From Camelus ferus (Eukaryota): a stretch of DNA of 64,000 bases. Position 1 is the stretch's first letter; every line of letters begins with the position of its first letter. The position numbers and the translations under genes were made by a program. Shown here piece after piece: positions 1-64,000 of the stretch. Location of the stretch: NCBI RefSeq assembly GCF_009834535.1, contig NC_045705.1, positions 65,410,001-65,474,000 on the forward strand, written 5' to 3'. Under the pieces are notes generated by a model. It searched no databases, had not been told where the DNA came from, and was given only the letters and a program-made list of their open reading frames with translations.

Positions 1-80
1 CCCTTGTGAACAGAGCTGGCACCGGGGACGCTGGGGCATATTCCTCTTCTTATCCCCTGACCCTGGTCCCCTATACTCAC

Positions 81-119
81 CGTCCCGCTCAGCAGCCCAT
101 TGCCCCCGCAGAGCTGCAT
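81..119 (-). CDS. BATF2: BATF2 coding exon 1; gene continues off the left edge
   Basis: ATG at 119 reads MQLCGGNGLLSGT, then donor gtgagt at 80. Matches the recalled human N-terminus MHLCGGNGLLTQT and the synteny next to ARL2. Confidence 0.9.
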
Positions 120-255
120 GGTTGGGCAGGAGAACAGAGGCTCGCACTCAGTTCAGGGTGTCCCTCAGCTGCTGTGACCTCCCAAGGCCCTCTAGGGGCC
201 CAAGGAAGTGGCAGCTCTTTAAATCTCCAGTGACCACTCCGCCCCCAGCAAGCCA

Positions 256-370
256 AGTTTCAGTTTCTCCTAAAGCTACCGGCTGCTCAGAATCCTGGGC
301 TTGGGTTGGCTCACGTGGCTGGAATTTCCTAACATGAACTGGCCTTCCGGTTGGGCCCCTTCTCTGGAAG
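256..370 (-). promoter_or_regulatory. BATF2 proximal promoter: ISRE, E-box, NF-kB-like site, TTC-N4-GAA site
   Basis: AGTTTCAGTTTC 256-267 (ISRE consensus), CACGTG 312-317, TGGAATTTCC 320-329, TTCTCTGGAA 361-370. Confidence 0.6.
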
Positions 371-1685
371 GAGGACGGTGGAGAGTTGCCAGAGGAGGGA
401 GGCTGAAGACCAGGTGTAGGGAGGGTGTTTGGGAGAGGGAGGCAGGCTGCCAGAGACTGAGCCAAGAGGAGAAGGCAACGGGGGACCAAGGGCTCACATG
501 GGTTATGGGAGAAACTCTGGGCTCTACAATTGTAGGAGCCCAAGTTCACAGCCCACCTCTGGCACATTGGAGCTGTGAAGCTTTGAGAAGGTAATTTACC
601 CCCTCTGAGCCTGAGTTTCCTCATTTGTAAAGGGAGTAGGGGGATGATACAAATGCCCACTCACAGGCTTGATGTAGTAACTAAGCGAGCTAATACAACC
701 ACCCCCAAACCCTGTGAGACCAATGTTGAGGCATGTCTGCAAAAAAAAGCAATGCCCCTTAAGTAGAAGAACAGATGGATAAGTTACTGTGTTTTCATAC
801 AACAGACCACGCAGCAGTAAAGACAGGGACGTTTAGCAGTTAAGAGCACAGCTTCCAAGCTATGTGACTTGGGTACACAATTTCATCTTTCTGTGCCTCT
901 GTTTCCAAATCCATAAAGTGGGAATAAAAATCATTTATTGTCAAATTTAAATGAGTTAAGGCACATTAAGGCAGTTGAAACCATGCCTGGTGCAGAATGA
1001 GGGCTCAACAAATATTCACAACTATAATATGATGGAAGATTCAAAGCTGCACTTATCATCATGCCTAAAAGTTCAAAACATCCAATTGCATGAAAATAAC
1101 AAGCTGCAACAAGATCTGGGCAACATAATTTCTCTAAGGTTGAATAATATGGGTATGTAATTATATGCTAAAAGTATGAAAATAGGCATGAGAATGAGAA
1201 ACGCAAAATTCCGAGAGTGATGGCCTGGCAGGGGTGGGGGTGGAGATGGACTGAGGGAATACACAGGGACTTCAGTTGTGTCTGTGGTGTTTTGTTGCTT
1301 CAACTGTGGGAATACAGTTGTCTGTGATAATATGATTATCTACACTTAGGAGTATACCTGGTATGTTTCACTACAAAAAATTCTGTTAAGGACTTGGCAA
1401 ACCCTGAAGCCCCAGGCCAACCTGCATGGTTGCTGTATCTCTAAGAGGGACCATGCTTGGAAGGGACAAGAGTTTGGGGGATGGCAGAGCCATTAATTCC
1501 AGTCCGAGAACAACATAGCAACTGATGAGCAGTGGAGAGTCCTGTGACCGGATGACTAGGGCATTGAGTCCTGAGGGCTCAGGGCTGATGGTGTGGGATC
1601 ACAGGAATAGCAAATAGTGTGGATTTGATCTTCTGATAGGTAATAATGTCCTGAAGTACTGTGTAGATGAATTCACAGCTGCCTC

Positions 1686-1808
1686 TGTGGGGAGTAGGGG
1701 TTCGAGGGTAAATCTCAATAGTAGAGCACATGCTTGGCACGTACAAGGTCCTGAGTTCAATCCCCAGTGCCTCTGTTAAGGGGGACGGGGAAAAAAAAAA
1801 AATCCCAA
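1686..1808 (+). mobile_element. tRNA-Ala-derived SINE
   Basis: Diverged tRNA-like body with A tail; 12-bp TSD cacagctgcctc at 1674-1685 and 1809-1820. Confidence 0.8.
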
Positions 1809-3957
1809 CACAGCTGCCTCAGAGCTTATTAGAAAAGAACACTGAAATTCATTAGCAATGTCTGCTGTGCCATGATTGATTAATGCTGTCTGTCATGAGC
1901 AGGGTATTGAGAGTAATACTCTCCTGCTATGCCCAGAAATGGGCACGAAAACAGTTTGGACTTTAGAGTCAGACTTGACTCTGACATCTGGCACTCCACT
2001 CATCAGATCTGTCACCTGGAACCTCAGTGTCCTCCTATGTGCACTGTGGATGACAAAGAAATCATACCTATTTACAGAGTTGTTTTGAAGATGGAAAAGA
2101 ATGCGATGTGAAGAGAGCTCTTTGCATATTGTGAAGTACTATCTGGGTAGAATCCATTCCCATCCCTGAGATTTGTGGGTACACAGGATTGATGCAGCCT
2201 CATAATTTAAGTCTGGGTGGGTGGGATTGGGTATGACAGCTGGGCCTGGCTCTCTTTGCTTGTGAGGTGCCTGGGAGCAGAGGCTGAAGCGAGGCATCCC
2301 ATGCAGTGAGGCTGTCCTGATTTCTCTGAAATATTTTTGTTTCCCAGAAACCAGGAGGGCTGGGAATTCTTGCCTGAGGCAGGCACCTGAGGGGCTCATT
2401 AAACCAAGAGCTCCTCAGGGAAGAATCCAGGGGAGTCACCGCACATGATGTAACTGTGAAAAGACATCTGGATAGGAAAGTCTAGGGCCCAAGTATCCCC
2501 ACCCCAGCCCCCAGCCCCAGATCTTGACTCCAGTCTTCCCTTCTCTAGACCCTGGCATCAGGGTCTAGAGACCCTGTGAAGGCAAGACAGTCAGCAAGTG
2601 TGCCTATTGCCCCTCTCAGAAGGCCACAGCCCATGAGGAAGATCAAAGAAGGCAGCATTTATGGCTTGATCTCCCTGAGGAGTGGCAGGGAGGAAGGGAC
2701 ACAGAGTGGGTAATATTTAACCATGAATGGCTGTGCAAGGCTGGCAGGACAGGGTTCAGGACCATCCAGTACAACTTCTCACTTAGAATGTGAGGAACTA
2801 ATGACCAGAGAGGCAAGGTCACCTGGGGGAAGGGAGCGGAGCTGGAGGGAGGACACACCTGTCTCCTCCAGCCCTCAGTCTTTCTCCACACCCAGCATGG
2901 AAGAGCCTGGTGCATGCCTCAGTGTATGAAGGCTTGGAGGCCTCCCAAGCTACAGTGAGAGCTCCTGGGCAGCAGGATCGTTGGCTGTCTCACTCTCTGA
3001 AGCATCCCCAGTGCCTCAAACACTGTCTCCCTGTAACAGGTGCTCAATTAATAAATACATGAGTGAAAGTCAAGCAGGCAGCTTGCCATCTGGGAAGCCC
3101 AAAAGCTTCCTGGATGACTTTAAAAAAACTCCCGCTTTACTCTTTCCCACAGGACCTTCTCTGGGTTCCTGGGGGACTCTCCCTAACCAACCTCCTCATT
3201 TTACCAGTGGGGAAACTGAGGCACAGGGAGGGGATGGTCACACAGCTGGTTTGGGAGAAGCCAGGATACATTGATACCCTGTCCCAATTTCTTCCCACAC
3301 TTTCTGGGGTTGAAGAGATGTCGGGAGTCTCCAGCTACCCAGGCATAAGAAGCCCTCTTTCTAGGTCCCCCACCATGTGCAACCCTCATTTGAGGCCTGG
3401 CCTCCACAGGGTACCTCGAAGAAGTTTCAGATGATGGGTAGCAGAGAAAGAGTCCAGGTGGCTGCTGGTAGGGCTGAGGCTGGCTATCGACTTCCCATTC
3501 GCAGTTGTGGATGGGTCTTCTGGAAACTAAGCCTCAGCTGGGAGGGTTCACAGCCTAATGATGTGTAGGACGCATTGACTGGCAGGGCAAGGGAGGAGGG
3601 TGACAGCCTGCTTCTGTGAGGGCATCTGTGGTGGGCAGGGGGCATCTCCTGTTAGGGAGATCAGAGAAGGCTTTCCAGAGAAAGAGCTCTTTGGGGAGGA
3701 CATTGAAGAATGGGGAGGCTCAATCCCAGGGCCTAGAACTTGATCTTGAGCAAGTCATTTAACTAACCTCTTTATGCCTCCCTGTGAAATGGGGGTGATA
3801 ACGTAAGTATTTAATGATGTAACATAGTAAAGGGATTAGAATAGTACCCGGCACACAGTAAGTCACATAAACATCTGTTAAACTTTTAAACAAGTGCATT
3901 TGATAAATAACTGATGAATTTTTTGTTCATATAACAGCAGGCTTATATTCTGTTTTA

Positions 3958-3978
3958 TGATGATGATGATGATGATGA
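3958..3978 (+). repeat. (GAT)n microsatellite
   Basis: Visible tandem gat run. Confidence 0.85.
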
Positions 3979-4179
3979 AAAATGGCAGAGTGCAAGAACA
4001 GAAATGAGATTTTTTTTCTAATGAAATATATTTAATGAAGAGAGAGTTAGTGATTGTGTCCATATGTAAGAAGCAGCGCTTAGTATTTGATGAAAATGAC
4101 TCAAACTTTCTCATGCCTACAAAGGAGTCTCAGTAAGAGATGAGCAATTAGGGTTATTTGGATTCTTACTTTTATAAAT

Positions 4180-4570
4180 GAACTAAGCTTAAGTTACTGA
4201 AAAATGTAGAGTATAACAGCTTCAGGCATGGCTGGATCATGATGCCCAAACAGTGTTATCAGGAGTCAGTGTCTCACCCCATCTGCTCTCCTCTGGGCTG
4301 GCTAATTCTCAGGCAGGTCCTGCTCATGGTGGTAAGATGGCCATCAGAAATACCAGCGTAGCTGCCCTAGGAGGAGGGTGCATCCCTCCACTTGCTGCCA
4401 CTTTTCCAATAGTTCCAACAAAGGTCCCAGGCCTGGCTCTCCTTGGTCTGGCTTGAGTCATGTGGCTATTCCTGACATCAGGTATAGTGGCCAGGAGAGA
4501 GGATGAGACAGGCAAGGCTGGGGTCCCATAGGGACTAGAAGTGAGGGAGGGGAAACTTTCAGAGGGCATT
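4180..4570. mobile_element. MaLR (MLT1-like) LTR remnant
   Basis: gcttcaggcatggctggatc...ttctcaggcagg...ggtaagatggcc resembles MLT1J/K as recalled; boundaries approximate. Confidence 0.5.
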
Positions 4571-6847
4571 GGGGTGCTGTTGGCAGGAAAAGGGGAAATG
4601 GATGGTAGGCTGACACCACCACCTTGGCTTAAATTCAGATATGAGGAATTTGACGCTCAGCAGTACATCCCTGGGCCAGGTCACATCCCCAGGTAGGGTG
4701 GACTCAAAGCCCCATATGTCTCTGACACCAAGCCCAGCACTCTCTTATTGCTTCACAGGGACACATAAGCAGGAAAGCAAAGTCTTGCTAAGGGGACGGC
4801 TCCAGATGAACTGGATGCTGGGCAAGGACTGGGGCGGTGACATCCTGGGGACTCCCCAGGGCATAGGAAGGAAAAGACTGACTTTCACTTCAGCACAGTA
4901 TCTTGACTTTGTGAACTCTCATTAAAGCTGGAATCTGCAAATAGCTAGGCTTCCCAGGAACTGGGTGACTTCACCAGGGCTCTGTGATGCCATCACTACC
5001 CTGTCCTCGGTCAGAGCTGGCGCACATTCCCACTCCTCCAGTCCTGCTGGGCCCTTGCTGCCTCCAAAACTTTGTGCTTCTCACTGCTATTCCTAGGAAC
5101 GTACACATCTTTCCGGGAAGCTAACTCGAACTTTTGGAAGTGGGAAGGGAGTGTAAATAATAAACAGTTGAGTGTTGAAGAGTCAGAAAGACTCCCAGGG
5201 CTCGGTGGGATATGGCAGTGGTAGCCACAGCTCCAGGATTTTCCCAAGTGGTCCAAGTCCCAGACAGGCTTGAGTTCAAATCCCTGCTCTGCCTATTCTA
5301 GCCGTGTGACCTTGGACAGGGCCCTTGGTTTCTCTGGGCCTCAGTTTCCTTGTTTGCATAATGGGCTGTCACGATGACTGAAACCACGTACAGAAAGCAG
5401 TCACCAGTGGGCTCCTTTCTTGTTCTAGTGTCCCTGGCTGGCCCTCCCTTGTGATGTCACAGTCCCACCATCCACTTTGGATGGCAGAGAAGCCCAGGCT
5501 GGGCACCCGCTGAGGTCCTGGAAACTGGAGAGAAAGGACGGTCACCCCGGCCCTGGAGGGAGCCTTTCCACCCGTTAGACGGCTCTCTCCCTTCTTATCT
5601 TCTGCGTCGGTTCCCACAAGAGCACTGAGAGGCAGGAAGACCTCACTCAGAGGCTGGTTCAGGAAGCGGCCAGCCAGGGTCACGAGCAAGGGCTTGGAAG
5701 GCTGGGGTGGGGTGGGGGATAAAACCCCACCATGCGGCCAGCGACTCACAAGCTCAGACAAGAGAGACTTCGCCTTGGAGGACGCAGCCCAGGACTGTAC
5801 CAAGGGTGCCAAGAGCTTTGGTGAGGCAGGTTGGCCATCAGTCATGGTCAGAAGATTCTAGAGATTGTCGTCCAGTCTGTGCTTTACAGCTGGGGAAACT
5901 GAAGCTCAGTGAGCTGAAAGGATTTGGCCAAGTGCAAGGAGATGGCAGAGCCATACTGTGCTCTTCCTTCTTACTCTTCACTGATCCAGCTAACATCTCC
6001 CAGCCCGGAGTGGAAATAACAGGGACACAGGGCATCCTCAAAAGAAGGGGGAGCATTCGTACCTGTGGCAGAAACCTGCTTTGGGTTAGCAGGGGAAGGA
6101 CTGCTGACCTAGGTTGAAACACCAAGGAAGATGGGGCCTCCCACAGGAGTTCCAGGTTCCTGAGCCAGGAGGGGCCCCCAGACAGAGGAGGGCTAGGAAG
6201 TCCTCTTGGGAGAACTGGGTTCACCTGCAGCACGTGTGCTCCCAGGTGTGAGGCCTCAGGCAGCCTTGTGCCCTCTCTGGGGCTCAATTTCCTCATGTGT
6301 CAAATGAAGGAGTGTGATGACTGACTTCTGAGGGCCCCCTTGCCATGGCTGGAGGAAGGGACCAGCCTGAGGCCTCTTGGGAGGCGGACACCTCCAAGCC
6401 CAAAGGGAGTCATGCCCTTTGAGAGAACAGAGCATGTACTTTCCTGAACAAGGGTGTGAGCATTGAACTGAGAGTGGATGGACGTGTGGGCACAGGAGAC
6501 CCAGCACTGCTACTTCCTTACCTTCCAGGCCTCAGCTCCCACTCCGGACACCTGCAGGATGGTGGCTCTGAGAGGCCCTCCCCGGTTTGGACCTGGTCTG
6601 GGCATGGACCTCTGTGGGATCTCAGAGGACAGAGTGGGAGCCAGGCCTGCCTTGGTGTGGGATTCGAGGCGTCTGGCCATTAGGAACAAGGCTGATGAGG
6701 GTCTGCTGCTTTCTGGCTGAGTGAGCCGCTGGAAAGCAGTTAAAGAACCCTCTGCCCATTCTAGTCACTCAACAGTTATTTACTGAGCATCTACTATGTG
6801 CAAGCCCTGTTCTAGGTACTGTGAGACATCTGTTTAAAAAAAAAAAA

Positions 6848-6980
6848 GGGAGCTGGGGATAGTTCAGTTGTAGAGTGCATGCCTAGCATGCACAAGGGTC
6901 TGGGTTCAATCCCCAGCACCTCCATCAAAAAACAAGTCAATAAATAAACCTAACTTCCCCAACAAAAATTTTTTTAAAAA
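6848..6980 (+). mobile_element. tRNA-Ala-derived SINE, long-tail type
   Basis: tRNA-like body followed by aataaataaacctaacttcccc tail. Confidence 0.85.
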
Positions 6981-7010
6981 ATCCTTTTTGGGTGGGGGGT
7001 GGGAAGGAAC

Positions 7011-7214
7011 AGACTGGGATTTCAAAATGTAGAACAGATAAACAAGATTATACTGTATAGCACAGGGAAGTATATACAAGATCTTATGGTAGCTCACAGC
7101 GAAAAAAATGTGACAATGAATATATGTATGTTCATGTATAACTGAAAAATTGTGCTCTACACTGAATTTGACACAACATTGTAAAATGACTATAACTCAA
7201 TTTAAAAAAAAAAC
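7011..7214 (+). mobile_element. L1 3' end (cetartiodactyl type)
   Basis: ...tatactgtatagcacagggaa...aacattgtaaaatgactataactcaattt plus poly(A). Confidence 0.75.
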
Positions 7215-10200
7215 ACTAAATCCCTGCCCCATGGTGATTTCATTCTACTGGGGATGGAGAGGTGGGGGAGATTAAATGTAATAAATTAAGGGAATTATCA
7301 GGCTGGTAGAATGCCTTAAGTGTAATGGGGCAGCATAGAACAAAATAAAGGATTTGGGGAACGTAGGTGGGGGATTGAGTGGTTTCAAACTGAAATAGGT
7401 GGGTCAGGCTGGGCTTCACTGAAATATTGAACAAAAAAATTTTTGGAGATATTGGACATTTGAGCAAAAAGCTGAAAAGAGGGAGGTGTGACCGGAAGGT
7501 ATGGGTTAGGGGTGCTGGTCCCTAATGCCGTGGCTGGTTGGAAGATTGGTCAGGGGAGGAGGAACAGGTAATAGGGGCACAGAGCCCTGGGGACCACTCC
7601 TGCAGGGCCTGGGGGGACACTTAAGACCTTGGGCTCTAACACTGAAAGATATGGGGAGCACTCAGCAGACAGTGCAGGGCTTTGAGCAGAGGATGGACAA
7701 GATCTGAGCACAGGTTAGAAAGGTCCCTCTGTCTTGGGGAGGAGGAACAGGGAAACCTGCTGAGAGGCTCCTGAAGCTATCTGGTTGAGTAGAGCCTCTG
7801 GCTCACCTGTCAAGTGGAGATAACGTGGTACCTGCCTCTCAGGTTGCTGAGTGAAGGCACAGCAGCTACTCACCCCCTATCCTAGCCCCACTCACCAGGC
7901 CAGGCTCTGCGGGAACAAGGAGCATCTGATATAGCCCTGCTCTTGAGGACGAGGATGCCACAGGCATGGGTCAGGTGAACAGGGACAGGACTGTTGGAAG
8001 AGCTCAGATTTACCATCCCTTAACCACTCCTAAGGTTCTGGAAAGGCCTGAGGATGTCATATGCCCTGAGAAGGACATGTAACAGCTCATTGTCATCTGG
8101 AAGTTGGAGAGGATACCTCTGCCTCCCACAAGAGGCAGCTGGGCTGACATCTGTAATGAGGATGCTCAAATAATCTAACTCGTCATTTGAGGCATTCGGC
8201 TGTGGCCTGCAAGCTGTACACACCCACTGGGGACAGGGCCACCCTTGGATACTTAAGGCCTATCGGGAGTTAAGGGGTGGGAGTACCGGGGCAGGCCGGG
8301 GAGGACTATGGTCTACAGGCAGTTGCCCGTTCAGTGACTAGGTTATACATTCAACCTTCCAGCTCTGTTTACTAGTTAGTAGGACAAAACTTACACTTGG
8401 GTATGATGTCAACAAGTGCTGGCTGGTGCCTCTGTCCTATGCATGTGGGCCCCCGAATAAAACTTCATCATGAATGTGTCTCACCAGCGAGAACAGCAGC
8501 ATTCCTCTCAACAAAACTGTAACTTTATTTTGAACAACCTCATAGGAATATTATAGTTTAAAGAATCAAATAGAAAATTCATCTAGAGTACATACAAATA
8601 AATAAAGACACTACACAGATACACTTCTTGCTAATGCTTAACGATCAGTAATTACACTTAAGCGGGGTCTTTCCCTCTGGCTTTTGTTGTTGTTGTTGCT
8701 CCAGAATAACAAAATTTCCTTTATGATTATAAAGGTGACACATGAAGTGGACTATCTGGATCAAAAAGGGTATATCTCTTAAAATTAAAATCATAATGCC
8801 AAATTCTCCTCCCCAGACATTGGGTAAACACACCCTTTTAAAAGGCATCTAGAACTCTATCCTCTAGTCACAATCCACTTACAATCCTCAAGAGACTCTC
8901 CCTTCAAATGCAGGTTGCACAGCTGTCAGGATTTGTGTATTTCCATTTCATGATTCTTTCTTGTGAATATATATATATACACACACACACATACACACAC
9001 ACAGTTATATATAAGTACAGCTCCAGAGATCTACTTTCCCAGTTTTCTTCCAAATGTATTTCCCAAAGATTTTATTTCCTCAAGTGCACCCTTTCCTCCC
9101 TTCCATGAGCAAAATGAAAAAACTGTCACTAGGCCCCCTACTCCTCCCCACCCCCACACCTGATTTCTAACTACTGGCAATTATTATTCAAAAGTTCAAT
9201 ACAATTACTCCCTGGTCTCTTACTGTTTCATCAAGCTTTAAGGTTGTTTTTCAAATTGGTATCTATTGGAATCCTACTCTGCGGGCCCTAGGAAGCTACA
9301 CTAACAGCTTGGACAGGACAGGGCTTTAAAACCTGATATTTAAACAAGGATTTCAATGCAAGTAGTAGTAGTAGTGAAGTAGAAAATTCCAGAAGTGCTT
9401 AGGGCAATATTTTAAGTTTCCCTCAAACCTGCTCCAGAGTTAACAAATGAATTGCAGCAATCTTCAAATGTTGTGACTGACTCACTGTGTATACACACCC
9501 ATATAAATATCTCAAACAAACATTTCAACAAATACCACTTACCTTCACTTCTTGGGCAAAGACAGCGGTGTTTTCTGTTCTGTTCTGATCACTCTAATTT
9601 TGCTAATGTGACTAGATTGAACCACATGAAACTAGTATCTTTGTTGTCAAAGTGGTCAAACACGGGCAATTTCATACGATTCAACTTATTTGTGACACCG
9701 AAATTATTTCACAATCTACTTAATGGGGCTGTATTCCTGAGTGTGGAAGAAACATTGTTTAGGAGGTAATTGTTATTTTAAAAATTAAAATGGGTTTGAA
9801 AGTCATTATTTTCACTTAATATGGCATGGACATCTTTCCACAAATCTTTCTCAAAGTCTTCATGGAAACCACCTCACATGGGTATCGCAGCTTAGGTAAC
9901 TGATCCCCACTGATGGCCCTTAGATTTTTTCCCCCATGTCTTGCTGTTCCAAACCATGCCACAGTGAACTTCCCTGTCATAAATGTTCATGTGCTGGTGC
10001 TAGAATTTCTGTAGCATAGACTCATGGAGGCAGGAAGGCAGGCATCTTGTAATCTTAGTTGTGTCTCAAAGCCTTTGGAGACGAGTTATGCTCACTTTCT
10101 TCCCTTGTGCCTGGTGGAGAGTAAACAGTGCTGACCAAAGGGTCCAAGCCAGGCACCCCCTTCTGTCCAGCCCTCATCTGCCCACAACCTTCCTGCAGGA

Positions 10201-11075
10201 TGAAAAGTTCCAGCTCATGCCAGGTCTCTCCCTCTCAAAACAAACACCATGGAGGGACCTGGAAAAACGGTGTACTTTGCTGTTGACCAGACCATAGTTT
10301 AAATTGCTCTCCAAGCTCCTTAAACTTTCTGGACTCCACTATCACATGTGCAAAAAGGAAATAAGCCTCTCAGGGTTCCCGGGAGGATGAGGTAGAAAAC
10401 GTGAATGCTTTATAAAATTACACAGATGTTACCCATTATCTTCAGCTGGTGCCTGACTGTTCTTTCCCAAGCATTAGACAGAACCTACTCAGCTGCCTAC
10501 TTACATTTATCCTGTAGTGGCCTAGAGGAAGGGCACAAGATAAGACAATAAGGCTCACCCTTCTGAGTCTACAACTGCCTAGTCCCTTGCCTGGACTTCC
10601 TGACTTTTTCCAGATTTGAGCGCTAAGGTAAGGAACCAAACTCTTGGACAAAGTCAACGACAAAAATATTCAACAACAAATATCTACTGAGCACCTACTA
10701 TACGTCAGTCACTGTGCTAAGCACCATGCGCACCTCAATTTTCTCACTGGCAAAGTAAGTTGTGCTTCTCAACAGAGAAACAATGGGCATCTTGGTTGAG
10801 ACAATTCTTTGTGCGTGTCTGTCCCCTGCCCTCTAAACGACAGGGACTCTTGCCTTGTAATTAGGACAACCCAATGACGCCCCCACTCGTTTCCAAACGG
10901 CCCCCAAGGGGTATTTCCAACTGGATAGAGAACCCCCGGCCTACCCTCTACGATTCCAGGAGCCGGGGAAAGGGGGAAGCCCTGTAACTGGCAGGTTTAG
11001 AATGATGCCGAGGCCCAAGATGACCAGGAGTTGAACCTTGTTTCCGAGGAACAGAGCCTTACACTGGCCCTCGGG

Positions 11076-11405
11076 TGACGTCAACATGCTTGCGGCTCTC
11101 GGTTCTGAATCCTGAGTCAAAACTCCTACTCCCTATGCAACCAAGACACAACCCAGGAACTTCAGATTTCCGTTTCCACCCGAGCCTGGGCTCCTGGAAA
11201 GCAAAGAATAGCGGTGCTCTCATCACCCAAGCCCTCGGGATGCGAAGGGTTAACGCAGGTGACAGCGCAGAAGCCCCCAGCACTGCTGGAGGGACCAACC
11301 GACGCAGCCGCACTGCCTGGCCGCTTCGTGGTCACGTGGGTAGAGGACGGGCTCAAGTGAGGCGCCGGCCAATAGGCTGTGTTGTCGGTAGGCCCGATAG
11401 CCAAT
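11076..11405 (+). promoter_or_regulatory. ARL2 CpG-island promoter
   Basis: TGACGTCA 11076-11083, GTCACGTGG 11331-11339, CCAAT at 11369 and 11401; CpG-rich to about 12200. Confidence 0.7.
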
Positions 11406-11468
11406 AGGAGCAGGGAAAGGGGTCCCGGGACTAGGAAGAAACGGCGGCCCGGAGGGGGCTACTAGGTC

Positions 11469-14400
11469 ATGGGGCTTCTGACCATTCTGAAGAAGATGAA
11501 GCAGAAAGAACGGGAGCTGCGTCTGCTCATGCTGTATCCTCCAGGAGGCCGGAGCCGCGAGGGTAGCTGGGGGCCCCGGCCGGGCGGGTGGTGCTAGGCG
11601 CCCCCTACTGGGCACGGGTTGCGCGGCCGCCGGGCCCATACCAACTGCCCATTGTGCGTCACGCACGTGGACCCTACCATCGCTTCTGGCGGGGGGCCGA
11701 GGGGAGTCCGTACCACCGGCTCTGGGCGGGGAGGGTTCGTTTCCAAGGCCAAAGGTGGGGGCGTAAAGGCACAGCGGCTGGACCAGATGTCCCATTGTAG
11801 GGGGAGGTGGGGCCCAGAAGTGACTCGGACGCTACCACGCGTCGGTCTGGACGAAGCGTGGGGCCGCTGTCTTCTACGGCCCTAATCGCCTCCTGCCCCG
11901 TCGGAAGGTGCCAGACCCCGGTCCCGCCCCTAGGCCGGATTCCCGCGGGCGTGCGGGCGTGCGGGCCCCGCCCTCCACCCCCAGGGTAGGCGGGTGTGGA
12001 CTCTGCAGGTCCTTTCGCGGGTGGGTCCAATTGTCCATCTCTTTGCTGCCTCATGGCCAGTCCGTGTCCCAGCGGTTGATGGCTTGTAAGCCCAAGGGCC
12101 CCGCTGACCTTCTCAGTCCTATGAGCAGGCATCTTCACTCCTTCGCCCTCCTCTGTGCCAGGCCCCGGGCGGTGGGTGGAGGGAGGAACTCTGATCCTAG
12201 AGCTGGGCCGGCCTCACCCCAAATTCCCCTAGGAGGGGAGATAAGACATTTATGTGTGCAAATAACTTAAACGTAATATTCACACCATGTCTGTTTTAAA
12301 GAACTTTGAGAAAGGCACAAAGAAATCACTTAGCCAATAAACATTTATTAAGTGCCTACTGTGTGCTAGGGACTATCCTGGGGGCTGGGGTAAAACAGCA
12401 AAACAAAAAAACCCTACCTTCATGGACGTTCTATGTAATGCTGAGGGGAGAAAGATGATAACAAAATAAACAAGTAAAATATATAGCATGTATGGAGGAA
12501 AATGCAGCTTAAATAAGGTGGTCAAAGAAGGCCACACGGAGAAAGTGACAGCTGAGTAAAGGCAGGGAGGTGAGGGATGAACCATATAGATAATCTGGGG
12601 GAAATTGTTAAAGCAAAAGGAACAGCAAGTGTAAATGTCTCCAAGGAGGAACTCAACTGGTGTGTTCAAAGGAATGTCAAGGAGGGCAGGGTGGCTGGAG
12701 AGAGAGAGTACTGGAAGTTTAGGTCAGATGGAAGAGCCACCTCACCAGGGGCCTTTTGGTTCTGGACTTTTCATGAGAAGTGCAGAAAGGAGGGATCTGA
12801 GACTAGTATTAGGTCACTGCAGTAACAGGTGAGATAGATGGTAGGGTCGGAGTGGAGGCACTGAGGTGATGGAAGTGGGGGCATATTTTGATAGTAGGGC
12901 CAGCAGGAATTGCTGCTGGATTGGACGGACACGAGTGTGAAAAGAAGGGTAAAGCTAAGCATGACTCATAGGTTTCTGGCCTGAACAATTAGAAGTTAGG
13001 CAGTCATCAGCATACAGGTGGTATTTGATGGCCATGATTCCAGATGAGATCGCTGAGGGAGTGAGTGTGGACAGAGAAGAGAACCTAGGTGTGCTCAGAT
13101 CTAAAGGTCAGGGAGATGAGGAGTGACCAGGGAGGAGAACCAGGGCGTGTCCTGGAGGGGAGGAGGGGGCTGGCCACTCCGGGATGCTGATGGAGCAGGA
13201 GGAAGAGGGCTGAGGACTGCCCAGCCAGTGGAGGAGATGGTGGATCTAAGGACTGACCTTGGCAAGAGCAGTTTTGGGGGAGCAGCGGGAGCAAGAGTTT
13301 CATGGGTTCAAGAAAGAGCAGGATGGAAATTGAAGAGGCTGAGTCTGGACCACAGTTTTGAAGCGATCTGCTGTAAAAGAGAAGGAAATAAAGGAAAAAG
13401 TGAGGGGGAGAAGGCTCAAGAGGTGTTTGCTTCTTCTAATGTGGGAGAGACACCAGCTTGCCAGCTGATGGGAATGGTCCAGTGGAGAAGGAAACATGGA
13501 TGATGGAGCTGAGGGGTGAGAGGGATAATCAGTGGCCAACTATCAGGGACTAAGGCTGGGTCTCAGGAGGGGTTCTCTTATCACCCCCATTTCACTGTTG
13601 AGTCCCTCGCCCCAGGTCAGGTGAGCAGAAATTCTGCCTTGGGCCCCGCTGCCCAGCTGCAAGCCCCCTTAACCGTTAGGAGGAAAGTGCAGGATAGGTC
13701 TCTGGTGGGTCACCTTAGCCCTTTGCACACTCACTCAGCAGCAAAGGGTTTGGAATATTCCAGAAACAGAAAGGTGAGGGTGGCTGCCTCCAGATACTTG
13801 CTCTTGCTATTCCCTCTGCCTTGAACGCCCTTCCTCCAGTCCTTCAATAATCTGGCTCCTTGCACTTTGGGCCTCAGCTGAAGACGGTCAGAGAGGCCTT
13901 CCCTGGTGCCATGCTAAATGGAGCCCCTCCGCTGGCCCTCTCTGAAAGCCTCTCCATTGTGCTGCTTTCACTCACCGGGACCTTCAGGGCCTTCTTTCCC
14001 ACTTGTTCACACTCTACTGACTGTCTCAGGCTGGAGTGTAAGCTGCACAAGACGGGGACTGTGACTCTGGGGCACCCCAAGCACCAGAGGTATTGTGGCA
14101 CAGAGTAGGTATTCAGTAAATGTGGGATGAATTAAGGAGCCCCTGGTCAGAGGAAGATGGTAAGCTATTTATTTCTTGATACTTTGACAGTTAGCCTGTG
14201 GGTCAGACATGTACTCAGCTTATTATGCTATGTGGTGGGAAATGATTTGTCCCCTAAGAGAGGGGCACTGTGATGATGTCACCACCCTGCAGAGCATGGG
14301 GACTTCTCCTTAGCCTGGCATGCCCCAGCGGCCTGGACAATGCTGGCAAAACAACTATCCTCAAGAAGTTCAATGGGGAAGACATCGACACCATCTCCCC

Positions 14401-17315
14401 GACACTGGGCTTCAACATCAAGACCCTGGAGCACCGAGGGTGAGCGGGCTCCCTGTGGGCGGGCCTGCCCAGAGCAGGGCAGGGCGGGCAGGCGGGCGAG
14501 GGGCCAGGCTGACCCTCCAGCCACTNNNNNNNNNNNNNNNNNNNNNNNNNNNNNNNNNNNNNNNNNNNNNNNNNNNNNNNNNNNNNNNNNNNNNNNNNNN
14601 NNNNNNNNNNNNNNNNNNNNNNNNNNNNNNNNNNNNNNNNNNNNNNNNNNNNNNNNNNNNNNNNNNNNNNNNNNNNNNNNNNNNNNNNNNNNNNNNNAGG
14701 AGGTGGGCAGGTTACCTGGCGGAGTTGGGGAGTGGGGCTTCCCCCAGTGTCCAGGTCCCAGTAGTTTGTGCATATTGTGGATGTGTGGACACCCTCCTCA
14801 GCAGATTCCCTGATGGGGTCCATGAACGCAGAGGGACACCTAGGGTGAGATCTGTTCCTTCACTCTGCCACTGGGGAGGCAGAGACAACCTGTACACCTG
14901 GTCCAGAGAAGCCCACAAGTGTCATGGGCATGTCTATACTGAGGACCGAGACTTGGGTTCACATCCCTACCATGTCACTGCTTCACCACCTTGAGCGTCA
15001 GTTTCTGCACCTTGAATCAGGCTTTAGGAGGATGACTTGAGGCCAGTGTGTGAAGCTTTAGGAGGCAGTGGAACCTGGCTCAGGAGTTGGGCTCTTCGCT
15101 GTGTAACCTCAGGCAAGGCATTTAACTTTTCTGAATCTCCACTGCCTCATCTCTCAGATGGACATTATAATTACAGTGATCTTAAAATTTATTATCTGGG
15201 CCAAAATGCTCTTTTTAAAATAAAATTTTAGATTTATAGGAAAGATGCAAAGATAAGGAAGGGATACCCCATATATCCTTCACCTAGCTTCCCTTAAGGT
15301 TAACATCTTGCAGAACTGCCATATATCTGTCAAAGCTAAGAAATTAACATTGGTAAGTTACTATTAACCAAACTACAGATTTTATTTGGATTTTACCAGT
15401 TTTTCCATTAATATCCTTTCTCTGTTCCAGGGTTTGATCCAGGTTATGACACTGCATTTAGTTGAAAAGTAGGACACTTTTGAGAATAAAAGAGGGGGTT
15501 GTTAATTGTTACACAGGGACAGCAGGCATAAACAGGGATGTTGAGCAGGCCCAATGAGATGCTCAGCCCTGACCTGGCACCTCGAGGCCCTTTTTAAGGG
15601 CTAGATCCACCACCCACATAGAGGGATTCCCAGTCACAAACACATATATGGATATTACTGGAATCACAGGCAGAGAGTGAGACCTGACAGAGTAGTGGGA
15701 CAGAGGGCTACGTGAACTTGGAAGAGGAAAAGGGCATTTCTAACAGACCTCAAAGCCCCTGGGACAGTCGCATTCTTTGTGCCTGTCAGGTCATCAGATC
15801 AGAGCAGTCTGGAACCCAAGGGCTCAGGGATCGTCTTGTCCATTGCCCCCTCCCCATTTTTGGAAGAGGAACCTGAGGCACAGAGGAGAGGGGTGCCCAC
15901 TGGGTGGTGACTGGGCTGGCACCAAGGTGCCAGGCCAACCCAGGGCTCTCCCCACTCAATAACTGTTGGACACAAAGGCCGTCTCTACACTACCCACCCA
16001 CTTAGGCCTTTCCCACCACCATGGGACCTTGCCCAGATCTTCCAGGTGGATCTCTGACCCCAGATGCTCAGTGTGATTAGTGATGGGGCCAGGCTGCCCT
16101 CTGAGCTTCCAACCCCCATACCCACCTATTTCTCTTCCCCAGCGCCTGGCTGGAGCGACCCTCCTCATCTTTGCCAACAAGCAGGACCTGCCCGGAGCAC
16201 TGTCCTCTAACGCCATCCGCGAGGTGAGTCCAGGCCTTGGCACAGGCTCGTGGAGCAAAAGGAGCATGCATTTCTTTGTTAATTTATTATGAAAGCATTT
16301 ATTAGCCCCTGCTGTGTGGCAGGACCTATTCAGGGTACAAGAGATTCACTGATTAATAAGCCATAGTTGTAGGGGAGGCTATAGCTCAGTGGTAGTGTGT
16401 GTGCTTAGCATGTACGAGGTCCTGGGTTCAATCCCTGGCACCTCCATTAAAATCAACAAATCTTTAAAAAATAAATAAGACGTAGTTGTGCCCCACAGCC
16501 TGGGGGAAGGCAGACCTGCAGACAGATTATTCCACAGGACAATTAGTAGCCAAGAAGAAGTGAGTGCTTTCCGTGTGCTAGGCTCTTTGCATGGATTAAC
16601 TCATTCAATTCTCACAACCACCTCACAAGGTAGAAACTATTATTATCATACTACAGATGGTGAAACAGGCTTAGAGAGGTTAGGTAACTTGCCCAAGGTC
16701 ACACAGCCAGTAAGCCAGGATTTAAACGCAGGGCTCTGCGACCCCAGCTTGCATCTTAACTCTTATTCTAGAGCTTGAACACCAGAAAGAGTGGGGTTAG
16801 AATCTAGGTTCTGCCGCTTACTAGCTGTGTGACCTTAGGCAGGTTGCTTAACCTCTCTGAGGTTTCCTTCTCAGTAAAACACAATCCCTGGCTTATGGGG
16901 CCTTGTGGGGAATGGATGAGAGGACGTTTGTAGGGCCCATAGCACAATGTCGGGAGCCCCTGTTGCTATTCCATTATTAAGGGGCAGTGCTGGCATGGTG
17001 GTGTGCAAAGAGCCCAGGTACCCAGAGGGGCTGATAGGTCTTCACCTGGGCCAGGGACAGCTTCCCAAAGCAGGCTCCTAGGGGAGGCATGGAATCCCCC
17101 CTGGGCCAGGAGAGGGAATGGGCTGTGAGTGGACAGGACCTGTGGTCACTGGGGCCCATCATCACTTTCTGCCCTCCCAGGCCCTGGAGCTGGACTCCAT
17201 CCGCAGCCACCACTGGTGCATCCAGGGCTGCAGTGCCGTCACCGGGGAGAACCTGCTGCCTGGCATCGACTGGCTCCTGGATGACATTTCCAGCCGCATC
17301 TTCATGGCCGACTGA
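11469..17315 (+). CDS. ARL2: ADP-ribosylation factor-like GTPase 2, 184 aa; join(11469-11533,14329-14439,~14540-14702,16143-16223,17181-17315)
   Basis: [31 protein letters not shown] (P-loop), FANKQD (G4), ...SRIFMAD*. Exon 3 is inside the N gap except its last 5 nt (AGGAG|gtgggc); 163 nt is needed and fits. Confidence 0.96.
14526..14697. other. Assembly gap, 172 N
   Basis: N run; covers most of ARL2 exon 3. Confidence 1.
15205..15470 (-). mobile_element. Old L1M 3' fragment
   Basis: aattttagattt...gttaacatctt...aaattaacattgg pattern typical of antisense L1MB/MC ends; approximate. Confidence 0.55.
16372..16473 (+). mobile_element. tRNA-Ala-derived SINE in ARL2 intron 4
   Basis: ggggaggctatagctcagtggtag... 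with A-rich tail; imperfect TSD aataagccatagttgt / aataagacgtagttgt. Confidence 0.88.
16560..16975. mobile_element. Two MIR elements in opposite orientation
   Basis: aacttgcccaaggtcacacagc (minus copy) followed by ctagctgtgtgaccttaggcaggttgcttaacctctctg (plus copy). Confidence 0.65.
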
Positions 17316-17624
17316 GCCACTACAGATGCCCCCCATCTCACAGTCCCGGCCCCCACTCTACAGGCCCTCACCAAGCACCATCCATTGGGGGATGGGAGTC
17401 AGCCAGCCCAACTAACACCCCATGCCCCTCTGTAACCTGCTGCTGCTACTGCTGCCCACTGCTTCTCCGTGGCCAGCCAGGCCCCCCTGGCAGGAGGGCT
17501 GTCACCCTGGCTCCTGACCCAGCCTGCCTGCAGCTGCTGTACCAAGATGAGAGGACTGGGGCTGGGATGGGGCTGCCCCTGCTGCTGTTGAGGCTGTGGG
17601 CCTTGTCCTTTGCTCAGCTGTGGG

Positions 17625-17630
17625 AATAAA
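17625..17630 (+). terminator. ARL2 polyadenylation signal
   Basis: AATAAA 310 nt after the stop codon. Confidence 0.75.
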
Positions 17631-19729
17631 TTGTTCCCTGCCCCCATTCCTGGCTGAGTCATTTGCTGATTCAACAGCTCTAGAGACTGCCTAGAGCCCA
17701 CAGTCCTGCAGGAGACAAAGGAACAGATAATTTCAGGCAGAAGGTTAACCAACCGTCGCTGTGTCAAAGAGATGGCAAAGAGTTATAGAAGCATGGGACA
17801 GGGCTGTGTAATTCCATTTGGAGGAGTCCAGGTGGGCTTCCCAGAGGAGGTGACATTAAAGCTGAGAGTGAAGGATGAGTAGACGTTTTCTGGCTAGAAT
17901 AAGGGGGAGGCTGGTTTACCAGAGGATGGTTTACTGCTACCCTCAGAGGTATGAATTAGAAAAAGCAATGCCTCCCCCACATCAGGCTCACAGCTTGTTT
18001 AATGGAACATGGGCAGAATTTCAGCTCCCAACCTCCTGCTGCAGCAAGGGACCCATGTGCAGTGGACAACCTGCACAGCTGTATGAGGCAGCAGTGGTTC
18101 CAGTAGAGGGAACCACAGGACAGAGGAATGAAGAGCAAGGGCTTTTGGGAGACAGGGATGAGGACCCCTGTGTAGGAAGATGTGGGCATCATGCCAAGCT
18201 AGCAAACCAGGAGCAGAGCCAGGAAGGAGCCTTCCCTGAAAACTAAAGGCACTCTGAAGCAGGGGCAGCTGGGAAAGGATGGGAACCAAGGGGACCTCAG
18301 GGCCCCAATCCAGGTGGCAGGACAGCTGGGTGTTTTCACAGGGCCCCTTGCTGTGGTCCTACTAGTGGATGCTTACTCTGCAGGGTTCTGCTTGAGGCAT
18401 TCTTCACTTACCATCACACTGAAGAATGGCCCCAAGCAGGACAGACTCCTAGTGTCCCCATTTATATAGGAACTGAGCCTCCAGGAGGTTATGTGACTTA
18501 CACAAAACCAGTGAGGAAGGAGAGGATCTGCGATTTGGACCCAGCATGTTTAGCAACTACACCCTACTAACAGTCTTCTATTTTTCTCTCTCTGCTGGAA
18601 ATTCAAATGCCAAATAGAGCCTAATGTGTCTATGAGGGAAGGCAAGGAAAAGAGAGGAAGAGATAGCGATTTACTCCTAAACTGGCACTGGGATCCCTTC
18701 CTGGAGGGGAGAGACCTGTGCAAAATCTGGGCTCTTTTAGGATGGAAGAGGGAAATGGGTGTTGGGTGGACAACCTTGAAACATGAACTGGCCTTCAGTG
18801 TAGAAATTTAGAACTGCCTGCCCTGTCTTCTGTGCAAGACAGACGCTGTGGTCCCCATGCTCCCTCCCCTGCCGTAAGTGGACACACTCAGTCTCCAGAG
18901 CCAAACCCTGGCTCTGCCACTCACTCGTTGATGATTAGCAAGTTGCTTAGCATGTCTGTGCCTCAGTTTCCCCATCTGGGTTAAAGATAATGTCACCTAC
19001 CTCCTACAGTTGGGAGAAGGAACAAATGGGTGGGTGTCTTGTGTGTCATAAGCACTATATGTCAGCTATAATTATCATTATTTCAATCAGTATGAGTTCA
19101 AGCAGATTTCAGTGTGAACTCAGCCATCCACTGATCCGGGTAAGTCAACCCAGTGTTCAAGTCCTCCGGGGGGCCCTTAAAAAGCAGCATCCTGATTCCA
19201 AACGTGAATTATGCATGGTTTAGAGGTAAATAGGAAAAATAGTAAGATTATACTCATCATAAAGGCCTATGCATGGGGAGTATGAGCTGTGGCAGAAAGT
19301 CTGCTTCATATAGTCAAGCAGACCCAGTGGGAATGTGGGGACCTGGCCCCCCGCAGCTTTTCCCTCTTCCCTGCCTTCTGTTTGCTTCTCCCAGTGACGG
19401 GACTGGTGGAACTGGAGATCTGGAGAAGGGCTGGGGCTAAACTGATCTGGATAGGAAAGGTCTTAGATGGAGAAAGAAGGCAGAAAGGGGAGAACGGGGA
19501 GCTGCCGGGCAAGGGAGGGGAGTGAATGATGGGTGAGAAGGGAACTTGGAGCCTCTGCTCTGCCAAGAGAACTTTGAAGACCAAGAGCGATGTTGAAAGG
19601 GGTCTTCAGAGGAGCCCTGATGTGTACTGTGGGAGGGGACACCACCCAATCCCAGCCTCCTCCCAAATACCTCCTGGATAAGCTACCTTTTTTCCATACA
19701 CCTGACAGTCTGATTTGGGAGTTCGCTTT

Positions 19730-19829
19730 GTGATTTTTTTCTTTTTCCTTAATGGAGGCACTGGGGATTGAACCAGGACTTCATACATGACAAGCAAGTG
19801 CTCTACCACTGAACTATACCCTCCACCCC
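19730..19829 (-). mobile_element. tRNA-Ala-derived SINE
   Basis: Reverse complement of the tRNA-like body with T tract. Confidence 0.85.
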
Positions 19830-19950
19830 ACTTTGTGTTTCTTTCTGGAGTTACAAAGCCCACTCATCTGAGTTCCAGTAACAAGAGTGGCCATGAGTGC
19901 TTCATCCAGCACAATGCCACGTTTAAGCTTCACAACCTGGTGGTGGTGGT

Positions 19951-20380
19951 GGTATCAGTCAGGGTCCTGGATGGTCTGCCCAGACACAGATCAAAACTGC
20001 CTTCAGCAGGAAGAACCTTTCTTGGAAGGATACAGCAGACTCATGGCATCTCAATGGAGGTTGGACATCAAGGCTTGGAAAAGTGCTCTAGAGGCTGGGC
20101 AGCCAAACCCACAGCCAACACTGTACTCAAGGAGCAAATCAGTCCCCTTGCCAGGCACTGTGCCCTCTGTCCCTCACTCAAGATCCAAGGCTTCAGGAGA
20201 AGGTCCCCCCAAAACCACAACCCCTCCCCAAGACCTGGGGAAAGGAAAGGAGCTGGCACCTTTGGATTCTGGGCTAAGAGGCTGGAGGGCTGCACAAACT
20301 ATTGAACAACCTCCAAAGATCTGGTGCTATGGTGCTAACAGAAAGAGGCAGGGGTGAATGCTGGACAAACCACAAAGGAA
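19951..20380. mobile_element. MaLR (MLT1-like) LTR remnant
   Basis: Starts gtatcagtcagggtcc, a typical MLT1 terminus; approximate. Confidence 0.45.
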
Positions 20381-20991
20381 AAAGAAACATTCGCTACAGT
20401 AGGTTCTATTATAAACATCCCCATTCTAGAGATGAGAAACTGAGGCTCGAGTAGTTAAAGGAAACTCAAGCAGTTAATAAGTGTTACTTTAGAACCCATG
20501 AAACCTCCGTGCTTCTCTGGGGTTGTTTTTGCTCCCCCTACCCTTCCAGAAAAGATGAATTTAGTGAATCCTAGGGAGGGAGACAGGGAAATAATTTGGC
20601 AATGTCTGGCACATATTGAACGCAATAAAAGGTGGGTGGATGGATGAAAGAAAGGAATTGGGAAGCAAAGGAGAAGTCATTTATGATGAGGGTTTACACT
20701 CGGGTCGGTTGGGCTTGATCGCAAGGCAGAATTGAGTGACACAACCTCCCCAATCCTTACTCTCAAATCACCTAGTTCATGCTTTGCCAACAACCGAGAA
20801 CTTTTTAGACGGTCCCTTGGCCAAGCGCCCTGCCAGAGAATTGCACGGTCACATGCGACCAGCTCCCTGGGCCCGAGGAGGAAGGGCCCAGGCCCGGGCG
20901 AGACGGTGGCTGGCGGAGACTGACCTGGAGGGGCGGGGGCGGCGTGGAGGAGGCGGAGGCCAGCGGTCAGCTCCGCTCCAGCTCCTTTGCC

Positions 20992-23900
20992 ATGTCTCGT
21001 CAGGCGAAGGACGACTTTCTGCGGCACTACACAGTCTCCGACCCTCGAACCCACCCGAAGGGCTACACCGAGTACAAAGTGACCGCGCAGGTGAGGTGGG
21101 ACCCATCGGGGACCTTTACCATTTTAACAAGAGGGGGGCTGTGTTTTACCTTAAGGCAAGCCGCTGCTGGAAGCTCCCATTTTAGACGACAGAAATGGAT
21201 TTCCCCTTTAAGGAGAGATGGCGATAGGGCCTTCGTTTACGTCTTTGGCCACCAGGAGGCGGGGCCATAGGAGGGCGCTGTCCTTTTAAAAGGGCGTGAC
21301 GGCAGTTTCCAGAGGACGAGGTGTGGATGTCCACGCCCAATGCGTGGCGTTTGGCCATTAGGCCGTGAATTTAAGTTAACATGAAAACTCTGGCTCAACC
21401 CAAATATTGGTTAGTTCTCCAATCTCTTGTTTTGTTTATTGGTTTGTTTGATATTTACATAGACTTTTTTAAAGGAGTTAAATTTCTTTTAATTTTTCAC
21501 AAAATAATGCTTGTGTATGACTAAAAATTCATACAATTCAAAAAAAAATTAAGGAGTAAGTCTCCTCTTCACAGTCATATCAGGAAGTCAGTAGATAAAG
21601 ACTAAAATTGATGTATGAAGCAATATCAACATTATAAACACACAGAGGAAATCAGAAAAAGGATTAAAAATAGAAAGTATAATAACATCTGTAGAATGAT
21701 ATACAAGAACTGATTGGGGAAAATTTTTCACTGTAAATTCTTTTTTTGCTTTTACACTTCTGAAGTAGACAACTATTAAACTGGTAGCTATTAAAGTGAA
21801 GCAAAAACATAAACACTTCCAAAATGATTTAAGTACAGACTCCTAGATGTTTAAAATGAGCTTTCCCCAAATCTTTTATGCCTTTCCCATGCCTAAAAAA
21901 TACAAATAAAAATATAGTCCCTGGGAATTGCTCGGTCATTTGATGGACACATGGGTAGCTTTCCTAGTAAAACTGCCAGTTTTCCTAGTAAAACTGCCAG
22001 TTTGCCAAAGTAGTTGTAACATTTTATACTCCCATTCTCGCCAGCACCTGGTAGCATCAGCATCTTTAATTATAGCCATTCTTGGTGGGTGTGTAGTATT
22101 CCATTGGAATATTACTTTGCATTTCTCTGATGACTAATGAGGTTGAGCACACTTTCATAATCTTATTGGCCATTTAAACATCTTTTTTTGTGGGAGGTGC
22201 CTCTTCAAGTATTTTGTCCATTTTGTAAAGTTGGGTTGTTTGTCTTTTTTAATATTGATTTGTAGGAGTTCTTTATATCCTCTGCGTAAGAGTCCTTTGT
22301 CAGGTATATATTCCTCAATGGTTTTAAAATATAATTTCTTTTACCCAAATGTTTTAAGCCAGTCTGTTGTGAAAAGCAAAGGCCAGGGTTGCAGTGCTAG
22401 CAGTCCCCCAACAGGTCACATCCCTTCTCTAAGCTTCCATTTCCTCATCTTTTAAATGGGCACGTTTTGGTGTCTGCCTTCCTGGGCTCTAGGATAATAA
22501 ACAGGAGATGTTTTCAAAACTGTCAAAGTTACTCCAAGCTGGGGGTTGTGGGGAGCGGGTAATAGCTCAGTGGTAGAGCACATGCTCAGCATGCACGAGA
22601 TCCTGGGTTCAATCCCCAGTACCTCCACCAAAAAAAATTAAATTAAAAAAAAAAGTTACTCTAAGCTGCAGGGTGTTATTTTTTAATTATTATGAACATA
22701 CATAATGAAAACAGAGTCTTTTTTCCACCTCAGAGGCCAGTCTGCTCTTCAGGAGTCCCACAGTTTCTTCTGTGTCCAGGAGTGTCCACCCACAGAGGCT
22801 TCCTCCTTTAAGGAAGAAGTGGCTCCTGGGACAGAACCTCATTCTTTAGAGAACTCAAGGTTCTCTGGTTTCAGAAGGAAATGCAGGGACTTGGCCTTTT
22901 GAAGGAACTGAGATACAAGTTGGGCTGAGGGAGGAGTCCTCTAGATGGGCCTTTAGGGATACTTGCATTTTGAGACAGGCTGGGACCTGGGACCTGGGAC
23001 CCTTTACCCAGTGCTTGTACTTACACCCAGACAAACAGAATACTAAGAAACTGTAAGGGACTGAAAATAACTGCACGCATGCAAAGTCCAGGCAATTTTG
23101 AACAATAAGATACAAAAAGGCCACAAACCAACTGTCACTTCTGTGGTTCCAGTAGCAAAAGCAGGGCACTGTGCATGATCACTGCAGACAGCACCACCAA
23201 GGGGGTGCCGGACCACCTAAGCCACTGCTCTGGCCCAGCCTACTGCTCCGCCCCTACCTTCACCCCATTTAAGGAACCAGCCCGCCCTCCTAAGAGAGCA
23301 ACTGAGGGCACCTGTACTGCAGCATGAGTTCCAATAAAGCCTTGCCTGAATTTCTTGTCTGACCTCTTATCAATTTCTGTTGACTAAAGAGTCCAAGGAC
23401 CTGGATAATTTGACAGATGAAGTAACTGAGTTGCCTGGTAGAAAAACTAGCCAAAGTTACACTCAAAGCCTCAAAGCCAGGACCCCTTGATACCAGTAGC
23501 CAAAGGGCTCTGCCCCTCTCAATGGGGCTGGGAGGTACCTGGGGCATCCTCCGATTGTATAGGATGATGGGGTCAGATGTCGGTCTCTGGTCTCACCTGG
23601 TTCTTGCCTTTCTTCCTCAGTTCATCTCAAAGAGGGACCCGGAGGATGTCAAAGAGGTGAGGCTCCTGGGAGGAAGGGGACCGTTTCCCAATTCCAGATC
23701 TGGAAACAGCAAAGCAACAGCTGGTAACTCTGCCAGGAGACCAGCCCCTGTTCCTCCCTGGTCCTGGGGGGGGGGGGGTGCTGCGCCCTAATGTACACAC
23801 ACCCTGGGGCCAGGCAGGGAGGGAGGATGGCCACTTCCCACTGTTGCTTGTCCCAGTCAAGTCCCATGTGCCTCCTAGGTGGTGGTCTGGAAGCGCTACA

Positions 23901-26900
23901 GCGACTTCCGGAAGCTGCACGGAGACCTGGCCTACACCCACCGCAACCTCTTCCGCCGCCTGGAGGAGTTTCCTGCCTTCCCCCGCGCCCAGGTGTTTGG
24001 TGAGTCTTGATCTAGGCATTCAGGCCAAAAATGAAGAGAGAGTTGTTCAAAGGGGACCCCTGCTGGTGAAGGCTGAATAGAAGGGAGCCTGAAACTCATG
24101 GCAAAGACATGTTTCAGACAGCTGGAAGGGCCCTTCAAGGTGGCCTCATTTTTCACCTAGGGAAACCGCTCTGAGCTTTTCCCATACTGTATGTTGAGCC
24201 CTTTAACACGCCTGTCCTCATTAGCCCCATTTCCAAGATGAGGAAACTGAGTCTCAGGGAGGTAAAGGGGCAGAACTAGAATTCCAAGCCACAAACCAAT
24301 GTTTCCTCCAGACCTGTGCTGTCCAGAAACAGCAGCCCTGAACCACCTATGGCTGAGGAGCGCCAGAGATGTGGCTAGTCTGAACTGAGAGGTGCTGCAC
24401 TGGTCGAATACAGCTGAAAAAAGAATCTGGGGGGAGGGCATAGCTCAGTGGTAGAGCGCATGCTTAGCATGCACGATGTCCTGGGTTCAATCCCCAGTGC
24501 CTTCATTTAAAAAAAAAAAGAATGTAAACTATTTCAATATTTTATATATCGATTACATGTTCAAATGAGAATATTTTAGATATATTGGGTTAAATAGAAT
24601 ATGTAATTAAAATTAACCTGTTTTTACTTTTTTTTAAAAATGTGGCTACTAAAAATTATAACTTACACATGAGTTTCATATTATTTCTCGTAGACAGGGC
24701 TGATCTGTTCCTTGGGTCTCTAGACTGACAGATGTTCTTTCATGGCAAGGTGAAAGGTCACTACTGGCAGATTATGCCAGACAGTGGGGAATACAGTAGC
24801 TACTCCCCCTGGCAGCATGATAACTAGCCCAGAGTTAAATAAATAACTGCCTGCTGCCTTGAAGAGAACAGTGAAACTGTAAAGATGGGGCTACTTGCTG
24901 TGTGACCTTGGGCAAGTCACTTCCCCTCTCTTATTTGCCTTTCTATTATATCAAAACCATCTGAAATTATTTGTTTCTGGTTGGTTGCCTGCCTCCCCCT
25001 GTCTAGGATGTGATATCCAGAGACCTCTCTCATTCATCCTCCTTTTTTGTTTGTTTTTTGTTTTTTTATTTTTTTGCAAACATAATATTTTATTGCAGCA
25101 ATCAAAAGGGAAACCAGAAACCATTTCTTTAAAAAGGCTTAGAGATGTAGCTTCAAGCAGTAACTAATATGAAAAGTTTGTCATACAACTAGTCACATTG
25201 TAAAACCCATATTGGCAGTGTTTCAGTAACCTGCTAGGTTTCATTTTGCTTTCTGCTATTCTCTCTCATTCATCTTCTGAACCTAGCACATAGGTGCTCC
25301 CTAAACATCTGGAAAATGGATAAGGAGATCGGTCCCTCCTTGCCAGACTCTCACCCTGGGCAGAGCCAAGGAAGATTGCTGGGAGAATGGGGAAGGGGTG
25401 GTGGGCTGCTCAGACCCTCTCAGGCAGAACCAGGAATAGTGGCCCACAGGGGCCAGAAGCCCCTGTGGGTCACTGTTTCTCTCCCTGCCCCTTGCCCTGG
25501 CGGGTGCAGGCCGGTTTGAAGCCTCAGTGATCGAGGAGCGGCGGAAGGGGGCTGAGGACCTGCTTCGCTTCACTGTGCACATCCCTGCGCTCAACAACAG
25601 CCCTCAACTCAAGGAGTTTTTCCGGGTACGTGTACCTGTTCTTCCCCTCTCCCCAGCACTTGGGAAGCTTACCTGCCCGCCAGGCTGCACCCTGTGACAC
25701 CTCCAGGCTACTCTTTCTCTCTTGCAGGGTGGGGAGGTGACACGGCCCTCTGAGGCATCCAGGGACATGCACATCCTGCCACCTCCTCTGATCCCCACGC
25801 CACCCCCTGACGAGCCTCGGCTGCAGCCTCATGAGCCCTGGTTGCCCCAGCCACTCCCAGTGGAGAGGAGGGGCCTCGAGGAGTTGGAGGTGCCAGGTAC
25901 ATGGGGTGGGAGAGAGAGCCAGGGCTGGAGGATCTAGAATGTGTGTATGTTTGGCAGGGGGGCTGGGGGGACACTCCCTCCTCAGTGAAAAGCCTGGGGT
26001 GTTTCCCAGCTCCTTTACCATCATCCTGCTGAGGAACTCTGCCCAGGTCATTTTCCTTCTCTGGGCTAGTTTCTTAATCTGGGCACAGACTTTAAGAATG
26101 GGCTTGCCTATGCCCCAGGTTGCTGCAGGGATTCAGTGAGAGGGTGATTACATTTTGAAAGCTGGGAAACAATAAAGGCAGGCATGAATGTCCCCAACAA
26201 TCTATTCCTCAGTGGATCCTCCACCATCCAGCCCTGCCCAGGAGGCCCTGGATCTCCTCTTTAACTGTGGGGGCACCGAGGAGGCGTCCAGTTCCCCCTC
26301 CCGAGGCCTTCTCACCGAGGCTGAGCTTGCCCTCTTCGACCCCTTCTCCAAGGAAGGTAACACGTTGGGACAAGTGGGGTGGGGGGTGGGGCAGGTAGGA
26401 GCTGGGCTGGAGGTCCTTAGGGGCAGGGAGGCTGAGGCAGGCATAGCCACCAGCTGGCCAGTGTGGTGGCTGTGTAAATTTGAGAAAAAATTCGCCCTGT
26501 GGGCGAACGGCAGCCTCAATGAGAATTAGAAGCAGTGCCCCTTCCCGAGTGCTGGGGCCGTGCTGGAGAGCTGGGTGCCCTGTACTGTCAGCAACCATGG
26601 AGGAAGTGAGCTACTTTCCATGGGATCTTCTCCCTGAGAAAGCTTTGGAATGGGCGAGGGGTCACCCTGCCCCGGGAAGGTCTGAGTTCCTCTGTTGGAA
26701 GCCCGGGGGGTGGGGGGTTCCTGGCTGTCTCAGGATCCAGCTGTAGATCCTAAAGGCAGAAGAGGCCTGTTAGTGAAAAGGGGTGAAGTCTTGGCTCAGA
26801 GGACAGCAGAGGAGGCCCCTGGAGCAGCCGCTGGCATGTGTGGGTACCAGAGATAGAAGTTCCCCATGAAGGCACTGGTCCTGAGCTCCTTGTCAGATCT

Positions 26901-29288
26901 AGGGACTTGACAATCCCAGGTTCTGAGACACTGAATCTTTTTGTTCTAAAGTTCTCTGAGTTTATGCTGTTACAGCAACTGGGGTGTTGAAGTGGCTGAT
27001 CTCACTTCGGGATCATTGTGAAACAGTTTCATTGTGGATTCACAGCAGTCTTTTTTAAGCCCATTTTGTTGGGCTCCCTTCTTCCACCTTTGGTGACCTC
27101 CTGGGCAGGCCCTTACCTTTCTGATCAGTTTCAGGCATTTGAGTTCTCTCATCCCGGGATCCGATCCAAATCAGGACCTCAGTCTCCTATCCAGTTTTCA
27201 GCCTCACCCCTCCACCAGCTCAGGCCTGACCGGTGGCCTGGCCTCTGGCCCTGGTGACAAGGGTATGAGGAGTGTCCTTTTACTCTTCTTATTCTGCTCC
27301 CTCCCCCCCTCCATGCTCTGGCCCCTCCAGGGTTGGGGAAGGGATAGAAGGGACTGGAGGGGAAAGGCAGGGGCAGTGTCACTGCAGCTGATAAGCCCTG
27401 CCACTGAGAAGCAGGCGTTCAAATACTCTTGCCTTCTCCAGCCACACCCCTTGGGGTGCCCAGGGCCCAGATGCTTGGGCAGGAGCCTGTCAAGACTCCT
27501 TAAACCATGAGCTCCCATGAGACATTCCTTGGCCCATGGAAAAACTCCTAAGTCCTTGCCCCCACCAAGCCTGGAAGTGCAGTTTGCTTAGATGCTGCCT
27601 CGTGTCCTTGCCCCACTTGGTGGGCACCTCCAGCAAGCCTTTCACCATCAGAATTCTCCAGGCAAGGAGCCAGTACTCATCTCTCTCTCCATCATGTACA
27701 CCAGACTCCTGAACTCAAGTACTAGGGCATCCCAAGAACTCTTCCACCTTCTCCATTAGCAACACAGGGAGGGCCGTAAGTCCATCTGGGAAGTGAGATG
27801 TCATCTTCCCTTCCTGTAGGAGGCCACTGGTCTCCATGTGGGGTCCCTTGGATGGGGTTGGAGACAGGCCCACCCCTCCCTCTCCTGGCCAGTGGTATGT
27901 AGTGGTGGTTCCTGCTCCGGCACTGTCCCTTCAAAGGCCTTTTCATCAAAAATTCACCAAATCTCTAGCCTTTTGTATAAGCTGCAGAGAGGATCTTTGA
28001 CCATCTCTTTGCCAGTCCTAGGGGATATGATGAGACCTTCTCTCTGGAATATTCTAATTACCTACCACTGACTGTCTTCACCTTTGGGGCCTCAGCTGAA
28101 ATTGTGAGACCCTAAAATAGCCTTGAGATCCTCTGAATCCATTATTTTAAGATTCCAAGGCTTGAAGCATTTCTGCCCTTGGCCTGGCATAGTTGGTGTG
28201 GTGTCCTTCAGCTAAACCTTTGGAGGTAGGTTTTGGATTTGTAGATGAACTGTAGTCAGGAGGGAAATAATACTATTGACCCAGAGCTCACAAATTAATG
28301 TTAATATGTACCTAAAGAAAGAATTAGGCTATGTTTTACACCGGTAACTTATATAATCTTATAAATCAATTATACCTCAATTAAAAGAAAGAAATAAAAA
28401 GAAAGAATTAGTAAGGTAAGACAAAAGTGCATGAACACCAACCAAATAGACGATGGCTAGTTTGCTACGCACAAGTGGCTTTTGGATTGCTCAGACACTG
28501 AGCAACCCAGGACAGGTTGGTACCCTGGTGGGCAAGGAGGTCTGTGGGTGGACAACAGGCCCTGGGAAAAGAAGGGCCAATCTGGCCTGAGTCCTCCATA
28601 TCTGATTGCAGAAGGTGCAGGCCCCAGTCCTACTCATGTAGGTGAGCTGGCAGCATTGGAGGCAGAATCTGAAAGGCTGGACCAGAAACCCTGGGAGCCA
28701 GGAGGGCAGGAGGAGGAAGAGGATGAAGAAGGAGGACCTACCCCTGCCTATCTAAGCCACGCCACAGAGCTCATCACCCAGGCCCTACAGGACGAGAAGG
28801 CAGGCGCCTACCCTGCAGCTCTGCAGGGCTACCGGGATGGCGTGCATATCCTGCTTCAGGGAGTTCCTGGTGAGCAGGACTGCAGGGTGGAGGGTCAGGC
28901 CTCAGGTCCTGGATGGTACCTTGAAGGGAAAGGAAAGTGAGAAACAAGTAGATCAAAGATCAGAATTGCTTCTCACTGACCAGCTACATAACCCTGGGCA
29001 GTTTCTTTACCTCTTGTGGCCTCAGTTTTCTTATTTGTAAAATGAGGAGGATATATCTGACTCTCAGGGAGCAGGGAAAGACACATGGTGATGCTGTATG
29101 AACTGTAAAGGGCTAGACCATAGCTTCTGAACCCAGATACTTGGGACCAGGTACCTCTGCTGAACCATTCTGTCTTCACAGGTGACCCTTCACCTGCCCG
29201 CCGGGAGGGAGTGAAGAAGAAGGCAGCTGAGTATCTGAAGCGGGCAGAGGAAATCCTGCACCTGCATCTGTCCCAGCGCCCATCCTGA
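20992..29288 (+). CDS. SNX15: Sorting nexin 15 (PX + MIT), 349 aa; join(20992-21090,23621-23656,23879-23999,25510-25625,25728-25896,26213-26356,28612-28869,29182-29288)
   Basis: MSRQAKDDFLRHYTVSDPRTHPKGYTEYKVTAQ...KRYSDFRKLH...KKKAAEYLKRAEEIL; all introns GT-AG, frame continuous, 1050 nt. Confidence 0.97.
21880..22330 (-). mobile_element. Old L1 fragment in SNX15 intron 1
   Basis: ...ttgcatttctctgatgactaatgaggttgagcac...ttattggccattt antisense L1 3' pattern; approximate. Confidence 0.65.
22542..22651 (+). mobile_element. tRNA-Ala-derived SINE
   Basis: 17-bp TSD aaagttactcYaagctg at 22525-22541 and 22652-22668. Confidence 0.9.
22926..23410 (+). mobile_element. Solo ERV LTR, sense to SNX15
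   Basis: Starts TG; AATAAA 23333-23338 followed by gccttgcctgaatttcttgtctg..tcttatcaatttct..taaagagtccaaggacc, an LTR U5-like end. No TSD found. Confidence 0.65.
24313..24702 (-). mobile_element. MER33-like hAT DNA transposon interrupted by a SINE
   Basis: Termini ctgtgctgtcca...agacagggctg; internal atgtggctagtctgaactgag and gattacatgttcaaatg match recalled MER33. Confidence 0.65.
24429..24519 (+). mobile_element. tRNA-Ala-derived SINE
   Basis: Near-intact tRNA-Ala(AGC)-like body, poly(A), TSD aaaaagaatct / aaaaagaatgt. Confidence 0.9.
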
Positions 29289-29565
29289 GAGAAGAGTGGA
29301 CCCTTTCCCAGGACTTGAGCTCCAGCACTGCCAGCCACCCTCTTCTCCTTTCCCTGGTGCCTGGCCTGATCTCCTGGTCTTATAACTCTACAGGCCACTT
29401 CTATATAGAACTGGACCAAGAATGAGAAAAATAATGAATTCTCAGCTCCCTGAGCACACCTGCCACCTTGGAATCAGGGACTCTCACTTCTGATCCTGCC
29501 TGTCTCTATCTTGATATGTAAGCAGTAGCTCTGGTCCCTAAACTATTAGTTTATCCTTCTAGAAC

Positions 29566-29889
29566 CAGGGTCTGCAAACTATGGCCTGCAGCCAAATATG
29601 GCAGACTGCCTTTTTTTGTAAGGCCCATGAGCTAGAATAGTTTTTACATTTTTTAATAGTTGAAGAAAATCAAAAGAATAGTATCTGTGACAGGTGAAAA
29701 TTATATGAAAATTAAGTATCTAAAAATAAAAATTTTTTGGAACACAACTAGGCTCATTCGTTAGTATTGTCTGTGGTTGCTTTCCCACACCAGCAGAGGT
29801 GACTAGTTGCAGAGTTGACTGGTTGCAACCTGTAAATCCCAGAACATTCACTGTTTGGGCCCTTTGCAGAAAAAGTTTGCTGACCCCTG
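29566..29889 (+). mobile_element. MER58(B)-like hAT-Charlie element in SNX15 3' region
   Basis: TIRs cagggtctgcaaact / agtttgctgacccctg; flanks ttctagaa and atctagaa match the Charlie NTCTAGAN target. Confidence 0.8.
29725..29730 (+). terminator. Likely SNX15 polyadenylation signal
   Basis: Only AATAAA seen between the SNX15 stop and the SAC3D1 promoter. Confidence 0.55.
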
Positions 29890-30286
29890 ATCTAGAAAAT
29901 ATGTAGAGGAGTCTCCAGGGAAAAAGAAAAGAATGACACTAAGGCAGATTGAGCCAGGTTATTGGGTGAAAAGGACGATGGAGAGGAAACAAAGCAAGAG
30001 TATGCATTTTGGGCAGGTGGTCCAAAGCCAAACAGTAATGGATCAGAGGGCTGGAGCTTGGAAAGGCGTGACCTCACTCCTGCCCCGCCTCTCCTACAAA
30101 GCGATTGGTTGCGGAAGGGGCTACAAACCGTTGCGTCACGGGAGTGGTTTGGGACACAGCGGTGCATCGTGGGAGGGCCTTATCGGGGCCTGAGAGTGCA
30201 GAAGAGTTTTGGCGGAGAAGAACTACAACGCAGAGCATCTCGGGAGGCCTGCTCGAGTATTTGTGGGAGGCGTCGGGAGTCGGTGA

Positions 30287-32562
<2,276 letters not shown>

Positions 32563-32639
32563 GGAGGGGCTATGCAGTCTCCCAAAGCTCCAGGACTGGG
32601 TCTGAAACACTCAGGTTTCTTTTTTCATGATTTCCACAC

Positions 32640-32645
32640 AATAAA
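32640..32645 (+). terminator. SAC3D1 polyadenylation signal
   Basis: AATAAA 78 nt after the stop. Confidence 0.8.
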
Positions 32646-32682
32646 ATGAACTTGTCTTGCAGGGGACAATAGCTAGGCTTGA

Positions 32683-32688
32683 TTTATT
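32683..32688 (-). terminator. NAALADL1 polyadenylation signal
   Basis: TTTATT on plus (AATAAA on minus); first such site seen downstream of the NAALADL1 stop. Confidence 0.7.
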
Positions 32689-33113
32689 TGAGGGAGGGCA
32701 GGGGGATATTGAGACTTGCTAGGGGTATGGGGGGAGAGGAACCCAAACTGGGCAATGCCCTACCCACCCTGGGCCTCAGTTCCCCTCTGGTGGTCTCTGA
32801 GTTGATGTCTTGGTTGGCATTATGCATCCCATCCTCACCCACCCACTACCAAGGGCAGTTGGTGGTTTTGCCATTCCCACCATCCTTGTCTCCTGTTCAC
32901 CCTCTGCCAACCAAGAGCCAGGATGAGGGAAATTTTCATCTGGGGCTTGTCACTCCCCTTAAGTGACCACACTGGTGGGACCCAGAGCTGTTGCCTCAGA
33001 AGTTTGAGAGAGTCCTGCCGTTCCGTTGTCTTCTGGCATCAGAGGACACACTCAAAGGAAACTGGAGTGGCTGGGGTTAAGATAAAGGGTTGGGAGGAGC
33101 TGAAGAATGAGGG

Positions 33114-36100
33114 TCAGAGGTCAGCCACGGGCCTCAGGGTGGCTGCTGCGTTCTCCAGGGCCGCCACCAGGATACTGAGCTGCCTCTGCACCTCAGCCCA
33201 GGCTGCAGATCCAGCGCCTGTGTTCGTGGCCCTGGAGCAGGCATTGGACAGGCCTGGGAACGTGGCTACAGAGCCGGTGCGAGGTGCCCAGAGCACGTGG
33301 CTGACAGGAGAAATGGGGGAGGATCACGGTCATTCAGGGGCCAGGGAAGAGGGGCGCTTCAGCCTGAAACAGTTCCTGTATACAGCTAGGGACAAAAGCA
33401 CCTCTTCCTGCCCTCTGAAAGCTGGGGCCCTTACAGCAGTGGTGATGGGAAGAGATGTCGGTTCTAGTCCCAGGGTGACCTTGACCGATTTGCCTCCCCT
33501 CCCTTGCCTGACTCCTCAGCTGTCTCAAGGGGCTGGGCTGTGCTCTCAAGGCCAGCAAAACCAACATTTTCCTGCCTCATCCCTTGGCACCTCCCAAGAG
33601 CTTTGGGACAGGCTCACCTGTAGTAGCTTTCCTCTGGGAAGGCTCGCGAGTTCAGGAAGGTGCGTTCCAAGAGCATCAGCTGATCATTGAGCATCCGCAC
33701 CTGCAGGGGGCTGGAGGTGACAGGACCTTCTGGTCACCCTACAGCTAGCAGCCCAGCTGCCAGCCTGCATCCTGCCCTGGATGCCACCCTCCCAGATGCC
33801 TGATTGCAGCCCTTGCTCACTCAGGGGTGCCCTTCTGCGTTGTTGATATGTGTTGGTCCAACACCGTGGCTGCCCCCTCAAACTTCTCCACTGCAGTCGC
33901 CAGAGGTCCTGTGGGGAATAGCCAGCATCTCAGCCCTGGGGGTGCAGGGCTTCTCACACCCCAGTCACTTCAGGGGGCTCCATACCCAGGCTGATGCTGT
34001 GTTGCTTCAACAGGGCCCCGAGATGCTGCTGAGCAGCCTGCAGGAAGCTGCGGAGGGTCTCGCTGTAGTCACTGACATTAAGAGGCAGGAAGAGGCTGTC
34101 ACTGAGCCGGAGAAGCACACTTCCCGCCGTCCGGGCCACAGCCTGGTGGCTGCTGAAGCCTTGCAGGGAGGGCGACAAGGCCAGGGCTCAATCTTCAGCC
34201 CGTCTTCCTCCAGCCTCAGGATGCCCCTTGTCCCACTTCTCACCAGGGTCCACAAACTTGTCCACATAATCAAAGGTGTCAAAGGCCGTGTGGTAGGTAG
34301 GGTAGATCCGGGCTGAGGTCTTGCTCTGGGGGAACAAGGCCCAGAGGTGACAGGCTTGGGATGGGAAGCGGAAGGAGGTGTACAATGTAGAGACCTTATC
34401 TCAAATGGTCACCACATCTGCGAGGAAGGTTCTAGAGTTTCCACTTTACAGAGGAGGAAACAGGCTCAGAGAGGTTAAGTAACCTTCCTGACATCACACA
34501 GCGAATAAGTAACACAGCTGGGTCAGGTGCCAGTTTCCCATTTCACATGAAGGAGGAGAACCTGGGGCTTTGCAGTCAGACAAGAGGGTTCAAAGCCCAG
34601 CTCCACCTCCAGGAGCAGCTCGGCAATAGAGGGGAGAAAGGGCTTTGGGGGCATCAAATAGGGAGACAAAGGCTGGGCATTTGGCACCCCTTAGCTCATT
34701 TCACCCCAAACCACCCCCATTTTATACTGTAGTTTAATCTATTCTGAGATAAACTTTTTCACCTTTTAAGATCTCTGGAATCGGGATGCTTCTTACAGTC
34801 AATGTCATCCTATCATCCTAACTGATAGTAGTTTTTGTTTCCCTTCTGAACAGTGCATCACATAACGGTGCATCTTACACTCAGTAGTATCTTAAATTTG
34901 ATCAAATTACATGGATGAAGGTAAACAGAAGCTCAAGAGAAGTAAAGAAACTGGGCCGAGGTAGCACAGCTACTTAGTGATGGAGCCGAGGCAGTGTGCA
35001 CTGGAGCAGCCCAAAGAAGAGGAGGGGCCTGGTAGAGCAAGGTACCGAGCTGGGGGATGGAAGGGTGCCCGCTTACCCGGTCATAGTTGTAGGCGAGGTC
35101 CATGGAGGAAATGCCCAGGAAGTGAACGAAGGGTGCGTAGTCGCTGCCAGCACCCAGAGTGCCCAGGCTGTGGGAAGAAAGATGGTCAGGTTGCAAGGTG
35201 CTGGGCCAGCTCACCAGCCCAGGATCCTCGTCCCGGTCCTTGCTCACCTGGGGACTAAGCCGTACACCGGGCTGCTACGGTTGCTATATCGGATCCAGTT
35301 GTCGTAGATGCTGAGACTGCTGGTGCCTGGGGCGGGGATCTGACCGGAGGGAAATCTAGTCTCAGGGCTGGGGACCCACCAACCAGCAGGTCCTCCATCT
35401 CCAGCCTACGCACAACCCTGCAGTTCCTACAAGGCCCGCCCGGCAGCCTCAGTCCCACCAGGCAGCCCCTCTGATAAGTACCAGCTCTAGCTCCACCTAC
35501 GCATAGTCCCGCCTCTGGTCATCCCCCTCCCCGCCTGGCTCCCAGCCCCTCTGCCTTTCACCTGTTTGGTTGCAGAGAAGATGACACTTTGGACCGGGGG
35601 CGTCCCCTGAGCCCTCAGGGTGACATTGGCTGCGAGAGAATCAAAAAGAGACTATTCGGCCCCCCGCTCTTTCGTTTCCCTCCTCCCTGAGTCAGCCCAG
35701 CAGCCCTTCCTACCAAACACCGAGATGTCCACGTTGATGTAGGCCACGGTGCGCTCCTGCAGCTTGCTGAAGAACTCCTGCAGGTGGAAGGGACAATGTA
35801 GGCCCCATGCTGCCCAGCTGTGGTAATCCCCTCCATTATGCTGTGGGGCTCACTCACCTCGGTGAATTCTGTGGAGCCAATGAGCCCAAACTCCTCTGCC
35901 CCCCAGCTCGCAAACACTACTGATCTGCGGGGTCGCCAGGTGCCTGGGGAGGCAAATAAAAGGCTGGAGGGCAAGATCACCCGGATCCTGGGGTGGCTTA
36001 GGGGGAAGGTTGGGGATTTGTGGGGGAGGGAGGGCCAGAAGGGGTGGGGCAGCTGTCAACTAGAGGTAGGTCCTGGCACCTCCCCAAACAAGGCTTCCCT

Positions 36101-39100
36101 GAGGCTCCTGTCTTCCTTTCACCATCGTACCTCCTCTGCTGTGACACCCTGCAACATTATCCCCAACACCAACCTCCCTTGGTCAGATGGTCCCTTCTGC
36201 CAGAATGCCCTTCCCACCTCTTCTCTCAGGCTATCCTCCACCCCCAACTCTCTCCTCCATGCATCCTAGGTAAAACTCGCCCTAACCGGCTTCACCTGGT
36301 GATAGTACATTCACAGTCTCCTTAGAGCGTTATACATATTGAGCCAACCCTTACAACAACGTCTTGAGGGACAGACTGTCATTGTTTGCACTGAGGAAAC
36401 TGGGCCACAGAGAAGTTAAATGATTTGTCCAGGGTTACACAGTTGTGAGCAGCAGAGCCAGGTTTCAAATCCAGGGCCTCACTCCAGAGTCAAGGCTTAA
36501 CCAGTGCCCCACACTGCTTCTCATAGCCTCCTGCCTAGCTTCCATCTCCAGTCTCCCTGCCCACACTGCCCTTACCACAATCTTCACCCTCTCCCAGAAG
36601 CCACTTAGGTCCCTGCTTGGCCCCTCGCCTCCTTCAGGCTCCCTCTCACCCTCTACAGCATCCCGTGTTTCTGGCTGTGCTCCTTCCCATCTCTGACTGC
36701 CATCCCCTTTGATAATTCTTCATCTTTTTGTTTTAAATGAAAAAAAATTTTAAGTACAAAATGATTACATGCTGACAATGACAAATTCCCACACTTTTTT
36801 CTACCAAAAAGGCATAACATGAATCTAATCAGACAAATCCAAACTGAGGGACATTCAATTAAATAATATAAAGATCACAAAAGAAAGAACAGCCAAGGAA
36901 CTACTACCGACGACCCATGCAACCACCACACATGCAACATGTGATCTTGAATTGGCTCTTGGACCAGAAAAATTTTTTGCTCTAAAACTTGTCAGAACAA
37001 TTGGCAAAATAGTTAATTTCCTGATTCTGATCATTGTGCTGTGGTTATGAAAGAAAACACCCCAATTTTTAGGAAATAAACGGCTCTGCCACCAGCTCTG
37101 CTACCTGATCCAGCCTCTCCTTCCCACATGCTGTGCCTCCACCTGGATCCCCACCCTGTCCTGGAACTGCTGCCTCCACAGCGAGGCCTCCCAGAGCTTT
37201 GGCTTCCACTGGAAAGCCCTGTAGATATTTTTCTTTCTTTCTTTCTTCTTTCTTTCTTTTTTTTTTTCTTTGTCGGGGGAGGTAATTAGGCTTACTTATT
37301 TATTTGTTTGTTTAGAGGAGGTACTGGGAATTGAACCCAGGACCTTGTGGATGCTAAGTAAGCACCCTACCACTTGAGCTATACCCTCCCCTCTTAGATA
37401 TTTTTCTTTGTAGCACGTTTCGCAATTGTCATTACAGCAGAAACTCTGGTGTTCCCTGGGGGATGTCCAGTGCCTAGAACTGGCCTGGCACATAGCAGGC
37501 GTGGAGGACATATTTGTTGAGTTAAGAACTGTCTGTCATCCCTGACAGAGTCTGGATCCCAGCCTTGCTCAGAGTCGCATTCCTTGGAGGGGCACAGGAG
37601 GCTCTCAGAAGGTATTGTACGAGTTCTCTGTACCACACTGGGCTACTGGAGTGAGGCCAGGGCTGGTGTCCCAGCATATCTGCCCCCAGGGCCCTCAGAC
37701 TTGGCACAAGTGAGCACTGGAGAATGAGAGACAGGAGGTGGGAAAGGATGCCCACAGCTCAAGGAAAAGTATAACAGATTTATGGTTATCAAAGGGGTAA
37801 ATGGGTGGAGAGGATAAATAAGGAGTTTGTGACTAGCAGATGCATACTACTATAGACAAAATAAACAACAAGGTCCTACTGTACAGCACAGGGAACTGTA
37901 TTCAATATCCTGTAATTAACCATAATGGAAAATAATATGAAAAAGTATATATATATATACTGAATCACTTTGCTGTACACCAGAAACTAACACAACATTG
38001 TAAACCAACTAGACTTAAATTAAAAAAAACTTTAAAAAAAGCTCAGGTTAGAGTGGGCTGTTGGTGACCTGGGGAGAGCATCCCTGGACTAGAGGAGGGG
38101 GGGCCCCTCACCCTTCTTCAGCAGAGTCCCCAGGACGCGGGAGAGCTCCAGGAGCACAGCAGTGCCACTGCTGGGGTCCACGGCCCCGTGTACCCAGCTG
38201 TCGCGGTGGTTTCCGTACAGCACGTAGCGGTCTAGAGAAAGGTGTTAGAGTAGGAAATCCAAGAAGCGCGAGGGTGGGCGGGGTCAGGCCGGCCGGGCGG
38301 AGGGGGCGTGGTCGGGGTTCCCAGAGTCCGGCCGGGTCCTGGGGGCGCAGGGAGCAGTGAGGGGGTGCTCACCAGGCTCCACAGCCCCGCGGATAATCCC
38401 CAGGACGTTGGAGGAGTTCCGCAGCTCCAGGCGGTTGTAGATGCTCATGTTCACCTGGCTGGGGGAGCGAAGAGGGGCGACAAGAGTCTCGGCACCGCCC
38501 ACTTCCCCACCACCACCATTGTGGGAGAAACAGGCCCAGAGCAGGAAAAGGACCTGGCAAAGTCACTTTCCCGGAAGTACCGGGAGAGGCTGTGAGGCTA
38601 GAACTCAGATTCCAATTCCCCTTTGTACTCACTCACTCATGGGATATTTAGTGTATGCCGGCACCGAACCAGGCTCTGCGCAATGACTGAGAAAGACGTG
38701 GGCCCCGCCCTCGTGGGGCCGCCATCTCCTGACGGAGACAGACCCCGGGGAAGTGAACCACTGCAGGCGGTGAAGGGGCTTGGGAAGGACACTGACAAGT
38801 TAATGGGTGAGACTCGGGTACCTGGTGGTACGGAGAGAGGTTAGTGCAGGCCAGGACTGGCGGAGGGAGGGGTGTTCCCATCAGAGGGGACAGGTGCAGA
38901 GGCCCTGACTTTGGAACGAGCTTGGTGTGTTCAAGAGAGGAGGTGGCTGGAGAATGGAGGTCCAAGATGAGGTGGGGGAAACCCCAAAGAGCCTTGTTTC
39001 ACAGGCTTCCCCAAAGACAGATATTTTGGAATCAGGGACGGTTGGAAGAGAGAAGAAAGGGACCCGGCCCAGGCCTTGAAGTGAGCAGAGAGGAAACCCA

Positions 39101-42100
39101 GGGTCAAAGAAGCATAACAAGGGGAGAGAAGGGGAGGGTTAGGGGGAAGAGGGAGGCCCCCGTCTCACCTGCCTGCTGGGAAGATACCATATGGCTGGAA
39201 GCCAGGCCCCAATCTGTAGTCACAGCCTAATCCTCCCTGCCAGGCAGCTGGGGCCAAGATTCCTTGGAGGTTACTAGGGAGGAGGAGGAGGAGGCCCTTC
39301 AGAGCAAATATGGGTATGGGGGTTGAAGTTTGGGGGCCACTGGAGGGTGGGCAGGGAACCCCAGGGCACAAGCTCACCAGAGAAGGACTTTTGCATCCTC
39401 AAAGCCAATGGGCTGAGTGGGAATTGGAGGAAACCCGGAGACATTGGCAGGGTCCAGGCGGAAGGAGGAGGGGTTGGCTGGAAGGTAAGGAGTCAGGGGG
39501 TCCCCAAAATACTCAAAGTAGGAGCCTCGCTCGACCCCTGAGGGAGGCAGGCCCCAGGAGTGCGGGAAGGTTTCATTTGGCAAGCTCTTCCCATCGTTGA
39601 TGTCGCCGGGGTCTGTGTACACCAGCAGCCCAGCCGCCCCGTGCTGGGCGGCGTTCACAGCCTGCAGGGGTGGGCAGGGAAGGCTGTGTTTAGGGGAGGG
39701 GTAAGAAAGGGGCATGTCCTGCTCCTTTTCCTTCCTCCCTCCCTGTGGAAGCCAGGACAGAGCTGTCTTCCTACTGGCAAGACAATGCTTACACAAGTCA
39801 TTTGTTGTAGTGCTGCCTGAGATAGCAAATACTGTTGGGCATAGACAAGCCAGTGTTCATCAAAGGGGCCATTAAATGAACCAAGGCACCCTACAGCGGA
39901 GCACTATGCAGCTGTATAAAAGGAGGATGTGCTGCTACACCCATGTTTATATAAGCCCTATTCACAGTAGCCAAAAAGCAGAAACAACCCAATTGTCCAT
40001 TACTGATAAATGGATAAGCAAAACATAGTATACAACGTGCAAGGGAATATTACTAAGCTTTAAAAAGGAATGAAGTTCTGATACATCAGTGAACCTTGAA
40101 AATACTATGCTAAGTGAAATAACATACACAAAAGAACAAATAGCATGTGATTCCTCTTATGAGAGGTACCTGGAATAGGCAAATTCATAGAGATAGAAAG
40201 TCAAATAGAGTTTATTGGGGACTGGGGAGGGAATACAAGGGAGTTAGTTTTTAATTGGTACAGAGCTTCTTTTGGAATAATGAAAGCATTCTGGAAAAGG
40301 AGAGTCATGATGGTTGCACAATATTGTGAATGTTCTTAATGCTATTGCATTGTACATTTAAAAAATGGTTAACATGGTAAACTTTATGTTACATATATTT
40401 TAGGACAATAAAAACAAAACAATACATTAAAAAAAAAAAGAACAAGGACAGAGCTTACTTACCAATTAAGAATGATCCCCAGGATGTGTTAAAGTGAAAA
40501 AAGCACAGCTCAGAACAGTGGGTATTGTATGCTACTTTTTTTGTGGGCGGATGTGGAGGTAAATAGGTTTATTTATTTTAAAAAAAATTTTTAATGGAGG
40601 TACTGAAGATTGAATCCAGGACCTCATGCATGCTAAGCATGCACTCTACCACTGAGCTATACCCTCCCCCTGTATGCTACTTTTATATAAAAAAAAGAGG
40701 GAAATAAGGAAATATCTTCATATGATCTTCTTCCCCCAAAACTCTGATAGATATCCCATAAACTAAAAAAATTTAAAAATTTTTTTAAAAAAGCTACTTC
40801 TTTGGAGGATGGCATTATGGGGAAACTTTTTCATTCTATACCTTTTTATTTTTTTTAAACTGGAAATTCCATAATCTGTATAATTCCACCAGGGCTGTTC
40901 CCCTTTCTTTTCTTCTCTTTTCTTTCCTTTTTTTCAACCCCCAACTCTCATCATGGGCACTTCTTTTAAAATTGTGATAAAATATGCAAAACATAAAATG
41001 TGCTATCTTAACCGTTTTAAAGTTTACAGATCAGTGGCAGTCACTACATTGCCAATATTGTGCTACTGTCACCATCATTAATCTCCAGAACTCTTTTCAT
41101 TTTGGAAATCTGAAACTCTACCTACTGAACACAAGCTCCCTAGTCCCCTCTCTCACTCTATACCTTTTAACATTTAAAATAAATAAGTAAACATTTTAAA
41201 ACCATAGACATGTCATCCTCAGTCAAAATTCTGTATTGAAAAGAAGCAAGTTGCAGGGGAAGGGGGGTGGGGACAACAGGAGGGATTTAAGTTGAATATT
41301 CAGAACAACTACCTCCCAGGAGGACTTAGACAAGCACTTCCAGGATATCAAAGCTGAAAAATGTGCCCGATTCCTTTATTTCCTAAGGCTCAGGGAAGTT
41401 ACGGAGGCATCCAAGTTCTCACAGCATGTAAGTGCTCTTTGGGCCACTCAATGGGCTGGAGTCTGGCTGGGCTGAGTCCCAGGGCAGGCCTGGTGGGTGA
41501 AGGAGTCACTCACCCTCTCTGGCCCTGAGCCCTTGGTCCAGCACTCAGCACAGCTCCAATCTCTTCTCCTCACTGCCCACTGCTGGGCCCCTCTCCCCAC
41601 CCAGCCCCCTTCACGGGCAGCAGCTGCTTACCTTGGCCCCGCGCCCTATACCCCCATAGCGGGTCAGAACGATGGTGTCTTGGAGCTGGATTCCCTGATT
41701 GGATAGCCACATGAAGTCTTCTTCCGTGCCCTGGTTGGCATAGACAAGGAGGCCCTATTCCCAAGACAAAGTGACCCTTAGAGCCAGGCCCCAGAAAGGC
41801 AGTGGGGAAAGAAGAGGGAAGGTGGAGTGGCAGGATGAAGGGTTTGGAGTCTGTTCCCCTGCCTCACCCAGAGCTTATAAGCTCCCCAGACAAAGTCACA
41901 CCTGGTTTTCTCTGTGCTCTGTGTCCAGGTACCCTGTATTAGGCCTGCCCTTGAGCACGGCCTGTTAGTGTTTGTTGAATGACTAAGTGATGGGCAAAAA
42001 GAGTAGTACTGGAGTGTGGAGGTGAGTAAATTCTGAGGCGGAGGCAGGGCTGAGCCCCAGCTGAGGCACTTTTCTTTAACTGCACCTGGGTCAGGATGAG

Positions 42101-42829
42101 AGAAGCTGGGATGGGAGCTGGGGGAGCTGAGCCATGGCAGCGGGAAGGGGGTGACCTAGGCCCACCTGAGGGCTTCCGGGGGGAGCATAGGCAGCATAGG
42201 GTGGCACCACATTGGGCCCCCCCTGCTCCCCAGTCAGGTTCTCTTCGCTTCGTCGGCAGGAGTGGATGATGTCCCCAGTGGGCCCCACTGTGGAGGGAGG
42301 GCAAGGTCAGGGCAGGGCCCGGCAGCTCCCCCAGCCTACAGGCATCCCCAAGCCAGAGCAGGGCCTCACCAACGTCCACATGGTTAGGCTGTTCCTGGCT
42401 AGGGAAGGACAGCAGCACTTCGTACTCAGAGGTCCCGGCTGAGTCCAGGCCTGACTCTGGGTCCTGCCACCGCTGCAGCAGCAGCTGCACCAGCGCCTCG
42501 TCCCGGGGGGTGGTGGCCAGGTGCGGCTCCTTGGAGAGTTCTCTGCATGGAGGGCGGGGTGGACATGCAGGCCCAGGGTCAAGGAGGGGCCTCTGGCAAA
42601 CAGGAGGGGCAGGTGGGCAGGCCTCTCACCTAAGGTTCTCCCGGATCCTGCTGGCATCCAGCTGTCCCATGACGGTCTCAAGGAGCTCCAGGTCCAGGTC
42701 CTGGGGAACTGAGACACTGGGGGCTGGCGAGTCGGTCCCCTTGGGGATGGCAAAGTGGCCCAGGATGATCCCCAGCCCCAAGAGGGCAGCGGCCCCCACC
42801 ACCCCTCCAAGCACCTTCACGCACTGCAT
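33114..42829 (-). CDS. NAALADL1: N-acetylated alpha-linked acidic dipeptidase-like 1 (M28 peptidase), 745 aa; complement join(42630-42829,42370-42542,42166-42287,41632-41754,39378-39661,39169-39273,38373-38458,38112-38231,35858-35943,35714-35777,35562-35629,35248-35339,35077-35167,34244-34325,33986-34159,33821-33908,33618-33710,33114-33300)
   Basis: N-terminal TM ([14 protein letters not shown]), PA domain, M28 motifs GNHRDSW, DPSSG, WGAEEFG, YINVD, YHTAFD; 18 GT-AG exons sum to 2238 nt, open frame. Confidence 0.97.
37237..37394 (-). mobile_element. tRNA-Ala-derived SINE with (CTTT)n tail
   Basis: 15-bp TSD tagatatttttcttt at 37222-37236 and 37395-37409. Confidence 0.9.
37757..38040 (+). mobile_element. 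L1 3' end (cetartiodactyl type)
   Basis: aacaacaaggtcctactgtacagcacagggaact...gaatcactttgctgtacaccagaaactaacacaacattgtaaa plus A tail. Confidence 0.85.
39935..40440 (+). mobile_element. L1MB-like 3' fragment
   Basis: ataaatggataagcaaaac...aaaaggaatgaagttctgatacat...atgctaagtgaaa...; approximate. Confidence 0.75.
40540..40670 (-). mobile_element. tRNA-Ala-derived SINE
   Basis: Perfect 14-bp TSD tgtatgctactttt at 40526-40539 and 40671-40684. Confidence 0.92.
40965..41160 (-). mobile_element. L1M 3' terminal fragment
   Basis: aacataaaatgtgctatcttaaccgtttt...ctccagaactcttttcat antisense L1 end. Confidence 0.65.
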
Positions 42830-42861
42830 CCTGTGGAGTCTTGGCCAGCTGGGATGGCTCC

Positions 42862-42898
42862 TTATAGATGAGGCATTGGGTCCAGTTAACCATTATCT
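42862..42898 (-). promoter_or_regulatory. NAALADL1 core promoter: TATA-like, CCAAT, HNF1-like and GATA sites
   Basis: Minus strand CTATAA 42862-42867, CCAAT 42875-42879, GTTAACCATTATC 42885-42897, AGATAA 42893-42898. Confidence 0.6.
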
Positions 42899-44265
42899 AA
42901 TGGTTGGCCCTGCCCTTTGGCCGCTAGCTTGCCAGGAAAGTAAAGGATCTTCCTGCAGAGAAGGCCAGGAGTGCTTCACATCCACCTCAATTTCATTTTT
43001 CACCTGGAAGACACCTCTAAGGGGCATCAAGCCCACAAATGGACACTGAGTCTCGGAGAGAGACAAAGTCTCACCTACGATTTCTCAGTAAAAAAAAAAC
43101 CAAGTCAGGACTAGAACTCAGAGCCCCTGTCTCCAGAGCAGGGCTAGACCTGCTGCCCACCATCCCTGCCTCTGTTTCCCTGGTGTCATTCTATCTCCAG
43201 CACATCTAGCCCTGGCTACCTGAGTGGGTTTTAAGTTCAAATCCCATCCTTGCTAGACATAAGCTATGTGACTGGGCAATTCACTTAGCTTCTCTGAGCC
43301 TGATTTCTTAGCTGTACAATGGGATAATAGAATCTGTTTCACAAAACTGTGGTGCTACTTTCATTAAACAAGACCATATCTATAAAAGTATCTAGCCCAA
43401 TGTCTGGCACATAGTGGGAACTCAGTACATTTTAGCCACTGCTGCCTCATCTGATCTCCTAAAATGCTAAGCCTAGAGCTAAGCAAAGAAGAGGGACCCA
43501 GAAGTCTCTGTATGCATCCTGCAGGGGCCCTAGTTTATGGGAGGAAGTGGGACACTTAGCAAGGAAGACTGTTCTAGAGACCGGAGCTGGGGAAGCCCAC
43601 ACTTTCTTGACAAAGTGACCTCCTCTCCTCCATCCCCAGACTCCATCTGGAATCCATCCATCTGTTCATCCACCTACCTACCTATTTATCCACCCATTCT
43701 CCTATCCACCCATCCACTCCCCCTCCCATCCCTCCATCCATCCATTTACTGACTCCTTCCCTTATACCTGCAAGCATCTTTCATTTATTCAGCTCCATGC
43801 CAGATCCATGCCAGGCCCTGGGGAAGCCAAGATGCCCAGGAACTCAAGTCCAGCAGGAGAGCCAGGCAGGCTTTGGGGTCAACCATGTGGTGAGTGCACC
43901 TGTAGAGGGAGGACCAGGGTGCTCACAGTGGAGAACAACAAATTCTGTCCAGCAGGGAACATTTGAGGGGAACTTCCAGGGATGAAAAGGCATTGTGTGT
44001 GGAGAAGGCAAAGGGCAGGCCACCCATGCAGATGGCCTAGGTGTGCAAGGGCTGAGAGGGAGGGGGGGACACGATGTGCTCATTCTAAGTGTTGAGCATC
44101 TTTCAGACTTCACTGAGAGCCAGGCAGGGCTGGGAAGGTCCCTGGGGCTCAAGTATGACTCCTTTCACCCACCATCCTGTCCTGCCTTGGGAGTCCAGCC
44201 AGGCTGCAACTCATTGACCCAAAGATACCTGAAGATCTGGAGAAGCTAGCATGGTAGACTTTGTG

Positions 44266-44267
<2 letters not shown>

Positions 44268-44334
<67 letters not shown>
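44268..44334 (+). repeat. (TG)~33 microsatellite
   Basis: Uninterrupted TG run. Confidence 0.97.
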
Positions 44335-44335
<1 letters not shown>

Positions 44336-45010
44336 TGCACGTGTGCACGATTCCAAAGTACCCTCTCAGAGCAGCACCCTTCCTGCTGCTTACAACCTCG
44401 TTCACCTGCACCACCGTGCCCATTCCCCTCGTGCTGCTGGTCAGGAGGGTTAGCATGTTTGCATGCCAGGACTAGGGTACGGTGTGATCAGGGACGTTAG
44501 GGAGGTGCACCAAAAAGCCACAGTTTTTGGAGAGATGATTATCAGCACCCAGGACATGATCTTATCAGAAGCCTGGCAGTGTGGGGAGCATACACATTCC
44601 TTCTGAGGGCATGGGAGGAGAGCCAGGAAGCCAGCAAGATGCCAAGGTCAGCTGATAAGCTGAGGAACAGACATGGTGATGGCACCATGAGGCAGCAGCT
44701 CCATGGTCCTGCCCCACCCCCTCCTGGAAGGATTTAGAGACTTGAACATGTGAAACCACAGACATGACATCTGGCCAAGAGTGTGTCACATCTGAGTGAG
44801 TGACACTCAAGAACTCCGGCTCAGGCTGCTGGAGTCAGCTGAGGCCTACGTTGCTGTAGGCATTAGACACTAACTTGATCAATCTTCTTTCCCCATCTTG
44901 GCTGGGAGGATGGGATGGACCCTCTCTTCATGGGTGTTGATGGAAATCACTTCAGGTAGCTAATACAGTTTTACTTCCTTTTCTTTTTTTAAAAAATGCA
45001 TTCACTTTTT

Positions 45011-45140
45011 AAATTAATGAAGTTATTTGGGGGGGCGGTAATTAAGTTTACTTATTTATTTTTTACCAGAGGTGCTGGGGATTGAACCCAGGACCTGGTG
45101 CGTGCTAAGCATGCACTCTACCACTGAGCTATAGCCTCCT
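45011..45140 (-). mobile_element. tRNA-Ala-derived SINE, long-tail type
   Basis: ggggattgaacccaggacc...ctctaccactgagctatagcctcc. Confidence 0.87.
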
Positions 45141-47992
45141 TCATTTGACTTCTTTTTCAACTTCCCACCTCACTCCCTCGATCACTGTAACTCAGAGCTT
45201 TATTCCATCCCTCCAGGACTGTCAGTTCATTGGTGCTAGCTCCTTTCCACTCTCCCCCACCTCCCTTATGTGTTTACCTCCCTCTTTGCCCAGCCCAAGT
45301 CCGTTGCAAGCCATCTCAACCTCCTTCATCCACTCTGCTTTGGTCACATTCCCTAGAAAAATTGACCTGGTTACATCTGACCCTCCACCTACTCTGCACC
45401 TGTACCCTTGACCCTGAATATGCCTGTGGAGTCAGATGACCTCACTGGTCTCGCTTTAAATTATGATCCTAGACCTCAAGTGGCCCATAGTGCTGCCTGG
45501 AAGTCCTACCATCTTCCCCTGGTCTACTCTCCCACACTCCTAGACAGCAACTTCACACTACCTCCTCTCATCTCAAGCCTCCAACACATTCTCCCCCTTC
45601 ACTCTCAGCAGCTGACCGTGCTTCCTGTTTCACTGAGAAAATCATAGGGAACATCACTGCTCAAGCTACCCATCCCTACCCCGTCTCCTTGGCCCTCTCT
45701 CCCATCACTGCGATGAGTGGTCCACCTGTCTAAGGCAGCCTTTCCCCTGTGCCCCAGAGCCTGACCCCTCACTGCTCAAGGATGTAGCCCCAGCAAGTCC
45801 TTCTGCTCCCCTCTTTCTTTAGTGGATCATTTCCACCCACCTAAAGCACATATTTATGATGTTTAACACCATCTTTTAAAAAAATCTCTCAATTCCACCT
45901 GCTCCTCCAGCTACTGTCCCACTTTTCTGTCCGCTTTTATGATAAAACCCCTCAGAAGAGTTGACCATGCTTTTCTCCAGTTCCTCTCCTCCCGTTCTCT
46001 CTTGAGGCTGCTCCAAGTCAGGCTTTACCCAGCACTCCACTAAACTGCCCTGGGAAATGTCCACTTCACTCCATGTTGCTCAATCCTGTGGTCAGTTCTG
46101 TTCTGTCTTCTTACTTGACCTGGCACAGCTGATCACCTCGTTGTCCTTAAGTGCTTTGGTCACCTGGCTTCCAGGACCTCTTACGCACCCGGTTTCCCTC
46201 CTGCCTTCTCAGTCTCCAGTGCTGGGCTGTCCTCATCTCCTGACTTCTCAGTGGCAGAGTGGCCCAGGGCCTAGCCTTGGATTGCTTCTCTAGCTGCACC
46301 CATTTTCCAGGTGATCTCATGGCTTTAAATTCAGTTATGATTCCTCCCTCAGGTCCTCCATATCTCTGCTCAAACATCACTTCTGCCCAAGATCTTCACT
46401 GCCATTCTGTGTAAAGTGTGTGCCTTCTACCCCCTCAGGCTTCCTCTCCCCTCTCCTGCTTCGTTTTTCTCCATTGCCTCTATCACCATCTGACTTTTAA
46501 TTATCTCCTGTCTCCCCTTGTAGAATGCGAGTTCTCCCAGGGTCTGGATCTTTCTTTTATTCACCACTGAATCTCCAGAGCCTGGAACAGTGCCTGGTAC
46601 AGAGGAGGCACTCAACAAATATTTGCAGAACAGATGAAAAACTGACCTGAAAGAGCACAGCTCCTCAACTCTGGCGTCTGGTATTAAGGAGTGTCTGGGG
46701 CCACCACAAGGGACACAGAAGGTGGGCACAGAATCCCTGAGAAACAGCCCCTATCGGAACAAGCCTCAGCAAGATTGCTGTGCCAGCCTTGGGCAGGGCC
46801 TGCACAGTGCAGGTGCCCTCATGAGACGGGGCAGTGGGATCTAACAGACCACCAGGGCAGGCTGTTTCTGAAGGATGATGCCCCGGGAGGGAGGGTGACG
46901 CTGCCAGCTGCAGGATTCAGCCACCCTCTCAGGCAGGAGTGGCAGAACTTTTAGGCTGGGCAGGAGTGGGGAGCCTGCTGGGAGTGGAGGTACCCCAACT
47001 TGCTTCCCCTGAAGCCAGTCCAAGATGTGGGTAGATACACAGGTCTGCCAATAATCGCTACCAGTCCCTGAACGCTGACAACTGGCCAGGCTCACACTAC
47101 ATCATCAGTCCTCCCAAGAGCCTCTGAGGTGAGTGCTGTGATCAACCCCATTTTACAGATGAAGAAGCATGTCCAGTTCCTTGGCTAAGGTCACAGAAGC
47201 TGGCTTGTGGTGAAGCTGGGTTAGAATGCAGGGAAATGGGCCACCTCAAACCTGAGGTTGTACCACGACTGTCACTAGCCAAGAGAGAGGCGTCCCATTC
47301 TGCCCCTCACAAGAGAGATGGGACCATGGGGATACAAGAGGTTGGTCTGCCACCCCAGTCCTAGCGCCTTGAGGACATGCAGGCCTGGAAGATCTGGGCA
47401 CAGCTGGTGACTGACACGGTGTTCTGCTTTGACTAGTAGTTCTGGGGGAAATGTGCGTGCATGCGTGTGTGTGTGCGTGTGTGTGTGTCTGTGAATTAAA
47501 AGACCTGGTAATGCCCTGGGGCCCACACAGCTTTGCTGCAGGACTGTCCCTTCAAAAGGCCTTCCTGACTGCGCAGAGTCAACAGGAGTGGTGACAGGGA
47601 CTAAGCTCAGGGCGAAGCTCGGGCCCCCGGCTGCTGGGCTGTGGCCAGGATGCCTTGGGACATCCGGCAGCACTTTTGTGGCTGATAACTGGGGGCCTGT
47701 CGCCTCTCCGTTCCCTGTAGCTGTGCAGTGTGGATGTAGCACATGTGCTTGCTTTCCTAGGCTGGGAAGCTGGAGGCTTTTTAAAGGAAGGTTTTTTTTT
47801 GTTTGTTTTGTTTTTTAAATAAATGGTGGAATATTTAAACAGCAATAAAAAGAACAGACTACTTTTACATACTCTTACCTGTAGCAACATGGATGACTGT
47901 CACAGACATAAAGATGAACAAACGAAGACAGACACAAAAGATAACATACTGTAGAATTCCACTTCTATGAAGCTTCAGCTCCTATGAGTTAA

Positions 47993-48900
47993 TGTGAAGT
48001 GCATTAGTTATACACTGCTGGAGGAGGGCACTGAGAGGGTGTGACCACCAGTTGACCTGCTAGCTCACCCGGGCAACTGGGGGTTCCTCACCCCCTCCCC
48101 TGCCTTCAGAATGTATGCTCCACCCTAGGAGCTGTTTTAAGGACGTGGCCTTGAGAAAGTAAGGTGGTGTTGGGACCATATGGACTGAATATGTGACTGA
48201 ACTCAGTTAAGGCCTCTATATAAATTTTATTATTCTGGCAGGTGGATGCAGAGAACTACTGTCTTTCAGCGCCCAAGATAATCCTTTGCTTATTAAAACT
48301 GCCACCTACCAAATGGGACCATGCGGTGACTGTATCTTATTGATAGGAGTCCTTAAGTGGTTAAATTGATTTAACCATTTAGCTTTGGAGACAACTATTC
48401 CCCTCAATCTCTCTATCAGATAATTCCCTTCAGGAAAATGGCAAGATGGCTATTTGTACAGCTGGGTCACCGGTTGGCTAGGCCACTGGGCAAGAACTGA
48501 TCAGGAAGCGGGTGGTAGGGGATGCCTGGGAACCTGGAGGTGGGGAGGGTGGAGTCTTAGGACAGGAGGGCTGCTCAGTCCAAGGTCAGTGCAGCCTAAA
48601 GCTGTGACCAAATCAAACCTTCACTAATCAAGTCTGTCATCAGTTTTTGGCCTGGGCAGGACTCCGCGGATCCGGTATAAGTCAGACCAGGTCTGAGGAG
48701 GGACCACAAACCTGAATTTCCATCCCCTTGGCTAGTGTTCCCCTGTAGTGGGTATAAAGCAGAAAGATGGGCACAGTTCTTCCACGACAGAGGATTCTAC
48801 CCAGTAAATAATACACCCTAGGGGTTTTGGGGCTTTGGAAAAAATTGCTCTATAGGATATTGACCAATTTTGTATCTGATTTAGCAATCTTATTTCAGAA
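47993..48900. mobile_element. Probable ERV LTR plus internal remnant
   Basis: TATATAAA 48217-48224 then ATTAAA 48292-48297 in LTR-like spacing, followed by non-repetitive ERV-like sequence; family not recognised. Confidence 0.4.
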
Positions 48901-48921
48901 TTCCTTCTTCCTCCCCCCGAC

Positions 48922-48949
48922 TGTGTGTGTGTGTGTGTGTGTGTGTGTG
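48922..48949 (+). repeat. (TG)n microsatellite
   Basis: Visible TG run. Confidence 0.9.
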
Positions 48950-49798
48950 AGTGAATTTCTCATATCCCCTTTAAACTGGCTCTGTCATCCCCTTCATTAG
49001 GGAGTTTAAAAAAAAGTCTAAAGCATGCTGCATGTCTAGTTATATGGGAATTATTTCTTAAGTTTTTGAATATTCTACCTATACATTCTCTGTGTATGTG
49101 TATGTCTCTGTCTCTGTCTTGTTACATCAGGAATCATGGGATGCCTAGAAAGGCTCCCCAGGGCTGGACAGGGTCTGAGGGCAACAAGGCTGATGGGCAC
49201 AAGTCCTGAGAGCCTATTGGTGGCCAGGGCACAGTGACTACAGCTGGACACTTGGGACTACGAGCGGGGTTGGGGGAGGCTCTGTGGCCTAGGACAGGGA
49301 AAACCCCACTGGTGAAGGGGGGCAGGTCTCAAGGGAGGCCCTAGGAGGCCGTCGCTGGAGGTGGGGGTGGGAATTAAAATTCCAGATGCATCTTCAGGCC
49401 TGAAGCATGTTGAGTGTTGGGCTCCAGGGGAGCTCTCACTACCCACCCCACGACTTGACTGACAAAGGGGAAGACTCATCCAAGTTCACAAGGTGGGAAG
49501 TGGCTCTTCTGGCCCCTCCCTAGTCTTCTGCCCTTTGGAGTTAGACCCGATGCTTCCATCCTCCCCAGGGGAGGGTGTGGCCCCCTTCCAGTCCCACCCC
49601 AGCACTTATCACAGAGACATTGATCTTGAGGCTGATAACCAGCCAGACCAGGAATCTCCTCTGGGGTGGGGGAAGCTCAGGGCCAGCAAACCAAGGAAGG
49701 TAGGGCGATGTCAGAGGATGGCCTAGGGACCAAGCTGCTCCACCCGAGTCCCAGGGCCCACAGACAGGCAGGGGAGCCATGGCTCAGCTGCAGAGACG

Positions 49799-49804
49799 TT
49801 TACT
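49799..49804 (-). terminator. Candidate variant poly(A) signal AGTAAA for the unnamed gene
   Basis: TTTACT on plus, 118 nt past the TAG at 49922. Confidence 0.4.
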
Positions 49805-49921
49805 GCTGGGACCTAGAGCATAGCTTCTAGGATGGAATGGCTTCCTGAGGAGGCCGCCTGTCTCCAGCCTCGGGCCCAGCCAGGGCTGCCACTGGTTTCC
49901 ATGGTTGTGGGGAGCGTCAGG

Positions 49922-51818
49922 CTACAGGATGGCCAGCTCATCCTTCTGGGAACTGGGCGGCTGCAGGCAAGGGGAGCTGAGTCAGTGGCTGGGCATGCTG
50001 TCCTCTCGCCCCACGCACCCGAGAGGAGGTCTGTGTACCTGGAACAGTGCCCCCTCTTGGAAGGCCTGGGCTCCCTCCTGGGTGTCCTTCCCTTCCTCCT
50101 GGATGGCCCTCTCTCCATCTAGGATGGCCTTTGCTTCCTCCTTCAGGCTCTTGTACAAAGAGTTAGGCTGGAACAAAGGGTTGCAGGGGCCAGAGGTGAG
50201 TAGCCAACCCCAGGCAGGACTGCCAGCGCAGGAGCTGGTCCAGGAGACAGGGAGGAGGCACAGTGAAGAAGAGGGTCCTAGACTGAGGCTCTCACCAGGT
50301 CTTGCAGCTTCTCCCCCAGGGCCAGGTTGTCTGCTTGGATGGTACTCAGGGACTCCCGAAGCCTAGAGTTGAAAAAGAGACCCTCTGCTCAGCCCCCAGG
50401 AGCTTGTCTTAGGCAGCCCTCACCCCCACCCCCAACACACAGCTCTTGCATGAGCTACAGGATCTGGCACCAGCCAGGAGCCCAGTGTTTCACCAAGAGC
50501 TCAGGCTGGCTCTGGGGAAGCCACAGGCAGGGAGGGAATTGATCTCCCCACGTGACCCACAGCAAGGGACCGCACAGAGCCGAACTGTGCTTTTCTTCTT
50601 CTTTAGCCAGAGAAGAGCAGGTGACTTCATCGCATATGCTTAGATAGGAATCCTCTAAGGCAGCCTATAGGGCTGGCCACCCCACCCCTCTGGGCTGCAG
50701 TGGGGGCTGTGACAGGTTCTGGGTGGTTTCCGTGTGGAACTGTGTGGAACTAGCCCTGCCGGAGTGGCTGAGCCAGCTGTGGATGAATGAAAGTGCCAAC
50801 CACACAGATCCATGGCCATGGGAGCCATGTGCAGCCTTGGGGGAATGACGTCACACACCCCCATCCCAAGACCTCTGTCACCAGGTGGAGATCTGACCCT
50901 AGTATTGCCTCAGACAGGCAAGCGGCCATGGGATTGTGCAGACCTAATGTCCAGAGTCTGACATGCAGAGAACAGACCCTCCCTGCCACTTCCCCACAGA
51001 CCAAACTACCCCTCAGGTTCTTGGACAATTAAAGATGGGGTCCCTTCTAGGCAGCCTATAGACGGCCCACTATCCAGGCAGGTGGGCGCACTGATGGGAA
51101 AGAGCTGTGGCCTCCACTCCTGCTCACATACAAGGACACCAATGCTGGGGAGGGAAGGGACTGATTGGCCAGCAAGGATGTCATCCAGAGTAGAACAGAC
51201 AGAAGGCAAGGGAAGGAGGGGAAGACCAAGGCTGAGTGAAGGTGCAAACCCATAGCTGTCAAGCCCCAGTCCCTGACCTCCACAGGGCAAAGCCCTGTCA
51301 CCCTACCTGTCCTCATTCCCCCTCCTACCTGTCCCCACCTGCCCCTTCCCAGCTCACCTCTGGCAAATATTCTGCAAATGGCTCATTTCCTTCGAGGTCC
51401 GCTGGGGGCCCCAGTCTTCCTTATCCAGGAACCGGCACGCCTGGCTCTCCAAGTCCCTGGGGTAGGTGGGCAATGAGGGTTGGACCAGAGTCTAGAGACT
51501 AGGGCAGGGTTAGGGTGGGCAGAATGGGGATCCAGCCCGAGGTTGAGGCTTCCTCAGTCCTATCTTAGCCATGCCCCTGCACACCCCAGGGCTGAGTCCT
51601 AGCCCAGGTCTGAATGGTGATGGTCGGGGAGAAGCACCCTGTGCCCCGCTCCTCTTCACACCCTCACACACGTGCACACCGCCTTACTCTTCAGGGTCTT
51701 TGGTGGGCTCTGCTGTGCTCAGGAGTGTAAACAGGAACGTGACGGTGGCTTCCTCTTGGAGGCCCAGCTTTTGCTCTGAAGAATCTGAAGAAAGTGGCTT
51801 TGGCAGAGAGGGTGTCAT
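49922..51818 (-). CDS. Unnamed 154-aa leucine-zipper/coiled-coil protein; complement join(51688-51818,51358-51456,50296-50362,50039-50167,49922-49960)
   Basis: Four GT-AG introns with pyrimidine tracts and compatible phases (2,2,0,0). Translation: MTPSLPKPLSSDSSEQKLGLQEEATVTFLFTLLSTAEPTKDPEEDLESQACRFLDKEDWGPQRTSKEMSHLQNICQRLRESLSTIQADNLALGEKLQDLPNSLYKSLKEEAKAILDGERAIQEEGKDTQEGAQAFQEGALFQPPSSQKDELAIL*. Start codon is the least certain part. Confidence 0.75.
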
Positions 51819-52295
51819 GGTGACTGAAGGGGCATGAGGCTGGCTGCCCAGGAGCTGGGTCCTCCCACACCCAATAGCAAGATGGTGGGGTGCAATGGCT
51901 GGGGGTTCAGATCTCCATCCAGGCAGGAGAAGAATTTCTCCAGCCCTCCTGCCATCCTGGCCCTCTGCCTTGGGAGGTCCTGGGGCTTCCTGTCACCTCT
52001 GTGCCTGGCTCCCTAGAGACCTGAGGGTCTTCTGGCTTCTGCTTCTCAACAGGCTGCCGCACGGGCTTCTCCTCAGGCTTGGAGTGGGCCCTTCGTCCTC
52101 CCCTGGGAGACTGAGGGAGATAGAAAGTTGGTTGATGAGCCACATCCCCCGTCCCATTGGCCTCCCCTTTCTAGCCTCTGGTTTTCCTGGGGCAGCCTCC
52201 AGCCTCGAGAATCTCCACCACCAGCTCTGTGCAGTAAACCAGCCCTTTGAACCTGGGCTGCCACCCATCTCCCCAGTGCCTGGGGGGCTTAAAGT

Positions 52296-52488
52296 TAGGG
52301 CTATCAGATTTAGCAAACAAAATATAGGACACCCAGAGAAATTCGAATTTCAGATAAACAGTGAATCACTTTTTAGCAAAAGTCGATCCCAGACATTGCA
52401 CAGGATAGACTTATACTTTAAAAAGTATTTGTTTTTCATCTGAAATTCAAATTTCACTGAGTATCCTGTATTTTACTTGGCAACCCGA
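52296..52488 (+). mobile_element. MER53 palindromic MITE
   Basis: tagggctatcagatttagcaaa...ctgaaattcaaatttcactgagtatcctgtattttacttggcaaccc matches recalled MER53; long internal inverted repeat. Confidence 0.85.
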
Positions 52489-54351
52489 CCAAAGCTACCT
52501 GCTAGTGATATTTGGTAAACGAACCCCCAGAGATGCAAGGAGGTGGGGTTGGGGTCTGGGTTGGCACTATTTAAAGGAATCCTAGAGAAACGTATAAGAA
52601 AGTGGAGAATCTCTCCAATTTTTGGTGTAGAAGTCATCTATCAATTGTACATTGAGAAGCAAAGAGTGTGCCATTCAAGACCCTCAACTTGTGGACACCC
52701 TTGTTTCTAACCCACCTAATATTCCGCCATCCTTGAACAAGCCCCTGCTCATACTGGGCCATGAGCTTCATTTCCCAGCACCGTCCCAGCCATCCCCTCT
52801 GCTGTACTCTTACCTATACAGTTCACCCTTCTCCCATTCCCTCCCCACTTTGCAATCTGAACCTGGTCACTCTTTTCTCTGCTGAGCCAAGGCAGTGCCT
52901 CCCCAGGACCCCTTGGGCAGGTCTGCAGAGGAGCCAGAGCTGGGCTGATCCTGAGGATGCTTCTGTCTCTACCAGGTGGTATAAGATGTTCCACCGAGCA
53001 GGCTTGAAATAGAAGCTTCTCCACAAGTCACAGAAAGTCTTAAGTCAATAGATGAAATTGTCATCATTTTGCACTGTCAGATTTTTCAGAATCTTGTCCA
53101 TTTGCTGGCCAAACGATGGATGGCAATCCAATTAGAGAACAAATAGTGACCTCAGATGTGTCCTTCTTCACACTGAGCTCCACCAGGGCTTCTGACAGCC
53201 CTGTGGGTTGCGGCAGGAATTGTATGCAGTGTGCTCTCTGCATCACATTGAACCTTTCCAGATAACTTAAAAATATCATGGTTCCTGTCCATGTGACATA
53301 AGCAGAATCTCCATGGCCTGCAGTGCCCTGCAGAGGGCCTGTCACCCTGGGCACGCACTGAGCTTCAGGGTGGAACCAATTCTCAGAAGCTGGGAGCTCT
53401 GTCACTGGCTTTGATCTGTCCCAGAGGGATGCGGCAACATATAACAAGGTCTACAAAACTAGCCAGAACTTTGTCCTGTTAACTTTGCTTTGGAAACTAG
53501 GGCTAAAGAAACAACTCCAAAGGTAGTAAAAATAATTCACCCAGAGATCCACAGCAGATGATTCACACCAAGAAGAAAAACTGGAACTGGCCTAAAGGGC
53601 CCAAATATAAGAAAAGGTAAGTAAACAGTGACTTACGAACGTAATAGAATACAGTCCACTCTGTAGTGAATGGTCCCCAGTAAACACTGGTTGACCAATC
53701 GCTGCATGTGGGACAGGTCTCAGGCAGGTCCTGAGAATACACAGATAGATGATCATGACCTGATTCTGCCCAGGAGAAGCCCCTGGGTATGGGGATGGGT
53801 GATGGCCCAGGTTCACAGGTGACCAGTGCTGGGAGATGTGCCAATACAGACACTTGTAGAGAACGCTCTGGCAGTGAGAGGAGAGAGCCACTTGGCTTAG
53901 GAGCTCCAGAAAGACTCCACCAAGGAGGGACTACTCAATCTTCAACAAGTCAGGTATCCAGGCCAGAGAAGGAAGAAGGGGAATCCAGAAGAGGGAATGG
54001 TTTGGGCAGGATGGTGCTGATTGGCTTGGCATGTTCAGGTGTGGGGTGCTCCCACTGAGACCCAAGCTGAGCAGGCCTGGGCTGTGGTTCCCAGGTGACA
54101 AGGAGGCGAGGGAGACCTTTGGTTGTTTCTCCATGTGGGTTGTTGGGGCCGTAGCGGGGAAGATGGATGGGAGGAAGAGATTGGGGGCAGAAGCCCAAGG
54201 TCTTGGGAATGAAGGAGAGAAGCACGTACAACTGCTGCGCATGAAAGGGTCTACACTATCTTAATATCGGGCAAGGCGCGCATGAGACGCTGTCACACCA
54301 CGAAAGCAGACCTCACACGGTCTGTCTGTGCTCCACGTGCAGTGTACCACG

Positions 54352-54535
54352 CAAGATTGCCAAATGAAACACAGGATGCCTGGTTCAATTTGAATGCCAG
54401 ATAAACAATGAGATTTGCTTTAGTTTAAACACATCCCAAATATTGCATGGGACATATGTGTACTACAAAAATATTCACTGTTTATTGGATTTGGGACATG
54501 CTTATGCTAAACAAAAATTCATTGTTTATCTGACC
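54352..54535. mobile_element. Second, rearranged MER53 copy
   Basis: ttgccaaatgaaacacaggatgcc...cagataaacaa...tcccaaatattgcatgggacat, with a duplicated gggacat segment. Confidence 0.7.
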
Positions 54536-54804
54536 TAGGAAAAAAGGTAAAAAGTGAAAATAGCGTTCAGTTGTTGGTTTTGCAGCACGCTGGTATAGAA
54601 GCAGCCACAGTGGTCCCGCCAGACTCCTCCACCAGGAACTGCACTCAGCACCTCAGTATCAAGTGAGCATCTGTGCTTCATCTCCATCTACTTTGTGCAT
54701 CCGTTAGCAAGATATGTGCTTTTTTGCTTTACACCATTTCGGCCTACAAAGGTTTGACAAGAATGCTCTACTTTTAGATAGTGGGGGAAATTTGTCCTAT
54801 TATT

Positions 54805-54958
54805 TTTTTTAATTGCTTTTTTTGTTTGTTTGTTTGTGAGGGGGGGAGGTAATTATGTTTATTTATTTATTTTTTTTAGAGGAGGTACTGGGGATTGAAC
54901 CCAGGACCCTGTGCAAGCTAGGCATGCGCTCTACCACTTGAGCTATATCCTCCCCGCT
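54805..54958 (-). mobile_element. tRNA-Ala-derived SINE, long-tail type
   Basis: Perfect 17-bp TSD aaatttgtcctattatt at 54788-54804 and 54959-54975. Confidence 0.92.
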
Positions 54959-55854
54959 AAATTTGTCCTATTATTGTTTCCATTTTACAGATAAGGAAAC
55001 GGAGGCACAGAGAAACAAGTAACTCGCCTGGGGTCACACATCTAGAAACTGGCAGCGCCAGTATCCAAACCCCATTGACCTCTGGAATCTGTGCTCTTGC
55101 TCATCATGCTGCCTCTGCAGAAGGAACAGGCAGGGAGGAAAGACTGAGCAGAGGCCACACCTGAACCAAACCTAACCAAGGCAGGACTCAGCAGGTGAGA
55201 CAGGATTGGGAGGAGCAGGTGAGGCAGAGAACAGTCTGAGCAAAGGCCTGGAGGTGTGGACCTTGAAGCAGCTCAGGGTTCTGTGGGCCTCAAGACTGGA
55301 GGCGTGGCCACCAGCCTCACCCTGGAGTCCTCACGAGGCCTGCCAAGCGGTCTGGACCAGCAGGGATCCTGGTTGCAAACAAGAGAAAACCATATTGGCT
55401 AATTTGAGCAGAAAAGGAGTTTACTAGGACACTTGGGAGTTGCAAAATTCAGAGAAAGAACAGACTCAAAGGGCAGTAAGTGTGGGACGCTGGCCACCAG
55501 GACCACATGAGGACGCCGCCACAGAAGCAAACTGTAGCGTTCTGCCATCTCCACACTGGATACCAGAAGCCCGGGGCTGCTGGACATGTGAGGCTACCAC
55601 CTTGCTGGATCTTCAGTTGTTCTTCCCTCTTTCCAGGTCCTCGTGCAAAATCTGATCGGCTGAGCTCAGGTCAGATGCCCGTGCCTTGGTTGCTGGGGTC
55701 AGGGGGAGCAAGTGTGGCCTCCTCCTGCCCATAGGAGGAAGCAGGGTCTGCAGTCAGCCCATTTGTAGATGTTAGGACTCTGGGCCACCAAAACCCCATA
55801 ACTGTGCATCACACCACTGCATGGACAATGTGAAGTTGCCAAAGGGTTGTTTTT

Positions 55855-56225
55855 TAAAACTTACTATGGTAAAATACATGACATTTACCATTTTAACTGT
55901 ACAGTTCAGTGGCATTGAGCAGACTCAACATCGCTGCACAACCATCACCATCATCCACGTCCAGAACTTCATCTTCCCAAACTGAAATTGTCCCCATTAA
56001 ATAGTAACTCCCCATTCCCCCAGCCCCTGGCAACCACCATCCTTTCTGTCTTTATGAATTCGACAGTTCTAGGTATCTCATATAAACAGGAGTCGTACAA
56101 TATTTGTCTTTTTGTGTCTAGCTCATTTCACCAAGCATGTTTTCAAGGTTTATCCATGTAGCTTGTATCAGAAAATCATCCCTTTTGAAGGCTGAATAAT
56201 ATTCTGTTGTACCTTATACTGCATT
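55855..56225 (-). mobile_element. L1 3' fragment running into a gap
   Basis: gtaaaatacatgacatttaccattttaac...cagccccctggcaaccacc...tatttgtctttttgtgtctagctcatttca pattern. Confidence 0.75.
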
Positions 56226-56362
56226 NNNNNNNNNNNNNNNNNNNNNNNNNNNNNNNNNNNNNNNNNNNNNNNNNNNNNNNNNNNNNNNNNNNNNNNNNNN
56301 NNNNNNNNNNNNNNNNNNNNNNNNNNNNNNNNNNNNNNNNNNNNNNNNNNNNNNNNNNNNNN
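56226..56362. other. Assembly gap, 137 N
   Basis: N run. Confidence 1.
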
Positions 56363-57801
56363 ACAGTATCAGTGTTAAGCAGGGGATAAACAGCATCATA
56401 CTTTCTTAGAAAACTCATTCTGGCCGCAGTGTTGTGGAGTTTGAAGAGGTGAGAGATTAAAGGGAAGGAGACTCGCTAGGAGGCCAGGGCAACTGTCTAG
56501 TGGCCTCAGGGATGGAGGGATGTGGAGGAGGTTGGGGCTGACAGGATGGGGTGAGAGAGGGTAGAGGTGCAAATGACCCCAGGTCCCTGGGTGGTGGGAC
56601 TGGGTCAGCTGGTGGTGGTGCTAATGGCAGAGGGAGCACAGGAAGAGGCAAGCTGGTGGATGAGCTGAATTTGAGATGACTTCTGGGGTGGGATACAGTT
56701 CTAAAAGACAGTCCTAGATTCTGGTTTGAAGCTCAGGAGAGAGGTATGGTTTGGAGATAGAGACTAGCAAGTCTTGAGCAAGGAGGTGACCCACAAAGAG
56801 CAGGGAGATAGAAAAGAGGATCCAGGACTGAATCTGGGTGTGCTGGTATTTCAGGAGAAGCCAAGAAAGAGGGGCCACCGGTACTATGGCCCCAAGAAGA
56901 GTGTTCTCAGCCCAGGTTGCAAAGGCCTGAGTCTGTAGCATTGGTCATTAGGGGGGCCGCTGGTTACTTTTGTCCAAGCAGTAAATGGAGTGATGAGGGC
57001 ACCCAGAGTAAATTGAAAGGAAGCAGAGAACAACCTTTGGACATTATTGCAAGGGGCTTAATCTTGAAAGACATTAATAGCAGTAGATGAAAACATGCTG
57101 GATAAGATTTTTTTTTGGATTAGGATTAAGGTGGTTGTTTTTAACAATTAAATGAACATAAGCCTGTTTAAGACTTGTAGGAGAAAGAGGCATCTCAGAG
57201 GTGAGAACTGGATCAAAAGCCAAAATGGAAAGCTTGGTCTTGAAAAGAGGAGCCCCCTCTCCTCCGCGTAAGGGAAGGAGGTAAAGGTGGGGAGGCTTAG
57301 GGAGAATTTAAAGACCTTGATCTGCTCTAAGGACTAGGAGGCAAGGACAAGCATAGAGGATGCGAGGGAGAGGAAGAGAATTCCTGGGAACCTGCACCTC
57401 TGACTAGCTCCCCAGGGGTTCTGCACTCAGTGCTGTGGAGCATCCACGTTGGGCCCGTGTGAAACATCGGTCCCTTAGCAGGAATCTGACAGGGAGACAG
57501 GGCCAGGGAGCAAGGGCTGGACTTGGGGTGGTGTGCAGACTGGTTTCCAGGTACTGAGCAAAGCTCTTAGCAGCCTCACCCCAGTCCCGACTTCTTTCCT
57601 CCAGCCCTGCCTTGGAGTGGGTACAGTGACTGGACAGGTGGGAGTGACCTACCGCAGGGCTTCTGGAGGTCAGGTTGGCAGCCCTCGGTAAAAAGGGACA
57701 AGCCTGGTGACACAGCCAAAAGAAAGTGTGGCTCTTGGGCCCCACACCATCAGCTCTGCCTTTGACCCAACAAAAGAAACACTCTGAACAGGCAATAATT
57801 C

Positions 57802-57807
57802 TTTAAT
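57802..57807 (-). terminator. CDCA5 distal poly(A) signal candidate (ATTAAA)
   Basis: TTTAAT on plus about 1.66 kb after the stop; a proximal AATAAA lies at 58589-58594. Confidence 0.55.
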
Positions 57808-59465
57808 CAGGTTTTCTTTTTTAATTTAAAAAAGAAACCTGTTTTCTCTTAAACTCCATTCTTACTTTTTCAGGGACAGAGAGAAGTCTGTGATAACGAA
57901 ATCAATCCAACATCATTTGGTGACTTCCAATTCTACAGGACTGTTTCCCAGGAGTTGTCCTGCCAGCTGGTGAGGACCAGATTCTTCAGGTGTGGGCCAG
58001 CCCAAAGGCATCTGGGCCCACCCTGGTAAAGGGGCTTGCTTGCAGGATTTGACAAAGCATGAAGCGTTCGACAGGTAGCCTGGGACCCTTTAGCCTTGCA
58101 AAGAGTTTAATTAGCGCCATCAGGCCCAAGCATTTCAGGTGCCCTAACCGAGGAAGCGCTTATCTTCCCTGACGTTCTCTGCTGTTCACCAGCCCCTCTA
58201 CACTCCTCTTAGCCTCCACGTCCACGAACCTGTAAATGTCAAAAGGCACAATGGCCTGGGCTCTGGCGGAAGTTGTGGCTGGGAAGCCTTTGAAGGCTCA
58301 CTTTTTAACAACGTTGAGGAACAAGAAGCAGAGGGTAGGGGAGCAGGGTTCCCCAGAGAACGACCACCCTTCTGCCCCATTCAACTCTGAGCACCTACCT
58401 CAGGGCAACGTCCTCGTGTGAGAGGACACTAAGGAAGCTGAAAGCTAAAACTGCTATTAACCTCAGCCCCTTTCTGGCATGCGAGAAAAGCTTCTTAGAA
58501 CTTTACAAGTGTAGCTGCAAAATGCTAGATCACCATCAAGACCATCCAACCCCTGTTATTCTTCTATAGCTGAGTAGACTCTGTACACTTTATTTTGTTA
58601 AAAAAACAGCTATGAGTGACAGGAGTGTACCCCTTCCCGGCCCCCTGCGGGCCTCCAGTCCCAGTGCCCTGAGCCTCAGGTTCAGTGGCATCTGGAGACA
58701 CCTTCTTTGCCCCAAGCAGCCAGTGCCCCATCAGCCTGGCATTTAACCGAACATCTCAACAGCAGAACAGACTATAAAACACAGCTTCTCTGCAGTAAAT
58801 GTTTACGTTTGAAACCCAGCCAAGGCTTCCCTCTATCCTTCAAAACCTAAGACCCTATAGACTGAATGTCCAGCTTCTCCCACAGATAGACTGTTTGCAA
58901 TCCATGGGGACATGTCCTCCTAGACCAGCCACAGAATCTATGAGGAAACCCAAGCCTTGTTACCTTGAGGGGCTCACGACCGGGAACAGAAGGCAACTCA
59001 GAAGAGAAAGGGCAAGGCTGGCTGTGGCCCTCAGCATCCGTTTCTGGTGGAGCTGGTGCAGAGCAGCCACGTTTCCCAACAAGGGCAGAGGTGCTCTCTC
59101 ACCCACAACCCCCCGCCCTTTAACCTCCTCGGGCTGGGCCAGTGATTCTGACTCCCTAGTCTGTGGCCCAGCTGGAAACCAACTGGGATACTCTGGGAGG
59201 CAGGGAGGAGAGGGTAGTGGGTCACCGACTACAGAAAGGACACCAGTGCGTGGCTGGGCCAGGCAGGCCGGGCCCCCTTTCCTGAAGCTGAGACGGCTGT
59301 GGCTGCCACACAAGCCCTGGGAGGAGGACAGGCCTCCTGTGCAGCAACAGCACGGTGGTGGGTAACAAGGCCAGGGGAGGGGACCCTGAGAGTCTTCTCC
59401 ACAGGTAGAGGGGACTATGTACAGGGGGAGGAGAAGAGTCTGGCCAGGTGCATCCCCATCTCATC

Positions 59466-62400
59466 TCATTCAACCAGGAGATCAAACTGCTCAGCAGCTT
59501 CAAACTCAGCATTCATGGCTGCGGCCCACTCATCCAGCTCCGATTTCTGGGGGAAGAGAAATGGGGGGCAGGTGAGTGGGGAAGGGGGCATGTTGTCTGG
59601 AATGTCTCCACCCATGGTCTGCAGGCACTGCCTTTCCCTCATAACAGCCAGAGCTGAGCCCCGGCCCTGTGAGTGTCTGGTGTGTCTGGCATGTCAGCAG
59701 AGGAAGGCCCTGCCCCTCACTCACCAAGATCTCAGGCACCTTCTTCTTCTTTCGCTTCTCTTTCATAACCGGCGGGGAGATTCCAGGAAGAGTCATGTCT
59801 GGGGCCCAGGGCTTCGCAGGGACCCTGGGGACCTCGGTTAACTTTGAACACACCACCGGCGAGACTCCAGCCAAGTCTTCTGCCGCCAGCAGCCCCTCAA
59901 AGCCAAAGCAGGACCGGCGGCCAGGGGTGGAGGTGGAGACAGAGCCAAGAGTCTCCAGGCGGCTATAGGATCGCCTGACTTTCTTCGACATTTCCAAGTC
60001 TCTGGCGTCCAGGTCTCCTTCTCTGGAGTTGGACTCAACATTAATGGAGCAGAGCACAGGAGTGGGGGTGGGGGTGACAGGGACGCTGCATGTCTGGAAG
60101 AGGTCTTCCCTTGCAGGCTTCTTGCTGGAAGGGTTGTTTTCTTTCTCCAAGAGAAAAGCAATCTGTACCAAGATGGAAGAGAGAATGCCTCCCTGTTACC
60201 TAGCTGTGCTACTCTCAGAAAGGCCCAAGGAAATGTAGTGTAGAAAGACAGACCCACAGGACACTTTTAAAAGGGAAAGTGGAGACAAGTTAGGCACTGA
60301 GACAGATGTGGGGAGGGGAAGAGAACAGTCAGTCATGGCTTCTGAGTCCACTGTTGTGACACAAGAAGACTGGCCACCATCCCCGACACTATCAGGTCTG
60401 TCCCCAAAATGTGACTGGACCCTAACCATCCGTCCCTGGAGCAAGCCCCCATCACCTGTCCTCTAGACCCTTTCAATACCCTCCTCCCTGCCCCTTCCTG
60501 CTCAGGTCCATTTGCCACACAGCTGGAGATGATTTTCCTAAAATCTCCATCCAGTCAGTAAGTACATATGGGTCACCTGCCAGGCCCTGTCCTGGGCACT
60601 GGGAGTACAGCAAGGAAAAAAACAGAGAGAACCCCTGTCTTCGTGGAGTTTCCACTCTAGCAGGGAAAAGAGGCAATAGAAATCATGTTGTCCGCTAGAT
60701 ATGCTAAGTTCTCTTTTGGAGAAAAACAGAGCCTAGAGCATACTTGGGGGTGGTTTGGAATTTTAAGCAGGTATAGATCAATGTAGGCCCCACTGAGGTA
60801 GCATCTGAGCTATGACTTGAAGGAGGTGAGGGAATAAGTCATCTGGAGAAGAAATGTTCTAGGCAGAGCAAACAGAAGGTACAAAGGTCCTGAGGTGCAA
60901 CTATGACAGTCACTGTCAAGGAACAGGAAGGCCAGTGTGGCTAAAGTGAGAAGAGGAACTGAAGGTGGTTTGGGAAGTAATGGGCGTGTTCTAAGGCATT
61001 TTGGTAGGCCACTGTAAGGGGAGACCCTTGCTCTAAGACCCAGGGAGCCATGGCAAGGTTGTGAACAGGAAAGTGCTTAATCTGACATGCGTATTAAGAG
61101 GTCCATGTACTGGCTCCTCTTAAGTCTAATCTCAGTTCAAATACTATTTCCTCAGGGAGGCCATCCCTCACCTTGGAGTAGAGACCAGCCCCCCTTCACC
61201 TCTGCTTGTTACCCTCCGTCACAATGACCTCTTTCCTGGACAGCAACCATCACTACCTGATTTTGGCTGCTCACTGGTTGACTGTCACCCTAATCAGATC
61301 GTGCGCTTCATCTGTCTGGTTCTCGCCTACGCCCAGCACCTTCAGCAGGGCCCTGCAAGGAGCAGGTATTCAACAGATACTCACCGGATTAACTTACACA
61401 AAACTTGGCACTGAGCTTTCTGACAGCCAAGACAAGGTGAGAAGCAGGATAAATTCAGTGACCTCTATTGTGGTCTAATAGGGTTGTATTGGTTATTAAG
61501 AGAGACATCTCCTGGCTACAGGCTCTGAGAAATCTGCCGTATTAGTCTTAACCTAGTAAAAGGGATGCTGAACAAAAGTAATTGGGTGTCACCCAACTAA
61601 TTCTTCCCCTACAGCCAAGCACGCAGCTTTTTGGCTTATTATTTCATCAAACAATCATTCAGCCAAGAAAGAGTGGCCACCACTTTCTTGAGGCAGAAGT
61701 CCCTGTCCTCAAGAAAACAAACATGCAAACAAAATACTCTCTGCTATTCATCAAGCCTGTGGAGAACTATATCCGGAATGCTTCTAGAAGGTGTTCTTTG
61801 AGCTGAGTCCTGTGTGATGGGGTGAGGAGCAGCACTCTGCCTTTACCTTACTCCGGGCTCCCACCATCTCACTTCAGGATTCCTTTCAAGTCCTCGTACC
61901 TGGTTTTGGGGTCCCCAAGAGGCTTTCTCCAACACATCCTCCACCCAGACCCAGGAGGGATCTTTCTAAAACACCCAAGCTTGCCTCAGTCACTACCTTG
62001 CTTAAGGCTCTCCAAAGCTGCCCACAGAACCATGGATGAAGTCCAAACTCCTAAGCATGGCTTTCATGCCTCATCAGGATCTGGTCTGGCTCAGCACACT
62101 CCCTTGCCCTGACAATGTCTGCTGCAGACACACCAAACAAGCTGCTGTTCCCAAACCTTGGGCTTTTCCTTGTGGAATCTGCAAACACAGACTGCCTTTA
62201 AAGATTCAGTTTAAATACTTCTTCTGTGAAACATTCCCTGAGCCATCTGGTCTGGGTTAGGTGCCTCCACGGCATCTAGTAGTCTCCTTATTACAGTTCT
62301 CAGCACACTAGGTTGTTATCACTTATTCGTCTTTCTCCTCATTTGACTGTAAGCCCCATGAGCTCTTCAAAGGCATTCATTATATCTTTTCTTTCGTTAT

Positions 62401-63380
62401 AGCTTCAGGCACAGATCTTGTCAATGAAACATCCTTAATAACTTCTGCTAACAGTTAAGAACACTGCAATTCCATAAGTAAAAACTAAAATAATAGACCA
62501 GAAAGAAGAAAGAGTAATTAAGACACAGCTCAACTTTTAAAGAAAAACAGCAGGGAATACTAGGACATCAATAGCTAAATGTACTAAATCTGCAGGAAGC
62601 AAGCAAGACAGGCAGTACATGCAGGTGTCCAAAGGCAAATTGTTTCAAAATACAACAAAAACAGCTCCCTGGGTAGATGTAAGTAGCCATTATGTCCCGC
62701 CCCAGCTCTAGAGTGCCCTGGATTCCCATCAACTAAGCAGATGAAAATGAACTTACCCTGGGGCTCCTTCGAGGCGACTGAACAGATGGGGTCTGCGGAG
62801 ACAACACCAATTAAACACAGAGCCGGCCACCAATTTTGGCTCCCTACCTACAACCCCTCTCTCAGCCCTCACCTCTACAGTATGTGCCACGATCTTCTTC
62901 AAGACAATGGGCTTTCTGATTGGAGCCTCCTGGGGTGCCTGGAGAAAAGGGGTGAACATGAGCTCTACATTAGTCCAGGGACCCCACGGGCAGGAGGAAC
63001 TGAAGAACGCAGGGCTCACCTTAGGCCAGATTTCCGGGAGGGTGCTTGGGAGATCAGAGCCTGATTTCCGCTGGGACCTCCGCAGAGACTGAGTGGGAGT
63101 TGGGGCCTTGGGCTCTGGAAGGAGAAAAATTTACGAGGTAGGGGAGCACTCTGGACCTCAGAGTCTAGAGAACAGGTTCTGGAGAGAGCGAGAGAAGGTC
63201 CCTAACAGGCCCTTTGGGGGAGCCTTCCCAGTGGAGGGGACAAGCCTCCTAGTGTAGTGGGGGGAGGGCCTTCCTCACGGGACAGCGTCCCTCAAACGGT
63301 TCAACCCCATCCCTCCCGCGCGCCCTCTGCTCACCGGAGCACTGGGCGGCCCCTCCGGACCGCGTTCGCCTCTCGGACAT
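59466..63380 (-). CDS. CDCA5: Sororin, 253 aa; complement join(63335-63380,63020-63114,62873-62938,62757-62792,59725-60162,59466-59546)
   Basis: MSERRTRSGGAAQCS..., KEN box (LEKENN), FGF motif (CFGFEG), C-terminal ELDEWAAAMNAEFEAAEQFDLLVE*; 762 nt, all GT-AG. Confidence 0.97.
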
Positions 63381-63400
63381 GTCTAGCCTTGGTCTCAATG

Positions 63401-63432
<32 letters not shown>

Positions 63433-63439
63433 AGCCGCC
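63401..63439. repeat. (GCC)10-GCA-(GCC)2 repeat just 5' of the CDCA5 ATG
   Basis: Direct read; starts 21 nt upstream of the ATG. Confidence 0.95.
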
Positions 63440-63468
63440 GGGGCTCGCGCCAACCCGAAGGGCAAACG

Positions 63469-63630
63469 TTCGAATTACCCGCCTTGCCCGAGAGGAAGCG
63501 GAAGTGACGTAGAGCGGGAGGGCCGCCGAGCTCTCATCACCCCTTCTTCACCCGCCTCCACGTCTAGCGTCTACAGGGGCGGGACCAGTGGCGCGCTGGC
63601 GTCATCAGTGCGCGCTGCACCCGGAAGAGA
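63469..63630. promoter_or_regulatory. CDCA5/ZFPL1 bidirectional CpG-island promoter with CDE/CHR and ETS-CRE motifs
   Basis: Minus strand GGCGG-gtaa-TTCGAA at 63483-63469; CGGAAGTGACGT 63499-63510; CCGGAAG about 63621. Confidence 0.7.
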
Positions 63631-64000
63631 CGTGGCAGCGGAGGGATAATCGGAGCGTTCTGAGCTGGAGTGAGCTGAAGTGAGCTGAGCGAGAGCTCGG
63701 CTGAGCGCGGTCTGACCTTCCGCACCTCGCACCAGCCCTCGCGCCCGTGGGGACCGGTGCCGCCTCGGATTAGTAATACGGAGAGTTGGGTGTGTGGAGA
63801 AAGTGGGGTGTGTGGAGAAAGTGGGGGCGGGGCTTGGAAGGGGTGGGGCTCAGGAGGGGCCCCCTTGGGGGCGGGGCCGGTGGTATCGGAGGGACTGATG
63901 GAGGGGCCTGGCCGGGGGTGGGGTACTGGAGGAATGTGGGGTCTCCGGAGGCGGGATTTATTCAGGGGGCGTGGTTCCGAATGAAGAGGTACGGTAGGCA
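63620..64000 (+). other. ZFPL1: Presumed non-coding first exon / 5' end of ZFPL1; coding part outside window
   Basis: Inferred from conserved head-to-head synteny and a recalled 5'UTR start (cggaagagacgtggcagcggagggataatcgg). No ZFPL1 codons seen. Confidence 0.5.

What the first reader, a model, noticed from the sequence alone, without database searches (positions are those of the whole stretch)
49922..51818. Hidden intact 5-exon gene encoding a 154-aa leucine-zipper protein between NAALADL1 and CDCA5
Seen: five minus-strand segments bounded by good splice signals (donors GA|gtaagg, AG|gtgagc, TG|gtgaga, AG|gtacac; acceptors cctaccccag, ttttcaactctag, ctttgttccag, ccttgcctgcag). Introns are 231, 995, 128 and 78 nt, and phases 2,2,0,0 join into one 465-nt ORF. 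The ATG has A at -3 (accATG), 5 nt after an acceptor (ccttcag), and an AGTAAA follows the stop. Residues 68-99 form a clean heptad, M-SH-L-QNI/C-QR-L-RES/L-ST-I-QAD/N-LA-L-GEK/L-QD-L, with Leu/Ile at d and an Asn at a, as in dimeric zippers. Known: I recall no named protein-coding gene in this interval in human. Inference: a real but poorly characterised gene, possibly testis-type and possibly lost in some lineages. It may already exist as an uncharacterised LOC model; I cannot check.
Basis: partly seen in the sequence, partly recalled or inferred. Interest (0 to 1): 0.85.

Follow-up and report, generated by a model that had tools for sequence, protein, structure and literature searches.

The report
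Annotated coiled-coil exons downstream of sororin
The five segments are real, expressed and conserved coding exons, but public databases already list them as an unstudied camel gene (mouse Gm550) and as an alternative tail of the cohesion protein sororin, and the proposed start codon lies in an intron.

Summary
The five minus-strand segments join through GT-AG introns of 231, 995, 128 and 78 nt into a 465-nt ORF with a clean heptad repeat.

Two RNA-derived contigs match the window at 99-100% (one mismatch in each of two short blocks) and use all four proposed junctions. They also carry one more upstream coding exon (52110-51997).

The locus is not hidden.
- The identical 154-aa model is GenBank EQB77745.1 (Camelus ferus).
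- RefSeq has LOC102508993 (234 aa).
- "Sororin isoform X2" of C. bactrianus (412 aa) maps residue for residue onto this window as CDCA5 exons 1-5 plus these exons.
- Orthologues occur in all four eutherian superorders, including mouse Gm550 and human predicted sororin isoforms X2, X3 and X5.

Exon lengths and splice sites are conserved. The core has omega 0.29 (p about 2e-12).

In this genome the stand-alone start codon used in pig, cattle, whale, seal and bat reads ACG.

No Pfam, PDB or fold relative was found, and no functional paper.

The scan's earlier notes hold nothing on this locus.

Verdict: a real gene part, already annotated, function unknown, and mis-modelled at its 5' end.

The parts
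51997..52110 (-). It runs from an internal acceptor (ctccctcag|TCTCCC) to the donor ACAGAG|gtgaca and encodes 38 codons (SPRGGRRAHS...REPGTE).
   Evidence: First block of RNA contigs L001 and L002, 100% identical to the window. Residues 228-265 of P0065 map here exactly. Acceptor and donor are conserved in all 8 other mammals examined. Omega is 0.94, so it behaves as a linker whose frame, not sequence, is kept.
52111..52420 (-). DNA upstream of the internal acceptor, also transcribed. It holds the orthologous position of the stand-alone start codon (52152-52150), which reads ACG here, and an in-frame TAG at 52173-52171.
   Evidence: RNA runs X3 and X9 hold 100% and X2 holds 72% of the sampled words. 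The alignment of this stretch shows ATG in pig, cattle, whale, seal and bat but ACG in this genome. ATG census of the extended transcript.
51798..51996 (-). Intron 0 (199 nt).
   Evidence: Spliced out in L001 and L002. The ATG codon reads AGG, ACA or ACG in cattle, whale, zebra, seal, sloth and naked mole-rat.
51688..51797 (-). Coding exon E1 (110 nt). The true acceptor is ctctgccaaag|CCACTT. It encodes the TVTFLFTLLSTAEP motif.
51358..51456 (-). It encodes the FLDKEDWGPQRTSKEM motif and the start of the zipper.
   Evidence: It is 99 nt in the eight species with an intact copy (101 nt in the broken naked mole-rat copy) and belongs to the core with omega 0.29.
50296..50362 (-). It encodes the zipper heptads, including the invariant Asn at an a position.
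50039..50167 (-). It continues the helix and carries 7-residue repeats whose number varies between species (108, 129 or 150 nt).
   Evidence: This exon was the query that found the family.
48927..49960 (-). Last exon. The CDS is 49960-49922, with stop TAG at 49924-49922, followed by at least 995 nt of 3' UTR.
   Evidence: L001 runs to 48927 and ends at a (CA)n run. The stop codon is CAG in most other mammals (CTG in sloth, CCA in naked mole-rat), where about 15-45 more codons follow.
59725..63380 (-). CDCA5 (sororin) coding exons 1-5: 63380-63336, 63115-63020, 62938-62873, 62792-62757 and 60162-59725. In the RefSeq model of sororin isoform X2, the exon 5 donor joins in frame to the acceptor at 52110.
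   Evidence: P0065 (XP_074227881.1, 412 aa) maps exactly onto the window with GT after each block.
58964..59095 (-). Segment inside the CDCA5 3' UTR (the CDCA5 stop is TGA at 59468-59466) with donor CTCAAG|gtaaca. The RefSeq model LOC102508993 uses it as 5' coding exon and splices it to 52110.
   Evidence: tblastn of P0044 against the window. Sequence read.

Best explanation
The five segments are genuine coding exons of an already annotated, eutherian-wide but functionally unstudied locus just downstream of CDCA5. Its public names include camel LOC102508993, hypothetical protein CB1_000429080 and mouse Gm550.

Shown:
- A further upstream coding exon (52110-51997) splices to an acceptor at 51797, so the real reading frame enters from upstream and the proposed ATG is intronic.
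- The core, from TVTFLFTLL through FLDKEDWGPQRT and the zipper, is under purifying selection.

Inferred:
- The product is an acidic protein (pI about 4.5) whose core is one long helix with 4-5 leucine-zipper heptads and a conserved Asn at an a position. It most likely works as a parallel dimerising coiled coil, that is an adaptor or oligomerisation module. It is not a DNA-binding bZIP.
- In this genome the stand-alone start codon is lost (ACG). The frame is therefore most plausibly translated when the internal acceptor at 52110 receives an upstream exon. RefSeq models this in two ways: CDCA5 exon 5 joined to 52110 (sororin isoform X2, 412 aa) or a CDCA5 3' UTR exon joined to 52110 (LOC102508993, 234 aa).
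- The sororin fusion keeps the sororin segments that in the literature carry the KEN box and the FGF motif (from my own knowledge, not tested here). It replaces the last exon, which encodes the Sororin C-terminal domain, with the coiled coil.
For: Sequence and RNA:
- the ORF and splice sites are as described.
- contigs L001 and L002 (two RNA runs of, as far as can be told, one study) match the window at 99-100% (one mismatch in each of two short blocks) in six blocks, giving introns 51996-51798, 51687-51457, 51357-50363, 50295-50168 and 50038-49961.
- fourteen RNA runs hold 16-40% of the words of the locus.

Existing annotation:
P0044 (XP_032346412.1) uses the 52110 acceptor.
- sororin isoform X2 of C. 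bactrianus maps residue for residue onto the window. Vicugna, human, other primates, carnivores, bats, tree shrew, pika, beaver and anteater have equivalent fusion models. Mouse Gm550 is NP_001349356.1.

Conservation:
- exon lengths (114; 110 or 107; 99; 67; 108-150; 39 nt) and GT-AG sites are conserved from camel to sloth.
- omega is 0.49 overall (p 1e-9 against 1) and 0.29 in the core (p 2e-12).
- Leu, Asn, Phe and Gly positions are invariant.

Structure and translation:
- the AF2 model has a helix over residues 76-156, with mean pLDDT above 90 across residues 81-130.
- there is no in-frame ATG in the extended exon 0 of this genome.
- a mouse proteomics paper (PMC12977177) lists Gm550 among detected proteins.
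Against: - The fusion therefore rests on RefSeq predictions plus two contigs that both break exactly at that acceptor.
- DNA upstream of the acceptor is also present in RNA, so a stand-alone transcript exists as well.
- Exon E0, the would-be linker, evolves neutrally (omega 0.94).
- In this genome both the stand-alone ATG and the ancestral C-terminal tail are lost. That would also fit early decay.
- Dimerisation and any cohesin-related role are untested. No homologue of known function exists.
Confidence: 0.8

Rival explanations
1. It is an independent small gene, the Gm550/LOC orthologue, with its own promoter upstream of exon E0. The CDCA5 joins are read-through by-products. In this genome the product would start at a non-AUG codon or at the first in-frame Met (KEM|SHLQ), which gives an 87-aa protein that is essentially the zipper. 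Alternatively it would start at the RefSeq ATG in the CDCA5 3' UTR exon.
For: - Many species carry stand-alone LOC models, and mouse has an NP_ record.
- An in-frame ATG lies 33 nt upstream of the acceptor in pig, cattle, whale, seal and bat.
- RNA covers 52111-52420 in three runs.
Against: - That ATG reads ACG in this genome, and four out-of-frame ATGs precede the first in-frame Met.
- Start positions differ between lineages: mouse starts inside E0, zebra at a second Met, and the sloth ATG is out of frame.
- The internal acceptor is conserved in all nine species.
- Both RNA contigs break at that acceptor.
Confidence: 0.4
2. One reading: a 154-aa protein translated from ATG 51818 on a five-exon mRNA.
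For: - The ORF is intact, and the same model was deposited as EQB77745.1.
- The ATG has A at -3.
- The RNA runs hold somewhat more of the locus than the spliced exons alone would give, so some intron retention is likely.
Against: - Both RNA contigs splice the ATG out.
- The ATG is not conserved: it reads AGG, ACA or ACG in six of eight other species.
- A transcript that retains intron 0 carries upstream ATGs, including a 46-aa upstream ORF that ends on the ATG.
Confidence: 0.07
3. In this lineage the unit is a transcribed relic on its way to becoming a pseudogene. It has lost its start codon and its C-terminal tail, and the remaining open frame is inherited rather than maintained.
For: - ATG has become ACG, and CAG has become TAG.
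- The naked mole-rat copy shows that the locus can decay.
- The camel-specific changes are 8 nonsynonymous against 4 synonymous.
Against: - There is no frameshift, no internal stop and no lost splice site in six exons, and splicing is correct in RNA.
- The C-terminal tail is cut at different points in pig, cattle, whale and seal, so it is dispensable rather than diagnostic.
- The 8:4 ratio resembles that of other lineages that keep the gene.
- The frame remains usable through the CDCA5 joins.
Confidence: 0.12

Closest known systems
Camelus ferus hypothetical protein CB1_000429080 (EQB77745.1, 154 aa) and LOC102508993 (XP_032346412.1, 234 aa)
   Same: XP_032346412.1 shares everything from the 52110 acceptor to the stop.
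   Different: EQB77745.1 starts at the intronic ATG. XP_032346412.1 starts in an exon that lies in the CDCA5 3' UTR. Neither record carries any functional information.
Sororin (CDCA5) predicted long isoforms: X2 of Camelus bactrianus (XP_074227881.1, 412 aa), X1 and X2 of Vicugna pacos, X2, X3 and X5 of Homo sapiens, and equivalents in other primates, carnivores, bats and other mammals
   Same: The whole 412-aa protein maps exactly onto this window.
   Different: These are computational RefSeq (XP_) models. I found no paper on them. Canonical sororin (253 aa in camels) ends with the Sororin C-terminal domain instead, and the coiled-coil module has no sequence relation to sororin.
Mouse Gm550 (LOC225852, NP_001349356.1, UniProt A0A494BBN4, 184 aa)
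   Same: It is the orthologue by sequence (E 2.7e-38 against the family profile). It shares the TVTFLFTLL motif, the acidic ...DDWGPRRTS... motif and the zipper with its Asn.
   Different: It starts at a Met inside E0 and has a divergent, repeat-rich C-terminus. It is listed only in a proteomics table (PMC12977177), and its function is unknown.
bZIP-type and other dimeric leucine zippers (GCN4-like)
   Same: It has 4-5 heptads with Leu/Ile at a and d and a single buried Asn at an a position. In the literature that Asn specifies parallel dimers (my own knowledge).
   Different: There is no basic region: the sequence before the zipper is acidic. There is no Pfam bZIP hit, and the whole protein has pI 4.5. 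It may work like a zipper but is not a member of the bZIP family.

Membership tests
Eutherian Gm550 / LOC102508993 family (coiled-coil unit downstream of CDCA5) | Significant sequence similarity over the core (hydrophobic motif, acidic DWGP motif, zipper) | tested here: met
   Exon 4 alone finds members at E 9e-12. The camel protein against pig gives 2.5e-69, and the profile against mouse Gm550 gives 2.7e-38. Invariant columns are listed.
Eutherian Gm550 / LOC102508993 family (coiled-coil unit downstream of CDCA5) | Same exon-intron structure and splice phases | tested here: met
   Exon lengths of 114; 110 or 107; 99; 67; 108-150; and 39 nt, with GT-AG sites, hold in seven other intact species.
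Eutherian Gm550 / LOC102508993 family (coiled-coil unit downstream of CDCA5) | Conserved position next to CDCA5 | tested here: met
   In the window the unit lies between CDCA5 (59.5-63.4 kb) and NAALADL1 (about 42.8 kb and lower), as shown. In the horseshoe-bat locus a sororin gene lies directly upstream. Fusion models exist in many species.
Sororin (CDCA5) alternative isoform | An in-frame splice from a CDCA5 coding exon into this unit is possible in this genome | tested here: met
   The exon 5 donor at 59725 and the acceptor at 52110 are both phase 0. The 412-aa RefSeq protein maps exactly onto the window.
Sororin (CDCA5) alternative isoform | RNA reads across the CDCA5-to-52110 junction in this species | not testable with these tools
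The indirect evidence is that both RNA contigs begin exactly at the acceptor and that the genomic upstream sequence is also present in RNA.
Sororin (CDCA5) alternative isoform | Sequence homology of the unit itself to sororin domains (Sororin_middle, Sororin_C) | tested here: not met
   Pfam finds no sororin domain in P0044 or in the exon pieces. PF09666 appears only in the fusion models, through their CDCA5 part.
bZIP transcription factors | A basic DNA-binding region directly N-terminal to the zipper | tested here: not met
   The preceding sequence is acidic (EDLESQACRFLDKEDWGPQRTSKEM), the protein has pI 4.48, and there is no bZIP Pfam hit at E up to 10.
Dimeric leucine-zipper coiled coil (structural class) | A heptad repeat with hydrophobic a and d positions on a continuous helix | tested here: met
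   The best register gives a = L,N,L,L and d = L,I,L,L over residues 76-105. The AF2 helix has mean pLDDT above 90 across residues 81-130. These Leu and Asn positions are invariant across 14 mammals.
Dimeric leucine-zipper coiled coil (structural class) | Actual dimer formation | not testable with these tools
   Only monomer prediction is offered. No multimer model or experiment was possible.

The most novel reading that the evidence does not exclude
The coiled-coil unit is a functional, eutherian-specific alternative C-terminus of sororin. The resulting long CDCA5 isoform would keep the N-terminal and middle parts of sororin, lose the C-terminal Sororin domain, and gain an acidic dimerising helix. 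In camelids the stand-alone start codon has been lost, so this fusion would be the main or only way the unit is translated. This would be a so far unstudied form of a core cohesion regulator.
Probability: 0.25. Interest if true: 0.55.

Novelty: already known. Interest (0 to 1): 0.27.

Why it matters
As a discovery it adds little. The exact protein, several RefSeq models and orthologues across placental mammals are already in public databases.

What remains of interest is a gap in knowledge rather than a new object. A coding unit conserved in all four eutherian superorders, with a core under clear purifying selection, has no known function and no Pfam family. Annotation pipelines repeatedly join it in frame to sororin, an essential cohesion factor.

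If the long sororin isoform is real at the protein level, it would matter to the cohesin field.

The case also shows that a well-argued ab initio model can be right in its internal exons and wrong in its first exon and start codon.

Tried and rejected
No junction-read counts are therefore available. I used RNA contigs from the look-up of encoding contigs instead.
- The spliced 154-aa protein has no reference, so I did not type it into any tool. The family was reached through exon 4 given by reference.
- Pfam on the exon pieces and on full-length relatives gave only sub-threshold generic coiled-coil hits.
- A PDB profile search found only designed coiled coils, at E above 0.02.
- Foldseek against Swiss-Prot models gave nothing with E below 1.
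- Rfam found only two tRNA-like hits, elsewhere in the intergenic region.
- Searches of the held paper library for the LOC symbols, for sororin or CDCA5 isoform phrases, and for NAALADL1 with CDCA5 all returned nothing. Most 'Gm550' hits are glucose meters, mouse cages or a DOI.
- The baboon and macaque isoform proteins are not on record as gene products, so the codon analysis includes no primate.
- The rough splice-site weight matrices were built from memory. I used them only descriptively and did not build a chance model on them, because RNA and orthologue evidence made that unnecessary.
- I rejected a bZIP reading because there is no basic region.
Full report
**1. The observation**

- Exons: 51818-51688, 51456-51358, 50362-50296, 50167-50039 and 49960-49922.
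- All four introns are GT-AG, with lengths of 231, 995, 128 and 78 nt.
- The joined ORF is 465 nt and encodes 154 aa.
- The heptad register is real. The best 28-residue window has Leu, Asn, Leu, Leu at a and Leu, Ile, Leu, Leu at d. The protein is acidic, with pI 4.48.
- AGTAAA lies 117 nt after the stop. There is no CpG island upstream.

**2. Context**

CDCA5 (sororin) exons lie on the same strand at about 59.5-63.4 kb. The first exons of NAALADL1 lie at about 41.9-42.8 kb. The candidate therefore sits in a gap of about 16 kb, downstream of CDCA5 and upstream of NAALADL1.

**3. RNA evidence**

Fourteen RNA runs hold 16-40% of the sampled words of 49700-52100. Several of them are labelled as reproductive-system samples.

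I could therefore not count junction reads.

The protein search led instead to P0013, a 169-aa product called on two assembled RNA contigs, L001 and L002, from two RNA runs of, as far as can be told, one study. Aligned to the window they match at 99-100% (one mismatch in each of two short blocks) in six blocks:
- 52110/52111-51997
- 51797-51688
- 51456-51358
- 50362-50296
- 50167-50039
- 49960-48927

- There is an additional upstream coding exon, E0, with donor ACAGAG|gtgaca.
- E0 joins an acceptor (ctctgccaaag|CCACTT) at 51797, which is 21 nt downstream of the proposed ATG. That ATG lies inside a 199-nt intron.
- The last exon continues at least 995 nt past the stop, well beyond AGTAAA. It ends at a (CA)n run where the assembly stops. 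No AATAAA or ATTAAA occurs within 1.6 kb of the stop.

**4. It is already annotated**

phmmer with exon 4 alone, given by reference, found mammalian relatives. Further searches and cluster look-ups gave the following.
- P0044 (XP_032346412.1, LOC102508993, 234 aa) has the same body. It enters through the 52110 acceptor from an exon that maps to 59095-58964, inside the CDCA5 3' UTR.
Alpaca has the same kind of model.

The window is thus from a camelid. Relatives elsewhere carry two kinds of name.
- 'Uncharacterized protein LOC...' in pig, cattle, red deer, buffalo, zebra, elephant seal, ferret, several bats, pangolins, lemur, bonobo, rabbit, guinea pig, squirrel, mole-rats, elephant and sloth.
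- 'Sororin isoform X...' in human (X2, X3, X5), baboon, macaques, green monkey, orangutan, mouse lemur, cats, hyena, dingo, sea lion, bats, tree shrew, pika, beaver, pocket gopher and anteater.

The mouse orthologue is Gm550 (LOC225852, NP_001349356.1). All four eutherian superorders are represented. No marsupial or other vertebrate appeared, although this search does not prove absence.

**5. Evolutionary constraint**

I fetched the orthologous loci of pig, cattle, gray whale, zebra, elephant seal, horseshoe bat, two-toed sloth and naked mole-rat. I then mapped the camel exons onto them.
- Exon lengths are 114 (102 in seal); 110 or 107; 99; 67; 108, 129 or 150; and 39 nt.
- All length differences are multiples of three. 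Those in exon 4 are multiples of 21 nt, that is whole heptads.
- The GT and AG dinucleotides, including the internal acceptor of E0, are conserved from camel to sloth.
- The naked mole-rat copy has lost a donor and an acceptor and is out of frame, so it is a pseudogene there.
- The horseshoe bat has lost the acceptor AG of the last exon, which is 38 nt long there.

A codon model on eight species gives these values of omega, each tested against omega = 1.

| Region | omega | p |
|---|---|---|
| All codons | 0.49 | 1e-9 |
| E0 | 0.94 | not significant |
| E1 | 0.64 | 0.05 |
| Core: E2, E3 and the start of E4 | 0.29 | 2e-12 |

Pairwise dN/dS values range from 0.22 to 0.82. The core is therefore a protein under purifying selection. 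E0 is a linker whose frame and length, but not sequence, are kept.

**6. Start and stop in this genome**

Pig, cattle, gray whale, elephant seal and horseshoe bat have an in-frame ATG 33 nt upstream of the internal acceptor (M-V-x-x-A/P-H...). Their stand-alone LOC models start there. In this genome that codon reads ACG, and an in-frame TAG lies seven codons further upstream.

RNA runs do hold the 310 nt upstream of the acceptor: 100% of words in two runs and 72% in a third. So a form of the transcript that is continuous with the genome exists as well. This also explains why both assembled contigs break exactly at the acceptor, since that is a branch point between two upstream contexts. In the continuous form, four out-of-frame ATGs precede the first in-frame Met. 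That Met is the one at the start of the zipper and would give an 87-aa product.

It reads AGG, ACA or ACG in the other six species.

The stop codon TAG is CAG in most species (CTG in sloth, CCA in naked mole-rat), where the frame continues for about 15-45 codons. Elephant seal has the same TAG, and pig, cattle and whale stop at other nearby points. The tail is therefore weakly constrained. Camel-specific changes, 8 nonsynonymous against 4 synonymous, do not stand out from other lineages.

**7. What the product looks like**

An AlphaFold2 model built on 14 orthologues gives one long helix over residues 76-156 of P0013. Its mean pLDDT is above 90 across residues 81-130. Two short, less confident helices precede it, and both ends are disordered.

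No relative of known function was found.
- There is no Pfam family, only sub-threshold generic coiled-coil matches.
- No PDB relative was found by profile.
- No Swiss-Prot fold match has E below 1.

There is no basic region before the zipper, so this is not a bZIP.

**8. Interpretation**

The following is shown.
- These are real, spliced and constrained coding exons.
- They are already annotated.

The following is inferred.
- The conserved core acts as a dimerising coiled coil. The conserved buried Asn favours a parallel dimer, which I state from my own knowledge of zipper rules.
- In camelids the frame is most plausibly read when an upstream exon with an ATG is spliced onto 52110.

The in-frame join from CDCA5 exon 5 would give a sororin that keeps its N-terminal and middle parts and replaces the exon encoding the Sororin C-terminal domain with this helix. 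I could not verify that junction in RNA here. I also found no paper on such an isoform or on any LOC symbol. The only literature trace is Gm550 in a list of proteins quantified in a mouse microglial cell line (PMC12977177).

**9. Verdict**

The unit is real, poorly characterised, already a LOC model and lost in at least one lineage. It is not hidden, not five exons, does not start at that ATG and is not clearly independent of CDCA5.
- Novelty: already known as an annotation, with function unknown.
- Interest is modest. The one reading that would raise it is that the long sororin isoform is a real protein.

Noticed in passing
window 51798-51996 (minus strand): Intron 0 is as conserved as the exons. 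Its identity to camel is 0.80-0.90 in six laurasiatherians, against 0.64-0.81 for introns 1 and 3. Its 3' two-thirds is open in the downstream exon's frame. This could reflect an alternative coding or regulatory role.
   Followed up: partly
L007 (elephant seal), last coding exon; window 49922-49924: Elephant seal carries TAG at the same codon as the camel, where most other species have CAG. This looks like an independent truncation of the same C-terminal tail.
   Followed up: partly
L010 (naked mole-rat) 3040-3403: The naked mole-rat copy is annotated as a hypothetical protein (GW7_20646), but it has lost the E1 donor and the E2 acceptor and is frame-shifted. It is probably a pseudogene.
   Followed up: partly
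window 50039-50167 and the orthologous exon 4 in L003-L009: The length of exon 4 varies by whole 21-nt units (108, 129 or 150 nt, and longer in seal and sloth). These are seven-residue repeats of the type QEEGKAx / QEGAQAx, so the helix changes length by heptads.
   Followed up: partly
window 45068-45138 and 54880-54952 (minus strand): Two tRNA-like Rfam hits at about 34 bits lie in the intergenic DNA. They are probably tRNA-derived SINE heads rather than tRNA genes.
   Followed up: no
window 52314-52373 / 52420-52479: A 60-nt inverted repeat, 75% complementary with a 46-nt spacer, lies in AT-rich DNA just upstream of exon E0. Its nature is unknown.
   Followed up: no
window 58962-58964 (minus strand), inside the CDCA5 3' UTR: A good donor (CTCAAG|gtaaca) lies about 500 nt after the CDCA5 stop codon. 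The RefSeq model LOC102508993 uses it. If it is used on full CDCA5 transcripts, it would create a 3' UTR intron.
   Followed up: partly
It would act as an upstream ORF in any transcript that retains the intron.
   Followed up: no
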